A DNA stretch of 40,761 nt from Mycobacteriales bacterium (GTDB lineage Bacteria > Actinomycetota > Actinomycetes > DATLTS01): positions 1 to 40,761 of the forward strand of contig DATLTS010000021.1 in the NCBI GenBank assembly GCA_035533475.1. Reading direction: 5' to 3'. Both the position numbers and the translations under genes were made by a program. Shown one piece after another: positions 1-40,761 of this stretch. The notes beneath the pieces were generated by a model, which was not told the origin of the DNA, did no database searches, and was given only the letters and a program-made list of their open reading frames with translations. Within the stretch, counting starts at the first letter, position 1. Each line of letters starts with the position of its first letter.

Positions 1-1
1 C

Positions 2-121
2 GCGAAAGCCTTCTGCCGGCTGCGCTCCTACCTCGACACCGCCCGCAAACAAGGCCAACCAGCTCTGGCCGTCCTACGCATGCTCCACGACAGTGGGCCC
101 TGGATCCCCGCCATCGCCTGA
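2..121 (+). mobile_element. 3' end of a transposase gene, cut off by the window edge; only the C-terminal 39 codons are present
   Basis: Frame-2 translation AKAFCRLRSYLDTARKQGQPALAVLRMLHDSGPWIPAIA ends at TGA 119-121. The ...R(S/G)YLSTxRKQG...G.PW.P motif matches my recollection of DDE transposase C-termini (IS66-family-like). No inverted repeat could be identified. Confidence 0.35.
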
Positions 122-313
122 GCGGGCGGCTGAGTAGTTACCGAATATCAAGCTCCCGACGTCACTCGGTACGCGTCGTGTAGCTCCGGCCCAGCGGCGT
201 GCGCCCGCGCCTACCGAACGTTCCGCAGCCGAGCGAAAACGGCGAATCTATCGGGTCACTCAGCGATCTTCCCCGACCGGCCAGCGCGGTGAGCGCGCTC
301 GGGCCCACTCCGA

Positions 314-532
314 TCACAGCAGTGCCACGAACTCCTCAACCGATAGACCAGCCTGACGCAGGATCGACCGTAGTGTGCCCGGCGCCAGGTCGCGGTGCAA
401 CGGGACGACGACTGTCCGCTCAGCTCGCCGGAGCTTGACATGACTACCGCGTTGGCTGATCCGTTCAAAACCGGACTTGGATAGCGCCGCGACGACGTCA
501 GCTCCCGAACGGACGGGGAGCGCCGGGCTCAC
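314..532 (-). CDS. hicA: HicA-family type II toxin (mRNA interferase), 72 aa
   Basis: C-terminal sequence ...SGFERISQRGSHVKLRRAERTVVVPLHRDLAPGTLRSILRQAGL carries the HicA GSHxxxxhP...GTLxSIlkQAGL signature. The GTG start lies in a GTGA overlap with the hicB stop (minus strand, plus 529-532 = tcac). Confidence 0.8.
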   Translation of the reverse strand: MSPALPVRSGADVVAALSKSGFERISQRGSHVKLRRAERTVVVPLHRDLAPGTLRSILRQAGLSVEEFVALL

Positions 533-729
533 GCAGAGAGCTCGACCGTGGCGATGATCGGCGGCTCGACTACGTCGGGAATCGGTTGGTCTTCGAAGTA
601 CAACTCGAGGGCCTCCTGCAGGTTTGCAAGCGCCTCCTCGACAGTGCTCCCCTGGCTTGTCACCTCGACCTCGAGGCAGCGCGCTACGCGCCAACCGCCC
701 TCGTGAGTGACCGCCGCAGTGAACTGCAT
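529..729 (-). CDS. hicB: HicB-family antitoxin, 66 aa
   Basis: MQFTAAVTHEGGWRVARCLEVEVTSQGSTVEEALANLQEALELYFE is a typical HicB/UPF0150 RNase-H-like fold sequence. It sits immediately upstream of hicA and is translationally coupled to it (antitoxin-first order). Confidence 0.8.
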   Translation of the reverse strand: MQFTAAVTHEGGWRVARCLEVEVTSQGSTVEEALANLQEALELYFEDQPIPDVVEPPIIATVELSA

Positions 730-813
730 GGCCCCATGGTACGGCGGGTGCTCGCATCCCCCCGTGCTAACGCGGCAAACCCACCCGCAGTTTACGACGC
801 CGGCGCTGGTGAG

Positions 814-2283
814 CTACTTCTTGGGCGCGTCGTCCGACGAGGATTTCGAGGCCAAGCTCGGGGGCGATGAGGCGCCGGATACCTCGCGACCTGACCGGGC
901 AGGAGTCGAGCCGCTCGCGCCATCGGGGTGGGCCGAGTCGACATGGCCATGCCCGTCTGGGCTAGCCGGGTCGATCGTTCCGAGCGACCTCCGGAGCGCT
1001 TCATAGATCGACAGGCCTTGGCCCACCACACCCGCGACTGCCTGATTCACCCCCTCCGTGCCGCTGAGCACCGTCAGGTGGGAACCAGCGATCCCCTTGG
1101 CAGCCGCATCGACCAGGGCAGGCAACACGTCGATCAGCTTGTTCGCAGCAATGAGCGCCTGGTTACCGCCAGTGAGCGCATCGGCTCGGACGTTGATCGC
1201 CTCTGCCTCCGCGGCAGCGACGGCACGTTGCGCGTAGGCATCCCCGTCGGCATGGGCCTTCTTCGCTTCCGCGTCCGCCGCTGCCTGAACCTTCAGGGCG
1301 TCTGCTTCCGCCTCCGCCAGCGTGCGCCGTCGGTTGGCCTCGGCTTCGGTGTTGAGCTTGGTGGTGACTCGTCCGGCTTCAGCCAAGGTCCGTTGCTTGA
1401 ATGCCTCGGCCTCGGTCGAGAGCTTCGTCGTGTCACGGTCGGCCTCGGCGAGGGTCCGCTGCTTATAGGCCGCCGCATCGGCTGGTCGACGGACCTCCGA
1501 CTCGAGCTGCTTTTCGGTGAGCTGCGCCGTCCGCTCGGCGAGCTGGGTCTGCTCGGTGATGACTTCCTGGGTCGCCTTCGCCTGAGCCAAAGGGCCAGCC
1601 TGCGCCGCTCTGGCTTTGGCCTCCTCGGTCTCGGCCGCAAAGCCCGCCTGCTTGATCTCGGTGTCCCGCACGTACTGGGCTCGCAGGGCAGCTGCCTCCT
1701 GTTCGCGCTGGGTCGCCTCTTGATCGGCCTTCGCCGCCGCGATCCGGGCCTGGCTAGCTACCGCTGCGGCGTGCGGCGCGGCGATGTTGTTGATGTACCC
1801 GGTGGAGTCCTCGATCTCCTGGATCTGAAGGGAGTCCACTACGATGCCGAGCTTCTCCATCTCGCCGTGGCTGCCGTCCTTCACCTCCTGTGCCAGCCGG
1901 TCGCGCTCCCTGATGATCTCTTCCACCGTCAGGCTGCCGATGATCGAGCGAAGGTGGCCGGCGAAGATCCGACCGACTAGCTCTTCCATCCGATCTTGCT
2001 CGGAGAGAAACCGGCGGGCGGCGTTGGCAATCGACACGGGGTCGTCGCCGATCTTGAACGCCGCGATAGCGCGGATCTTGAGTCGGATGCCCTGGGTAGT
2101 GATGCATTCCTCGACGACCTCAGCCTCACGCAACGACAGGGACAGGATGCGGGCCTTCTGCTTGACGGGCAGCACGAAGCTGCCGTGTCCGGTGACGATG
2201 CGAAACTGCGTGTCCTGAGCCTTCCGTCTCGACCCCGAGATGAGAAGGGCTTCGTTAGGTGCTGGGACCTGCCAGAACAACAT
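814..2283 (-). CDS. floT: Flotillin / SPFH (band-7) family protein, 489 aa
   Basis: N-terminus PAPNEALLISGSRR...FRIVTGHGSFVLP is followed by an SPFH domain and a long Ala/Glu/Gln/Arg-rich coiled-coil (EA-repeat) region, as in FloT/YqiK. Preceded by a small NfeD-like gene. Confidence 0.85.
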   Translation of the reverse strand: MLFWQVPAPNEALLISGSRRKAQDTQFRIVTGHGSFVLPVKQKARILSLSLREAEVVEECITTQGIRLKIRAIAAFKIGDDPVSIANAARRFLSEQDRMEELVGRIFAGHLRSIIGSLTVEEIIRERDRLAQEVKDGSHGEMEKLGIVVDSLQIQEIEDSTGYINNIAAPHAAAVASQARIAAAKADQEATQREQEAAALRAQYVRDTEIKQAGFAAETEEAKARAAQAGPLAQAKATQEVITEQTQLAERTAQLTEKQLESEVRRPADAAAYKQRTLAEADRDTTKLSTEAEAFKQRTLAEAGRVTTKLNTEAEANRRRTLAEAEADALKVQAAADAEAKKAHADGDAYAQRAVAAAEAEAINVRADALTGGNQALIAANKLIDVLPALVDAAAKGIAGSHLTVLSGTEGVNQAVAGVVGQGLSIYEALRRSLGTIDPASPDGHGHVDSAHPDGASGSTPARSGREVSGASSPPSLASKSSSDDAPKK

Positions 2284-2316
2284 CGTTTTCCCCTTAGAGT
2301 CCTTGTGCCGGCCTCG

Positions 2317-2523
2317 TCAGACAGGCGTGACATCCACAGACCGTCCGGAACGACACTCGACCACGACGACCCTGGTGAACTTCGGGATCGGCTCATCGGA
2401 GAACGCCGCGTACGCTTCGGTGCCTCCACGCACCGGCAGCACCACCTCGCCCGGACGGTCGGGCAGGATGGGAACGGTCACATGTCCTACGGTGCCGATC
2501 AGATCTTGGTCGAGATCCTCCAC
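2317..2523 (-). CDS. NfeD-like short protein (OB-fold C-terminal domain), the flotillin partner, 68 aa
   Basis: Gly-rich beta-strand sequence GTVGHVTVPILPDRPGEVVLPVRGGTEAYAAFSDEPIPKFTRVVVVE is typical of the YuaF/NfeD OB-fold. It lies 33 bp upstream of the flotillin gene on the same strand. Confidence 0.6.
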   Translation of the reverse strand: MEDLDQDLIGTVGHVTVPILPDRPGEVVLPVRGGTEAYAAFSDEPIPKFTRVVVVECRSGRSVDVTPV

Positions 2524-2792
2524 CGCTGCCTATCCCTTCGAGTTCCGGCCTGAAATGTAGCCCGCGCGACGCCCGGGCGCGAAGCGGCATCACGGCCCAC
2601 ACTCGGTCAAGGGCGGCAGGCCACGCGAGCGTGAGCCGGCCATGGCATACACGAGTCCAACGATGTGCCGCACACCAATGCACCGACGATGCCGCCACCC
2701 GGCCGCTCGTGAACCCAGCGCAGACGCGAGCCCCCGTGGGCACAGGCAGCGCTGGACGTGCCCCCCGGGTCAGGGCAAGGCGCAGCTCGGAA

Positions 2793-5117
<2,325 letters not shown>

Positions 5118-5189
5118 GCACCGCTCCTCGGGCTGCAGGGCTCTACCCGAGCATAACGACGGGCCGGCCCCGGACCTTCCGGATGTCGC

Positions 5190-5726
5190 TCAGATCGAGA
5201 GCAGCGCGTGGACATTCGACGCAGGTAGCGCCCGACGTCCCTCGAGGGTGCGCAGCTCGAGCAGCACGCTGACCCCGAGCACCTGTCCGCCGGCTCGTTC
5301 CACCAGCCCGGCGGCGGCAGCAGCGGTCCCGCCGGTGGCCAGGACGTCGTCGACGATGAGCACCCGGTCCCCCGGGCCGAACGCGTCCCGGTGCACCTCG
5401 AGCGTCGCCGTGCCGTACTCGAGCGCGTAGTCCGCGTCGAGGGTCGCCGCCGGGAGCTTCCCGTGCTTTCGGACCGGCACGAATCCGGCCCCGAGGTGGT
5501 AGGCGACCGGGGCGGCGAGGATGAATCCGCGAGCCTCGATCCCGACCACCTTGTCGACAGCGCCCCGCCCGTACTGAGCACCGATCGCCTCGACCACGCC
5601 GGCGAACGCGACGGGATCGGCGAGCAGGGGCGTGATGTCCTGGAATCGGATCCCCGACGTTGGAAAGTCCGGAACCTCGCGGATCAGCTCGCGTAGTCGG
5701 GTCGCTAGGTCGGGGATCACGGCCAC
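5190..5726 (-). CDS. apt: Adenine phosphoribosyltransferase
   Basis: FPTSGIRFQDITPLL...VVGIEARGFILAAPVA...VLIVDDVLATGGT PRTase motifs. The 230-aa ORF carries an Arg-rich N-terminal extension; the start is placed at the GTG before VAVIPDLATRL by comparison with E. coli Apt length, which is approximate. Confidence 0.85.
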   Translation of the reverse strand: MAVIPDLATRLRELIREVPDFPTSGIRFQDITPLLADPVAFAGVVEAIGAQYGRGAVDKVVGIEARGFILAAPVAYHLGAGFVPVRKHGKLPAATLDADYALEYGTATLEVHRDAFGPGDRVLIVDDVLATGGTAAAAAGLVERAGGQVLGVSVLLELRTLEGRRALPASNVHALLSI

Positions 5727-5748
5727 CGGCCGGTCGGCGGCCGTGCCG

Positions 5749-6912
5749 TCACCGTCGCCGCTTCTTGCCGGGCCGGCCCCGCCCACCCTTGCGTCGCGGC
5801 GGTGCGGGTCGTGGTCGGCTGCCCGCCGCCGGCCGGGTCGCCGCCGGCGCGCGGGGAACGGTCGTCGGATCCTCGACCGCACCGACCCCCGCCACCGCGA
5901 CGGCCGGCTCTGGACCCCGGGTCGCCGCCGGCGCGACGGCCTGCTTGCTCCGGCTGAGCGCTACCCGCTTCGCGAGGGCCACGAACTGCGGTTCGCGTTC
6001 CTTGAGGTCGCAGACCAGTGGGGTGGCGATGAAGATCGAGGAGTAGGCCCCGGAAGCCAACCCGATGAACAGGGCGAGCGCAAGATCCTTCAGCGAGCCC
6101 GCCCCGAGCAGGCCGGCCCCGATGATGAGCAGCCCGGCCACCGGGAGGAGGGCGATGACGGAGGTGTTGATCGACCGGACCAGCGTTTGGTTAACCGCCA
6201 GGTTCGCCGCGTCGGAGAACGTCATCCGGCTGCCGCCAGCCAAGCCCTGGGTGTTCTCCCGGACCTTGTCGAAGACGACCACGGTGTCGTAGAGCGAGTA
6301 CCCGAGGATGGTGAGCAGTGCGATGACCGTCGACGGGCTCACCTCGAATCGGGACAGCGAATAGATCCCGGCCGTGATCACCAAGTCGTGGATGAGGGCG
6401 ACGATCGCGGCGAACGCCATCTTCGGCTCGAAGCGGATGGACAGGTAGGCGACGACCACGACGAGGAAGACCGCCAGGCTCTCCAGCGCCTTGTTCGTGA
6501 TCTGACCTCCCCAGGTGGCGCCCACCGACGTCGAGCTGAGGCCCTTGGTGGGAACGCCGAGTTTGCTCTGGATGCTCTGCTCGACCGTCGTCAGCTCGCC
6601 TTCGGGGAGCGTCTTCGTGTCGACGATGAACGAGGTCGCCGACCCGCTGCCGGCCTGTTGCACGACGGAATCCGACAGCCCGAGGCCGCCGAACAGGGTC
6701 CGCACGTCGGAGATCGAGTGGCCTTCGGTCGGGAACCGGAACTCCGCGCCCCCCTTGAAGTCGATCGTCGGGTTGATCCCCACGAGGGCCAGGCTGAGAA
6801 CACTGACCAGCAGGACGAGGCCGGAACCGAGATACCACCATCGGCGATGGCCGATGAAGTCGTAGGAGATCTGCCCGGTGTAGAGCCGGTAGGCGAATCC
6901 ACGACGCGCCAT
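5749..6912 (-). CDS. secF: Protein translocase subunit SecF
   Basis: SecF/RND-like membrane domain (FDKVRENT, SINTSVIALLPV). The start is taken at the internal ATG (MARRGFAYRLY) 1 nt after the secD stop. The Ala/Pro-rich C-terminal tail is typical of actinobacteria. Confidence 0.9.
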   Translation of the reverse strand: MARRGFAYRLYTGQISYDFIGHRRWWYLGSGLVLLVSVLSLALVGINPTIDFKGGAEFRFPTEGHSISDVRTLFGGLGLSDSVVQQAGSGSATSFIVDTKTLPEGELTTVEQSIQSKLGVPTKGLSSTSVGATWGGQITNKALESLAVFLVVVVAYLSIRFEPKMAFAAIVALIHDLVITAGIYSLSRFEVSPSTVIALLTILGYSLYDTVVVFDKVRENTQGLAGGSRMTFSDAANLAVNQTLVRSINTSVIALLPVAGLLIIGAGLLGAGSLKDLALALFIGLASGAYSSIFIATPLVCDLKEREPQFVALAKRVALSRSKQAVAPAATRGPEPAVAVAGVGAVEDPTTVPRAPAATRPAAGSRPRPAPPRRKGGRGRPGKKRRR

Positions 6913-6913
6913 G

Positions 6914-8665
6914 TCAGCCCCGCCCTCGTGGCGCCGCCGGCCGGCCGGTGGGGGGGAGCCGGCGCTCCTCTTCGTGGGCCGTCCCCATCCGGGCCGCCCC
7001 GAGTCCGGAGAAAGCACCGCCGGACCGGAACAGCCGGGTTCGGACGAGGAAGGTCAGCATCGGCTTGGTGAACAAGAAGACGATGAACAGGTCGCAGATC
7101 GTCGACAAACCGAGGGTGAAGGCGAACCCGCGAACGTCGCTAACCGACCACAGGTAAAGGACGATGGCGGCGAGCAGGGAGACGGTGTCCGCGGACAGGA
7201 TCGTCCGCCGCGCGCGCGGCCAGGCGAACTCGACCGCGCTGCGCAGCGTGCGCCCCTCCCGTACCGAGTCCCGGAGCCGCTCGAAGAAGACGACGAAAGA
7301 GTCCGCGGTGATTCCGACCGCCACGATGAAACCGGCGATGCCGGCGAGGGTCAGGGTGTAACCGATGGTGTCGCCCAGCACGGTGACCAGGGCGTAGAGC
7401 AGGACCGCGGAAAGGGCGAGGCTGGCGACGGTCACGAAGCCGAGCCCGCGGTAGTAGACCAGGGAGTAGACGACGACGAGGCCCAACCCGATCGCCCCGG
7501 CGATCAGGCCGCCGCGCAGCTGAGCGGACCCGAGGGTCGGTGACACCGTCTCGATGGTCGCCTTGGACAGGTGGACCGGCAGGGCACCGTACGAGAGCTC
7601 GTTGGCGAGCAACTTGGCGTCGGTCTCGGTGAACGTGCCGCTGATAATGGTCTGCCCGCTGGTGATCGCACCCTGGTTCACCGTGGGGGCGGAGTCGACC
7701 ACCCCGTCGAGAACGACCGCGATCTCGTTGCAGCCGGTCGGCGGGAGGCAGGCGGCGGCCTGCGGACTCGGCAGCTTGAAGGCCTGCCCCGTGAGGTTCG
7801 CCCACAGGCCGGTGCCCTGGCCGTTGAAGTTGAGGTTGACGACCCACTGCCCGGTGCCCTGCTGATCCAGCCCGGCGGAGGCGCTGGAGATCATCGATCC
7901 CTCGACCGTCGCCGGCCCGAGCAGGTACTTGATCGTATGGCTCGAATCGCAGGCGAGGATCCAGTCGCTCGGCAGGTCCGGCGGGGGGTTGTTCAGGTTG
8001 GGCGGGAAGATCGGGTCGGGGTCCTTCGCGCAGTCCAGCTGATTGAACGCCACCTGCGACAGGGGCGAGTTCGGCGTGAACTGCGCGGCGCTCGGGATGC
8101 CGCTCGGGCTGGCCGTCGGGCTCGGGGTCGCCGCCGCCGGCGTCGCGGCGGGCTTCGGGCTGGGGCTCGACCGGGCGGTCGGGCTAGCGGTCGGCAGGGT
8201 GACGATCGCGGCGCCGGCCTTCTTCTTAGCCGGCGATTTGGTCGGCACTGCCTTCAGGCTCGGAACTGGCGCCGGGGCGGTGACGCTTCCGGCGGCGAAC
8301 TCCAGGACCAGCCGGAAGCGCAGCTGAGCGACCTTCTCCAGGCTGTTGATCAGGGCCTCCCTCCCGGTACCCGGGACTTCGATCTTGATGTCGCTGTTGC
8401 CCTGCGTGGTCACCGTCGCCGAGGTCACCCCGCTGCCGTTGACCCGGGCGGTGATGATGTTCGCGGTCTCCTGGAGCTGGCTCTTGGTCACCTGGCCGTG
8501 CGGCACGGTTGCGGTAAGGACGGCGCTGGTGCCGCCCCGCAGGTCGAGGCCGAGCTGGGGCGCGTGCTGGGGGCCGAGGAACACCCCGAGGTAGAGCCCG
8601 ACCACGACGAGCGCCACGACGCCCAGGGACCGGCCGGGGCGCGGCGTCGGACTGCGAGAGGCCAC
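6914..8665 (-). CDS. secD: Protein translocase subunit SecD (with actinobacterial Pro/Ala/Ser/Thr linker)
   Basis: LGLDLRGGTSAVL, the periplasmic P1 domain, and C-terminal RND-like transmembrane helices. A PAKKK/PSPT-rich low-complexity linker is present. Confidence 0.92.
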   Translation of the reverse strand: MASRSPTPRPGRSLGVVALVVVGLYLGVFLGPQHAPQLGLDLRGGTSAVLTATVPHGQVTKSQLQETANIITARVNGSGVTSATVTTQGNSDIKIEVPGTGREALINSLEKVAQLRFRLVLEFAAGSVTAPAPVPSLKAVPTKSPAKKKAGAAIVTLPTASPTARSSPSPKPAATPAAATPSPTASPSGIPSAAQFTPNSPLSQVAFNQLDCAKDPDPIFPPNLNNPPPDLPSDWILACDSSHTIKYLLGPATVEGSMISSASAGLDQQGTGQWVVNLNFNGQGTGLWANLTGQAFKLPSPQAAACLPPTGCNEIAVVLDGVVDSAPTVNQGAITSGQTIISGTFTETDAKLLANELSYGALPVHLSKATIETVSPTLGSAQLRGGLIAGAIGLGLVVVYSLVYYRGLGFVTVASLALSAVLLYALVTVLGDTIGYTLTLAGIAGFIVAVGITADSFVVFFERLRDSVREGRTLRSAVEFAWPRARRTILSADTVSLLAAIVLYLWSVSDVRGFAFTLGLSTICDLFIVFLFTKPMLTFLVRTRLFRSGGAFSGLGAARMGTAHEEERRLPPTGRPAAPRGRG

Positions 8666-8719
8666 AGCTGTTCTCTTTCGGGTCGGGGGACGGCGGGCGC
8701 GCGGCCCTTATCCCGTCGG

Positions 8720-9268
8720 TCAGGCCTGCGGATTCTCCTCCGGCGGCGGGTCGCCGGTTTTCTCCCCGGTCGACCCGGAGCCCGGTTCGGGTGTGTCCGA
8801 GGAGCCGTGCGGCAGCTCCGGGGCCGGCGCCACCCCGGCCGTCGGCTCATCCGGCAAGCCGTGGTCCTCCGCGGGCTCGGGGCCCGGCTCGTCCCTCGGA
8901 TCTGTGGGATCGCCCGCGGCGTGCTCCTGCTCGGGCAGTTCGGGGACCTCCTCGACCGGGGTTACGACCGCGACGACGACCCGTGGATCGAAACGGGCCC
9001 GGACCCCGGGCGCGATCTCGAGCACGAGGTAGTCCGCGTCCACCGAGACCACGGTGGCGTAGAGCCCGGCGTTCGTCCGGACCTCCGCTCCGGGAACTAC
9101 CTGCTGGCGCACCGAGTCGACCTGCTGGCGACGCCGGTTGCGGCCGGGCCGCATGAACAGGAAGACCAGGCCGATGCCGAGCAGCAGGATGAAGAAGACG
9201 GCCGGCGACTGTTTCTTCGCTGGCGTCGTCGTCGCCGCCAGCAGCGCGACGAGGTGGGCGATGTGCAC
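8720..9268 (-). CDS. yajC: Preprotein translocase subunit YajC (with acidic Pro-rich C-terminal tail)
   Basis: A single transmembrane helix followed by MRPGRNRRRQQ and the VVSVDADYLVLEIAPGVRARF core. GTG start preceded by a GGAGAGG Shine-Dalgarno. Confidence 0.8.
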   Translation of the reverse strand: MHIAHLVALLAATTTPAKKQSPAVFFILLLGIGLVFLFMRPGRNRRRQQVDSVRQQVVPGAEVRTNAGLYATVVSVDADYLVLEIAPGVRARFDPRVVVAVVTPVEEVPELPEQEHAAGDPTDPRDEPGPEPAEDHGLPDEPTAGVAPAPELPHGSSDTPEPGSGSTGEKTGDPPPEENPQA

Positions 9269-9313
9269 GAAGGGACCTCTCCGGGAGACTCCGCGAGATC
9301 CTACGTGCCGCGG

Positions 9314-10351
9314 CTATCGGACCTGATCGAACAGGGTCGGGCCGGTCGAGGGCGGCGGGCTGAGCCCGAGGTGACGCCAGGCGGCGGGGGTGGCGACCCG
9401 GCCGCGCGGGGTTCGTGCGAGCAACCCCTGGCGGACGAGGAACGGCTCGGCGACCTCCTCCACGGTTTCCGGCTCCTCCCCCACCGCCACCGCCAAGGTG
9501 GACAGCCCGACCGGGCCCCCACCGAACCGGCGCAGCAGGGCATCGAGAACACCGCGGTCGAGCCGGTCGAGGCCGAGGTCGTCTACCTCGTAGAGCGCGA
9601 GCGCCGCCTCGGCGACCTCCCGGGACACGGTGCCGTCACCCCGGACCTCGGCGTAGTCGCGCACCCGGCGCAGGAGCCGGTTCGCGATCCGCGGGGTCCC
9701 GCGCGAGCGGCCGGATATCTCATCGGCGCCGCCCGAACTGAGCGTCAGACCGAGTAGACCCGCCGAACGCACCAGGACCTGCCGAAGCTCGGCGGGATCG
9801 TAAAAGTCCAGGTGAGCCACGAAGCCGAACCGGTCGCGCAGCGGGCCGGGCAGCAGACCGGCTCGAGTTGTGGCACCGACCAAGGTGAACGGTGCGACGT
9901 CGAGCGGGATCGCGGTCGCCCCGGGCCCCTTGCCGATGACCACGTCGACCCGGAAGTCCTCCATCGCCACGTAGAGCATCTCCTCGGCGGGACGGGCCAT
10001 CCGGTGGATCTCATCGAGGAAGAGCACCTCACCCTCGGTCAAGGTCGAGAGCAGCGCGGCGAGGTCACCGGCGCGCTCTATGGCCGGCCCGCTGGTGATC
10101 CGCAGCGGAGCCCCCAGCTCAGCACCGATGATCATCGCCAGGCTGGTCTTCCCCAGTCCGGGTGGACCGCAGAGCAGCACATGGTCGGGCGGTCGGCCGC
10201 GCCGCTGGGCGCCCTCCAGAACGAGGCCCAGCTGCTCGCGGACCCGCTCTTGACCGATGAACTCGGCGAGCCGACGTGGCCGTAAGGCGGCCTCGACGAC
10301 CCGCTCGTCGCCATCGGCGTAGGGCGAAACCAGCTCGGAGGTCGCGCTCAT
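9314..10351 (-). CDS. ruvB: Holliday junction branch-migration ATPase RuvB
   Basis: Walker [12 protein letters not shown], and the LDEIHRM and [16 protein letters not shown] motifs. Confidence 0.95.
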
Positions 10352-10965
10352 GCCCGGCTCAGCATCCGTAACGCCGAGCGCAGCAGGTCGGCCACCTGGG
10401 GAGCCTCGCCGATCGCCTCGGCGGCGTCAGCCTCGGGGCCCACCGCGATCAAAGCCTCGTCGACCTCGCGGCTGGTCCAGCCGAGGCCAGTGAGGGCCCC
10501 GCGCAGCTGCTCACGCCAGATCGGACCCGGCGCACCGGGCAGGCCACCGGCGGGGGCGGCTGGCCCGGCACCAAGCCGGTCCTTGAGCTCGAGCACGATC
10601 CGCTGCGCACCCTTGCGACCGATTCCGGGAACCATGGTGAGCGCGGCCACGTCCTCGGTCGCGACCGCGACCCGGACCGCCGCGGGGGCGTGCACGCCGA
10701 GCACCGCCTGGGCGAGGCGGGGTCCAACGCCGGTCGCGCTCTGGAGCAGCTCGAAGACGGCCCGCTCGTCATCGTCGAGGAAACCGAAGAGGGTGAGCGC
10801 GTCCTCGCGGACCACGAGCGAGGTGGCGAGTCGCGCCGGCTCGCCGATCCGCAACCGTGCCCTTGTCGCCGGGGTGCAGACCAGGCAGAGGCCGACGCCG
10901 CCGACCTCGATCACCGCCCCGTCCGCGGTCAGCGCGGTGACCCGCCCGCTCACGCTGGCGATCAC
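10348..10965 (-). CDS. ruvA: Holliday junction DNA helicase subunit RuvA
   Basis: [10 protein letters not shown]-terminus, and the HhH motifs [16 protein letters not shown] and [19 protein letters not shown]. The GTG start overlaps the ruvC TGA (GTGA); the ruvB start overlaps the ruvA stop (ATGA). Confidence 0.9.
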
Positions 10966-11489
10966 GCGCTGCTCCGGAGCAGCGCGGCCGCGATCCGGGC
11001 GGCCGCCGCCCCGCGCCAGACATGGCAGATGGCGAGCGCGAGCGCGTCCGTCGCGTCCGCCGGGTGTGGCGCGGCGGGGAGGCCGAGCAGCCGGGTGACC
11101 ATCGCCGCGACCTGCGCCTTGCCGGCGCGACCGGATCCGGTAACGGCCGCCTTGACCTCGCTGGGGGTGTACAGAGCGACCGGCAGGCCGGCCCGGGCGG
11201 CGGTGGTCAGGGCCACGGCGCCGGCCTGCGCGGTCCCCATGACGGTTCGGACGTTGTGCTGACTGAACACTCGCTCGACCGCGACCGCATCCGGGCGGTA
11301 CTCGGCGATCCACGAGGTGATCGCCTGCTCGAGCGCGAGCAGGCGGAGAGCCACGTCTGCGCCCGGGGGAGTCCGGATCACGTCGACGGCAACCAAGCCG
11401 AGCTTGCGCCCGCTCCGACCGTCGACGACACCCAGCCCGCACCGGGTGAGCCCGGGGTCGACGCCGAGGACCCGCACCGCCACCTCCAT
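10962..11489 (-). CDS. ruvC: Crossover junction endodeoxyribonuclease RuvC
   Basis: [16 protein letters not shown] catalytic-Asp motif and an RNase-H-like fold. Confidence 0.92.
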
Positions 11490-11552
11490 CCGAACATCTG
11501 TTCGGACAGCGTAGTAGCGCCCGACGTTCCCCGCCGCGCGACGCGCCGACGG

Positions 11553-12299
11553 CTACACCGAGGCCAGAACCTCGTCGGACACGTCGAAATTGGCCCAGAC
11601 GTTCTGCACGTCGTCGCTGTCCTCGAGCGCCTCGACGAGCCGAAGCACCCGACGACCGGTCTCGTCGTCCAGCGGCACGCTCACGCTCGGCAACCAGGCG
11701 ACCTCAGCCGAGTCCACGGTCAACCCGGCGGCCTCGCAGGCCAGCCGGAGCGCGTGCGTGCCGCCGGGCTCGCAGACGATCTCGAAACCGTCACCGAGGT
11801 CGTTGACCTCCTCCGCGCCGGCATCCAGGACGGCACTGAGCACGTCGTCCTCGGTGTAGCCGTCGCCGGCGAGGAGGACGACGCCCTTCCGGTTGAACAG
11901 GTACGACACCGAGCCGGGGTCGGCCATCGTCCCCCCGCCCCGGGTCATCGCCGTCCGGACCTCGGAGGCGGCTCGGTTCCGGTTGTCGGTGAGGCACTCG
12001 ACGAGGACTGCGACGCCGCCCGGGCCGTACCCCTCGTAGGTGATCGGCTCGTAGTCGGCACCGCCGGCTTCGAGACCGGCGCCGCGCTTGACCGCGCGAT
12101 CGATGTTGTCGTTCGGCACCGAGCTCGACTTGGCCTTGGCGATCGCGTCGGCGAGGGTGGGGTTACCGGCGGGGTCGGCTCCTCCGGTGCGGGCAGCGAC
12201 TTCGACGTTCTTGATCAGCTTGGCGAAGAGCTTTCCCCGGCGAGCATCAACCACCGCCTTCTTGTGCTTGGTGGTCGCCCATTTCGAGTGACCGCTCAT
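11553..12299 (-). CDS. yebC: YebC/PmpR-family transcriptional regulatory protein
   Basis: [28 protein letters not shown] is the canonical YebC N-terminus. Confidence 0.93.
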
Positions 12300-12931
12300 C
12301 TCGTGCGCCGCCCCTTGAGCATCTCGACGAAGAGCCGGTGCACGCGCACGTCCCCGGTGAGCTCCGGATGGAATGCGGTCGCGAGCAGGTGGCCCTGGCG
12401 AACCGCCACAATCCTACCCGCCGAGCCAGCCTCGGCGTCGGACCCCGGTCCGGACGCGCCAAGCCGGGCCAGAACCTCGGCCGCCGGTCCGACCTCCTCG
12501 ACCCAGGGGGCTCGGATGAACACGGCGTGGAACGGGTCGCCAAGTCCGGCGAACGCGACCGGGCCCTCGAACGAGTCGACCTGCCGGCCGAAGGCGTTGC
12601 GCCGGACCGTCATGTCGAGCCCCCCGATGCGCGGCTGGTCCGGACCGCCGGTCATGCGCTCGGCCAGCAGGATCATCCCCGCGCAGGAGCCGAAGACCGG
12701 CAATCCCTCCCGGACGCACTCGCGCAGCGGTTCGAAGAGCCCGAACGTCGCCGCAAGCTTGCCGATCGTGGTCGACTCCCCGCCTGGGATGACCAGCCCG
12801 TCGAGGTCGTCGAGTTGCTCGGCCCGGCGGACGGCGCGGCCGTCCGCTCCAACCGCCGACAGGGCACGCAGGTGCTCGCGGACGTCACCCTGCAGCGCGA
12901 GCACGCCCACCCGGGGGCGCGCCGGGGTCAC
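12296..12931 (-). CDS. pdxT: Pyridoxal 5'-phosphate synthase glutaminase subunit PdxT
   Basis: [10 protein letters not shown]...[11 protein letters not shown]...[11 protein letters not shown]...ATAFHPELT is a class I glutamine amidotransferase triad. The stop overlaps the yebC start (ATGA). Confidence 0.93.
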
Positions 12932-13845
12932 CAGCCGCGGCCGGCGTAGCGGGCTTCGGCGGGCAGCTCGGACAGGTTGATTCCGACCATCGCCTCGCCG
13001 AGACCACGCGAGACCTTGGCCACGACGTGCGGATCGTCGAACATCGTGGTCGCTTCGACGATCGCCCGGGCCCGCCGGGCAGGATCACCGGATTTGAAGA
13101 TGCCGGACCCGACGAAGACGCCATCGGCCCCCAGTTGCATCATCAGCGCCGCGTCGGCCGGGGTGGCGATTCCGCCCGCGGTGAACAGCACGACCGGAAG
13201 CTTGCCGTTCGCGGCGACCTCCCGGACCAGCTCCAGCGGGGCGCGCAGCTCCTTCGCGGCGGCGTAGAGCTCGTCCGGGTCCAGCCCGGCGAGTCGGCGG
13301 ATCTCGCCGGTGATCGAGCGCATGTGCCGAACCGCCTCGACAACGTTGCCGGTGCCGGCCTCACCCTTGGACCGGATCATGGCGGCGCCCTCGGACAGCC
13401 GCCGCAACGCCTCGCCGAGGTTGGTCGCCCCGCACACGAACGGGACGGTAAAGCGCCACTTGTCGATGTGGTGCGCCTCGTCGGCCGGGGTAAGCACCTC
13501 CGACTCGTCGATGTAGTCGACACCGAGCGCCTGGAGGACCTGCGCCTCCGCGAAGTGACCGATCCGGGCCTTGGCCATGACCGGGATGGTCACCGCCTCG
13601 ACGATGCCCTGGATCATGTCCGGGTCGCTCATCCGGGCGACCCCGCCCTGGGCTCGAATGTCAGCCGGGACGCGCTCCAGAGCCATCACCGCGACCGCCC
13701 CGGCGTCCTCGGCGATCTTCGCCTGCTCGGCGGTGACGACGTCCATGATCACGCCGCCCTTGAGCATTTCGGCCATCCCCCGCTTGACCAGCGCAGTACC
13801 TACAGCGCCGGCGGCGGGGCTTGCGGGAACTTCGGGCTCGGGCAC
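12928..13845 (-). CDS. pdxS: Pyridoxal 5'-phosphate synthase lyase subunit PdxS
   Basis: [18 protein letters not shown]...[13 protein letters not shown]...[11 protein letters not shown] match PdxS. The 482-aa ORF has a spurious N-terminal extension; the start is assigned to GTG 13843-13845, preceded by a GAGGAAGG Shine-Dalgarno. Confidence 0.9.
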
Positions 13846-13870
13846 GGCGACCTTCCTCTCGCCCCCGATC

Positions 13871-14443
13871 CTACCGTCCGGGCGGAGGCAGTGGGCTGTC
13901 GTCGATCTCGAAGTATCCCGGCAACGCGGCCCGTCCGGCCAGCCGGAACAGCCGGGGAATCCGCCGCCGGCGCAGGTTGAGGGTGTCCCGGACGGCGTCG
14001 TTGTGGAATCGGCGGGCCAGCCCGACCTTGAGGCTTGCCGTGGCCAGCTCAGCCGAGGCCTCGAACACCTCGGGGGTCTCCTCCGCCAACGCGTTGAGCC
14101 GGCGGGACAAGGCGTTCTCGGCGGCTTCCCGGTCGGGCTGAAGCCCGTCGACCGCCTGCGCCGCGCGGGCGGCGGCCGCGAGCCGCTCGGCGACGACGAC
14201 CGGCAGCCGCCCGGAGCCCGCCAGCCCCGCGGCGGCGGCGGCCCGCCTGACCAGCTGCGCGTCGAGGGTCGCCGCGGCGGCCTCCAGTCGGGCATGCAGC
14301 CGGTCGATCCGCCCGGCTGTCCACGAAAGGTAGAGACCGAGCAAGCCGATCGCCGCGAGAACACCGATGACCGCACCCACCGGCGCAGGGTAACCGCCGC
14401 CGCGGGCCCGCTGGCCCGCCCGCCCGTACGCTGGGGCCGCCAT
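13871..14443 (-). CDS. LemA-family membrane protein (N-terminal transmembrane anchor); start uncertain
   Basis: A transmembrane helix ([17 protein letters not shown]) followed by ...[28 protein letters not shown], resembling the conserved LemA C-terminal RRxYNDAVRDYN...P...FGF motif. Candidate ATG starts at 14443 or 14455 overlap the divergent pgsA start. Confidence 0.55.
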
Positions 14444-15074
14444 GCTCAGCCACATCCGCCCAGCCCTCGCCCACGTCCTCGACCCGGTTGGGCACCGGCT
14501 GTCGCGGGCCGGTGTCTCGCCGGACGTGGTCACGGTCGTCGGCACGCTCGGCGTGGTGGGGGGGGCTCTCGGCTTCTACCCGCGCGGCAGTTTCACCGTT
14601 GGCTCGTTCGTAATCTCCGCCTTCGTGCTGAGCGATCTCCTCGACGGCGCGATCGCCCGGGCCGGTGGCCGCAGCGGCCCCTGGGGCGCGTTCCTGGACT
14701 CCACCCTCGACCGGTTCGGGGACGCGGCGGTCTTCGGCGGGCTGGTGCTGTGGTTCGCCGGCGGCGGCCACTCCTTCCTGATGGCGGGCGTCACCCTCTA
14801 CGACCTCGCCGCCGCCGCGATCACCTCCTACATCAAGGCTCGTGCGGAAGGGCTCGGCCTTACTTGCAACGTCGGGCTCGTCGAGCGCTCCGAACGGCTG
14901 ATCGCCATCCTCGTCGCCACCGGATTCACCGGCATGCTCGGGCTGCCGGCGCTACAGGTGGTTGTGCTCTGGATCCTGGCCGCCGGGATGACGATCACCA
15001 TCGGACAGCGACTCGTCGAGGTGCACCGGCAGGCGGCCCGCTCGGCTGCCAATGCTCCCGAGCCAGCCCGGTGA
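14442..15074 (+). CDS. pgsA: CDP-alcohol phosphatidyltransferase; phosphatidylinositol synthase PgsA1-like
   Basis: CDP-OH phosphatidyltransferase motif DLLDGAIAR...G...DSTLDRFGD. The length and N-terminus parallel mycobacterial PgsA1. Confidence 0.85.
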
Positions 15075-15979
15075 GCCTGCGCGAGACCGCTGTCGACACC
15101 GGGTTCGGGCTCGGCTGGACAAGCCTGCGCGCGCTCCCCGAATCGGTGGTCTACCGACAGTTCGGCGCGATTGCCGAGCTGACCTATCGCCGGGACGGGC
15201 GCGGCGTGCAACGGCTGCGGTCCAACCTGTCCCGCGTCCTCGGCCCCGACACTCCCCCGGCCCAACTCGACGAGGTCACGCGGGCCGGCGTGCACTCCTA
15301 CCTTCGATACTGGTGCGAGGTTTTCCGGCTGCCGGCGATGAGCCGCGAGACGGTCCTCGACCGGGTGAGCTTCGACGGCAGGGACCGGTTGGAAGCGGCG
15401 CTCACCGCCGGCCGTGGTTTCATCCTCGCCCTGCCGCACAGCGCCAACTGGGACTTGGCGGGCGCCTGGCTGATCCACCTCGGCCATCCGTTCACAACGG
15501 TCGCCGAGCGGTTACGCCCCGAGCAGCTGTTCGATCGCTTCGTCGCGTTCCGCGAGTCGATGGGCATGGAGGTCATCCCGCTCACCGGCGGCGAGCGCGC
15601 GCCCTCGGCGATTCTCGCCGAACGACTCCGCGCGGGCGGCGGGCTCGCGCTGCTGGCTGATCGCGACCTGACGACCACCGGAGTACGTGTTCAACTCTTT
15701 AACGAGCCAGCCCGCATGCCCGGCGGTCCGGTCAGACTCGCGCTGGACACGGGGGCGACCCTGCTCCCGGTGAGCCTCTGGTACGACGGACCGCGGACGA
15801 TGCGTGGCCGGTTCCACGAACCGATCGTCCCCTCCGCCAACGGCGACGACGCGGTCGCGGAGATGACGCAGCAACTGGCCGACGTGTTCGCTGGAGCGAT
15901 CAGCGAGCACCCGGCGGACTGGCACATGCTCCAGCGCGTGTGGGTGGCCGACACCAGCACCCGGACTGGACGGCCCTGA
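15071..15979 (+). CDS. patA: Lipid A biosynthesis (HtrB/LpxL)-family acyltransferase, equivalent to the PIM acyltransferase (mycobacterial PatA-like)
   Basis: HtrB-like fold with the HSANWDL (HX4D) acyltransferase motif. The GTG start overlaps the pgsA TGA (GTGA). The real gene occupies only the C-terminal third of an 802-aa artifactual ORF. Confidence 0.8.
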   Translation: MSLRETAVDTGFGLGWTSLRALPESVVYRQFGAIAELTYRRDGRGVQRLRSNLSRVLGPDTPPAQLDEVTRAGVHSYLRYWCEVFRLPAMSRETVLDRVSFDGRDRLEAALTAGRGFILALPHSANWDLAGAWLIHLGHPFTTVAERLRPEQLFDRFVAFRESMGMEVIPLTGGERAPSAILAERLRAGGGLALLADRDLTTTGVRVQLFNEPARMPGGPVRLALDTGATLLPVSLWYDGPRTMRGRFHEPIVPSANGDDAVAEMTQQLADVFAGAISEHPADWHMLQRVWVADTSTRTGRP

Positions 15980-17191
15980 GTGCGGGTCGGCCTGGTCAGC
16001 CCCTACCCGTGGGACGTGCCGGGCGGGGTGGTCGCGCACATCCGCGACTTGGCCGAGGCGCTCCGCGACCTCGGCCATCACGTGTCGGTCATGTCCCCGG
16101 TCGACGACGAGGACGCGGAGGTCCCCGACTATCTCGTCCGGGCCGGGCGCAGCGTCCCGGTTCCCTACAACGGGTCGGTCTCCAGGCTCATCTTCGGCCC
16201 GGTCTCGGCAACCCGGATGTACCGCTGGCTGCGGGAGGGCGACTTCGACGTGCTGCACGTGCACTCCCCGGAAACGTTCTCCCTGTCGCTGCTCGCGCTG
16301 ATGTCCGCCCGCGGGCCGATCGTCGCCACCTTCCACGCCGCGATGCCCCGGTCGCGGATCCTCTCGCTGCTCCAGACGCCGTTGCAGACCCAGCTGGAGA
16401 AGGTGCAGGGGCGAATAGCGGTGTCACCGGCCGCGCGCAAGCTCATCGTCGAGCATCTCGGCGGTGACGCCGTCATCATTCCCAATGGCGTGCGGGTCGC
16501 CCGCTTCTCCGCTGCCCAACCGCTTCCCGGCTGGCCCGGACCGGGGGGCGCGATCGGGTTCGTCGGGCGCATCGACGAACCACGCAAGGGCCTGGCTGTC
16601 CTGCTCGAGGCATTCGGCCGCCTGCTTGCGGATGCGCCGGGTCTTCGGCTGCTGATCGCCGGCCCGGGCGACACCGACGAGGTCCGCGATCTGGTCCCGG
16701 CCCCGGCTCGGGACAACGTGGTCCTGCTCGGTCAGGTGACCGAGGCCGAGAAGGCCCAGGTGTATGCCAGCGTCGACCTTTTCGTCGCACCCAACACCGG
16801 CGGCGAGAGCTTCGGCATCATCCTGCTCGAGGCGATGGCCACCCGGACCCCGATCCTCGCCAGCGACCTCGACGCGTTCCGGTTGGTCCTGGACGACGGC
16901 CGAGCCGGCCGGCTGGTGCCGGTCGGCGACCCGGCGGCGCTGGCTGCCGCCTGCGGCGAGCTGCTCGACGACCCGGGGGCGCGGGCCTGGTTCGCCGAGG
17001 TGGGCTGGCAACGCGTGCAGGGCTTCGACTGGAGCGTCGTCGCCGCCGCCATCGTGCAAGTGTACGAGACCGTGACCGCCGCCGGCGTCCACGTGCAGCC
17101 CGAGCCGGCCGAGCCGGACACCCTTGCCGGAAGCGGCATACCGGGTGGAGAGTCATCGCCACCGAACCGAGGAGGCGAGCCAGATGGCTGA
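15980..17191 (+). CDS. pimA: GDP-mannose-dependent alpha-mannosyltransferase PimA (GT4 family)
   Basis: MRVGLVSPYPWDVPGGV..HI..LA..L...GH.V.V N-terminus and GT4 C-terminal motifs (ESFGIILLEAMA). Synteny with pgsA and the acyltransferase. Confidence 0.85.
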   Translation: MRVGLVSPYPWDVPGGVVAHIRDLAEALRDLGHHVSVMSPVDDEDAEVPDYLVRAGRSVPVPYNGSVSRLIFGPVSATRMYRWLREGDFDVLHVHSPETFSLSLLALMSARGPIVATFHAAMPRSRILSLLQTPLQTQLEKVQGRIAVSPAARKLIVEHLGGDAVIIPNGVRVARFSAAQPLPGWPGPGGAIGFVGRIDEPRKGLAVLLEAFGRLLADAPGLRLLIAGPGDTDEVRDLVPAPARDNVVLLGQVTEAEKAQVYASVDLFVAPNTGGESFGIILLEAMATRTPILASDLDAFRLVLDDGRAGRLVPVGDPAALAAACGELLDDPGARAWFAEVGWQRVQGFDWSVVAAAIVQVYETVTAAGVHVQPEPAEPDTLAGSGIPGGESSPPNRGGEPDG

Positions 17192-19325
17192 CAAGAGCAC
17201 CCCCGGAGCCGCCGCCGGCAGGGCACCGGCGGCCGAGGCACCGGCGTCGGTCCGCAACGTCGTGCTGGTCGGCCACTCGGGGGCTGGAAAGACGACGCTG
17301 GTCGAGGCCCTCCTCGTCGCCACCGGGACGATCCCCCGGGCCGGTCGCGTCGAGGACGGCACCACGATCAGCGACCACGACGAAGCGGAGATCCGCCAAC
17401 ACCGGTCGGTCTCCCTGGCGGTGGCCCCGGTCGAGCACAACGGCATCAAGATCAATCTTCTGGATGCCCCCGGCTACGCCGACTTCGTCGGCGACCTGCG
17501 GGCCGGCCTCCGAGCGGCCGACGCCGCGCTGTTCGTCGTCTCCGCCGCGGACGGGGTCGACGGGACGACGCAGATGATCTGGGACGAGTGCGCCACCGTC
17601 GGCATGCCGCGGGCGGTCGTCATCACCAAGCTGGACTCCCCGCGGGCGGACTTCGAGGCCATCCTGGCGACCTGCCAGCAACGTTTCGGCGACAACGTGC
17701 TGCCGCTCTACCTGCCGTTGCATGCGGAGGAGGGCGTGGCCGGGCTCATCGGCCTGCTCTCGCGGCGGGTCTTCGACTACTCCTCGGGCAGTCGCGCGGA
17801 CCGGGAGCCGGACCCTGAGCACCTGCCGCTCATCCAGGACGCCCGCAACAGCCTGATCGAGGGGATCATCGCCGAGAGCGAGGACGAATCCCTCATGGAC
17901 CGATACCTCGGTGGCGAGGACATCGAATCCAAGGTGCTCATCGACGACCTGGAGAAGGCCGTCGCGCGGGGCAGCTTCTACCCGGTCCTCGCCTCGGCGG
18001 CCCCCAGCGGCCTCGGCAGCGCCGAGCTGCTCGAGGTACTCGCCAGCGCATTCCCCTCCCCCCTCGAGCACCCACTGCCGACGATCACCAGCCCGGACGG
18101 CGCCCCGGTCGAACCACCGCGCTGCGACCCGGACGGCCCGCTCGTCGCCGAGGTGGTGAAGACGACGACCGACCCGTACGTCGGGCGGATCTCCGTCGTG
18201 CGCGTGTTCTCCGGAACGCTGCGCGCGGATGCGATCGTGCACGTATCCGGCCACGGATTGGCCGACCGCGGACACGAGGACCACGACCTCGACGAGAAGC
18301 TCGGCGCGATCTCCTCGCCACTGGGCAAGACATTGCGTCCAGCCGCGCAGTGCATCGCCGGCGATATCTGCACGATCGCCAAGCTGTCCCGGGCCGAGAC
18401 CGGGGACACCCTTTCCGACAGGGACAACCCGCTGCTCGTAGCCGCCTGGGAGATGCCGGAGCCGCTGCTTCCGGTGGCGATCGAGGCGAAGAGCAAGGCC
18501 GACGAGGACAAGCTTTCGACCGGGCTGTCGCGGATCGTCGCCGAGGAGCCGACCGTGCGGCTGGAACGCAACGCGGAGACCCACCAGCTGGTCTTGTGGT
18601 GCATGGGCGAGGCGCACACGGATGTGCTCATCGACCGCTTGAGGTCGAAGTACGGGGTCGAGGTCGCGCAGGTACCGCTGCGCGTGCCACTGCGGGAGAC
18701 CTTCGCCGCCAAGGCGACCGGGCACGGCCGGCACGTCAAACAGTCCGGCGGCCACGGCCAGTACGCGGTGTGCGACCTCGACGTCGAACCCAACGAGTCC
18801 GGGGCCGGTTTCGAATTCGTCGACAAGGTCTTCGGTGGCGCGGTGCCGAATCAGTTCATCCCGTCGGTCGAGAAGGGCGTCCGGGCCCAGATGGAACGCG
18901 GGGTCGTCGCCGGCTACCCGGTCGTCGACATCAAGGTGACCCTGGTCGACGGCAAGGCACACTCCGTCGACTCCTCGGACATGGCCTTCCAGATGGCCGG
19001 CGGGTTGGCGCTCCGGGATGCGGCCAAGGCAACAACGGTCCACCTGCTCGAGCCCGTTTTGGCGGTGGCGGTGCTCGTTGCAGACGAATATGTCGGTGCG
19101 GCGATGAGCGACCTGTCGTCGCGCCGCGGCCGAGTCACCGGAACCGAGCCGTTGGGCCCGGGACGCACGCTGATCCGGGCTGAGGTGCCGGAGATCGAGG
19201 TGACCCGCTACGCCGTCGACCTGCGGTCGATCTCGCACGGGACGGGCACTTTCACCCGTCACTACTTGCGTTACGAGCCGATGCCGCAACACGTCGCCGC
19301 CAAGGTTCTAGCGGAGAATCCGTAG
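17184..19325 (+). CDS. Elongation factor G-like GTPase (EF-G2 paralog)
   Basis: G-domain HSGAGKTTL...DAPGYADF...TKLD, followed by EF-G domains II-V. The ATG at 17184 has a GAGGAGG Shine-Dalgarno and overlaps the pimA 3' end by 8 nt. Confidence 0.85.
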   Translation: MADKSTPGAAAGRAPAAEAPASVRNVVLVGHSGAGKTTLVEALLVATGTIPRAGRVEDGTTISDHDEAEIRQHRSVSLAVAPVEHNGIKINLLDAPGYADFVGDLRAGLRAADAALFVVSAADGVDGTTQMIWDECATVGMPRAVVITKLDSPRADFEAILATCQQRFGDNVLPLYLPLHAEEGVAGLIGLLSRRVFDYSSGSRADREPDPEHLPLIQDARNSLIEGIIAESEDESLMDRYLGGEDIESKVLIDDLEKAVARGSFYPVLASAAPSGLGSAELLEVLASAFPSPLEHPLPTITSPDGAPVEPPRCDPDGPLVAEVVKTTTDPYVGRISVVRVFSGTLRADAIVHVSGHGLADRGHEDHDLDEKLGAISSPLGKTLRPAAQCIAGDICTIAKLSRAETGDTLSDRDNPLLVAAWEMPEPLLPVAIEAKSKADEDKLSTGLSRIVAEEPTVRLERNAETHQLVLWCMGEAHTDVLIDRLRSKYGVEVAQVPLRVPLRETFAAKATGHGRHVKQSGGHGQYAVCDLDVEPNESGAGFEFVDKVFGGAVPNQFIPSVEKGVRAQMERGVVAGYPVVDIKVTLVDGKAHSVDSSDMAFQMAGGLALRDAAKATTVHLLEPVLAVAVLVADEYVGAAMSDLSSRRGRVTGTEPLGPGRTLIRAEVPEIEVTRYAVDLRSISHGTGTFTRHYLRYEPMPQHVAAKVLAENP

Positions 19326-19368
19326 GCCGCGACACGCCGACGCCGCGCCTGCGCGGTTCGGCCGCTCG

Positions 19369-19734
19369 ATGGTGGGACCCTGCTCCCTCGTGGACATCAC
19401 CGCCAATCCGTCGCGCACGGTGCGTGTCGTCCTGGGTGGCGGACTGGGGCTGGCGGCGGCGGTGGTGCTGGCCGTTGCGGTCAATGCCGGCGCCACGGTG
19501 CCCGGTCAGGCACCGACCGTTGGGCGGATCGTCGCCGTGCGGACCGACCTCACTGGTGTGCAGATCGTCTTGGCCGCCGGCCCGGGCCAGGTCGAGGCGG
19601 CGTTGGCGCCACGAGCCCAACTCACGGTGGCTGGCCGTACGGCCAGCCCTTCGGCACTGGTCGACGGGACGCGCTGGCGACTCTGGTACGACGGGTCGGG
19701 AAGGATCGTGCGGGCCGAGCGGCTCGACGCCTAG
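19369..19734 (+). CDS. Hypothetical small membrane-anchored or secreted protein, 121 aa
   Basis: Very high GC3 in frame, with an N-terminal hydrophobic segment (LGLAAAVVLAVAV). No recognisable family. It shares a CTAG stop tetranucleotide with the convergent HIT gene. Confidence 0.45.
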   Translation: MVGPCSLVDITANPSRTVRVVLGGGLGLAAAVVLAVAVNAGATVPGQAPTVGRIVAVRTDLTGVQIVLAAGPGQVEAALAPRAQLTVAGRTASPSALVDGTRWRLWYDGSGRIVRAERLDA

Positions 19735-20306
19735 CCCGGCAAGTTCCCCGGTGCCGAACCACTCGGCCATGCTGCCGCCAGCATCTGTCTGGTCTCGGTC
19801 AGCAATTGCGGCAATACTTTGGTGTGCCCGACCACGGGCATGAGGTTCGTGTCACCGCCCCAGCGCGGCACCACATGCTGGTGCAGGTGCGCGGCTATCC
19901 CCGCGCCGGCGACCGCCCCCTGGTTCATCCCGACGTTGAAGCCCTGCGCGCCGCTGGCGGTACGCAGAACGCTCATCGCCTGCTTGGTGAAACCCGCCAA
20001 TTCCGCCGTCTCCTCCGCGGTGAGGTCGGTGTAGTCCGACACGTGCCGGTAGGGCACGACCATGAGGTGCCCGGCGTTGTAGGGGTAGAGGTTCAGCACC
20101 GCGTAAACCAAATCGCCGCGGGCGACAACGAGCCCCTCGGCGTCGGGCATGGGCTGGATCCGGCAGAACGGGCACCCCTCGTCCGGGCCCGCCCCGGTCG
20201 GCTTTCCCTCGCCCCGGATGTAGGCCATCCGGTGCGGCGTCCACAGTCGCTGAAAGGCGTCCGGGCTGCCCGCACCCTGCTGCTGGGCGGGCTGCTCCAC
20301 CGTCAT
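19731..20306 (-). CDS. HIT-family protein (Ap4A phosphorylase / GalT-like HIT)
   Basis: Histidine-triad motif [12 protein letters not shown], plus CPFC and the nucleotide-binding region. Confidence 0.85.
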
Positions 20307-22276
20307 GGGACGGCCGGCGGGTCGGGGTCGGGGCGGCGTTCGGCGACGACTCGGCGGATCTCCTCGAGCGCCTCGTCGACCGCCACACCGCGCCGCTCGA
20401 CCCCGTTGCGGTAGCGGAAGGACACCGCACCGGCCTCGATGTCGCGGTCGCCGGCGATCAGCATGAACGGCACTTTCTCCTGCTGGGCCTTGACAATCTT
20501 CTTCTGCATCCGCTCGTCGCTGTCATCGACATCGACCCTGATGCCATGGCTGCGCAGCCGGTCCGCGACCCCGCTGAGATAGTCGACGTGGCGTTCGGCG
20601 ATCGGGATACAGGTGACCTGGACCGGTGACAGCCAGGCCGGGAACGCGCCGGCGTAGTGCTCGGTCAGGACACCGAGGAACCGTTCGACCGAACCAAACA
20701 GCGCTCGATGGATCATCACCGGCGATGGCCGGCCCCCGTCAGCCGCCTGGTACTCCAGCTCGAAGCGCCGAGGCAACTGGAAGTCCACCTGGATGGTGGA
20801 CAGTTGCCAGGTCCGGCCGATCGCGTCCCGGGCCTGCACGCTGATCTTCGGGCCGTAGAACGCTGCCCCGCCCGGATCGAGGACCAGGTCGAGCTGCTCA
20901 CCCTCGGCTGCCGCTCGGAGCGCATCGGTGGCCTCCACCCAGTCCTCCTCGGCGCCGACGAACTTCTCCGAGTCGTCGCGGGTGGACAGCTCGAGATAGA
21001 ACTCGGACAGGCCGTAGTCGCGGAGCAGATCCAGCACGAACCGCAGGAGGGACTTGAGTTCGCCAGCCATCTGCTCGCGCGTGCAGAAGATGTGCGCGTC
21101 GTCCTGGGTCATCCCGCGAACCCGGGTGAGCCCGTGGACAACGCCTGACTTCTCGAACCGGTACACGCTGCCGAACTCGAAAAACCGCAGTGGCAGCTCA
21201 CGGTAGGAGCGCCCGCGCGCCCGGAACACCAGGATGTGGAACGGGCAGTTCATCGGCTTCAGGTAGTAGTCCGCGCCTTCCATGTGCATCGGCGGATACA
21301 TGCCGTCGGCGAACCACTGGAGATGACCCGAGGTCTCGAACAGCTGGCCCTTGGTGATGTGCGGCGAGTACACGAAGGAGTAGCCCGCCTCCTCGTGCCG
21401 CAGCCGCGAGTAGTCCTCCATGACCCGGCGCAGGATCCCGCCCTTCGGATGGAAGACCGCGAGGCCTGAACCGATCTCGGACGGGAAGGAGAACAGGTCC
21501 AGCTCCGCTCCGAGCCGGCGATGGTCGCGTCGCTCGGCCTCCTCCAGCAGGTGCAGGTGGGCGGCGAGCGCATCGTCGCTCTCCCACGCGGTGCCGTAGA
21601 TGCGCTGCAGCTGGCGGTTGTGCTCGTCGCCGCGCCAGTAGGCCGCGGCCGTCCGCATCAGCCGGAAGGCCGGGATCCGGGCGGTCGACGGGACATGCGG
21701 CCCGCGGCAGAGGTCGGTGAACGCGGCCCCCTCGTCGGCCAGGTTGTCGTACACGCTGATCTCGGGGCCGGCCGCGTCGACCACCTCGTCGCCTTCGACG
21801 TTGCCGGCGGCGGCCCGCTCGATGATGTCCAGTTTGTACGGCTGGGCGCGGAACAGCCGGGATGCCTCCGCCGGCTCGACGACCCGCCGGGAGAAGCGCT
21901 GGTCGGCACGGATGATCTCCCGCATCCGCGCCTCGATCCGCTCGACGTCCTCCGGGGTGAACGGGCGTTCGACATCGAAGTCGTAGTAGAAGCCGTTCTC
22001 GATCGGTGGTCCGATCGCGAATTTCGCATCGGGGAACAGGTCGGTGACCGCCTGGGCGAGCACATGTGCGGTCGAGTGCCGGAGGATCGCCCGCCCGTCC
22101 GCCGAGCCGAGCAGGATCGACTCCAACCGGTCGCCTTCGGCCGGTACGAAGCTCAGGTCCGCGAGCTGCCCGCCGTTGACCCGGACCGCTATGACCTCCG
22201 CGCCGCCAACGAGATCCGCGGCCGTCGCCCCAGCCGGGACGCTGCGCGCCTCGCGGTCAACGGTGATCTCCGGCAC
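20303..22276 (-). CDS. thrS: Threonine--tRNA ligase
   Basis: TGS and N2 editing domains, class II core motifs ([21 protein letters not shown]), and a C-terminal anticodon-binding domain. The stop overlaps the HIT start (ATGA). Confidence 0.95.
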
Positions 22277-22369
22277 GGCAGGGCTCCTCGGGCAGACGCG
22301 GGGGTCGCCGCGATGCTACCGAGCGGGCCGGCGACAGCCGGCGGCGTTCATGCCGAAGGGCGGGCGGCG

Positions 22370-22642
22370 CTACCGGACGAACTCGCGCGGGTCCACCGGC
22401 TCACCCCGGAGGAAGGCCACGGCCGCCGGAACCGCCCGCCGCGCCTCCCGCAGGCTCGACGCCACCAACCGGTGCACGACCGAGATGTCCTCGACTTCGG
22501 GGTCGGTCAGGGTAAAGCGGGCGGACCAGCCGGACGGACAGCGCTCGTAGCGCACGGGGACGGCCCCGGCACCGGGGAGTTCGAGCACCTCGGCTACGCC
22601 GCCGGCGTCGAGGCGCACCCCGGCGGGATCGGTGCCTCCCAC
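22370..22642 (-). CDS. Possible small hypothetical protein, 90 aa, upstream of thrS
   Basis: GTG preceded by AGAGGTGG. The frame has high GC3 and protein-like composition (..RFTLTDPEVEDISVVHRLVASSLREARR..). No family recognised. Confidence 0.3.
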   Translation of the reverse strand: MGGTDPAGVRLDAGGVAEVLELPGAGAVPVRYERCPSGWSARFTLTDPEVEDISVVHRLVASSLREARRAVPAAVAFLRGEPVDPREFVR

Positions 22643-22765
22643 AGCGCCACCTCTCGTCGTGTGCTGATCGTCCAGGTACGGTACCCGTCCGGATCGCCCG
22701 GTTTGCCGGGGAGCGCTGGATTTCACCCGGATGGCGGAATCAGCGGGCGGTCGTAGCGTTGCGTC

Positions 22766-23746
22766 GTGAACCCGCTCTTCCTCGCCGACCATCTGACCGA
22801 TATCCGGACCGCCGCGGAGCGGATTTCCGGTCGGGTGCTGCGCACCCCGACGCTCGCCCCGCTTGATTTCGCGGGGGTGCTGCTCAAACCCGAGTGTCTC
22901 CAGCCGACCGGCTCGTTCAAGGTCCGCGGGGCCTTCAACGCCCTTCTGGAGTTGCACGCGGCGAGCCCGGACCTCGCCGGGGTGGTGACCGTGAGTTCGG
23001 GGAACCACGGACAGGCGCTGGCCTATGCCGGCCGCAACCTGGGCGTCCCGGTCGTCGTGGTCATGCCGGCGTCGGCGGCGCCGGTGAAGGTCGCCGCGGT
23101 CACCCGGCTGGGGGCGCGCGTAGTCAGCGACGGCGTCACGCCGGAGAACCGGGAGGAGTGTTTCCGCGCCGTCGTCGAGGAGACCGGATTCGCCCCGGTA
23201 CACCCGTTCGACAACTGGTCGGTCATCCACGGCCAGGCCACGATCGGGCTCGAAATCCTCGCCGACCAGCCCGAGGTCGCAACGATCGTCGTCCCCGTGA
23301 GCGGGGCCGGCCTGCTGTCGGGGGTTGCGATGGCGGCGAAGGCGCTCCGACCCGACGTCCGGGTGGTGGGCGCCGAGCCCGCCGCGGCCGACGACGCCCG
23401 GCAGAGCCTCGCCGCCGGCCGGGTCGTGCGGCAGATCGCCGGGCCGACGATCGCCGACGGTGCCCTCGCCCCGGAGATCGGGGCTCGGCCCGCCGAGGTG
23501 CTGCTCGAGCAGGGGCTGGTGGACGCGATCGTCACGGTGAGCGACGACGAGCTGCGGGAGGCGCTGCCCCGGTTATGGATGGGCGCGAAGCTGCTCGCCG
23601 AGCCGACCGGTGGGCTCGCCGTGGCTGCGGGGCTGCGCGGGGGGCTGGGGATGCCCGTCGTGGCCGTCGTCACCGGTGGCAACGTCGACCCAGCGTTAGT
23701 CGCCGCCCTGCTGGCACCGGACCGGGGCGCGCCACCTCGGCGTTGA
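22766..23746 (+). CDS. PLP-dependent (fold type II) threonine/serine dehydratase-like enzyme; no ACT regulatory domain
   Basis: PLP-lysine motif GSFKVRGAFNAL, a glycine-rich loop (VSSGNHGQALA), and C-terminal GGNVD. Confidence 0.85.
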   Translation: MNPLFLADHLTDIRTAAERISGRVLRTPTLAPLDFAGVLLKPECLQPTGSFKVRGAFNALLELHAASPDLAGVVTVSSGNHGQALAYAGRNLGVPVVVVMPASAAPVKVAAVTRLGARVVSDGVTPENREECFRAVVEETGFAPVHPFDNWSVIHGQATIGLEILADQPEVATIVVPVSGAGLLSGVAMAAKALRPDVRVVGAEPAAADDARQSLAAGRVVRQIAGPTIADGALAPEIGARPAEVLLEQGLVDAIVTVSDDELREALPRLWMGAKLLAEPTGGLAVAAGLRGGLGMPVVAVVTGGNVDPALVAALLAPDRGAPPRR

Positions 23747-23790
23747 CGGATGGTTCGAACCGGACCGGCCGGCGCGACGAATACCAGATC

Positions 23791-24591
23791 ATGAGCTTCG
23801 ACCTAGCGGCCTATCGGCAAACCGTCCGGCCGGTCCAGGTGGATGACCTCGACTTCGGGGCCTTCCGCGACCGGCCGCTGTCCACCGGCACGTTGCGCTG
23901 CCTGCGCTACATGCACGACGTGGAGTCGCACACCGTTTGCTATCTGCGCGACCTCCTGCTGACGAGCAGCCATCGGGACCCGGAGATCACGACCTTCCTC
24001 ACCATGTGGAACTACGAGGAGTACTGGCACGGCGTCGCCCTCGGCCGGGTGCTCAAGGCGCACGGGGAACCCGCCGAGGCCGAGCGGATCGGACCGATGC
24101 GGGCCCGGCTCGGAACGAAGGACCGCTTCGCGCCGTTCGTGCACGCCCTCGGATCCAGCCTGCTGGGTGAGGACTTCGTCGCGCTGCACATGACCTGGGG
24201 AGCCATCAACGAGTGGTCGACCCAGGCCGGCTACGACCGGCTCGCCGAAATCGAAGGACATCCCGTCCTCACCGAACTTCTCGGCAGGATCGCCCGGCAG
24301 GAGGCGCGGCACATCGCGTTCTACGCCACCCAGGCCCGGGGCCGGTTGGCCCGCTCGGCGAAGGCACAGCGCGGGACCCGCTGGGCGCTCCGCCGGCTCT
24401 GGGCGCCGGTCGGCAGCACCGTAATGCCTGCCGTAGAAACGCGTTTCCTGCTCGACTACCTGATGGGGGGATCTGCTGGGCGCCGCTGTGCCCAGCGCGT
24501 CGAGCGCAACATCGACCGCCTCCCCGGCCTCGACGGGTTACAGCTCGTAACCCGCGCCCTGGACAAGTACCCAACGTCCGTCGCGGCCTGA
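23791..24591 (+). CDS. Ferritin-like diiron oxygenase (AurF-like / diiron carboxylate family), 266 aa
   Basis: Repeated carboxylate/ExxH ligand motifs (DVESH, EEYWH, QEARH) and a DLDFGAF N-terminal motif resembling the AurF-family DIDWD. The start is 44 nt after the dehydratase stop, same strand. Confidence 0.55.
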   Translation: MSFDLAAYRQTVRPVQVDDLDFGAFRDRPLSTGTLRCLRYMHDVESHTVCYLRDLLLTSSHRDPEITTFLTMWNYEEYWHGVALGRVLKAHGEPAEAERIGPMRARLGTKDRFAPFVHALGSSLLGEDFVALHMTWGAINEWSTQAGYDRLAEIEGHPVLTELLGRIARQEARHIAFYATQARGRLARSAKAQRGTRWALRRLWAPVGSTVMPAVETRFLLDYLMGGSAGRRCAQRVERNIDRLPGLDGLQLVTRALDKYPTSVAA

Positions 24592-24644
24592 TCCCTCCCC
24601 GCCCTGACGGTTGCCGCGGTGAACTGACCGGGTAGCTGCTGCGA

Positions 24645-25046
24645 ATGTCCCACATGACCAGGTCGTGGATCGCCCATCCCCCCGACCTCCTGGTGGCCCT
24701 GCTGCTCGACGCCGCATCGGGCCCTCCGGTGATCCTGCACCCCGACGGCGTGACCCGGCTGGACTGTCCCCGGACCGACGGTGTCCAGCTGGCCGGCGTC
24801 TCGTCCGAGGACGGTCACGACCTGTCATGGGCCTGGGGCTTCGTCGCCGCCGAAGTGAGCGATCCGTGGGTGCGGTTCCAACGCTGGCACGGCCTGAGCC
24901 GTCGCCGGGTTCCGGTTCGCCGGCTCTCGGCGAGCGTTTGGACGGCCCAGGTTCCTGGCCGGTGGTCCGCGGTCTCGTTGATCCGGTCCGCGGCCGAGGT
25001 GGCGCCGGCCGGGCTGGGTGCCGGACGGGTCGCGCTGACTCGCTGA
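24645..25046 (+). CDS. Hypothetical protein, 133 aa
   Basis: Strong GC3 periodicity with no obvious transmembrane segment. Third gene of the putative dehydratase-oxygenase operon. Confidence 0.4.
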   Translation: MSHMTRSWIAHPPDLLVALLLDAASGPPVILHPDGVTRLDCPRTDGVQLAGVSSEDGHDLSWAWGFVAAEVSDPWVRFQRWHGLSRRRVPVRRLSASVWTAQVPGRWSAVSLIRSAAEVAPAGLGAGRVALTR

Positions 25047-25097
25047 CTCCCTGTCGCGGCCGTCGCGGCACACCTGGCCGGGCCGCCCATCTCAGCG

Positions 25098-25853
25098 TCA
25101 GGCGCTGATGGCCACCGGGGTCCGGGTCGTGCGGGCCGGGACCCCGGGCCCGTTCTCCTCGGTGATGGCAAACGTGCCCGCCAGCCCGGTCACCGACCCG
25201 ACATCGACCGTCGTCAGTCCCGCTCCGGTGACCCGGAAGCCGCCGACCGGCTGCAAGGCCCCGTCCGCGATGCGCCAGAGCACGTAGATGCTGGTCCCCG
25301 TCGTCGGACTGAGCCGGTCGGCGACCAAGGTCACGCTGGTCCCCCGCAGCAAGGCGGCCGCAGCGGGCTGCGCCGAGCCGGCGATGTGCAGCACGACCGT
25401 GTGGCAACCGGTCTGCTCTAGACAGCCGAGGACCTGCGAGCTTGCGAGCAGCGAAGGATTGCTCGACGACCCGCCGCCCAGGGTGAGCGGCAGGCTGATG
25501 GCCGCCGCTACCGCTGCGCCGGCTGCCGCCGCGAGCAGCGAGTTGCGGTAACCGCCCCGACGGAAGCCGATCTGGCGGACCAGGGCCGAACCCGGCGCCA
25601 CCACAGCCCGGGCATCACGTCCGATCTCCTCATCGATCGCAGCCCACAGTGACTTCGGGGGAAGGGCCGGCTCGGCGACCGTCGCCAGCTCGGTCACGGT
25701 CGCCTCGAAGCCGGCAACGGTCTGCTGGCACTGCGGGCAACCGAGCAGGTGCCGGAGAAAGGCGTTCTCCTCGGCCGGCTCGAGCGCGTGCAGCGCGGAA
25801 CCCGCTGCCAGTTCGTCCCACTCCTGATGGTGGCGAGATGCTGGACCAGTCAT
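25098..25853 (-). CDS. Zinc-finger anti-sigma factor (ZAS; RskA-like) with transmembrane and extracytoplasmic domains
   Basis: HLLGCPQCQ (HxxxCxxC) ZAS motif, a central transmembrane segment ([16 protein letters not shown]), and a C-terminal anti-sigma-K-like domain. The start overlaps the stop of the sigma gene (ATGA). Confidence 0.8.
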   Translation of the reverse strand: MTGPASRHHQEWDELAAGSALHALEPAEENAFLRHLLGCPQCQQTVAGFEATVTELATVAEPALPPKSLWAAIDEEIGRDARAVVAPGSALVRQIGFRRGGYRNSLLAAAAGAAVAAAISLPLTLGGGSSSNPSLLASSQVLGCLEQTGCHTVVLHIAGSAQPAAAALLRGTSVTLVADRLSPTTGTSIYVLWRIADGALQPVGGFRVTGAGLTTVDVGSVTGLAGTFAITEENGPGVPARTTRTPVAISA

Positions 25854-26485
25854 CGGAGTTCACCTCGCAGAAAATCGAAGGAGTCCGGGGCGTCCCCGGC
25901 TAGTGCATCACGAAGCCGGCGCAGACCGGCAAACGTGCGGGTCTTCACCGTTCCCAACGGCACATCTATCAGTTGCGCGATCTCTTGCTGCGTGTAGCCG
26001 CCGAAGTAGGCAAGGAGCAACGGGGTCCGCTGCGCTTCGGGAAGGGTCTGCAGCGCCGCTCGTATCCGGTTCGCCCGCAGGCTGTCGTCCGCCAATTCGG
26101 CGACGTCAGAGCCGCCCGCGGGCTCCTCGTACAGCAGGTCGAAGTTGTCCCGCCGGCGCCGGTGGACGTCCTCACGTCTGACCGCGTCGACACTCTTGTG
26201 GTGGGTGATCGAGAGTAGCCAGGTCTTCACGCTGGCCTTGGCCTGGTCGTACCCGGAGGACCGCCGCCAAAGCGCGACGAAAACCTCCTGTACCACGTCC
26301 TCGGCCAGCCCCTCGTCCCCCACGATGCGCCGGGCCAGGCCGTAGCAGGCGGCGCCGTAGCGCCGGTATATCTCCCCCAGCGCATCCCGGTCGCCTCCGG
26401 TGACCGCGTCGATCAGGAGTGCGTCCGGGCGGTCGCCGACGTCGGCGACCGGCTGGTGACGCGAAAGCATCTGGACCGACCTCAC
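25850..26485 (-). CDS. ECF (group IV) RNA polymerase sigma-70 factor, SigK-like
   Basis: Sigma-2 region (VQEVFVALWRRSSGYD...KTWLLSITHHKSVDAVRRE) and sigma-4 HTH (YTQQEIAQLIDVPLGTVKTR). Confidence 0.88.
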   Translation of the reverse strand: MRSVQMLSRHQPVADVGDRPDALLIDAVTGGDRDALGEIYRRYGAACYGLARRIVGDEGLAEDVVQEVFVALWRRSSGYDQAKASVKTWLLSITHHKSVDAVRREDVHRRRRDNFDLLYEEPAGGSDVAELADDSLRANRIRAALQTLPEAQRTPLLLAYFGGYTQQEIAQLIDVPLGTVKTRTFAGLRRLRDALAGDAPDSFDFLRGELR

Positions 26486-26702
26486 AACCTTGGTTCGGAC
26501 ACCGGGCCGGTTCGGTTCATTCGGGCCTGGTTACCGAAAGTCTGCCCGGCCCGGGCGGGACCAAGCGCCCGAGGGACGGTCGCCTGGCGGCCGCCCATGG
26601 CCAGTTCCTGGGGCGGCTTCGGTGCGCTTGCCGGGGAGTGGCCGGGTCACCCGGCCCGTGACGATAAATGAACCGCGAGCCGCCCCCGGGCGAAAGACCC
26701 GC
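26486..26702. promoter_or_regulatory. Divergent intergenic region between the ECF sigma gene and the membrane/cupredoxin operon; expected to hold the auto-regulated ECF promoter and the target promoter
   Basis: 217-bp non-coding gap between divergently oriented genes. GAACC-like elements are present, but I could not assign a confident -35/-10. Confidence 0.3.
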
Positions 26703-27659
26703 ATGCGAATCACCCGGCGAAGTATGCAGATCCTGCTCGGGATCCTGTGGCTGGTCGACGGCGCCCTGCAACTTCAGCCGTTCATGTTCGGGAAAGGCTT
26801 CGCCACCCAGGTCATCGACCCGGCGGCGGCCGGTCAGCCCACCTTGGTGCGGTTGCTGGTCACCGGCTCGGGTCACCTGATCGGCCTGCATCCCGTCCTC
26901 GCGGACACCTTCTTCGCGACCGTGCAACTGGCCCTCGGAGCCGGCCTTCTGCTCCGGCGGACGGCTCGCCCCGCGCTCGCCGCGTCGATTATCTGGGCAC
27001 TGGGGATCTGGGCCTTCGGCGAGGGCTTCGGCGGAGTCTTCGGTGGCCACACCAGCCTGCTGCTGGGTGCCCCCGGCGCCGCACTGATCTATGCGGTGCT
27101 CGCGGCGGCGGCTTGGCCACAACGCGACGGCGACTCCGCTCCAGCGAGCTGGCTGCCGGCCGCCTGGTCTGGCATCTTCGCCCTCGGAGCACTGCTGTGG
27201 GCGCTCCCTTGGCAGTTCAACGGACGCTCCATCGCCGGGCAACTCACCTCGAATCTGGCCAGCCTGCCGGGGCCCGTGGCCTCGGTGGTGCTCTCCTTGG
27301 CAACATTCACCTCCGCCCACGGGCACCTCGTCGCGGCCGTGCTCGTCGCGCTCGGGATTGCGGCGGCGGTCCTCGCCCTACGGCCTGGCCGCTGCCGGAC
27401 TGTCGCGGCGACGCTGGGCGCCACCCTCGCTCTGGCCGCGTGGGCTTCTAGCCAGGCATTCGGCGGGATCTCGACCGGACAGGCCACCGATCCGAACACC
27501 GGCCCGTTGCTCGTCCTGCTCGCCGCGGCACTCGCGGCGACCAACGCCCGGCGACCTGTCCCGGCCACCGCCCGGTATCCCGTCGCGGTCACCTCGGGCC
27601 GTCAGCAGCCGTCTCCCAGCTGGGCAACGGCACCGGCACTCTTCGAAAGGGCGGGATGA
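26703..27659 (+). CDS. Polytopic integral membrane protein (about 9 transmembrane helices), unknown function
   Basis: 319 aa from ATG 26703 (MRITRRSMQILLGILWLVDGAL..), with repeated hydrophobic helices and Trp-rich interfacial residues. The 389-aa ORF call includes a spurious upstream extension. Confidence 0.6.
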   Translation: MRITRRSMQILLGILWLVDGALQLQPFMFGKGFATQVIDPAAAGQPTLVRLLVTGSGHLIGLHPVLADTFFATVQLALGAGLLLRRTARPALAASIIWALGIWAFGEGFGGVFGGHTSLLLGAPGAALIYAVLAAAAWPQRDGDSAPASWLPAAWSGIFALGALLWALPWQFNGRSIAGQLTSNLASLPGPVASVVLSLATFTSAHGHLVAAVLVALGIAAAVLALRPGRCRTVAATLGATLALAAWASSQAFGGISTGQATDPNTGPLLVLLAAALAATNARRPVPATARYPVAVTSGRQQPSPSWATAPALFERAG

Positions 27660-28135
27660 TCATGGATCGGCTCAGGTCACTGGACGTCAATTCCGCCCTG
27701 CAGATCCTGCTCCGAGTCGTCGTCGCGGCAGCACTTGCGGTCGACGCCTTCGAGCACGCCAAGCTGGCGCCGCTCTATGACGGGATCCGAGCCTCGGTGA
27801 GCCAGGGCAATTTGTTCCGGGCGGAGGCGGGAGTTGCGGCCGCCGTGGCGCTGCTCGTCCTGGTGGTCGGGCGTCGCGTCGGTTACTCCGCGGCCTTCCT
27901 CGTCGCGGCGAGCGCGCTTGGAGCCGTGCTGCTCTACCGATACGCGGACGTCGGCCGGCTCGGCCCGCTCCCCAACATGTACGACCCCGGCTGGTTCCCG
28001 ACCGGCAAGCCGGTCTCCGCAATCGCGGAGGCCGTGGCCTCAGCCGCCGCCCTGGTCGGGCTGGCCGACGCCCAACTCAGACGCCGGCGGACACCTGCCC
28101 GTTCGGTCGCACGCCAACAGGATGGAACACCATGA
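27656..28135 (+). CDS. Small integral membrane protein (about 4 transmembrane helices), unknown function
   Basis: 159 aa. The start overlaps the upstream stop (ATGA) and the stop overlaps the cupredoxin start (ATGA). Confidence 0.55.
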   Translation: MIMDRLRSLDVNSALQILLRVVVAAALAVDAFEHAKLAPLYDGIRASVSQGNLFRAEAGVAAAVALLVLVVGRRVGYSAAFLVAASALGAVLLYRYADVGRLGPLPNMYDPGWFPTGKPVSAIAEAVASAAALVGLADAQLRRRRTPARSVARQQDGTP

Positions 28136-28521
28136 AACTACGTCTCGCGTCCCTGGCCGTAGCGCTCGCGGCGGCCGCCACTGCCTGCGGCGGGAGCTCC
28201 GGCGGATCTCACGTGGCCCCCCCGGCCGCGGCCGGGGCCGGCGGACAGCACGTGACCATCGACGGCAACTCGATGTTCCGGTTCAGCCCGATGTCGATCG
28301 CCGTGCATACCGGAACGGTCACGATCACGCTGACAGATCAGGGCGCCTACCCGCACAACATCGACATCCCGTCGCTGAAGGTGACGTCAGGTTCGGTCTC
28401 GGGCAATCCCGGTGGCACCTCAACCAGCTTCACCGTGACATTCCCCCACGCCGGCACGTACCCGTTCAAGTGCGACTACCACAGCAGCGCCGGCATGGTC
28501 GGTGACTTCGTCGTCTCCTGA
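28132..28521 (+). CDS. Blue-copper (type-1 cupredoxin, plastocyanin/amicyanin-like) lipoprotein
   Basis: Lipobox LAAAATAC-G. Type-1 copper ligands are present: His (YPHNIDI) and C-x2-H-x4-M (FKCDYHSSAGMVGDFVV). Confidence 0.8.
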   Translation: MKLRLASLAVALAAAATACGGSSGGSHVAPPAAAGAGGQHVTIDGNSMFRFSPMSIAVHTGTVTITLTDQGAYPHNIDIPSLKVTSGSVSGNPGGTSTSFTVTFPHAGTYPFKCDYHSSAGMVGDFVVS

Positions 28522-28651
28522 TCCAGGAGTCGAAGATTTCCCTGCCTGGCTGTGATTTGGCCCGATCCCAAAGACTTTCGAGGGTGAGGCGAACCGCCTC
28601 GGCCTTCGGTCCGAAGACCTTCCCGAGTCCCTTCCCGATTGGAGAAAGCAA

Positions 28652-29905
28652 ATGCACACATCGCTAATGGTTCGCGGCGGAGTTGGGGTGGCCAGCCTGG
28701 CCCTCGCCCTGGCCGCCTGCGGCGGCGGCAACACCGCCGCCCCGACATCCACCACCACCACGGGGTCGACGCCGCCGCCGGCATCCGCCACCACGGCGTC
28801 CGACGTCACGGCGACGCCGACCGCCACCCTCGAAGCCGGCCTCGACCAACTGCTCCGAGAGCATGTCGACCTCACCGCCAACGTCGTCGAGACCGCCATC
28901 ACGAAGGGCCCGTCGTCGACGGACACGAAGAACGCCCTGGCCGCGCTCGACGCCAACACGGTCGGCCTCGGGCAGGCCATCGGCAGCGTCTACGGGCCGG
29001 CGGCCCAAACCGCATTCATCAAGCTCTGGCGGGCACACATCGGCTTCTTCGTCAACTACACGCTCGGCCTGGCCAGCAACAACACGTCCATGGTGAATAC
29101 CGCGAACCAGGACCTCGCCGGCTACATCACGCAGTTCTCGGCCTTCGTGAACAGCGCGACGCAGCTCCCGGCGTCGGCGGTTGCCGCTGACCTACAGGGT
29201 CACGTGACCACCCTGGAAACGGCGATCAAGGCGATCGTGACCAAGAGCCCCGAGGCCGGCAAGGACATCGAGATGGCGGCCATGCACATGGACGGCACCG
29301 CGCAGGTTCTCGCCCAGGGCATCGCGACCTCGAAGAACATCTCCGGCAGCGCCACCGGCGCGGGCGCCGCGCTTCGTGAAGGCTTGACCGGCCTGCTGAT
29401 CCAGCACGTCGCGGCAACCACCTTCGTCGTCCAGACCGCCGTGGCCAACGGCGGCAACCTCAAGGCGCCCGAGGTGCAGGGTGCGATCTCGGCCCTTACC
29501 GATAACACCAACCAGCTCGGCGCGGCGCTCGGCAGCGTCTACGGTCCCGCTGCGCAGGCGGAGTTCCTCAAGTTGTGGAACGCCCACATCGGGTTCTTCG
29601 TCAAATACACGCTCGGCAAGGCGACGAAGAACGCCAGCCAGGTGACGCAGGCGCAGAGCGATCTGTCCGGCTACATCTCGCAGTTCTCCGCGTTCGTCAG
29701 CTCTGCGACGAAGCTGCCGGCGTCCGCGGTTGCCGCGGACCTGCAGGGTCACGTGCAGACCCTCGAGGCCACGATCAACGACATCGTCGGGGACAGCCCG
29801 TCGACGTCGGCGGACCTCGCCATGGCCGAATCGCACATGGCCGGGACCGGAGCGGTGCTCGCCCAGGGCATCGCCGCTGCGAACCCGTCGAAGTTCACCA
29901 ACTGA
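28652..29905 (+). CDS. Lipoprotein with an internally duplicated domain of about 175 aa (conserved His/Met), unknown family
   Basis: Lipobox LALAAC-GG followed by a Thr/Pro-rich linker and two homologous halves. Conserved blocks are LGxAxGSVYGPAAQ, KLWxAHIGFFVxYTLG, GYIxQFSAFVxSATxLPASAVAADLQGHVxTLE and MAxxHMxGTxxVLAQGIA. GGAG Shine-Dalgarno. Confidence 0.8.
   Translation: MHTSLMVRGGVGVASLALALAACGGGNTAAPTSTTTTGSTPPPASATTASDVTATPTATLEAGLDQLLREHVDLTANVVETAITKGPSSTDTKNALAALDANTVGLGQAIGSVYGPAAQTAFIKLWRAHIGFFVNYTLGLASNNTSMVNTANQDLAGYITQFSAFVNSATQLPASAVAADLQGHVTTLETAIKAIVTKSPEAGKDIEMAAMHMDGTAQVLAQGIATSKNISGSATGAGAALREGLTGLLIQHVAATTFVVQTAVANGGNLKAPEVQGAISALTDNTNQLGAALGSVYGPAAQAEFLKLWNAHIGFFVKYTLGKATKNASQVTQAQSDLSGYISQFSAFVSSATKLPASAVAADLQGHVQTLEATINDIVGDSPSTSADLAMAESHMAGTGAVLAQGIAAANPSKFTN
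28823..29887 (+). repeat. Intragenic tandem duplication (two domain copies of about 525 nt each) inside the lipoprotein gene
   Basis: Amino acids about 58-232 align with about 238-412 at roughly half identity, with four His conserved per copy. Confidence 0.8.
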
Positions 29906-29919
29906 GCGAACGGGATCCC

Positions 29920-29961
29920 GGCGGATGGCCGGGGGTGGACAACCACCCCCGGCCATCCGCC
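29920..29961. terminator. Perfect 19-bp stem / 4-nt loop hairpin between convergent genes; probable bidirectional intrinsic terminator without a U-tail (actinobacterial I-shaped type)
   Basis: ggcggatggccgggggtgg-acaa-ccacccccggccatccgcc, starting 15 nt after the lipoprotein stop. Confidence 0.6.
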
Positions 29962-30105
29962 GTTCTCGTCACTGCCTCCACGCGCGCACCGTTGGGTCCG
30001 TGTGCGGGCGCAGGTCGGTCGGCAATGCGCCGAGGCTGGCCGGCCCCGGCTGCGGGCTCCTTGGCTCGCAGTTCCGGTCATGGGGCTCGACCGGTTGCCC
30101 CGTCG

Positions 30106-30576
30106 TCAGTAGGAGCCGAAACGACGCCGGCGGATGCACAGTCCGGCTCCGACACCCAGCGGGACCCCGGCGGCCAGCGCAAGTCCAAAGGCGAGTACGC
30201 CGTCGAACGCCGCAGCGGCGACCTGCTCGCCATGGTTGGGGGCAGGCCCAACGAGTACGCGATGCTGGGGGCTGAGCATGAGTTCGACCTGGGTGCCCAC
30301 CGGGGCACAGATCGAATCGACGGGCACGGTCCCGGTCACGCCGACCACTTTCACCCGCACAGAGCAACCGAAACCCCCATCACCGGGCCGGGCCGAGGCG
30401 ACCACTGCGGAGGTCGGCCGCGCCATGGCGAGATCGCGCTCGCGAGCAAGACCCACGACCGTCCAGGTCACCGCGATGGCAAACGCCATGGCGACAACTG
30501 CGAAAGCGATGATGGGCTCCGCGATCCGGCGGGCATGCCTCCGCCCTTCCAGGAAATCCGGAAAGCCCACCACCAC
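30106..30576 (-). CDS. Hypothetical membrane protein (N- and C-terminal hydrophobic segments), 156 aa
   Basis: High GC3 in frame. No family recognised. Confidence 0.4.
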   Translation of the reverse strand: MVVGFPDFLEGRRHARRIAEPIIAFAVVAMAFAIAVTWTVVGLARERDLAMARPTSAVVASARPGDGGFGCSVRVKVVGVTGTVPVDSICAPVGTQVELMLSPQHRVLVGPAPNHGEQVAAAAFDGVLAFGLALAAGVPLGVGAGLCIRRRRFGSY

Positions 30577-30860
30577 GGGCCGTTAATCTACCGGGGATGA
30601 CCATGGATCCGCCTGCCCAATACCGGCAAGGGTCAGCACGGGCCTCCCCCCGGGTCCCCTCCCGCACGGTGTCGAACGCATCAGTGGCGCCGCGCGTGGA
30701 ATCGCGGCAATTCAGCGGAGCATTCTCAGGAGGTCATCGGGCGAGTCGGCCATAGCCTGCACGCCACCGCCCAGCAGTTCCTCGCGCGCCGATGCAGCCC
30801 AACGATCTCCGCGAAGGAGTCCGGTAGCCGTGATCCGACGAATCGGCGCGGGTCGCCCGC

Positions 30861-31490
30861 CTAGCGGTTGCCGGGATCTACGTCCGGTGTCGCCTGTTCG
30901 AAGCGTTGCGGATGCGCCGAGTGCAGGATCATGCCGCGGGTGACGATCCTCGTGCCGTCGCCGACCAGGACGAGTTCGGCGAGTTCGCCGACGCTTAGCC
31001 CGGCTGCGAGATGGTCGGCGATACGGATCTCCGCGATGCGCAGCCGGATCGAACGCTGGTCCTCGCTCGAGCCGGTCCAGCTCGCCACGGGACCCTCAGC
31101 CATCTCGAATTCCTCGCCGAGCCGCAGATCGCCGGACAATGCGCGCCCGCGGATCGCGATCGCGTACGTCGTGCCCGACGACGCGCTCGCGGGGACCGGC
31201 ATTGACTCCACGGAGAACGAGCCCCGTGGCAGACCGAGCGGGTCGTGCCTGCGCCTGGCTGGACGCACCGCCGAACCGACGAAACGCGGGTCCGCGGCCG
31301 GCCCCTGCCATGCCGGCGCCGTGCCGACCTTTGCGTCGGCTGCCGTCCAGCCGGGGTAGGGAGCGGGCCAGTTGGGAGCCGGAGGCAAGGACAGCGAACC
31401 CCGCTCGAGAACGGGCTCCGAACAGTTCCGCAAGTAGAAGGAAGCAATCGCCCCCTTGGCGGTCAGGTCGACGAGTCCGGCCAGGACCAC
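30861..31490 (-). CDS. Hypothetical protein, 209 aa; the C-terminal half may be a beta-barrel (faint MOSC-like pattern). Unknown
   Basis: ORF with coding-like composition immediately downstream (6-nt gap) of the membrane protein 31496-32248. Confidence 0.4.
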   Translation of the reverse strand: MVLAGLVDLTAKGAIASFYLRNCSEPVLERGSLSLPPAPNWPAPYPGWTAADAKVGTAPAWQGPAADPRFVGSAVRPARRRHDPLGLPRGSFSVESMPVPASASSGTTYAIAIRGRALSGDLRLGEEFEMAEGPVASWTGSSEDQRSIRLRIAEIRIADHLAAGLSVGELAELVLVGDGTRIVTRGMILHSAHPQRFEQATPDVDPGNR

Positions 31491-31495
31491 AAGCG

Positions 31496-32248
31496 CTACC
31501 AGGGTGCTACCAGTGAGCGCACTGCTCGAATGAGCCGCACGAGCGCCTGCAATGCCAGCGGCGGCACCAGAACGTACCCGGCGTCGGCGGGCCAGTGCCG
31601 GCGCAACATGCGCAGCCCGTCGCGCAACGCGGTCACCGCCGAGCCCGTGCTGTAAGCGAGAGCGGGAGTGACGAAGGTCAACATCAGGTCAAGGACGACC
31701 GCCGACACGGTTCCGGCCGTGATTAGTCGGGCATTGCCGTGCACCGGCCGGGCCAGCAGGTCCACCACGAGGAAGAACGGCACCTCGATCAGTAGCGCAA
31801 GGGCCCCGAGTCGCAGGAATCGCCCGATGTAGGCCCAGCTGTCCACCCAGACCTGGGCGGGGCCCGTCGACGCGCCCCGCCAAATCCGCAGATACCACAA
31901 CCGGACCGCACCGAAGTACCCCAGCTGGAACACGCCGACCCCGAACGACAGCTCGCTCAAACCGAGCAAGACGCCGGCGTGATGACCGCAAGATGTCGCC
32001 GGAGCCACGCAGTCGTGCGTCATCGACGCGGCCGAGGCCCGGTACAGTCCGCTGGCTGCCGCAACCGCCGCGGTCACCAGCGGAAGGAAAGGGTGCCGCC
32101 GCCAGGAGAGCAGTGCCCGCTGCAAATCTCCGACGAACTCTGCCACGGGCCCTCCAGGGCTGCGTTCGACAAGCTCGATGCCGTTTCGCCGCAGACCACG
32201 AAACTCCTGCCCGTAGCAGGTGCGGATCGTTCGCGCGCCGGTCCCCAC
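31496..32248 (-). CDS. Hypothetical polytopic membrane protein, 250 aa
   Basis: Multiple hydrophobic helices (LPLVTAAVAAASGLY, LGALALLIEVPFFLVVDLL, VSAVVLDLMLTFVTPALAY). Not recognised. Confidence 0.45.
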   Translation of the reverse strand: MGTGARTIRTCYGQEFRGLRRNGIELVERSPGGPVAEFVGDLQRALLSWRRHPFLPLVTAAVAAASGLYRASAASMTHDCVAPATSCGHHAGVLLGLSELSFGVGVFQLGYFGAVRLWYLRIWRGASTGPAQVWVDSWAYIGRFLRLGALALLIEVPFFLVVDLLARPVHGNARLITAGTVSAVVLDLMLTFVTPALAYSTGSAVTALRDGLRMLRRHWPADAGYVLVPPLALQALVRLIRAVRSLVAPW

Positions 32249-32356
32249 CTTGGCGCACGCACGGTTGGGAGGCCAGGACGTCGGCCGTCAATCAGCGTCG
32301 GGCGGGTGGCTGGCGCCGGGCTGACGCGGACCCGGCGGCGCGAGAGGATCAACCTC

Positions 32357-32881
32357 GTGGCAGAAACCGCTTTCCCGAGCCCGACGATCCCGATCAGCGA
32401 CGAGCGGCAGGTCCTGCTCGGCTACCTGGACTTCTTCCGCGAGGTGGCATTGGCAAAGGTCGCCGGCATGGCGCCGAAGGATCAGACGGCCAGCCCGTTG
32501 GCTTCGGGCTGGACCCCGCTGGAGCTGCTCAACCATCTTCGTCATGTGGAGCGGCGCTGGCTGGAGTGGGGCTTCTGCGGGGTCCCCATGTCGGATCCGT
32601 GGGCCGATCACCGAGACCACCGCTGGCACACGGATGAGGACTTCGCTGAAATCTCCGCACAGCTGGAGCGGCAAGCGGTGGTGAGCCGGCGAGTGGTCGA
32701 GGACCACGGTCTGGACGAGGTGGGGCAGCCGGGCGAGCGCTGGGATGGTGACCCGCCGGCGACGCTTCGGCGGGTACTCCTGCACCTCGTGCAGGAATAC
32801 GCTCGCCACTGCGGACACCTCGACATCGTCCGCGAGATGGTCGACGGCGCGATCGGCGAAGACACCGGGCCGCTGCAATAG
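32357..32881 (+). CDS. DinB/YfiT-like (DinB_2 / DUF664) four-helix-bundle metalloprotein
   Basis: His triad pattern (LNHLRHVERRW ... LHLVQEYARHCGHLDIVRE). GTG start at 32357 within a longer artifactual ORF. Confidence 0.7.
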   Translation: MAETAFPSPTIPISDERQVLLGYLDFFREVALAKVAGMAPKDQTASPLASGWTPLELLNHLRHVERRWLEWGFCGVPMSDPWADHRDHRWHTDEDFAEISAQLERQAVVSRRVVEDHGLDEVGQPGERWDGDPPATLRRVLLHLVQEYARHCGHLDIVREMVDGAIGEDTGPLQ

Positions 32882-32989
32882 CGCAAGGGCCCCGCGGGCG
32901 GCTCATTCGGGCACGCACGCGGTCAGGACACCCCGACTAGCGGACGGGGGCCGGCCGTCATAAGGGCGCCGGAGCTGGCCAACCAGACG

Positions 32990-33844
32990 TCAGGGCTCGA
33001 CCCCCAGCACTTCCGGTGGGCGATACTTACCCGCATGCGAACCGGCGTGTGACGGCTGCGGGTCCCGATATCGATCTTCGGTCGCGGTGAGGATGACGGG
33101 CCCGTCGTCGGCGATGACGATGGTGTGTTCGAAGTGGGCGCCGCGCGAGCCATCGGTGCTGCGCAGGGTCCACCCGTCGAGGTCGACGCGGTAGGCGTCG
33201 AGGCCGCCGCCGAGGAACCACGGTTCGATGGCGATGGTCAGGCCGGTCCGTAGGCGTAGCCCGCGTCCGGGGTGGCCGTCATTCGGCACGGAGGGGCTTT
33301 CATGCATCGTGCGGCCGACACCGTGGCCGCCGAAGTCGGTGTGCAGCCCGTAGCCAGCTGCGCGGGCGACGGTACCGATGGCGGCGCTGATATCGCCGAG
33401 GTGAGCACCGGGCTGCGCAGCGGCGATCCCGTTGCGGAGTGCCTGCTCGGTGGCTCGCAGCAACTCCAGATCGTCAGCGCAGGAATGCCCGACGCAGAAC
33501 GAGATGGCGGCGTCGCCGGCCCACCCGTCGAGAGTTACGCCGCAGTCGACGCTGAGCATGTCGCCGTCGTGTAGCCGGTAGTGGCTCGGCGGCCCGTGCA
33601 AGACCGCGTCATTGACCGACAGGCACAGCACGCCGGGAAACGGCGTGGGGGCGAAGGCGGGCTGGTAGCCGAGGAACGGTGAGGTGGCGCCCGCGGCGGC
33701 GAGCATGGTCCGGGCCAGGCCGTCCAGATCGTCCAGTCGCACGCCGACGGCGGCTTTGGCGCGGACCGTGGTGAGGATGTCGGCCACGATGGCACCGGCG
33801 GCGCGCATCGCCTCGATCTCGCCAGGTGACTTGAGTTCGATCAT
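32990..33844 (-). CDS. map: Type I methionine aminopeptidase
   Basis: Pita-bread fold metal ligands (DGDMLSVDCG, HGVGRTMHE, IEPWF), with a C-terminal extension. Confidence 0.92.
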   Translation of the reverse strand: MIELKSPGEIEAMRAAGAIVADILTTVRAKAAVGVRLDDLDGLARTMLAAAGATSPFLGYQPAFAPTPFPGVLCLSVNDAVLHGPPSHYRLHDGDMLSVDCGVTLDGWAGDAAISFCVGHSCADDLELLRATEQALRNGIAAAQPGAHLGDISAAIGTVARAAGYGLHTDFGGHGVGRTMHESPSVPNDGHPGRGLRLRTGLTIAIEPWFLGGGLDAYRVDLDGWTLRSTDGSRGAHFEHTIVIADDGPVILTATEDRYRDPQPSHAGSHAGKYRPPEVLGVEP

Positions 33845-33857
33845 CGCGTTTCGCCTT

Positions 33858-33884
33858 CCGGTATTTCTATCCCGGTATTACTAT
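33858..33884. promoter_or_regulatory. Tandem imperfect 13/14-bp direct repeat (ccggtatttctat / cccggtattactat) in the AT-richer map/XRE divergent promoter region; candidate operator
   Basis: Seen directly in the sequence, 8 bp upstream of the XRE regulator start codon. Confidence 0.4.
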
Positions 33885-33891
33885 CGCACGC

Positions 33892-34152
33892 ATGGTGCGA
33901 CCGATGCTGACTCCGGAGGAACGCGAACGCGGCCGGCAACTCGGCGCGGCCCTCCGCGCCGTTCGAGGCCCCCGCAGCATGGTCGAGGTCGCTGCAGTCT
34001 CGGGCGTGGCGATCGAGACACTCCGCAAGATCGAGACCGGCCGAATCGTCACCCCGGCGTTCTTCACCGTCGTAGCGCTGGCCCGGGCGCTTGCGGTGCC
34101 GCTGGAGGCACTCGCCTCGGCGGAGCAGCAGACGCTGACAGCGGTCAGCTAA
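33892..34152 (+). CDS. XRE-family helix-turn-helix transcriptional regulator, 86 aa
   Basis: HTH_3-like sequence EVAAVSGVAIETLRKIETGRIVTPAFFTVVALARAL. Confidence 0.75.
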   Translation: MVRPMLTPEERERGRQLGAALRAVRGPRSMVEVAAVSGVAIETLRKIETGRIVTPAFFTVVALARALAVPLEALASAEQQTLTAVS

Positions 34153-34219
34153 AAACAACCTGAACCACGCCACCAGTTAGCTGTAATTGCAGCCGAGGGG
34201 GCCGTGCTTCTTGCTGTGC

Positions 34220-34260
34220 CTGTCCCATGCCGGCCGAAAATCCGGACCTCGTAGTGGTAG
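34220..34260. repeat. Left copy of an about 40-bp imperfect direct repeat flanking the vapBC module
   Basis: ctgtcccatgccggccgaaaatccggacctcgtagtggtag against the right copy ctgtcccatatccggccgaaatccggagttcagagtggtgg (core 27/29 identical). Confidence 0.55.
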
Positions 34261-34275
34261 TCCCAAGATTCAACA

Positions 34276-34305
34276 CCCGTACGGATCTGTACGAATCCGT
34301 GCGGG
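34276..34305. promoter_or_regulatory. 11-bp inverted repeat (cccgtacggat-N8-atccgtgcggg) followed by a TAGACT -10-like hexamer just upstream of the vapB ATG; candidate VapB operator / leaderless promoter
   Basis: Palindrome seen directly. TAGACT at 34311-34316 ends 7 nt before the ATG, consistent with a leaderless transcript. Confidence 0.4.
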
Positions 34306-34323
34306 TCGCGCTAGACTGGATCC

Positions 34324-34608
34324 ATGGCCACGATCAACGCCGACGAGGTGAGGATTCCGCGGAGCGTGCGGGACGCGGTGACCCGCCACGAACAGGTTGT
34401 CGTACTCAACAGGGAGCGGCCGGTACTCGCCATCGTGCACCCGGACGACCTGCCTCACTTAGGCACTCGGCGTCGTGGTCGGGCAGTACGGGAGATCGCA
34501 GCGCTGCTCGCCGGAACTCCCGCTCCCGACCCGGACTTCGCCAAGGACATGGACGCCGTCTTGGACAGCGTCGGGCCCGCGCCGGAGGATCCGTGGGAGC
34601 GGTCGTAG
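34324..34608 (+). CDS. vapB: VapB-type antitoxin, 94 aa
   Basis: Small acidic C-terminus; it precedes and overlaps (by 16 nt) a PIN-domain gene. Confidence 0.7.
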   Translation: MATINADEVRIPRSVRDAVTRHEQVVVLNRERPVLAIVHPDDLPHLGTRRRGRAVREIAALLAGTPAPDPDFAKDMDAVLDSVGPAPEDPWERS

Positions 34609-35027
34609 ACACCACGGTCTTCATCGACCTGGAGCGCTCAACTTCGCGAGAGGGGCACGCCCGTTCCGCCGAACTGATCGGCCAGCGCCTGACGGAATGC
34701 CTCGGGCCTGACGAACAAGCAGCTATTGCGGCCATCACCGCCAGCGAGTTGCTCCACGGCGTACACCGCGCGAGCGCTAAACACCGCGCCACACGCGAGG
34801 CCTTTGTCGAATCGATCCTCGCGGTCGTTCCCGTTCTCGATTTCGACCTGCTGGCGGCCCGAGCACATGCGCGACTGTGGGCCGACCTTGCCAACACCGG
34901 GTCCGACGTCGGGCCACACGACCGGATAGTAGCCGCGACCGCGATAAGCCTCGGCTGGCAAGTGGCAACGGCCAACGTACGTCACTTCGGACGGATCGCG
35001 GGTCTCGACGTGGTCGAGGTGCGCTGA
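34593..35027 (+). CDS. vapC: VapC PIN-domain ribonuclease toxin, 144 aa
   Basis: VVDTTVFIDLER (first catalytic Asp), ITASELLHGV, and DRIVAATAISLGWQVATANVRHF (distal Asp). The GTG start lies inside the vapB 3' end. Confidence 0.8.
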   Translation: MGAVVDTTVFIDLERSTSREGHARSAELIGQRLTECLGPDEQAAIAAITASELLHGVHRASAKHRATREAFVESILAVVPVLDFDLLAARAHARLWADLANTGSDVGPHDRIVAATAISLGWQVATANVRHFGRIAGLDVVEVR

Positions 35028-35046
35028 CGTGACTGTTCCCAAACGG

Positions 35047-35087
35047 CTGTCCCATATCCGGCCGAAATCCGGAGTTCAGAGTGGTGG
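35047..35087. repeat. Right copy of the vapBC-flanking direct repeat; its last 6 nt overlap the 3' end of tRNA-Val(CAC)
   Basis: See the left copy. Confidence 0.55.
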
Positions 35088-35156
35088 GCGATACTGGGTT
35101 CGAACCAGTGACCTCCTCGGTGTGAACGAGGCGCTCTACCACTGAGCCAATCGCCC
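35082..35156 (-). tRNA. tRNA-Val (anticodon CAC), CCA encoded
   Basis: The reverse complement folds as a canonical cloverleaf: GGGCGAT acceptor, GCTC/GAGC D-stem, CCTCG-TTCACAC-CGAGG anticodon arm, ACTGG-TTCGAAC-CCAGT T-arm, ATCGCCC-A-CCA. Confidence 0.9.
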
Positions 35157-35366
35157 GCGGGCCCGGCTGACTCACGCCGGGCGGCGCAAGTCTAGCGTTC
35201 AGCTCGGGCCCGGCAGAGCCGCCGGCTCCGGAAAACCGGTAGAACCCGGGCATTCCAGGGCTCTTGCGGGTGTTTCGGACCGAAATTAAGTTAGCCATAA
35301 CCGCAGGGTGGGCATCGTCGTTGTCGAAGTACTAACCACGCGACCGCGACGAAAGACGAGGCCCCG

Positions 35367-35795
35367 ATGAACGCTCGACCCGAGTCCGTTAAGGAAGAGC
35401 TCGAGCTGCGCCTCGTCGTCCCCGGCAGCGGTTCCTTGCCGGTCGCGGCGGACATGTCCTACGAGTCGGCCGACCCCTACGCGGTCCACGTGGCCTTCCA
35501 CACCGGCGAGGAAGAGATCGTCGAGTGGGTGTTCGCCCGGCAGCTGCTCACCGACGGGGTCACCCACCCGGTGGGCGAGGGCGACGTGCAGGTTTGGCCG
35601 TCGCACGCGGAGGGGCGCCCGGTCGTCTGCCTCGCGCTGTCCAGCCCGTCCGGCCGGGCGCTGTTCGAAGCGCCGCTCACCGAGCTCGTCGAGTTCCTGA
35701 CCAAGACCTACGCCGCGGTCCCTACCGGCAGCGAAAGCGACTTCGTCGACCTGGACTCGGAGCTTGCCCTGCTGATCTGGGGCGAGGAGAGCTGA
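35367..35795 (+). CDS. ssgB: SsgB-like sporulation/cell-division protein (SsgA-like protein family)
   Basis: LELRLVVPGSGSLPVAADMSYESADPYAVHVAFHTGEEEIVEWVFARQLL...DVQVWPS...VVCLALSSPSGRALFEAP closely parallels Streptomyces SsgB. Confidence 0.85.
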   Translation: MNARPESVKEELELRLVVPGSGSLPVAADMSYESADPYAVHVAFHTGEEEIVEWVFARQLLTDGVTHPVGEGDVQVWPSHAEGRPVVCLALSSPSGRALFEAPLTELVEFLTKTYAAVPTGSESDFVDLDSELALLIWGEES

Positions 35796-35804
35796 CCGAA
35801 CCCG

Positions 35805-35844
35805 ATACGAAAGGCCCCCGCCAACCGGCGGGGGCCTTTCGTAT
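35805..35844. terminator. Perfect 18-bp stem / 4-nt loop hairpin 10 nt after the ssgB stop; intrinsic terminator
   Basis: atacgaaaggcccccgcc-aacc-ggcgggggcctttcgtat. Confidence 0.6.
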
Positions 35845-36147
35845 TCCCCGGAGTCACAACGCGGGCGACACCCGTCAGTACGGCAGCGGCCGACCGGAGG
35901 GGGTGCGCAGATCGATGGGCGGCGCACTCGGGCGCGGCGCGGGCCGGCTCACCTGGACCCGAATCATGCGTACCTCCCGAGCGGAGCTTCGCTGCTGTCA
36001 GGGCAACTATCGGCACGAACCCGGCGCGCGGTAACTCGACGATCGGCCCCGATATTCGGTCAAACGGCCTCATCTGCGGACGACTCGGGGTCATCCGTTC
36101 GGACGGTTTCGGGTCGGCCGAAGCGCCGATCCGGGGGGAAACCCGAC

Positions 36148-37830
36148 TCAGGCCTGCCACGCCGGGGGGTGCGTGCCGGGCTCCAGCGGCATCCGGACGC
36201 CGACGCCGCGAGCCGTGTCCAGCGCGATGTCGTAGCCGGCGTCGGCGTGCCGAACGACCCCGGTGCCCGGGTCGTTGGTCAGCACGAGCTCGAGCCGCCG
36301 CCGGGACTCGGCGCCGCCCTCGGCCACAACCACGACCCCCGCATGAATCGACTTCCCGATCCCGACGCCGCCACCGTGGTGGACCGAAACCCAGGAAGCC
36401 CCCGACGCGGTGTTGAGCAGCGCGTTGAGAACCGGCCAGTCCGCGATCGCGTCCGAGCCGTCCCGCATCGCCTCGGTCTCCCGCTCCGGGCTCGCTACGG
36501 ACCCCGCGTCGAGGTGGTCTCGTCCGATGACGACCGGCGCTCGCAACTCACCGCGGGCGACGAGATCGTCGAAGGCCAGCCCGGCGACGTGCCGCTCCCC
36601 GTACCCGAGCCAGCAGATCCGCGCCGGCAAGCCCTGACCGCGTACCTTTTCGCGGGCAAAGCGGACCCAGCGCTGGAGCCCGTCGTCGTCCGGGAACGCC
36701 TCCAGCACCGCCCGGTCGGTCGCGGCGAGGTCGGCGTCGTCGCCGGACAGGCAGGCCCAGCGGAACGGCCCGGCCCCACGCGCGAACAGCGGGCGGATGT
36801 AGGCGACGACGAAGCCCGGGTAGGCGAAGGCGTCCGTGACCCCGGCTTCCAGGGCCTGGCCGCGCAGGCCGTTGCCGTAGTCGAAGGCGATGGCGCCGGC
36901 CGCTTGCAGCTCGAGGATCGCCCGGCAGTGCACCGCCATCGACGCCGTGGCCCGCTCGACGTACTCCCCCGGCTTGGCCCGGCGCAGCTCGACCGCCGCT
37001 TCGAGGTCGATGCCGGCCGGCACGTAGCCCGCCAGCGCGTCGTGCGCCGAGGTCTGGTCGGTTTCGACGTCAGGGGTCCAGCCCCGGGCGAGGAGGTCCG
37101 GGAGGACCTCGGCGGCATTCCCGATCACCGCCACCGACAAGGGCCGGCCGGCGGCACGCGCCCGCTCGACCCGGCCCAGCGCGTCGTCGAGCGAGGTCGC
37201 GATCTCGTCGAGATAGCCGCCGGCCAACCGGCGCCGGGCCCGCTCCGGGTCGACCTCGACGACCAACGCGACCCCGCCGTTGCCGGTGACCGCGAGCGGC
37301 TGGGCCCCGCCCATGCCGCCGAGCCCGGCGGTGAGCACGACCCGACCCGCGAGGGTGCCCCCGAAGTGGCGGGCCGCCACTTCCGCGAAGGTCGCATAGG
37401 TCCCCTGGAGGATGCCCTGGGTCCCGATGTAGATCCATGACCCGGCGGTCATCTGCCCGAACATCGTGAGGCCGAGATCCTCGAGCTCACGGAAGTACGA
37501 CGGCGTCGCCCACTTCGGGACGACGAGCGCGTTGGCGATCAACACCCGAGGGGCGAACTCGTGGGTCCGCATGACGGCAACCGGCTTGCCGGACTGCACG
37601 AGGAGCGTGTCGTCCGGGGCCATCGTTCGAAGCGACTCGACGATGGCATCGAAACTGCGCCAGTCCCGAGCCGCCTTACCGGAGCCGCCGTAGACGACGA
37701 GGTCGTCGGGACGTTCGGCGACTTCCGGGTCGAGGTTGTTCTGGAGCATCCGCAGCGCCGCTTCCGCTCCCCAGCTTCGGGCCGAGCGCTCCGGTCCGCG
37801 CGGCGCCCGCACCACCCGCGCTCCCTGCAT
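36148..37830 (-). CDS. hutU: Urocanate hydratase
   Basis: [28 protein letters not shown]-terminus and full-length urocanase homology. Confidence 0.93.
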
Positions 37831-37864
37831 GGCCCGCTCCCTCCGTCCCCGCGACGGTATGCCG

Positions 37865-38698
37865 TCAGGGGTCGATATCGATCGCCGCTCGCTCCGCGAA
37901 GACCTCGGCCGCCCGCCGCGTGAGTTCGCCCGGCGTCGCGGCGAGCGCCGCCCCGTCGACCCAACGCACCGGCTGCACGTCCCGCAAAGTCGAAGCCAGG
38001 AACGCCTCGTCCGCGGACCGTAACGCGTCCAACGGAACCTCGACCTCGGCCACGTCGCCGAGCCATTCCAACAACAGATCCCGGGTTACCCCGCGCAGGC
38101 AACCCGTGCTCAGCGCCGGTGTCACCAGCCGGCCGTCGAGGCCGAGGAACACGTTGCTGCCGGTTCCCTCGCACAACATCCCGACCGTGTTCGCGAAGAT
38201 CGCCTCCGTTCCGCCGCGCTCGTGCGCGTACCGGAGCGCCACAACGTTTTCGGCGTAGGACGTCGTCTTCAACCCTGCGGTCGCCGCGCGCTCGTTGCGG
38301 ACCCACGGAGTGATGACGACATCGGCGAAGGGGGCCGCCGGCGCTGCGGGGGCAAGCCCGACGATGACGGTCGCGGGGCCGTCCCCGCGCTCCGATGACA
38401 GCGGTGAGGGTCCGCCGGTCACGGTGATCCGCAACCGGGCCAGCCCGTCCGGCGCCGCCACATCGGCGAGGACAGCCACGATCCCCTCCCTTACCTGGGC
38501 GGCGTCGACCACCAGCCCCAACCCGGCCGCCGAGTGCTCGAGCCGGCGCAGGTGCCGGGTCAGGGCGAACGGCACGCGATCGAGGACCTTTGCGGTCTCG
38601 AAAACCCCGTCGCCGGCCACCACGCCGTGGTCGTTGATCTTTAACGAGGGGATCTCCCCGCGCGTGACTGCGCCCCCCACCCAGGCCAGCAGGGTCAT
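37865..38698 (-). CDS. Class IV (fold type IV) PLP aminotransferase: branched-chain / D-amino-acid aminotransferase or aminodeoxychorismate-lyase-like
   Basis: GVFETAKV..., catalytic Lys in GLKTTSY, and EGTGSNVF...[14 protein letters not shown] motifs. The stop is 34 nt upstream of hutU, and the start overlaps the hutH stop. Confidence 0.8.
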
Positions 38699-40230
38699 CG
38701 CAGCCGACCGGTCACGGATTCGGCAGCCGCCAAGAGGTCGGGGAGCAACGCGGCGACCGCCTCGATCTGCGGCGCGACCTCCCGGTCGACGTCCATCGGC
38801 GGCACCGCCGCGCGCAGCGTCGCATGCACCGCGGAGGTGGCCGGCCCCGGTCCGGCGAGGGCCGCCCGCAGGTCGATGCCCTGCGCGGCACAGAGCAGTT
38901 CGATGGCCAGCACGGGACGCACGTTGGCCACGACGGCCCGCAGCTTCCGGACCGCCCCGAATCCCATGGACACGTGGTCCTCTTGGTTCCCCGAGGTGGG
39001 GATGGTGTCCACGCTCGCCGGATGCGCGAGCACCTTGTTCTCGCTGACCAGCGCCGCCGCGGTGTACTGGGCGAGCATGAAGCCGGAGTTCATGCCCGGG
39101 TCTCGGGCGAGGAACGCCGGGAGCTCGCGGCTGAACGCGGGGTCCAGCAGCCGGTCGACCCGGCGTTCGGAGATGCTCGCCAACTCGGCCAGGCCGATCG
39201 CGAGGATGTCCGCGGCGAAGGCGAGCGGCTCGCCGTGGAAGTTGCCGGTCGTCATCGCCTCGCCGTCGATGATCACCGGATTGTCGACGACCGCCCCGAG
39301 CTCGATGTCGAGGACCCCCCGGACGTGGGCGAGCAGGTCCCGGACGGCCCCATGGACCTGCGGAGCGCAGCGCAGGCAGTACGCGTCCTGCACCGCGTGC
39401 CGGGAGTCGCGATGGCTGGCCAGCAGCGGGGAGTCGGCGAGCAGCGCCCGCAGGTTGGCTGCCGACTCGAGCTGCCCGGGGTGCGGCCGGAGCGCCTGCA
39501 CCCGGGCGTCGTAGCTTCGGTCGGTCCCGAGCAAGGCTTCGACGGACATCGCGCAGGCCAGGTCCGCGACGGTGACCAGGAGGTTCGCGTCGTGGACGGA
39601 GAACCCGAGCAGCGCCTGCATCGGCTCGGTGCCGTTGAGCAGCGACAGCCCTTCTTTCGGGGCCAGCACCAGGGGATCGATCTCGTGCGCGGCGAGCACC
39701 TCGGCCGCCGGTCGACCAGCCGGGTCCCCGCCGGGCTCGCGGAGCCGGCCGGCCCCGATCAGCGGCGCCGCAAGGTGGGCTAGCTGGGCCAGATCACCGG
39801 AGGCACCGACGGAGCCCTGCCCGGGCACGACCGGCAGCAGGCCCCGGTCGAGCAGTTCCAGCAACCGGGCCGGCAGCTCCACCCGCACCCCGGAGAGCCC
39901 GGCGGCGAGCGTCCGGGCGCGCAGCAGCAGCAACGCCCGGATCTCCGCATCCCCGAGCGCCGCCCCCACCCCGGCAGAGTGGGACAGGACCAGGCTGCGC
40001 TGCATGGCCATCAGGTCCTCGCCGGCCACCCGGGTGTCGGCCAGCGCACCGAAGCCCGTCGTGACCCCGTACACCACCGCATCGGCCGCGACCGCTTCCG
40101 CGACGGCAGCCTGGCTCGCGGCCATCCGGGCCGCCACATCCGGGCCCAGCTCGGCGCGGGCCCGACCGTGGGCCACGTCGATCAGATCGTCAAGGGTCAG
40201 CGGGTCGCCGGTGACCGTGACCGTGCGCAT
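38695..40230 (-). CDS. hutH: Histidine ammonia-lyase
   Basis: MIO-forming ASG triad in SVGASGDLAQLAH, plus GLALLNGT-like and C-terminal conserved regions. Confidence 0.93.
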   Translation of the reverse strand: MRTVTVTGDPLTLDDLIDVAHGRARAELGPDVAARMAASQAAVAEAVAADAVVYGVTTGFGALADTRVAGEDLMAMQRSLVLSHSAGVGAALGDAEIRALLLLRARTLAAGLSGVRVELPARLLELLDRGLLPVVPGQGSVGASGDLAQLAHLAAPLIGAGRLREPGGDPAGRPAAEVLAAHEIDPLVLAPKEGLSLLNGTEPMQALLGFSVHDANLLVTVADLACAMSVEALLGTDRSYDARVQALRPHPGQLESAANLRALLADSPLLASHRDSRHAVQDAYCLRCAPQVHGAVRDLLAHVRGVLDIELGAVVDNPVIIDGEAMTTGNFHGEPLAFAADILAIGLAELASISERRVDRLLDPAFSRELPAFLARDPGMNSGFMLAQYTAAALVSENKVLAHPASVDTIPTSGNQEDHVSMGFGAVRKLRAVVANVRPVLAIELLCAAQGIDLRAALAGPGPATSAVHATLRAAVPPMDVDREVAPQIEAVAALLPDLLAAAESVTGRLR

Positions 40231-40306
40231 GACCGGAACCTAGCGCGACCCGCCGGCCGGGCTCCTCCTGTATCGTCTGCGGAAGCGCCGGACCCGGTCC
40301 GGCCGT

Positions 40307-40379
40307 GCGGACGTGGCTCAGTTGGTAGAGCATCACCTTGCCAAGGTGAGGGTCGCGGGTTCGAATCCCGTCGTCCGCT
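40307..40379 (+). tRNA. tRNA-Gly (anticodon GCC)
   Basis: GCGGACG acceptor, TCACC-TTGCCAA-GGTGA anticodon arm, GCGGG-TTCGAAT-CCCGT T-arm. No CCA encoded. Confidence 0.9.
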
Positions 40380-40412
40380 CGGGGCGTGTCCGCAGGGGCC
40401 CCGGCCCCGAGC

Positions 40413-40484
40413 GGCGGGATGGCCGAGTGGCTTAGGCAAGGGCCTGCAAAGCCCTGTACGCGGGTTCGATTCCCGCTCCCGCCT
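40413..40484 (+). tRNA. tRNA-Cys (anticodon GCA)
   Basis: GGCGGGA acceptor, AGGGC-CTGCAAA-GCCCT anticodon arm, GCGGG-TTCGATT-CCCGC T-arm. Confidence 0.88.
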
Positions 40485-40544
40485 CGAGACGGCTTCGACG
40501 GATCGGAGGGTGGACAGAGCGCGATCGATGCGAACCGCAAACCC

Positions 40545-40621
40545 GGGCGGGTAGCTCAGTTGGTTAGAGCGCATCCCTGACACGGATGAGGTCGGAGGTT
40601 CGAGTCCTCTCTCGCCCACCA
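40545..40621 (+). tRNA. tRNA-Val (anticodon GAC), CCA encoded
   Basis: GGGCGGG acceptor, CATCC-CTGACAC-GGATG anticodon arm, GGAGG-TTCGAGT-CCTCT T-arm, CTCGCCC-A-CCA. Confidence 0.9.
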
Positions 40622-40761
40622 AGACGTCTTCACCGAAGTCGCCTGTTCATGTTCACCGAAGGGTGTGACATTTTCGGGCGGGGCGCTGGCGTGGGGCTGG
40701 ACGGGCTGTGTTTTGGCCTGGGAGTGGCCGGGCGGGATGTTTGGGCCGCGCGCGACCGGCC

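Follow-up and report, generated by a model that had tools for sequence, protein, structure and literature searches.

The DNA analysed here is a 40,761-nt contig (DATLTS010000021.1, assembly GCA_035533475.1) from an uncultured Mycobacteriales bacterium, which at its full length is referred to as the window, and the module under study lies within positions 25,098-29,961 (Table 1). The six ORFs of the original prediction were all present where they had been placed, and the three ATGA overlaps it claimed were verified at 27656, 28132 and 25853. The hairpin described at the 3' end of the locus is real and perfect, with a stem of 20 bp rather than 19; it has no U tract and is probably a terminator of the kind that lacks one. 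Mycothiol S-transferase genes were also found close by in the window, as they were in a related locus, L152.

Table 1. Genes and predicted regulatory features of the module, in window positions
Feature	Coordinates	Strand	Details
Tentative fourth regulon site	23757-23781	+	GAACC-N15-CGAA, ends 9 nt before ATG 23791
Ferritin-like/di-iron-like protein, 266 aa, tentative regulon member	23757..24591 (site to gene end)	+	weak FA_desaturase_2 match, 0.0022
Anti-sigma factor, RskA-like	25098..25853	-	start overlaps sigma stop by ATGA
ECF sigma factor, SigK-like	25850..26485	-	Sigma70_r2 7e-18, Sigma70_r4_2 2e-15
Predicted autoregulatory ECF promoter, sigma/anti-sigma operon	26494..26518	-	GAACC-N16-CGAA, ends 8 nt before GTG start
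Predicted ECF promoter, MP1-MP2-cupredoxin operon	26670..26694	+	TGAACCG-N14-GCGAA, ends 8 nt before ATG 26703
MP1, polytopic membrane protein, unnamed family	26703..27659	+	~8 TM
MP2, 4-TM membrane protein, unnamed family	27656..28135	+	594 homologues
Plastocyanin-type cupredoxin, probable lipoprotein	28132..28521	+	PF00127 6.6e-10, PF13473 1e-9
Predicted ECF promoter, dupLpp	28591..28615	+	GAACC-N16-CGAA, 36 nt upstream of ATG
dupLpp, lipoprotein, two homologous six-helix domains	28652..29905	+	founding member of a large unnamed family
Hairpin after dupLpp, probable terminator	29919..29962	+	perfect 20-bp GC-rich stem, -57.8 kcal/mol, z -8.1

The proposed pairing of a SigK-like ECF sigma factor with a zinc-finger anti-sigma factor was borne out by domain matches and by the HxxxCxxC motif. 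The top NCBIfam model for the sigma factor was SigK (PRK09646), at 157 bits against a cut-off of 226, and its closest PDB relative was SigK of M. tuberculosis (4nqw_A, E 1e-28). The window sigma factor has a single Cys, therefore the disulfide pair of SigK (PMC7826278) is absent. For the anti-sigma factor, the Pfam matches were all weak (RskA_C at 9.9e-6, RskA_N and zf-HC2), and the match to NF052375 (1.3e-25) was under the model cut-off. It starts with a cytoplasmic anti-sigma domain that holds the HxxxCxxC motif; a single membrane helix then leads to RskA_C, an extracytoplasmic domain opening with a C-x5/6-C pair. In an alignment of 22 orthologues, both the HxxxCxxC motif and this Cys pair were conserved among the actinobacterial sequences. 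Neither is kept in the anti-sigma factors of the Bacillota and Chloroflexota loci. On the sequence evidence, the sigma gene shares a transcript with that of its RskA-type, membrane-spanning anti-sigma factor.

Three of the downstream proteins, MP1, MP2 and dupLpp, had been left without a named family, and no Pfam or NCBIfam family was found for any of them. MP1 is polytopic as predicted; positive-inside reasoning and the AlphaFold model point to approximately 8 helices instead of 9. A four-helix, DoxX-like fold was recognised in part of the protein, by structure only; one homologue weakly matched Pfam DoxX (E 0.011), and no such match was found in the window MP1. The conserved motifs, including the invariant GEGxGG, GAPGA and TDPNTGPL, map to predicted outer loops, and MP1 shows no clustering of conserved His, Cys or Met such as a copper channel should have. 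Most of the 80 MP1 loci present unrelated contexts. In 30 of the 80, MP1 neighbours a Cu-type P1B ATPase/HMA protein, SCO1 or Caa3_CtaG. Fusions of MP1 to the copper chaperone domain PCuAC were found in P0034, P0039, P0055, P0065, P0073 and P0076 and in loci L041 and L057, and the long forms of MP1 carry Met-rich linkers.

MP2 is often N-terminal to a cupredoxin in one fused protein (at least 7 protein clusters, 7 loci), and is also found in unrelated contexts in Streptomyces and Kitasatospora; among 25 members, no Pfam match was found except for the fused cupredoxin. The window cupredoxin itself scored 39.7 bits against PF00127 (cut-off 21.2) and belongs to no NCBIfam equivalog, reaching 41.5 against 87.85 for plastocyanin and 27.8 against 280 for CopI. 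Its ligands line up with those of plastocyanins. The complete type-1 copper site that had been read from the sequence, a His (YPHN) followed by Cys-x2-His-x4-Met, is kept by 95% or more of the 31 orthologues aligned; the divergent orthologue in L122 required gaps in the C-terminal loop.

The internal duplication of dupLpp was confirmed (halves 59% identical, E 2e-65), together with the four conserved His and the His-Met pair of each half. The family numbers no fewer than 1,600 clusters, and each domain has three core His that do not vary. In the window protein these are H71, H129, H184, H252, H312 and H367. All six are 100% invariant among 50 members whose identity goes down to 31%, and the first three remain so across phyla. 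Each lies mid-helix, on a separate helix and on its hydrophobic face. No PDB relative was found by sequence or by fold. Fusions of dupLpp with cupredoxins were found in P0361, P0410 and P0419; the one apparent RskA_C-dupLpp fusion was a frameshift artefact.

An ECF promoter of the type GGAAC-N16-17-CGTT had been anticipated in the gap between the divergent operons (26486-26702). A two-block site facing both ways was indeed found there, with the different consensus TGAACC-N16-CGAAC, which is present directly upstream of the sigma gene, MP1 and dupLpp. In the window, GAACC-N15-17-CGAA had 6 matches against 1.05 expected, a number reached in 0 of 100 shuffles, and 3 of the 6 were those upstream of these genes. 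When both strands of ~968 kb of related loci were counted, 54 of the 70 matches fell within the 27 kb lying up to 150 nt upstream of module genes, a 117-fold enrichment (binomial p 2e-69), and the top two-block motif occurred in 23 of 55 dupLpp upstream regions compared with at most 5 in shuffles. The motif preceded MP1 in 9 of 12 distinct loci and dupLpp in 25 of 57, mostly ~40 nt from the start, and at 5 further loci it preceded the start of sigma by 8-9 nt. It was upstream of none of 24 anti-sigma genes, as expected from their co-transcription with sigma. A GGAGAA ribosome-binding site follows the dupLpp promoter of the window. The dupLpp of L170 keeps the motif though no sigma gene is nearby, and that of Aureibacillus carries TGATCC-N16-CGAAT.

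As the motif lies upstream of the sigma operon, the translationally coupled MP1-MP2-cupredoxin operon and dupLpp, the sigma factor is predicted to act on three promoters, possibly four, including its own (positive autoregulation). The fourth would belong to the ferritin-like protein, homologues of which are found near MP1 and sigma in L008 and L016, where the motif is absent. Since the sigma promoter ends 8 nt before the GTG, a leaderless transcript, or one with a very short leader, is probable for the sigma operon, and two target promoters are predicted to yield leaderless or near-leaderless mRNAs.

To determine the conservation of the gene set, partners were sought within 4 kb of dupLpp at the 13 loci with at least 2.5 kb on each side. 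The neighbourhood was conserved as proposed, with a cupredoxin in 11, sigma in 10, anti-sigma in 10, and MP2 and MP1 in 5 each, so that the two membrane proteins accompany only ~40% of dupLpp loci. These counts are not phylogenetically independent, since many of the related loci belong to metagenome bins that are close relatives of one another. The dupLpp, cupredoxin and sigma/anti-sigma genes co-occur in at least 6 gene orders, and the arrangement sigma-RskA_C-dupLpp was also found once in Bacillota (L167, Aureibacillus) and once in Chloroflexota (L168, Caldilineaceae). At L130, L132, L166, L169 and L170, dupLpp relatives were found with neither a sigma nor a cupredoxin gene close by.

Sequence, synteny and predicted structure together largely support the original reading of a sigma-controlled extracytoplasmic copper/redox system, through the shared promoter motif, the conserved neighbourhood, the fusions and the copper neighbours of MP1. 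That the genes form one sigma-controlled unit is very probable. Their products are likely to assemble physically around the cupredoxin, and a copper-linked role is favoured slightly less firmly, with independent support from the MP1-PCuAC fusions, the position of MP1 beside copper genes and the cupredoxin fusions of dupLpp and MP2. Taken as a whole, the most likely explanation, in which an ECF sigma factor controls an extracytoplasmic copper/redox module centred on a blue copper protein tethered to the membrane, has about an even chance of being correct. In this explanation, the extracytoplasmic RskA_C domain would sense an envelope signal, resulting in release of the sigma factor, and the products would assemble at the outer face of the cytoplasmic membrane with the type-1 blue copper protein as their centre, held to the membrane by its lipid anchor and MP2. 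MP1 would be the link to the membrane, with the quinone pool as its most plausible contact, for which the DoxX match of one homologue is weak evidence. The two helical domains of dupLpp would each bury a His3(+His/Met) site; dupLpp would partner the cupredoxin and house the metal or cofactor centre at which the chemistry takes place. The reading preferred here has electrons passing along a short chain, MP1 <-> cupredoxin <-> dupLpp, for copper-related redox work at the envelope. Examples would be the cycling of copper between Cu(II) and Cu(I), whether for detoxification or cuproenzyme loading, and the removal of an oxidant; this specific chain is proposed tentatively.

A somewhat less likely possibility is copper trafficking or buffering without catalysis. 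Here dupLpp would be a His/Met copper buffer or chaperone like the helical periplasmic CopM/DUF305 proteins, the cupredoxin would act like the resistance cupredoxin CopI, and sigma would answer copper stress or need. MP1, as a CopD-like membrane partner, would carry copper between cytoplasm and exterior or hand it to Sco/PCuAC when oxidases are assembled. The PCuAC fusions of MP1, its proximity to SCO1, CtaG, Cu-type ATPase and HMA proteins, and its Met-rich linkers are all consistent with this, but MP1 lacks the ligand clusters of a copper channel. Similarly, His and Met are conserved in dupLpp, but as a few buried invariant His per domain and not as a His/Met-rich surface, and no DUF305, CopC or CopD signal was found in Pfam. 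The cupredoxin weakly matches NCBIfam CopI (1.9e-6), far below the cut-off, and its type-1 electron-transfer site is canonical and near-invariant.

A regulon for general envelope or oxidative stress is improbable. In it, dupLpp would mainly be a ligand-binding signalling partner of RskA_C, the copper protein would be just one redox-active output, and the purpose would not be copper homeostasis. The sigma/RskA_C-dupLpp pairing is the most widely conserved, and the Bacillota locus, over 13.6 kb, gave no cupredoxin call. The ZAS motif and conserved extracytoplasmic Cys pair of this clade, the nearby mycothiol S-transferase genes (window and L152) and the reported redox sensitivity of M. tuberculosis SigK-RskA (PMC7826278 and PMC8103513, citing Shukla 2014) also point this way. 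However, these Cys features are not kept in the Bacillota and Chloroflexota anti-sigma factors, the window sigma lacks the SigK disulfide pair, and the fusions of dupLpp are to cupredoxins, not to anti-sigma domains. As dupLpp has its own predicted sigma-dependent promoter, it would be an output. Adjacency by chance or local synteny, with no functional unit, is strongly disfavoured: MP1 and MP2 do occur in many unrelated contexts and many loci come from closely related bins, but the same genes recur in at least 6 shuffled orders, share a promoter motif (p ~2e-69), show three independent kinds of gene fusion and, for the sigma/RskA-dupLpp pairing, recur in loci of two other phyla.

SigK is known to be autoregulated, and the same is predicted for the window pair. 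Among known systems, SigK-RskA (ECF19) of M. tuberculosis resembles it further in the overlapping stop and start of the co-transcribed genes and in the layout of the anti-sigma factor, which runs from an N-terminal anti-sigma domain through one TM to RskA_C at the C-terminus. The predicted targets differ, as had been suspected: cupredoxin, dupLpp, MP1 and MP2 in the window, whereas fasciclin-type mpt70/mpt83 proteins are listed at SigK-regulated loci (PMC4105308). The window cupredoxin shares its extracytoplasmic location, its PF00127 and PF13473 matches above threshold and its His-Cys-His-Met type-1 site with plastocyanin/amicyanin-type cupredoxins and CopI; it differs in that cupredoxins of its type are lipid-anchored or fused to the 4-TM MP2, with partners, dupLpp and MP1, from unknown families.

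Metal-responsive ECF systems, which are mentioned in PMC7826278, include CnrYXH of Cupriavidus and CorE of Myxococcus. They also place an ECF sigma factor over envelope metal-handling genes with an extracytoplasmic sensing step, which for the window module would be a putative sensing of metal; they belong to another sigma group, have outputs unlike those of the window module, and use CnrY/CnrX or a Cys-rich sigma extension instead of an RskA-like anti-sigma factor. Copper-delivery operons with PCuAC, Sco and a CopD-like protein are represented by Bradyrhizobium pcuABCDE, Streptomyces sco-ecuC and Bacillus ycnJ. Where MP1 is fused to PCuAC or lies beside SCO1/CtaG, it takes the genomic position of the CopD-like protein, but has neither sequence similarity to CopC/CopD nor conserved His/Met ligands, and the window encodes no PCuAC, Sco or CtaG. 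DoxX/DoxD-like proteins include those of the M. tuberculosis DoxX-SseA-SodA complex, the DoxD subunit of TQO and eukaryotic NACHO/TMEM35A; MP1 has about double their length and additional helices, and carries invariant outer-loop motifs of its own. CopM/DUF305 and four-helix-bundle metalloproteins are also among the closest known systems.

To summarise, the module contains three uncharacterised protein families, MP1, MP2 and dupLpp, the last being a widespread, unstudied family of His-rich helical lipoproteins, and the gene set to which they belong recurs in many genomes without a described function.

All six ORFs of the original prediction, which proposed a sigma-controlled envelope copper/redox module, were found in the window by an analysis that was computational throughout. 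The ATGA overlaps that join the two polytopic membrane proteins (MP1 and MP2) to the cupredoxin gene were borne out, as was the RskA-like anti-sigma gene directly downstream of the sigma gene, which it overlaps in the same way. A perfect hairpin does lie 3' of the duplicated His/Met lipoprotein gene (dupLpp; -57.8 kcal/mol, z -8.1), with a stem of 20 bp and not the 19 bp first proposed. The contig (40.8 kb, about 70% G+C) is entered at NCBI as a "Mycobacteriales bacterium" metagenome bin, in which MP2 and dupLpp are deposited as the hypothetical proteins VNG13_04465 and VNG13_04475. As the surrounding genes are housekeeping genes (among them ThrRS, HIT protein, MetAP, SsgA and urocanase), the module can be placed in the core chromosome. 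It is also flanked by four ORFs with high third-position G+C, for which neither a Pfam family nor an equivalent in the related loci was found. A mycothiol S-transferase gene is found downstream of the module, and a second one lies immediately upstream of the cupredoxin-dupLpp pair of another locus (L152, 5980-6477); this proximity may be a coincidence, or a hint of thiol/redox stress.

Genes, ORFs and promoter motif sites of the module and its surroundings in the window
Feature	Position	Strand	Remarks
Motif site and gene of ferritin-like/di-iron-like protein	23757-24591	plus	266 aa; EEYWH and QEARH motifs; weak FA_desaturase_2 match
ORF	24645-25046	plus
Anti-sigma	25098-25853	minus	start overlaps sigma stop by ATGA; one membrane helix
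Sigma	25850-26485	minus	Sigma70_r2 and Sigma70_r4; SigK-like
MP1	26703-27659	plus	ATGA overlap with MP2
MP2	27656-28135	plus	ATGA overlap with cupredoxin
Cupredoxin	28132-28521	plus	last gene of the ATGA-joined MP1-MP2-cupredoxin operon
dupLpp	28652-29905	plus	lipobox; two homologous halves
ORF	30106-30576	minus
ORF	30861-31490	minus
ORF	31496-32248	minus
Mycothiol S-transferase (MST/DinB_2)	32306-32881	plus	2.4 kb downstream of module
Motif site	5969-5994	minus	inside long ORF
Motif site	14733-14756	minus	inside long ORF
Motif site	23757-23781	plus	9 nt before ATG of ferritin-like/di-iron-like protein
Motif site	26518-26494	minus	8 nt before sigma start
Motif site	26670-26694	plus	8 nt before MP1 start
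Motif site	28591-28615	plus	36 nt before dupLpp start, followed by GGAGAA ribosome-binding site

The sigma gene, the MP1-MP2-cupredoxin operon and dupLpp share an upstream promoter motif, and linkage and fusions among parts of the module recur in other genomes. In a two-block search of the regions upstream of dupLpp orthologues, GAACC-N16-CGAA was present in 23 of 55 distinct sequences, compared with at most 5 in shuffled sets; the consensus is T-GAACC-G ... G-CGAA-C and the spacer is 16 nt in 46 of 54 sites. The window contains six matches to GAACC-N15-17-CGAA against 1.05 expected, and none of 100 shuffles reached six. The two sites inside long ORFs, as judged by eye from ORF lists, were for that reason treated as chance. 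The divergent gap between sigma and MP1, in which the original prediction proposed to look for an ECF promoter, does contain a predicted one, with the sequence TGAACC-N16-CGAAC instead of the suggested GGAAC-N16-17-CGTT type.

Among the related loci, in which gene starts were assigned automatically, the motif precedes dupLpp in 25/57, usually about 40 nt from the start, MP1 in 9/12, MP2, where it leads the operon, in 5/13, and sigma in 6/29, always 8-9 nt from the start, while it was found before none of 24 anti-sigma genes. Overall, of the 70 matches in 968 kb, 54 are within the upstream windows, which total 27 kb, a 117-fold enrichment (p 2e-69) for a motif that was found and then tested on overlapping locus sets. 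The shuffle test on the window and the absence before anti-sigma genes can be considered as internal controls, and the sites found later in L170 and Aureibacillus halotolerans as partly independent checks. The motif was absent before MP1 or the di-iron-like gene in four loci with more distant sigmas (L008, L016, L022 and L025), which argues that it is specific to this sigma clade. From the sequences, we read the pattern as predicted positive autoregulation with two or three target promoters, and the 8-nt spacing between motif and start suggests leaderless or near-leaderless mRNAs. Homologues of the 266-aa di-iron-like protein are found a few kb from MP1 and an ECF sigma in L008 and L016.

For the sigma factor, matches to PF04542 (7e-18), PF08281 (2e-15) and TIGR02937 (96 bits, cut-off 42.9) assign it to the ECF class (sigma-70 group 4), with predicted regions 2 and 4 and without region 3 or 1. 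Its top NCBIfam model is SigK (PRK09646), at 157.4 bits under the cut-off of 226, and the nearest solved sigma in the PDB is that of M. tuberculosis SigK (E 1e-28). The latter is described as forming a redox-sensitive disulfide from a conserved Cys pair (PMC7826278); this pair is absent from the window sigma, the translation of which has a single Cys. The anti-sigma matched RskA_C (9.9e-6; 26.3 bits, cut-off 29.4), RskA_N (0.003) and NF052375 (1.3e-25); its RskA_C match is weak but consistent, and its orthologues in other loci carry PF10099. The HxxxCxxC motif expected in its N-terminal domain was located as H34-x3-C38-x2-C41, a candidate ZAS motif, and is kept in every aligned orthologue with the N-terminus present (the L096 sequence is cut short ahead of it). 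The aligned actinobacterial anti-sigmas also have in common a C-x5/6-C immediately external to the membrane, and neither motif is conserved in those of Bacillota and Chloroflexota. The window regulator is similar overall to M. tuberculosis SigK-RskA but differs from it in the family score of the sigma, the missing Cys pair and the predicted targets, the last of which agrees with the contrast to known SigK regulons in the original prediction.

Conservation of the neighbourhood, one of the proposed checks, was found around dupLpp. By tblastn, 32 of 83 loci with a dupLpp relative contained the cupredoxin, 32 contained sigma, 29 anti-sigma, 13 MP2 and 12 MP1, which are lower bounds because many contigs are short. 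In an HMM census of the 13 dupLpp loci flanked by 2.5 kb or more on either side, partners within 4 kb were the cupredoxin (11/13), sigma (10/13), anti-sigma (10/13), MP2 (5/13) and MP1 (5/13); many loci come from related metagenome bins, so these counts overstate independence. Based on the linkage counts, dupLpp, the cupredoxin and sigma/anti-sigma form a conserved core, with MP1 and MP2 as frequent accessories. The genes were found in at least six orders, to which the window adds a further variant: MP1-MP2-cupredoxin-sigma-anti-sigma-dupLpp; MP1 divergent from cupredoxin-sigma-anti-sigma-dupLpp; anti-sigma-sigma divergent from dupLpp-cupredoxin; sigma-anti-sigma-dupLpp-cupredoxin; dupLpp-sigma-anti-sigma; and MP2 divergent from dupLpp-cupredoxin. 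Relatives of dupLpp at 35-40% identity still adjoin cupredoxins (L152, L119). Sigma-RskA_C-dupLpp was also found in Aureibacillus halotolerans (Bacillota), with TGATCC-N16-CGAAT upstream of dupLpp, and in a Caldilineaceae bin (Chloroflexota), whose dupLpp carries a fused cupredoxin.

In this Caldilineaceae locus (L168), Ferritin_2 genes flank the dupLpp-cupredoxin fusion, and sigma-RskA-Ferritin_2-dupLpp/cupredoxin is divergent from a nitrous-oxide-reductase-like gene (601-2643, minus strand; nos_propeller and a weak COX2 match), which hints that this fusion might serve a copper enzyme. Three distant dupLpp relatives (L130 9196-10194, L132 5480-6478 and L169 4730-5668) have no nearby sigma; a Bac_luciferase (luciferase-like monooxygenase) gene lies on the opposite strand within about 1.1 kb of each, as the nearest neighbour in L132 and L169 and with an F420-oxidoreductase-like gene intervening in L130. 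Just downstream of the module in L082 (11179-17248), a second MP1 paralogue of 436 aa is followed by an amine oxidase gene, DUF1365, two genes of the cyclopropane-fatty-acid-synthase-like type and DUF1295; we take these to be the genes that accompany sigK in mycobacteria and belong to the RpoE-ChrR regulon.

The cupredoxin, judged from its sequence, is an ordinary member of PF00127 (39.7 bits, Pfam gathering threshold 21.2; PF13473 38.8 against 27). The type-1 copper site seen in the original reading is confirmed by H75, C114, H117 and M122, which are in register with the plastocyanin ligands and kept in at least 95% of 31 orthologues, and a lipobox (AAATAC-GG) follows the signal peptide when read by eye. 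Fusions connect this protein to its neighbours: MP2 is fused to a cupredoxin, via one extra membrane helix, in at least 7 protein clusters and 7 loci, and in three separate clusters (P0361, P0410 and P0419) a cupredoxin is joined C-terminally to dupLpp domains. At least 6 clusters combine MP1 with a PCuAC copper chaperone domain in one protein. The extra helix and the positive-inside rule suggest that MP1 and MP2 both end in the cytoplasm, and that their conserved loop motifs would face outwards, toward the lipoproteins.

For dupLpp, the proposed duplication was confirmed, as the two halves are 59% identical (E 2e-65). A lipobox (LALAAC-GGG) was recognised by eye after the signal peptide, its Cys23 being conserved in 86% of members. 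None of the 392 close homologues is annotated, and a profile search of 1.84 billion representatives returned 1,628 clusters at E <=1e-3, in one-, two- and four-domain forms; the family comprises at least 1,600 clusters at 50% identity, from Actinomycetota, Bacillota and Chloroflexota. In the predicted model (pLDDT 83), a disordered linker is followed by twelve helices, six per half. H71, H129, H184 and H252, H312, H367 never vary among 50 members, the most distant at 31% identity, and neither do W126, Y136, Y158 and their second-half equivalents, while H212-M213 and H395-M396 are 90-94% conserved. Each invariant His is in the middle of a separate helix on its hydrophobic face, a placement typical of a buried metal or cofactor site, which is putative here. 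The first-domain triad is also invariant in a cross-phylum alignment including two Bacillota members and two dupLpp-cupredoxin fusions, and wall-associated SLH or Cu_amine_oxidN1 domains in some Bacillota members support an extracytoplasmic location. There was no Pfam hit, including to DUF305/CopM-like or DinB-like families, and no PDB relative by sequence or fold, the PDB profile search giving only a signal-peptide match. A DinB/MST-type His-triad bundle was not supported by hhalign (probability 0.2), in a low-power comparison with a two-sequence MST/DinB alignment.

The view that MP1, MP2 and dupLpp belong to no named family has held, with no CopC/CopD, PCuAC or fasciclin match in Pfam or NCBIfam; PCuAC was seen solely in some MP1 homologues, as an additional domain fused to them. 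For MP1, 238 homologues and at least 576 genome loci were found in Acidimicrobiia, Thermoleophilia and Actinomycetes, including Kribbella and Streptacidiphilus, and neither Pfam nor NCBIfam has a family for it. AlphaFold modelled it with confidence (pLDDT 86.7, pTM 0.82). With an E limit of 1, the window protein did not match Pfam DoxX, DoxX_2 or MauE; a single homologue of 20 matched DoxX (E 0.011), and the profile had no match among PDB sequences. If MP1 is related to DoxX proteins at all, the relationship would be remote and at the level of structure. Gln, Asp, Glu, Trp and Gly/Pro motifs make up its invariant residues, with no conserved His or Cys in the alignment. At least one of P1B ATPase/HMA, Caa3_CtaG or SCO1 was within 8 kb in 30 of 80 MP1 loci, most of which have contexts other than that of the window; the full window-like gene set was found only in L021.

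In Acidimicrobiaceae, MP1 is fused via Met-rich linkers to a C-terminal domain of about 300 aa, predicted to be extracytoplasmic and with no Pfam match. These forms of about 655 aa (L051 7932-9908 and L054 7911-9914) have linkers such as MAGMTGMSASGS and NMSMGGAHVIMNMNG. Upstream of the long forms, a block recurs that consists of a BlaI/CopY-type repressor, Cys-rich at its N-terminus, a BlaR-like M48 peptidase, Caa3_CtaG and SCO1 (L032, L039, L054, L059, L061, L063, L071, L074, L075 and L080), often near VKOR and a DUF929 thioredoxin-like gene. The BlaI/CopY-M48 block seems to be a separate, and possibly copper-responsive, regulatory arrangement for the MP1 family.

MP2, with 594 homologues and no Pfam family, is found in cultured Streptomyces and Kitasatospora in contexts unrelated to the module. 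Its invariant His34, Asp30, Tyr41/Asp42 and Met108/Glu110/Trp113 fall in two predicted outer loops. The DUF1772/anthrone-oxygenase label of one UniRef entry had no Pfam hit in 25 members, and a relationship with MP1 was not supported by hhalign (probability 0.2).

Overall, we would class the module as a probable envelope metal/redox system under ECF control, with three uncharacterised families as its building blocks. Its products could assemble on the outer face, around a blue copper protein that is tethered there. Since type-1 cupredoxins carry electrons, the fusions are repeated and the His cluster appears buried, we favour dupLpp as the redox partner of the cupredoxin, while MP1 would provide the membrane connection, possibly to quinone. 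The purpose could be copper-related redox work or delivery, as suggested by PCuAC, Sco, CtaG and ATPases in the context of MP1. The main alternative is that the proteins buffer or traffic copper without catalysis, to which the same MP1 context and the invariant His residues of dupLpp are also relevant. Less well placed is a role for dupLpp as a co-sensor with RskA_C in a general envelope-stress response. The public RskA_C-dupLpp fusion (P0132, 554 aa) was rejected as a fusion: it comes from a long-read bin (L081 7498-9665) in which the frameshifted anti-sigma gene reads through the intergenic region into dupLpp, and as dupLpp keeps its own signal peptide there and the anti-sigma is disrupted, it is probably a frameshift/assembly artefact or pseudogene.

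Returning to the redox-partner reading, a broader version is tentative and, in our judgement, rather unlikely to hold in full: that dupLpp is the first of a new class of His-ligated metalloproteins outside the cytoplasm, is the dedicated redox partner of type-1 cupredoxins and the primary output of SigK/RskA-type systems, and forms with a DoxX-like MP1 an unrecognised quinone-linked electron-transfer branch on the outward side of the membrane. In the literature, no description of the gene combination was found, and its genomic context might stand in the ECF Hub supplement; no paper was found on a cupredoxin with ECF/anti-sigma in this sense, or on DoxX with a cupredoxin or PCuAC.

SigK/RskA-type systems are widespread, and their signals and outputs are poorly understood outside mycobacteria. 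With this locus come a defined promoter motif and a compact regulon, which is repeated in many uncultured actinomycetes; related gene arrangements occur in two other phyla. Cultured carriers, Aureibacillus halotolerans for sigma-RskA-dupLpp and Streptacidiphilus and Kribbella for MP1, make experiments feasible. Three unannotated protein families gain a testable copper/redox context. Its large family, invariant His triad and recurrent blue-copper fusions make dupLpp a good candidate for either a new metal centre or a new partner of cupredoxins, and MP1, as it is recurrently beside Sco, CtaG, PCuAC and copper ATPases, could be a missing membrane component of actinobacterial copper delivery to oxidases.

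Follow-up and report, generated by a model that had tools for sequence, protein, structure and literature searches.

A vapBC toxin-antitoxin cassette lies between two imperfect direct repeats at the 3' end of a tRNA-Val(CAC) gene in the window, by which we mean the whole 40,761-nt stretch of DNA that was analysed. Does this arrangement record an integration at the tRNA gene, and what exactly was inserted? The initial annotation had proposed a small mobile islet or integration scar, flanked by a duplicated segment of the tRNA 3' end. The features on which our answer is based are collected in Table 1.

Table 1. Sites and genes between the MAP gene and tRNA-Val(CAC) in the window
Feature	Position	Strand	Basis or remark
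MAP, type I methionine aminopeptidase (unit 1)	32990..33844	-	Pfam Peptidase_M24, TIGR00500
O copy, GGTGGGCGATACT, 13-nt exact duplicate of the tRNA-Val(CAC) 3' acceptor end	33015..33027	+	
E2 motif, TACCCGCATGCGAACCGG...	33028..33050	+	conserved non-tRNA continuation of O at cassette borders
XRE-type HTH regulator, divergent from MAP (unit 1)	33892..34152	+	Pfam HTH_31 / HTH_3
T_L, left trailer copy	34220..34254	+	main part of left repeat; alignment and profile
O* remnant, tggtag	34255..34260	+	compare tggtgg at tRNA end; E2 missing
Remnant of vapBC leader, gattcaaca	34267..34275	+	homology with L116/L117 from 34267
Putative VapB operator, cccgtacggat-N8-atccgtgcggg	34276..34305	+	sequence itself
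vapB-like antitoxin gene, 94 aa	34324..34608	+	role assigned by position
vapC, PIN-domain toxin, 144 aa, GTG start	34593..35027	+	Pfam PIN PF01850, E 3.1e-13
T_R, right trailer copy	35047..35081	+	conserved 3' end of vapBC unit; other-locus profile, E 4.9e-15
O, last 14 nt of tRNA gene, TGGTGGGCGATACT	35082..35095	+	recurrent breakpoint (junction table)
tRNA-Val(CAC), intact, CCA encoded	35082..35156	-	ARAGORN; Rfam tRNA model, 71.3 bits

The repeat pair and the vapBC cassette

The direct repeat of about 40 bp described in the initial annotation exists. Alignment of 34220-34258 with 35047-35085 gave 33 identities in 40 columns with two 1-base indels. The blocks ctgtcccat, ccggccg and aaatccgga are exact in both copies, and the identity ends at O*. 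The local alignment of the two copies scored 41, against a maximum of 34 over about 900 other windows of the contig, which by itself is only moderate support for the repeat. A 20-nt pattern taken from the left copy was expected 0.03 times by chance, as judged from shuffles. A profile built from homologs at other loci, without any sequence from the window, matched both copies and nothing else in the window (right copy, Table 1; left copy, E 1.2e-5, or E 2.6e-4 with a trailer-only profile). The repeat junctions recur in three assemblies of the contig (ENA, JGI, Logan). With an identity of only about 82%, the copies point to an old event or to separate origins.

As had been claimed, the copies bracket the vapB operator, vapB and vapC (34261-35046). 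The toxin has the PIN domain of type II VapBC systems. The nearest relatives of known structure are tRNA(fMet)-specific VapC endonucleases (E 3e-13, PDB), and the scores of the window protein against NCBIfam VapC models were under the curated cut-offs. Shared with known VapBC systems are also a small upstream gene overlapping the toxin start (here by 16 nt) and a putative palindromic operator, equivalent to conserved GTACGG-type repeats about every 10 bp. In contrast to these systems, the putative antitoxin matches no known family: the 94-aa protein had no match in Pfam, NCBIfam or PDB, and a 94-aa partner is found upstream of vapC in every homologous locus. A -10-like tagact at 34312-34317 is located 6 nt before the ATG of vapB and suggests that the vapBC mRNA may be leaderless. 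Altogether, the vapBC unit spans about 0.83 kb, with its own operator and predicted promoter and no recombinase, and thus resembles a cis-mobilizable element (CIME). GC content is 0.655-0.667 across vapBC and 0.67-0.73 in the surroundings, a difference that does not decide whether the DNA is foreign.

A gap of 54 nt separates the end of vapC from the 3' end of tRNA-Val(CAC), which is intact. In agreement with the initial annotation, the block occupies an insertion hot spot immediately beside this end of the tRNA gene. The annotation's description of the right copy as fused to the tRNA end holds for the last 4-6 nt only. Given the tRNA coordinates, the right copy overlaps just the encoded ACCA (4 identical nt, or 5 of 6 when tggtag is compared with tggtgg), and the remainder is a 35-nt trailer (T). 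The repeated segment is therefore trailer plus ACCA and not a duplicated tRNA 3' segment. The sequence gattcaaca, previously taken for a relic of a T-loop, is homologous to the vapBC leader of locus L116 (GATTCGCAA). The Rfam tRNA model gave no match there even at E up to 10, and the left copy was rejected as a decayed tRNA on these grounds. A permissive alignment can be stretched from the left copy over the whole tRNA.

A third site and the orthologous site in relatives

A true duplicate of the tRNA end was found 1.2 kb further left, at 33015-33027, so that the inserted block is about 2.07 kb long and includes MAP and XRE. Matches to the 13-mer in the window are confined to 33015 and 35083 (0.04 expected), and taken on its own the 13-mer is of marginal significance (blastn-short E 0.056). 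It is continued by E2, which was recovered by a profile made without window sequence (E 0.008) and is in register with copies in L087, L096 (three copies), L105 and L114 (three copies). With this third site, the insertion reads O-E2 / MAP-XRE / T-O* / vapBC / T-O-tRNA. The insertion has its outer, attL-like border at the O copy (33015-33027). The left copy at 34220, which shares only ACCA with the tRNA, is not an outer border but an internal joint between two units.

In tRNA sense, the flank of the O copy reads GCCCACCG, and this form without CCA is also that of the native tRNA genes in 6 of the 11 closest relatives. Left of 33015, similarity to the trailers of relatives did not extend beyond 4 nt, which is at noise level, so that the comparison did not identify the flank as a native trailer. 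The MAP reading frame overruns the stop of the 98% relative in L087 by about 26 codons, through E2. The MAP-XRE pair is kept in relatives, in differing neighbourhoods.

The tRNA-Val(CAC) gene was found upstream of ssgB in 74 of 80 relatives, and none of these 74 sites carries vapBC, MAP, XRE, T or E2. The empty site predicted in the initial annotation, with XRE directly beside tRNA-Val, was not found. The ssgB relatives carry thrS or other genes at this position (in L045, thrS abuts the tRNA gene), and in L087-L095, the relatives with MAP-XRE, the pair has other neighbours. When XRE was looked up exactly, only the contig under study was returned. The assembled contigs examined showed neither an empty site nor an allele with a precise deletion, and no circular junction was seen in them either. 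Assembly breaks occur within the tRNA in Logan contigs and 7 nt short of the left copy in L087. They were discounted as signs of population variation, because k-mers shared between tRNA genes, together with effects of coverage, suffice to produce them. In other lineages (L068, L043, L062 and L072), the final 10-14 nt of tRNA-Val(CAC) occur as short tandem duplications.

Related sites and cassettes at other loci

Beyond the window, 7 independent loci contributed 9 further trailer copies, which share one orientation and all end in a tRNA-Val 3' end (O, TGGTGGGCnnTACT). The sites of this T, O and E2 family are confined to cassette borders and the ends of tRNA-Val genes. vapC homology was the route to every array locus, which is an ascertainment bias, and all are metagenomic or MAG contigs. 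vapBC-T-O is joined to an intact tRNA-Val(CAC) in the window and in L103, to tRNA-Val(UAC) in L099 and L118, and to E2 followed by another cassette in L096, L105/L120, L114 and L116. The partner of the vapBC unit thus varies while the nucleotide positions of the joint stay the same. In the junction table, tRNA sequence continues O in 5 sites, and E2 does so in 10. The CCA is encoded in all T-O sites, and E2 always starts directly after ...TACT. The right copy, which had been regarded as a tRNA duplicate, accordingly belongs to a vapBC-trailer unit that occurs on two tRNA-Val isoacceptors and in toxin-antitoxin arrays elsewhere.

The order of cassettes varies between genomes. L096 reads O-E2 / vapBC / T-O-E2 / PIN/FitA / O-E2 / PIN/Phd / T-O-(3' half of tRNA-Val), the tRNA half being followed by terminase and capsid genes. 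L114 reads vapC' / 117-aa ORF / PIN/Phd / PIN/FitA, and L105 has two diverged vapBC cassettes in tandem with T-O-E2 between them. O-E2 is present between two cassettes in L096 and missing between the same two in L118. Degenerate junctions were seen at L096_5502 and L114_2784. In L099, L103 and L118, vapBC-T-O-tRNA occurs without an O-E2 site on the left, so that T could be the ancestral trailer of a tRNA-Val gene. L099 and L118 share an orthologous vapBC-T-tRNA-Val(UAC)-SURF1 arrangement.

T_R is 74-94% identical to the trailers of L096, L099, L103, L116 and L118, and 69% to that of L105; among one another, the repeat copies are 55-96% identical. The trailer is about as conserved as coding DNA. 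DNA homology with every other vapBC locus begins at the operator (34277/8), and the leaders upstream of it are unrelated between loci. We rejected the trailer as a conserved hairpin or terminator: RNAalifold found neither a consensus structure nor covariation in the 11 trailer copies, base-pair counts in the hairpin were not above those of controls, and no terminator-like site or T tract was found.

As the initial annotation had stated for the segment between the repeats, the ORFs of the block gave no match to a recombinase domain; no integrase or recombinase was found among the other window ORFs tested either. The same was true within about 5 kb of the arrays in L096/L097, L099, L103 and L105/L120 and of the trailer-less cassette locus L101. 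A resolvase in L087 was dismissed as the recombinase, having no homolog in any other array locus. No integrase-bearing element with the same att specificity was present in the fetched loci or in viral, phage and plasmid collections. In these collections (IMG/VR, INPHARED, PLSDB), the cassette, T-O-E2 and E2 were without a true match, and a phage or plasmid origin was rejected for this reason. A degenerate T-O pattern had 16 viral matches, all attributable to chance by profile and GC content.

Origin of the arrangement and comparison with known systems

We favour, with moderate confidence, the interpretation that the two copies of about 40 bp are junctions of a tandem site-specific insertion of integrase-less, CIME-like units at the 3' end of tRNA-Val(CAC). 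The native flank would be followed by O-E2 at 33015-33050 as an attL-like border, and then by MAP-XRE. T-O* at 34220-34260 would be an attP-like joint between units, at which E2 and most of the vapBC leader were presumably deleted. After the operator, vapB and vapC, T-O with the rest of the tRNA (35047-35156) would form the attR-like junction, the end of the tRNA gene there probably being supplied by the inserted DNA. The units may have been inserted by site-specific recombination of the tyrosine-integrase type, with the crossover placed within the final 13-14 nt of the tRNA gene and with T-O-E2 carried by each incoming unit as its attachment site. We infer this mechanism, including O (35082-35095) as the crossover region and an integrase acting in trans, from the arrangement of the sites. 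The vapBC unit itself would be one of two things: a small cassette that depends for its movement on an integrase encoded elsewhere, or the addictive part left from a larger element that has decayed. Prophages of Actinobacteria are known to integrate at the 3' end of tRNA-Val genes, one example being the att TTGGTGGGCGCGGAGGGTTTCGAACCC (PMC3986857), and a described route leads from decay into CIMEs without an integrase to their accretion in tandem (PMC5704250).

Could the arrangement have arisen without a dedicated recombinase? Homologous recombination, unequal crossing-over or slipped replication between T-O-E2/V repeats of 50-90 bp is a rather unlikely source. The repeats would ultimately be copies of the tRNA-Val 3' end with its trailer, and the genes between them would have been duplicated, deleted and reordered. 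They are long enough for RecA-dependent or RecA-independent exchange, and this explanation agrees with the heterogeneity of the junctions (E2 missing at 34260, the degenerate sites in L096 and L114, L118 without O-E2) and with the lack of a recombinase gene near the arrays tested. It leaves unexplained, however, the first arrival at tRNA-Val(CAC), given the 74 relatives without units, the presence of the vapBC unit on two different tRNA-Val genes at the same position, and the constant start of E2. Moreover, at 55-96% identity to one another, the copies are poor substrates for homologous exchange. We consider it improbable that vapBC with T is an ancestral neighbour of tRNA-Val, the block having been transferred by homology-facilitated illegitimate recombination. 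In that case T would be the native 3' flank and terminator of the tRNA gene and the left copy a leftover of an earlier event, one side having recombined via conserved tRNA sequence and the other illegitimately. The L099/L118 arrangement and L103, all without a left att site, fit this proposal, as does the fact that homology reaches its limit at the operator in every locus, next to unrelated leaders. The presence of T after a different cassette (PIN/Phd) in L096 and L114, the joining of T-O to E2 instead of tRNA in 4 loci, O-E2 at 33015 in the window and the shuffling of arrays between genomes argue against it, and a one-sided anchor would yield no duplicated trailer on the far side.

The least probable explanation, and one that our data largely refute, is that the 27-bp core is a generic dispersed REP-like element or terminator hairpin, located after XRE and vapC by chance. 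The core does contain a 5-bp stem with a 7-nt loop and lies downstream of convergent genes. Yet no further copy was detected in the 40.7-kb window, either with up to 3 mismatches or by profile search, nor in the 80 related ssgB loci; the many dispersed copies typical of REP/BIME elements contrast with the 40.7-kb window, where the only two trailer copies are located next to the tRNA. The core also lacks a terminator-like T tract, its hairpin is not kept by covariation, and all homologs elsewhere are tied to a tRNA-Val-type end.

Tandem insertion of integrase-less units at the tRNA end also has precedents. CIMEs, as known from ICESt1/ICESt3-related elements of Streptococcus thermophilus and from Streptomyces pathogenicity islands (PMC5704250), have att-type direct repeats at the 3' end of the target gene, carry no integrase or transfer genes and occur in tandem with other units via internal attP-like joints. 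The window block likewise has att-like sites without recombination genes (33015-33050, 34220-34260 and 35047-35095). For CIMEs, an origin has been proposed in which an integrated element decays and a further one integrates at the regenerated site (PMC5704250). Unlike CIMEs, the window units are only 0.8-1.2 kb long with a single two-gene operon each, the repeated segment is mostly trailer and not target-gene sequence, and no intact partner ICE or IME is located beside any array found here. The CIME-like character is our reading of the sequence, and cis-mobilization is putative.

Actinobacterial elements that target tRNA genes (phiRv2 and phiM172_1 at tRNA-Val, the AICE pSAM2 at tRNA-Pro) also insert at the tRNA 3' end, regenerate this end with element DNA, as would be the case here, and leave a duplicate of it at the far border, which in the window is the 13-nt copy at 33015. 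The tRNA half with terminase and capsid genes beside the L096 array is a classical case of this kind. Such elements encode their own integrase and measure 10-60 kb, whereas the block has none, is 2 kb long and consists of several units in series. Known tRNA-Val att cores reach into the T-loop, but identity here is confined to the last 13-14 nt.

The arrays share with the toxin-antitoxin cassettes of chromosomal superintegrons that compact, self-promoted cassettes, each ending in a conserved site of about 50 nt, are arranged in an order that differs between genomes, with no recombinase inside the cassettes. They differ from integrons in being anchored on a tRNA gene, in the absence of an IntI gene and of attI from the window and the tested flanks, and in the absence of an attC core (GTTRRRY) from the alignment and of a conserved hairpin. 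We do not claim that the window array is an integron. The pdif modules of Acinetobacter plasmids are likewise small, often consist of toxin-antitoxin pairs, have no recombinase of their own and are bounded by short recombination sites. They are thought to be moved by the host recombinase, and their sites are dif-like 28-mers for XerC/XerD, inverted and located on plasmids, in contrast to the tRNA-end-derived direct repeats on the chromosome described here.

In a broader and more doubtful version, which we put forward tentatively, Frankiales-like actinobacteria would possess an integron-like gene capture system on the last 14 nt of tRNA-Val(CAC/UAC), with cassettes ending in T-O-E2 of about 90 nt and a recombinase encoded elsewhere. 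The cassettes, mostly toxin-antitoxin pairs but also a peptidase-regulator pair, would be captured, stacked and reshuffled.

The event is of a known kind, here unusually small, without its own integrase, and recurring in related soil actinobacteria. The literature that we searched did not describe such an arrangement. Should the units be no more than decayed scars, they would represent ordinary accretion at a tRNA hot spot. If the favoured interpretation is true, sites of integration at tRNA genes can gather very small units, each of one operon and without an integrase. Such islets would escape island finders, which rely on integrases and long tRNA repeats, and the T, O and E2 motifs would provide a searchable signature for annotation. 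That the breakpoint recurs in the last 14 nt of tRNA-Val would point to a recombinase with an identifiable specificity. The gathering of such units would provide a concrete route, comparable to that of integron cassettes, by which vapBC-type genes may spread and pile up in actinobacterial chromosomes.

The repeat flanking vapBC

The two direct repeats that bracket vapBC (positions in the table) match in 33 of the 40 columns of their alignment, which contains two one-base indels (only ~82% identity). A trailer profile built exclusively from loci of other genomes and contigs (L-numbers below) matched both copies (E 4.9e-15 and 1.2e-5) and nothing else in the window, confirming that the repeat reported in the initial annotation is real. 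Its interpretation as a duplicated segment of tRNA-Val(CAC) did not hold. The tRNA part is ACCA only; the remainder is a 35-nt sequence downstream of the tRNA, the trailer (T). The supposedly T-loop-like gattcaaca belongs to the vapBC leader: it aligns with GATTCGCAA of L116, and DNA homology between L116 and the window begins there. Two further readings were rejected, the left copy as tRNA relic (the Rfam tRNA model matched the real tRNA alone, even at E up to 10) and the repeat as a REP-like element, there being no further copy in 40.7 kb. The trailer hairpin was without covariation support, and no sites of terminator-like or sigma-70-like consensus were found.

Features of the window around tRNA-Val(CAC)
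Feature	Position	Strand
EF-G-like gene, HIT gene, thrS	17076-22315	
ECF sigma/anti-sigma (RskA-like) pair	25098-26485	
MAP-XRE pair	32990-34152	
MAP, type I methionine aminopeptidase	32990-33844	minus
Third site (tRNA-end copy and E2)	33015-33050	
Tandem 14-bp repeat	33858-33885	
XRE, HTH regulator	33892-34152	plus
Left repeat copy	34220-34258	
gattcaaca	34267-34275	
Operator, left limit of vapBC homology	34277/8	
vapB-like gene, 94 aa	34324-34608	
vapC, PIN-domain gene	34593-35027	
Right repeat copy	35047-35085	
ACCA	35082-35085	
tRNA-Val(CAC)	35082-35156	minus
Logan contig breaks	~35108-35129	
ssgB	35367-35795	

The metagenomic contig stems from a Frankiales-like actinobacterium, whose SsgB reaches no more than 77% identity with MAG representatives, and is present in independent ENA, JGI and Logan assemblies. 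Logan contigs from the same samples (L002 end, L005/L006 start) break within the tRNA gene with k-mer overlap, which is likely due to k-mers common to the metagenome's tRNA-Val genes rather than to strain variation.

Cassettes joined at a tRNA-Val end

The toxin is a PIN protein of the VapC type, and its closest relatives are tRNA(fMet)-specific endonucleases. Its homologs at 88-96% identity are numerous, whereas MAP in the same database does not exceed 85% outside its own strain. The antitoxin matched no described family. In every locus, vapBC DNA homology starts on the left at the operator, with unrelated leaders upstream, and extends through vapB, vapC and the trailer to a tRNA-type end, O (TGGTGGGCnnTACT); L101 has a cassette without trailer. 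Trailers are 69-94% identical between loci, about level with coding DNA. O is followed either by an intact tRNA-Val (CAC in the window and L103, UAC in L099 and L118) or by a conserved non-tRNA motif, E2 (TACCCGCAT(A/G)CGAACCGG), and then another cassette (L096, L105/L120, L114, L116).

Every array locus was reached via homology to vapC and comes from a metagenomic or MAG contig. L096 reads PIN remnant, O-E2, vapBC, T-O-E2, PIN/FitA, O-E2, PIN/Phd and T-O, the last O opening the 3' half of tRNA-Val(CAC), behind which prophage genes lie. L114 holds L096's cassettes in another order (vapC', 117-aa ORF, PIN/Phd, PIN/FitA). In L105 (7102-8227) and L120 (9685-10846), two diverged vapBC cassettes stand in tandem, parted by trailer-O-E2 and a ~90-nt leader, in the NIF3/CT398 neighbourhood where L099 has tRNA-Val(UAC). 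L118 and L096 have a TA-x/vapBC pair in common, with O-E2 between the two cassettes in L096 only. O is therefore a recurrent breakpoint, at which different partners are joined at the same position.

The tRNA half in L096 (7161-7245) covers the gene from its CCA end up to and including the anticodon stem, and DUF2335, small-terminase and capsid genes lie past it (8332-10435). The arrangement is that of a prophage attached in the classical way, by crossover in the anticodon loop; it adjoins the toxin-antitoxin array and is distinct from the O-type junctions. The tRNA-Val(UAC) locus (L088 1079-1153, L099 5491-5565, L118 2452-2526) lies between NIF3/PLDc_N and SURF1/TPMT genes; L088 has GmrSD, MAP-XRE and Clp_N there, L099 has vapBC and L118 two toxin-antitoxin pairs. 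Relative to TPMT, L088 and L099 have the tRNA in opposite orientations.

The third site and tRNA-Val(CAC) in relatives

A third site in the window reads GGTGGGCGATACT followed by TACCCGCATGCGAACCGG, a tRNA-end copy plus E2. The copy is exact over 13 nt and one of two matches in the window (0.04 expected), and E2 was matched by a profile without window sequence (E 0.008). In L087, a 98% identical strain, O-E2-MAP-XRE is arranged as in the window, and divergence sets in 19 nt left of O. Beyond O-E2, L087 (1282-3661) encodes a small serine recombinase with a Resolvase domain and a 560-aa protein that belongs to no known family, where the window has a DinB-family gene; other array loci contain no homologs of either. 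The window's MAP ORF runs ~26 codons beyond L087's stop, through E2. The MAP-XRE pair is kept in relatives beside other genes (L087, L088-L093, L094-L095); as it recurs in four different neighbourhoods, the two genes behave like a portable module. The promoter region shared by the divergent genes carries a tandem 14-bp repeat (CCGGTATTTCTATC/CCGGTATTACTATC).

Among 80 ssgB loci from species-representative genomes, tRNA-Val(CAC) lies upstream of ssgB on the opposite strand in 74. None of the 74 has vapBC, MAP or XRE past the tRNA 3' end; the sequence that follows differs in each relative, and none contains T. The empty site predicted initially, XRE adjoining tRNA-Val, is absent from the data, and MAP-XRE in relatives has other neighbours. 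The EF-G-like gene, HIT gene and thrS are kept on the tRNA 3' side, and thrS abuts the tRNA in L045. In the window, 12.7 kb separate thrS from the tRNA. Part of these 12.7 kb is an ECF sigma/anti-sigma pair, which in many relatives lies between tRNA-Val(CAC) and ssgB (L037 4382-5844; also L020, L042) and in the window ~9 kb across the tRNA; the region has thus been rearranged. In other lineages (L068, L043, L062, L072), the final 10-14 nt of tRNA-Val(CAC) occur as short tandem duplications just after the tRNA, with GTTACGCCCACCCC three times in L068; these resemble recombination scars at the very 3' end.

The flank of the third site, in tRNA sense, is GCCCACCG, without encoded CCA. Many relatives have this form, including 6 of the 11 closest, whereas the window's tRNA gene and every T-O site encode CCA. 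The difference is consistent with an origin of the present tRNA 3' end from inserted DNA; the flank is a weak hint of the native form, because it is otherwise without similarity to the relatives' trailers.

Serial insertion and the nature of the units

The window thus reads flank, O-E2, MAP-XRE, T-O*, vapBC, T-O-tRNA, where O* is an O remnant; a tandem insertion would be expected to give this order, with attL, unit, attP-like joint, unit and attR. The two repeat copies are the internal (left) and the tRNA-proximal (right) joint. Measured against L096 and L116, the internal one has lost E2 and roughly 100 nt of leader. The initial idea of integration at the tRNA is thus partly supported, in altered anatomy: the outer border is at 33015, the repeat is trailer and the left copy is internal. 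We infer that units integrated one after another, site-specifically, at the last 13-14 nt of tRNA-Val, and that T-O-E2 served as their attachment site. Neither a recombinase nor an empty site or a circle was seen. The 3' ends of tRNA-Val are documented targets of actinobacterial prophages (PMC3986857), and integrated elements are known to decay to integrase-less cis-mobilizable elements (CIMEs), new elements then accreting where the site is regenerated (PMC5704250).

One possibility is that the 0.8-1.2-kb units are autonomous cassettes moved in trans, as suggested by their compactness and end-to-end conservation (86% over 915 nt between L096 and L116), their shuffled orders, the diverged copies in tandem, and the fact that no integrase lies near arrays with tested flanks (L096/L097, L099, L103, L105/L120). 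The other is that they are scars, addictive remnants of larger elements, to which the heterogeneous junctions and the missing left-hand site in L099, L103 and L118 point.

The block beside the tRNA works like a CIME that has accreted in tandem at such a gene. The arrays resemble integron toxin-antitoxin cassettes and, by analogy, pdif modules; they differ from integrons in that neither IntI, in the window and the tested flanks, nor attC structure was found, and from integrative elements in having no integrase of their own. T and E2 were not found in viral, phage and plasmid collections, and we found no description of this arrangement in the literature. Evidence of a recombinase acting in trans and of mobile cassettes would raise the interest of the finding.
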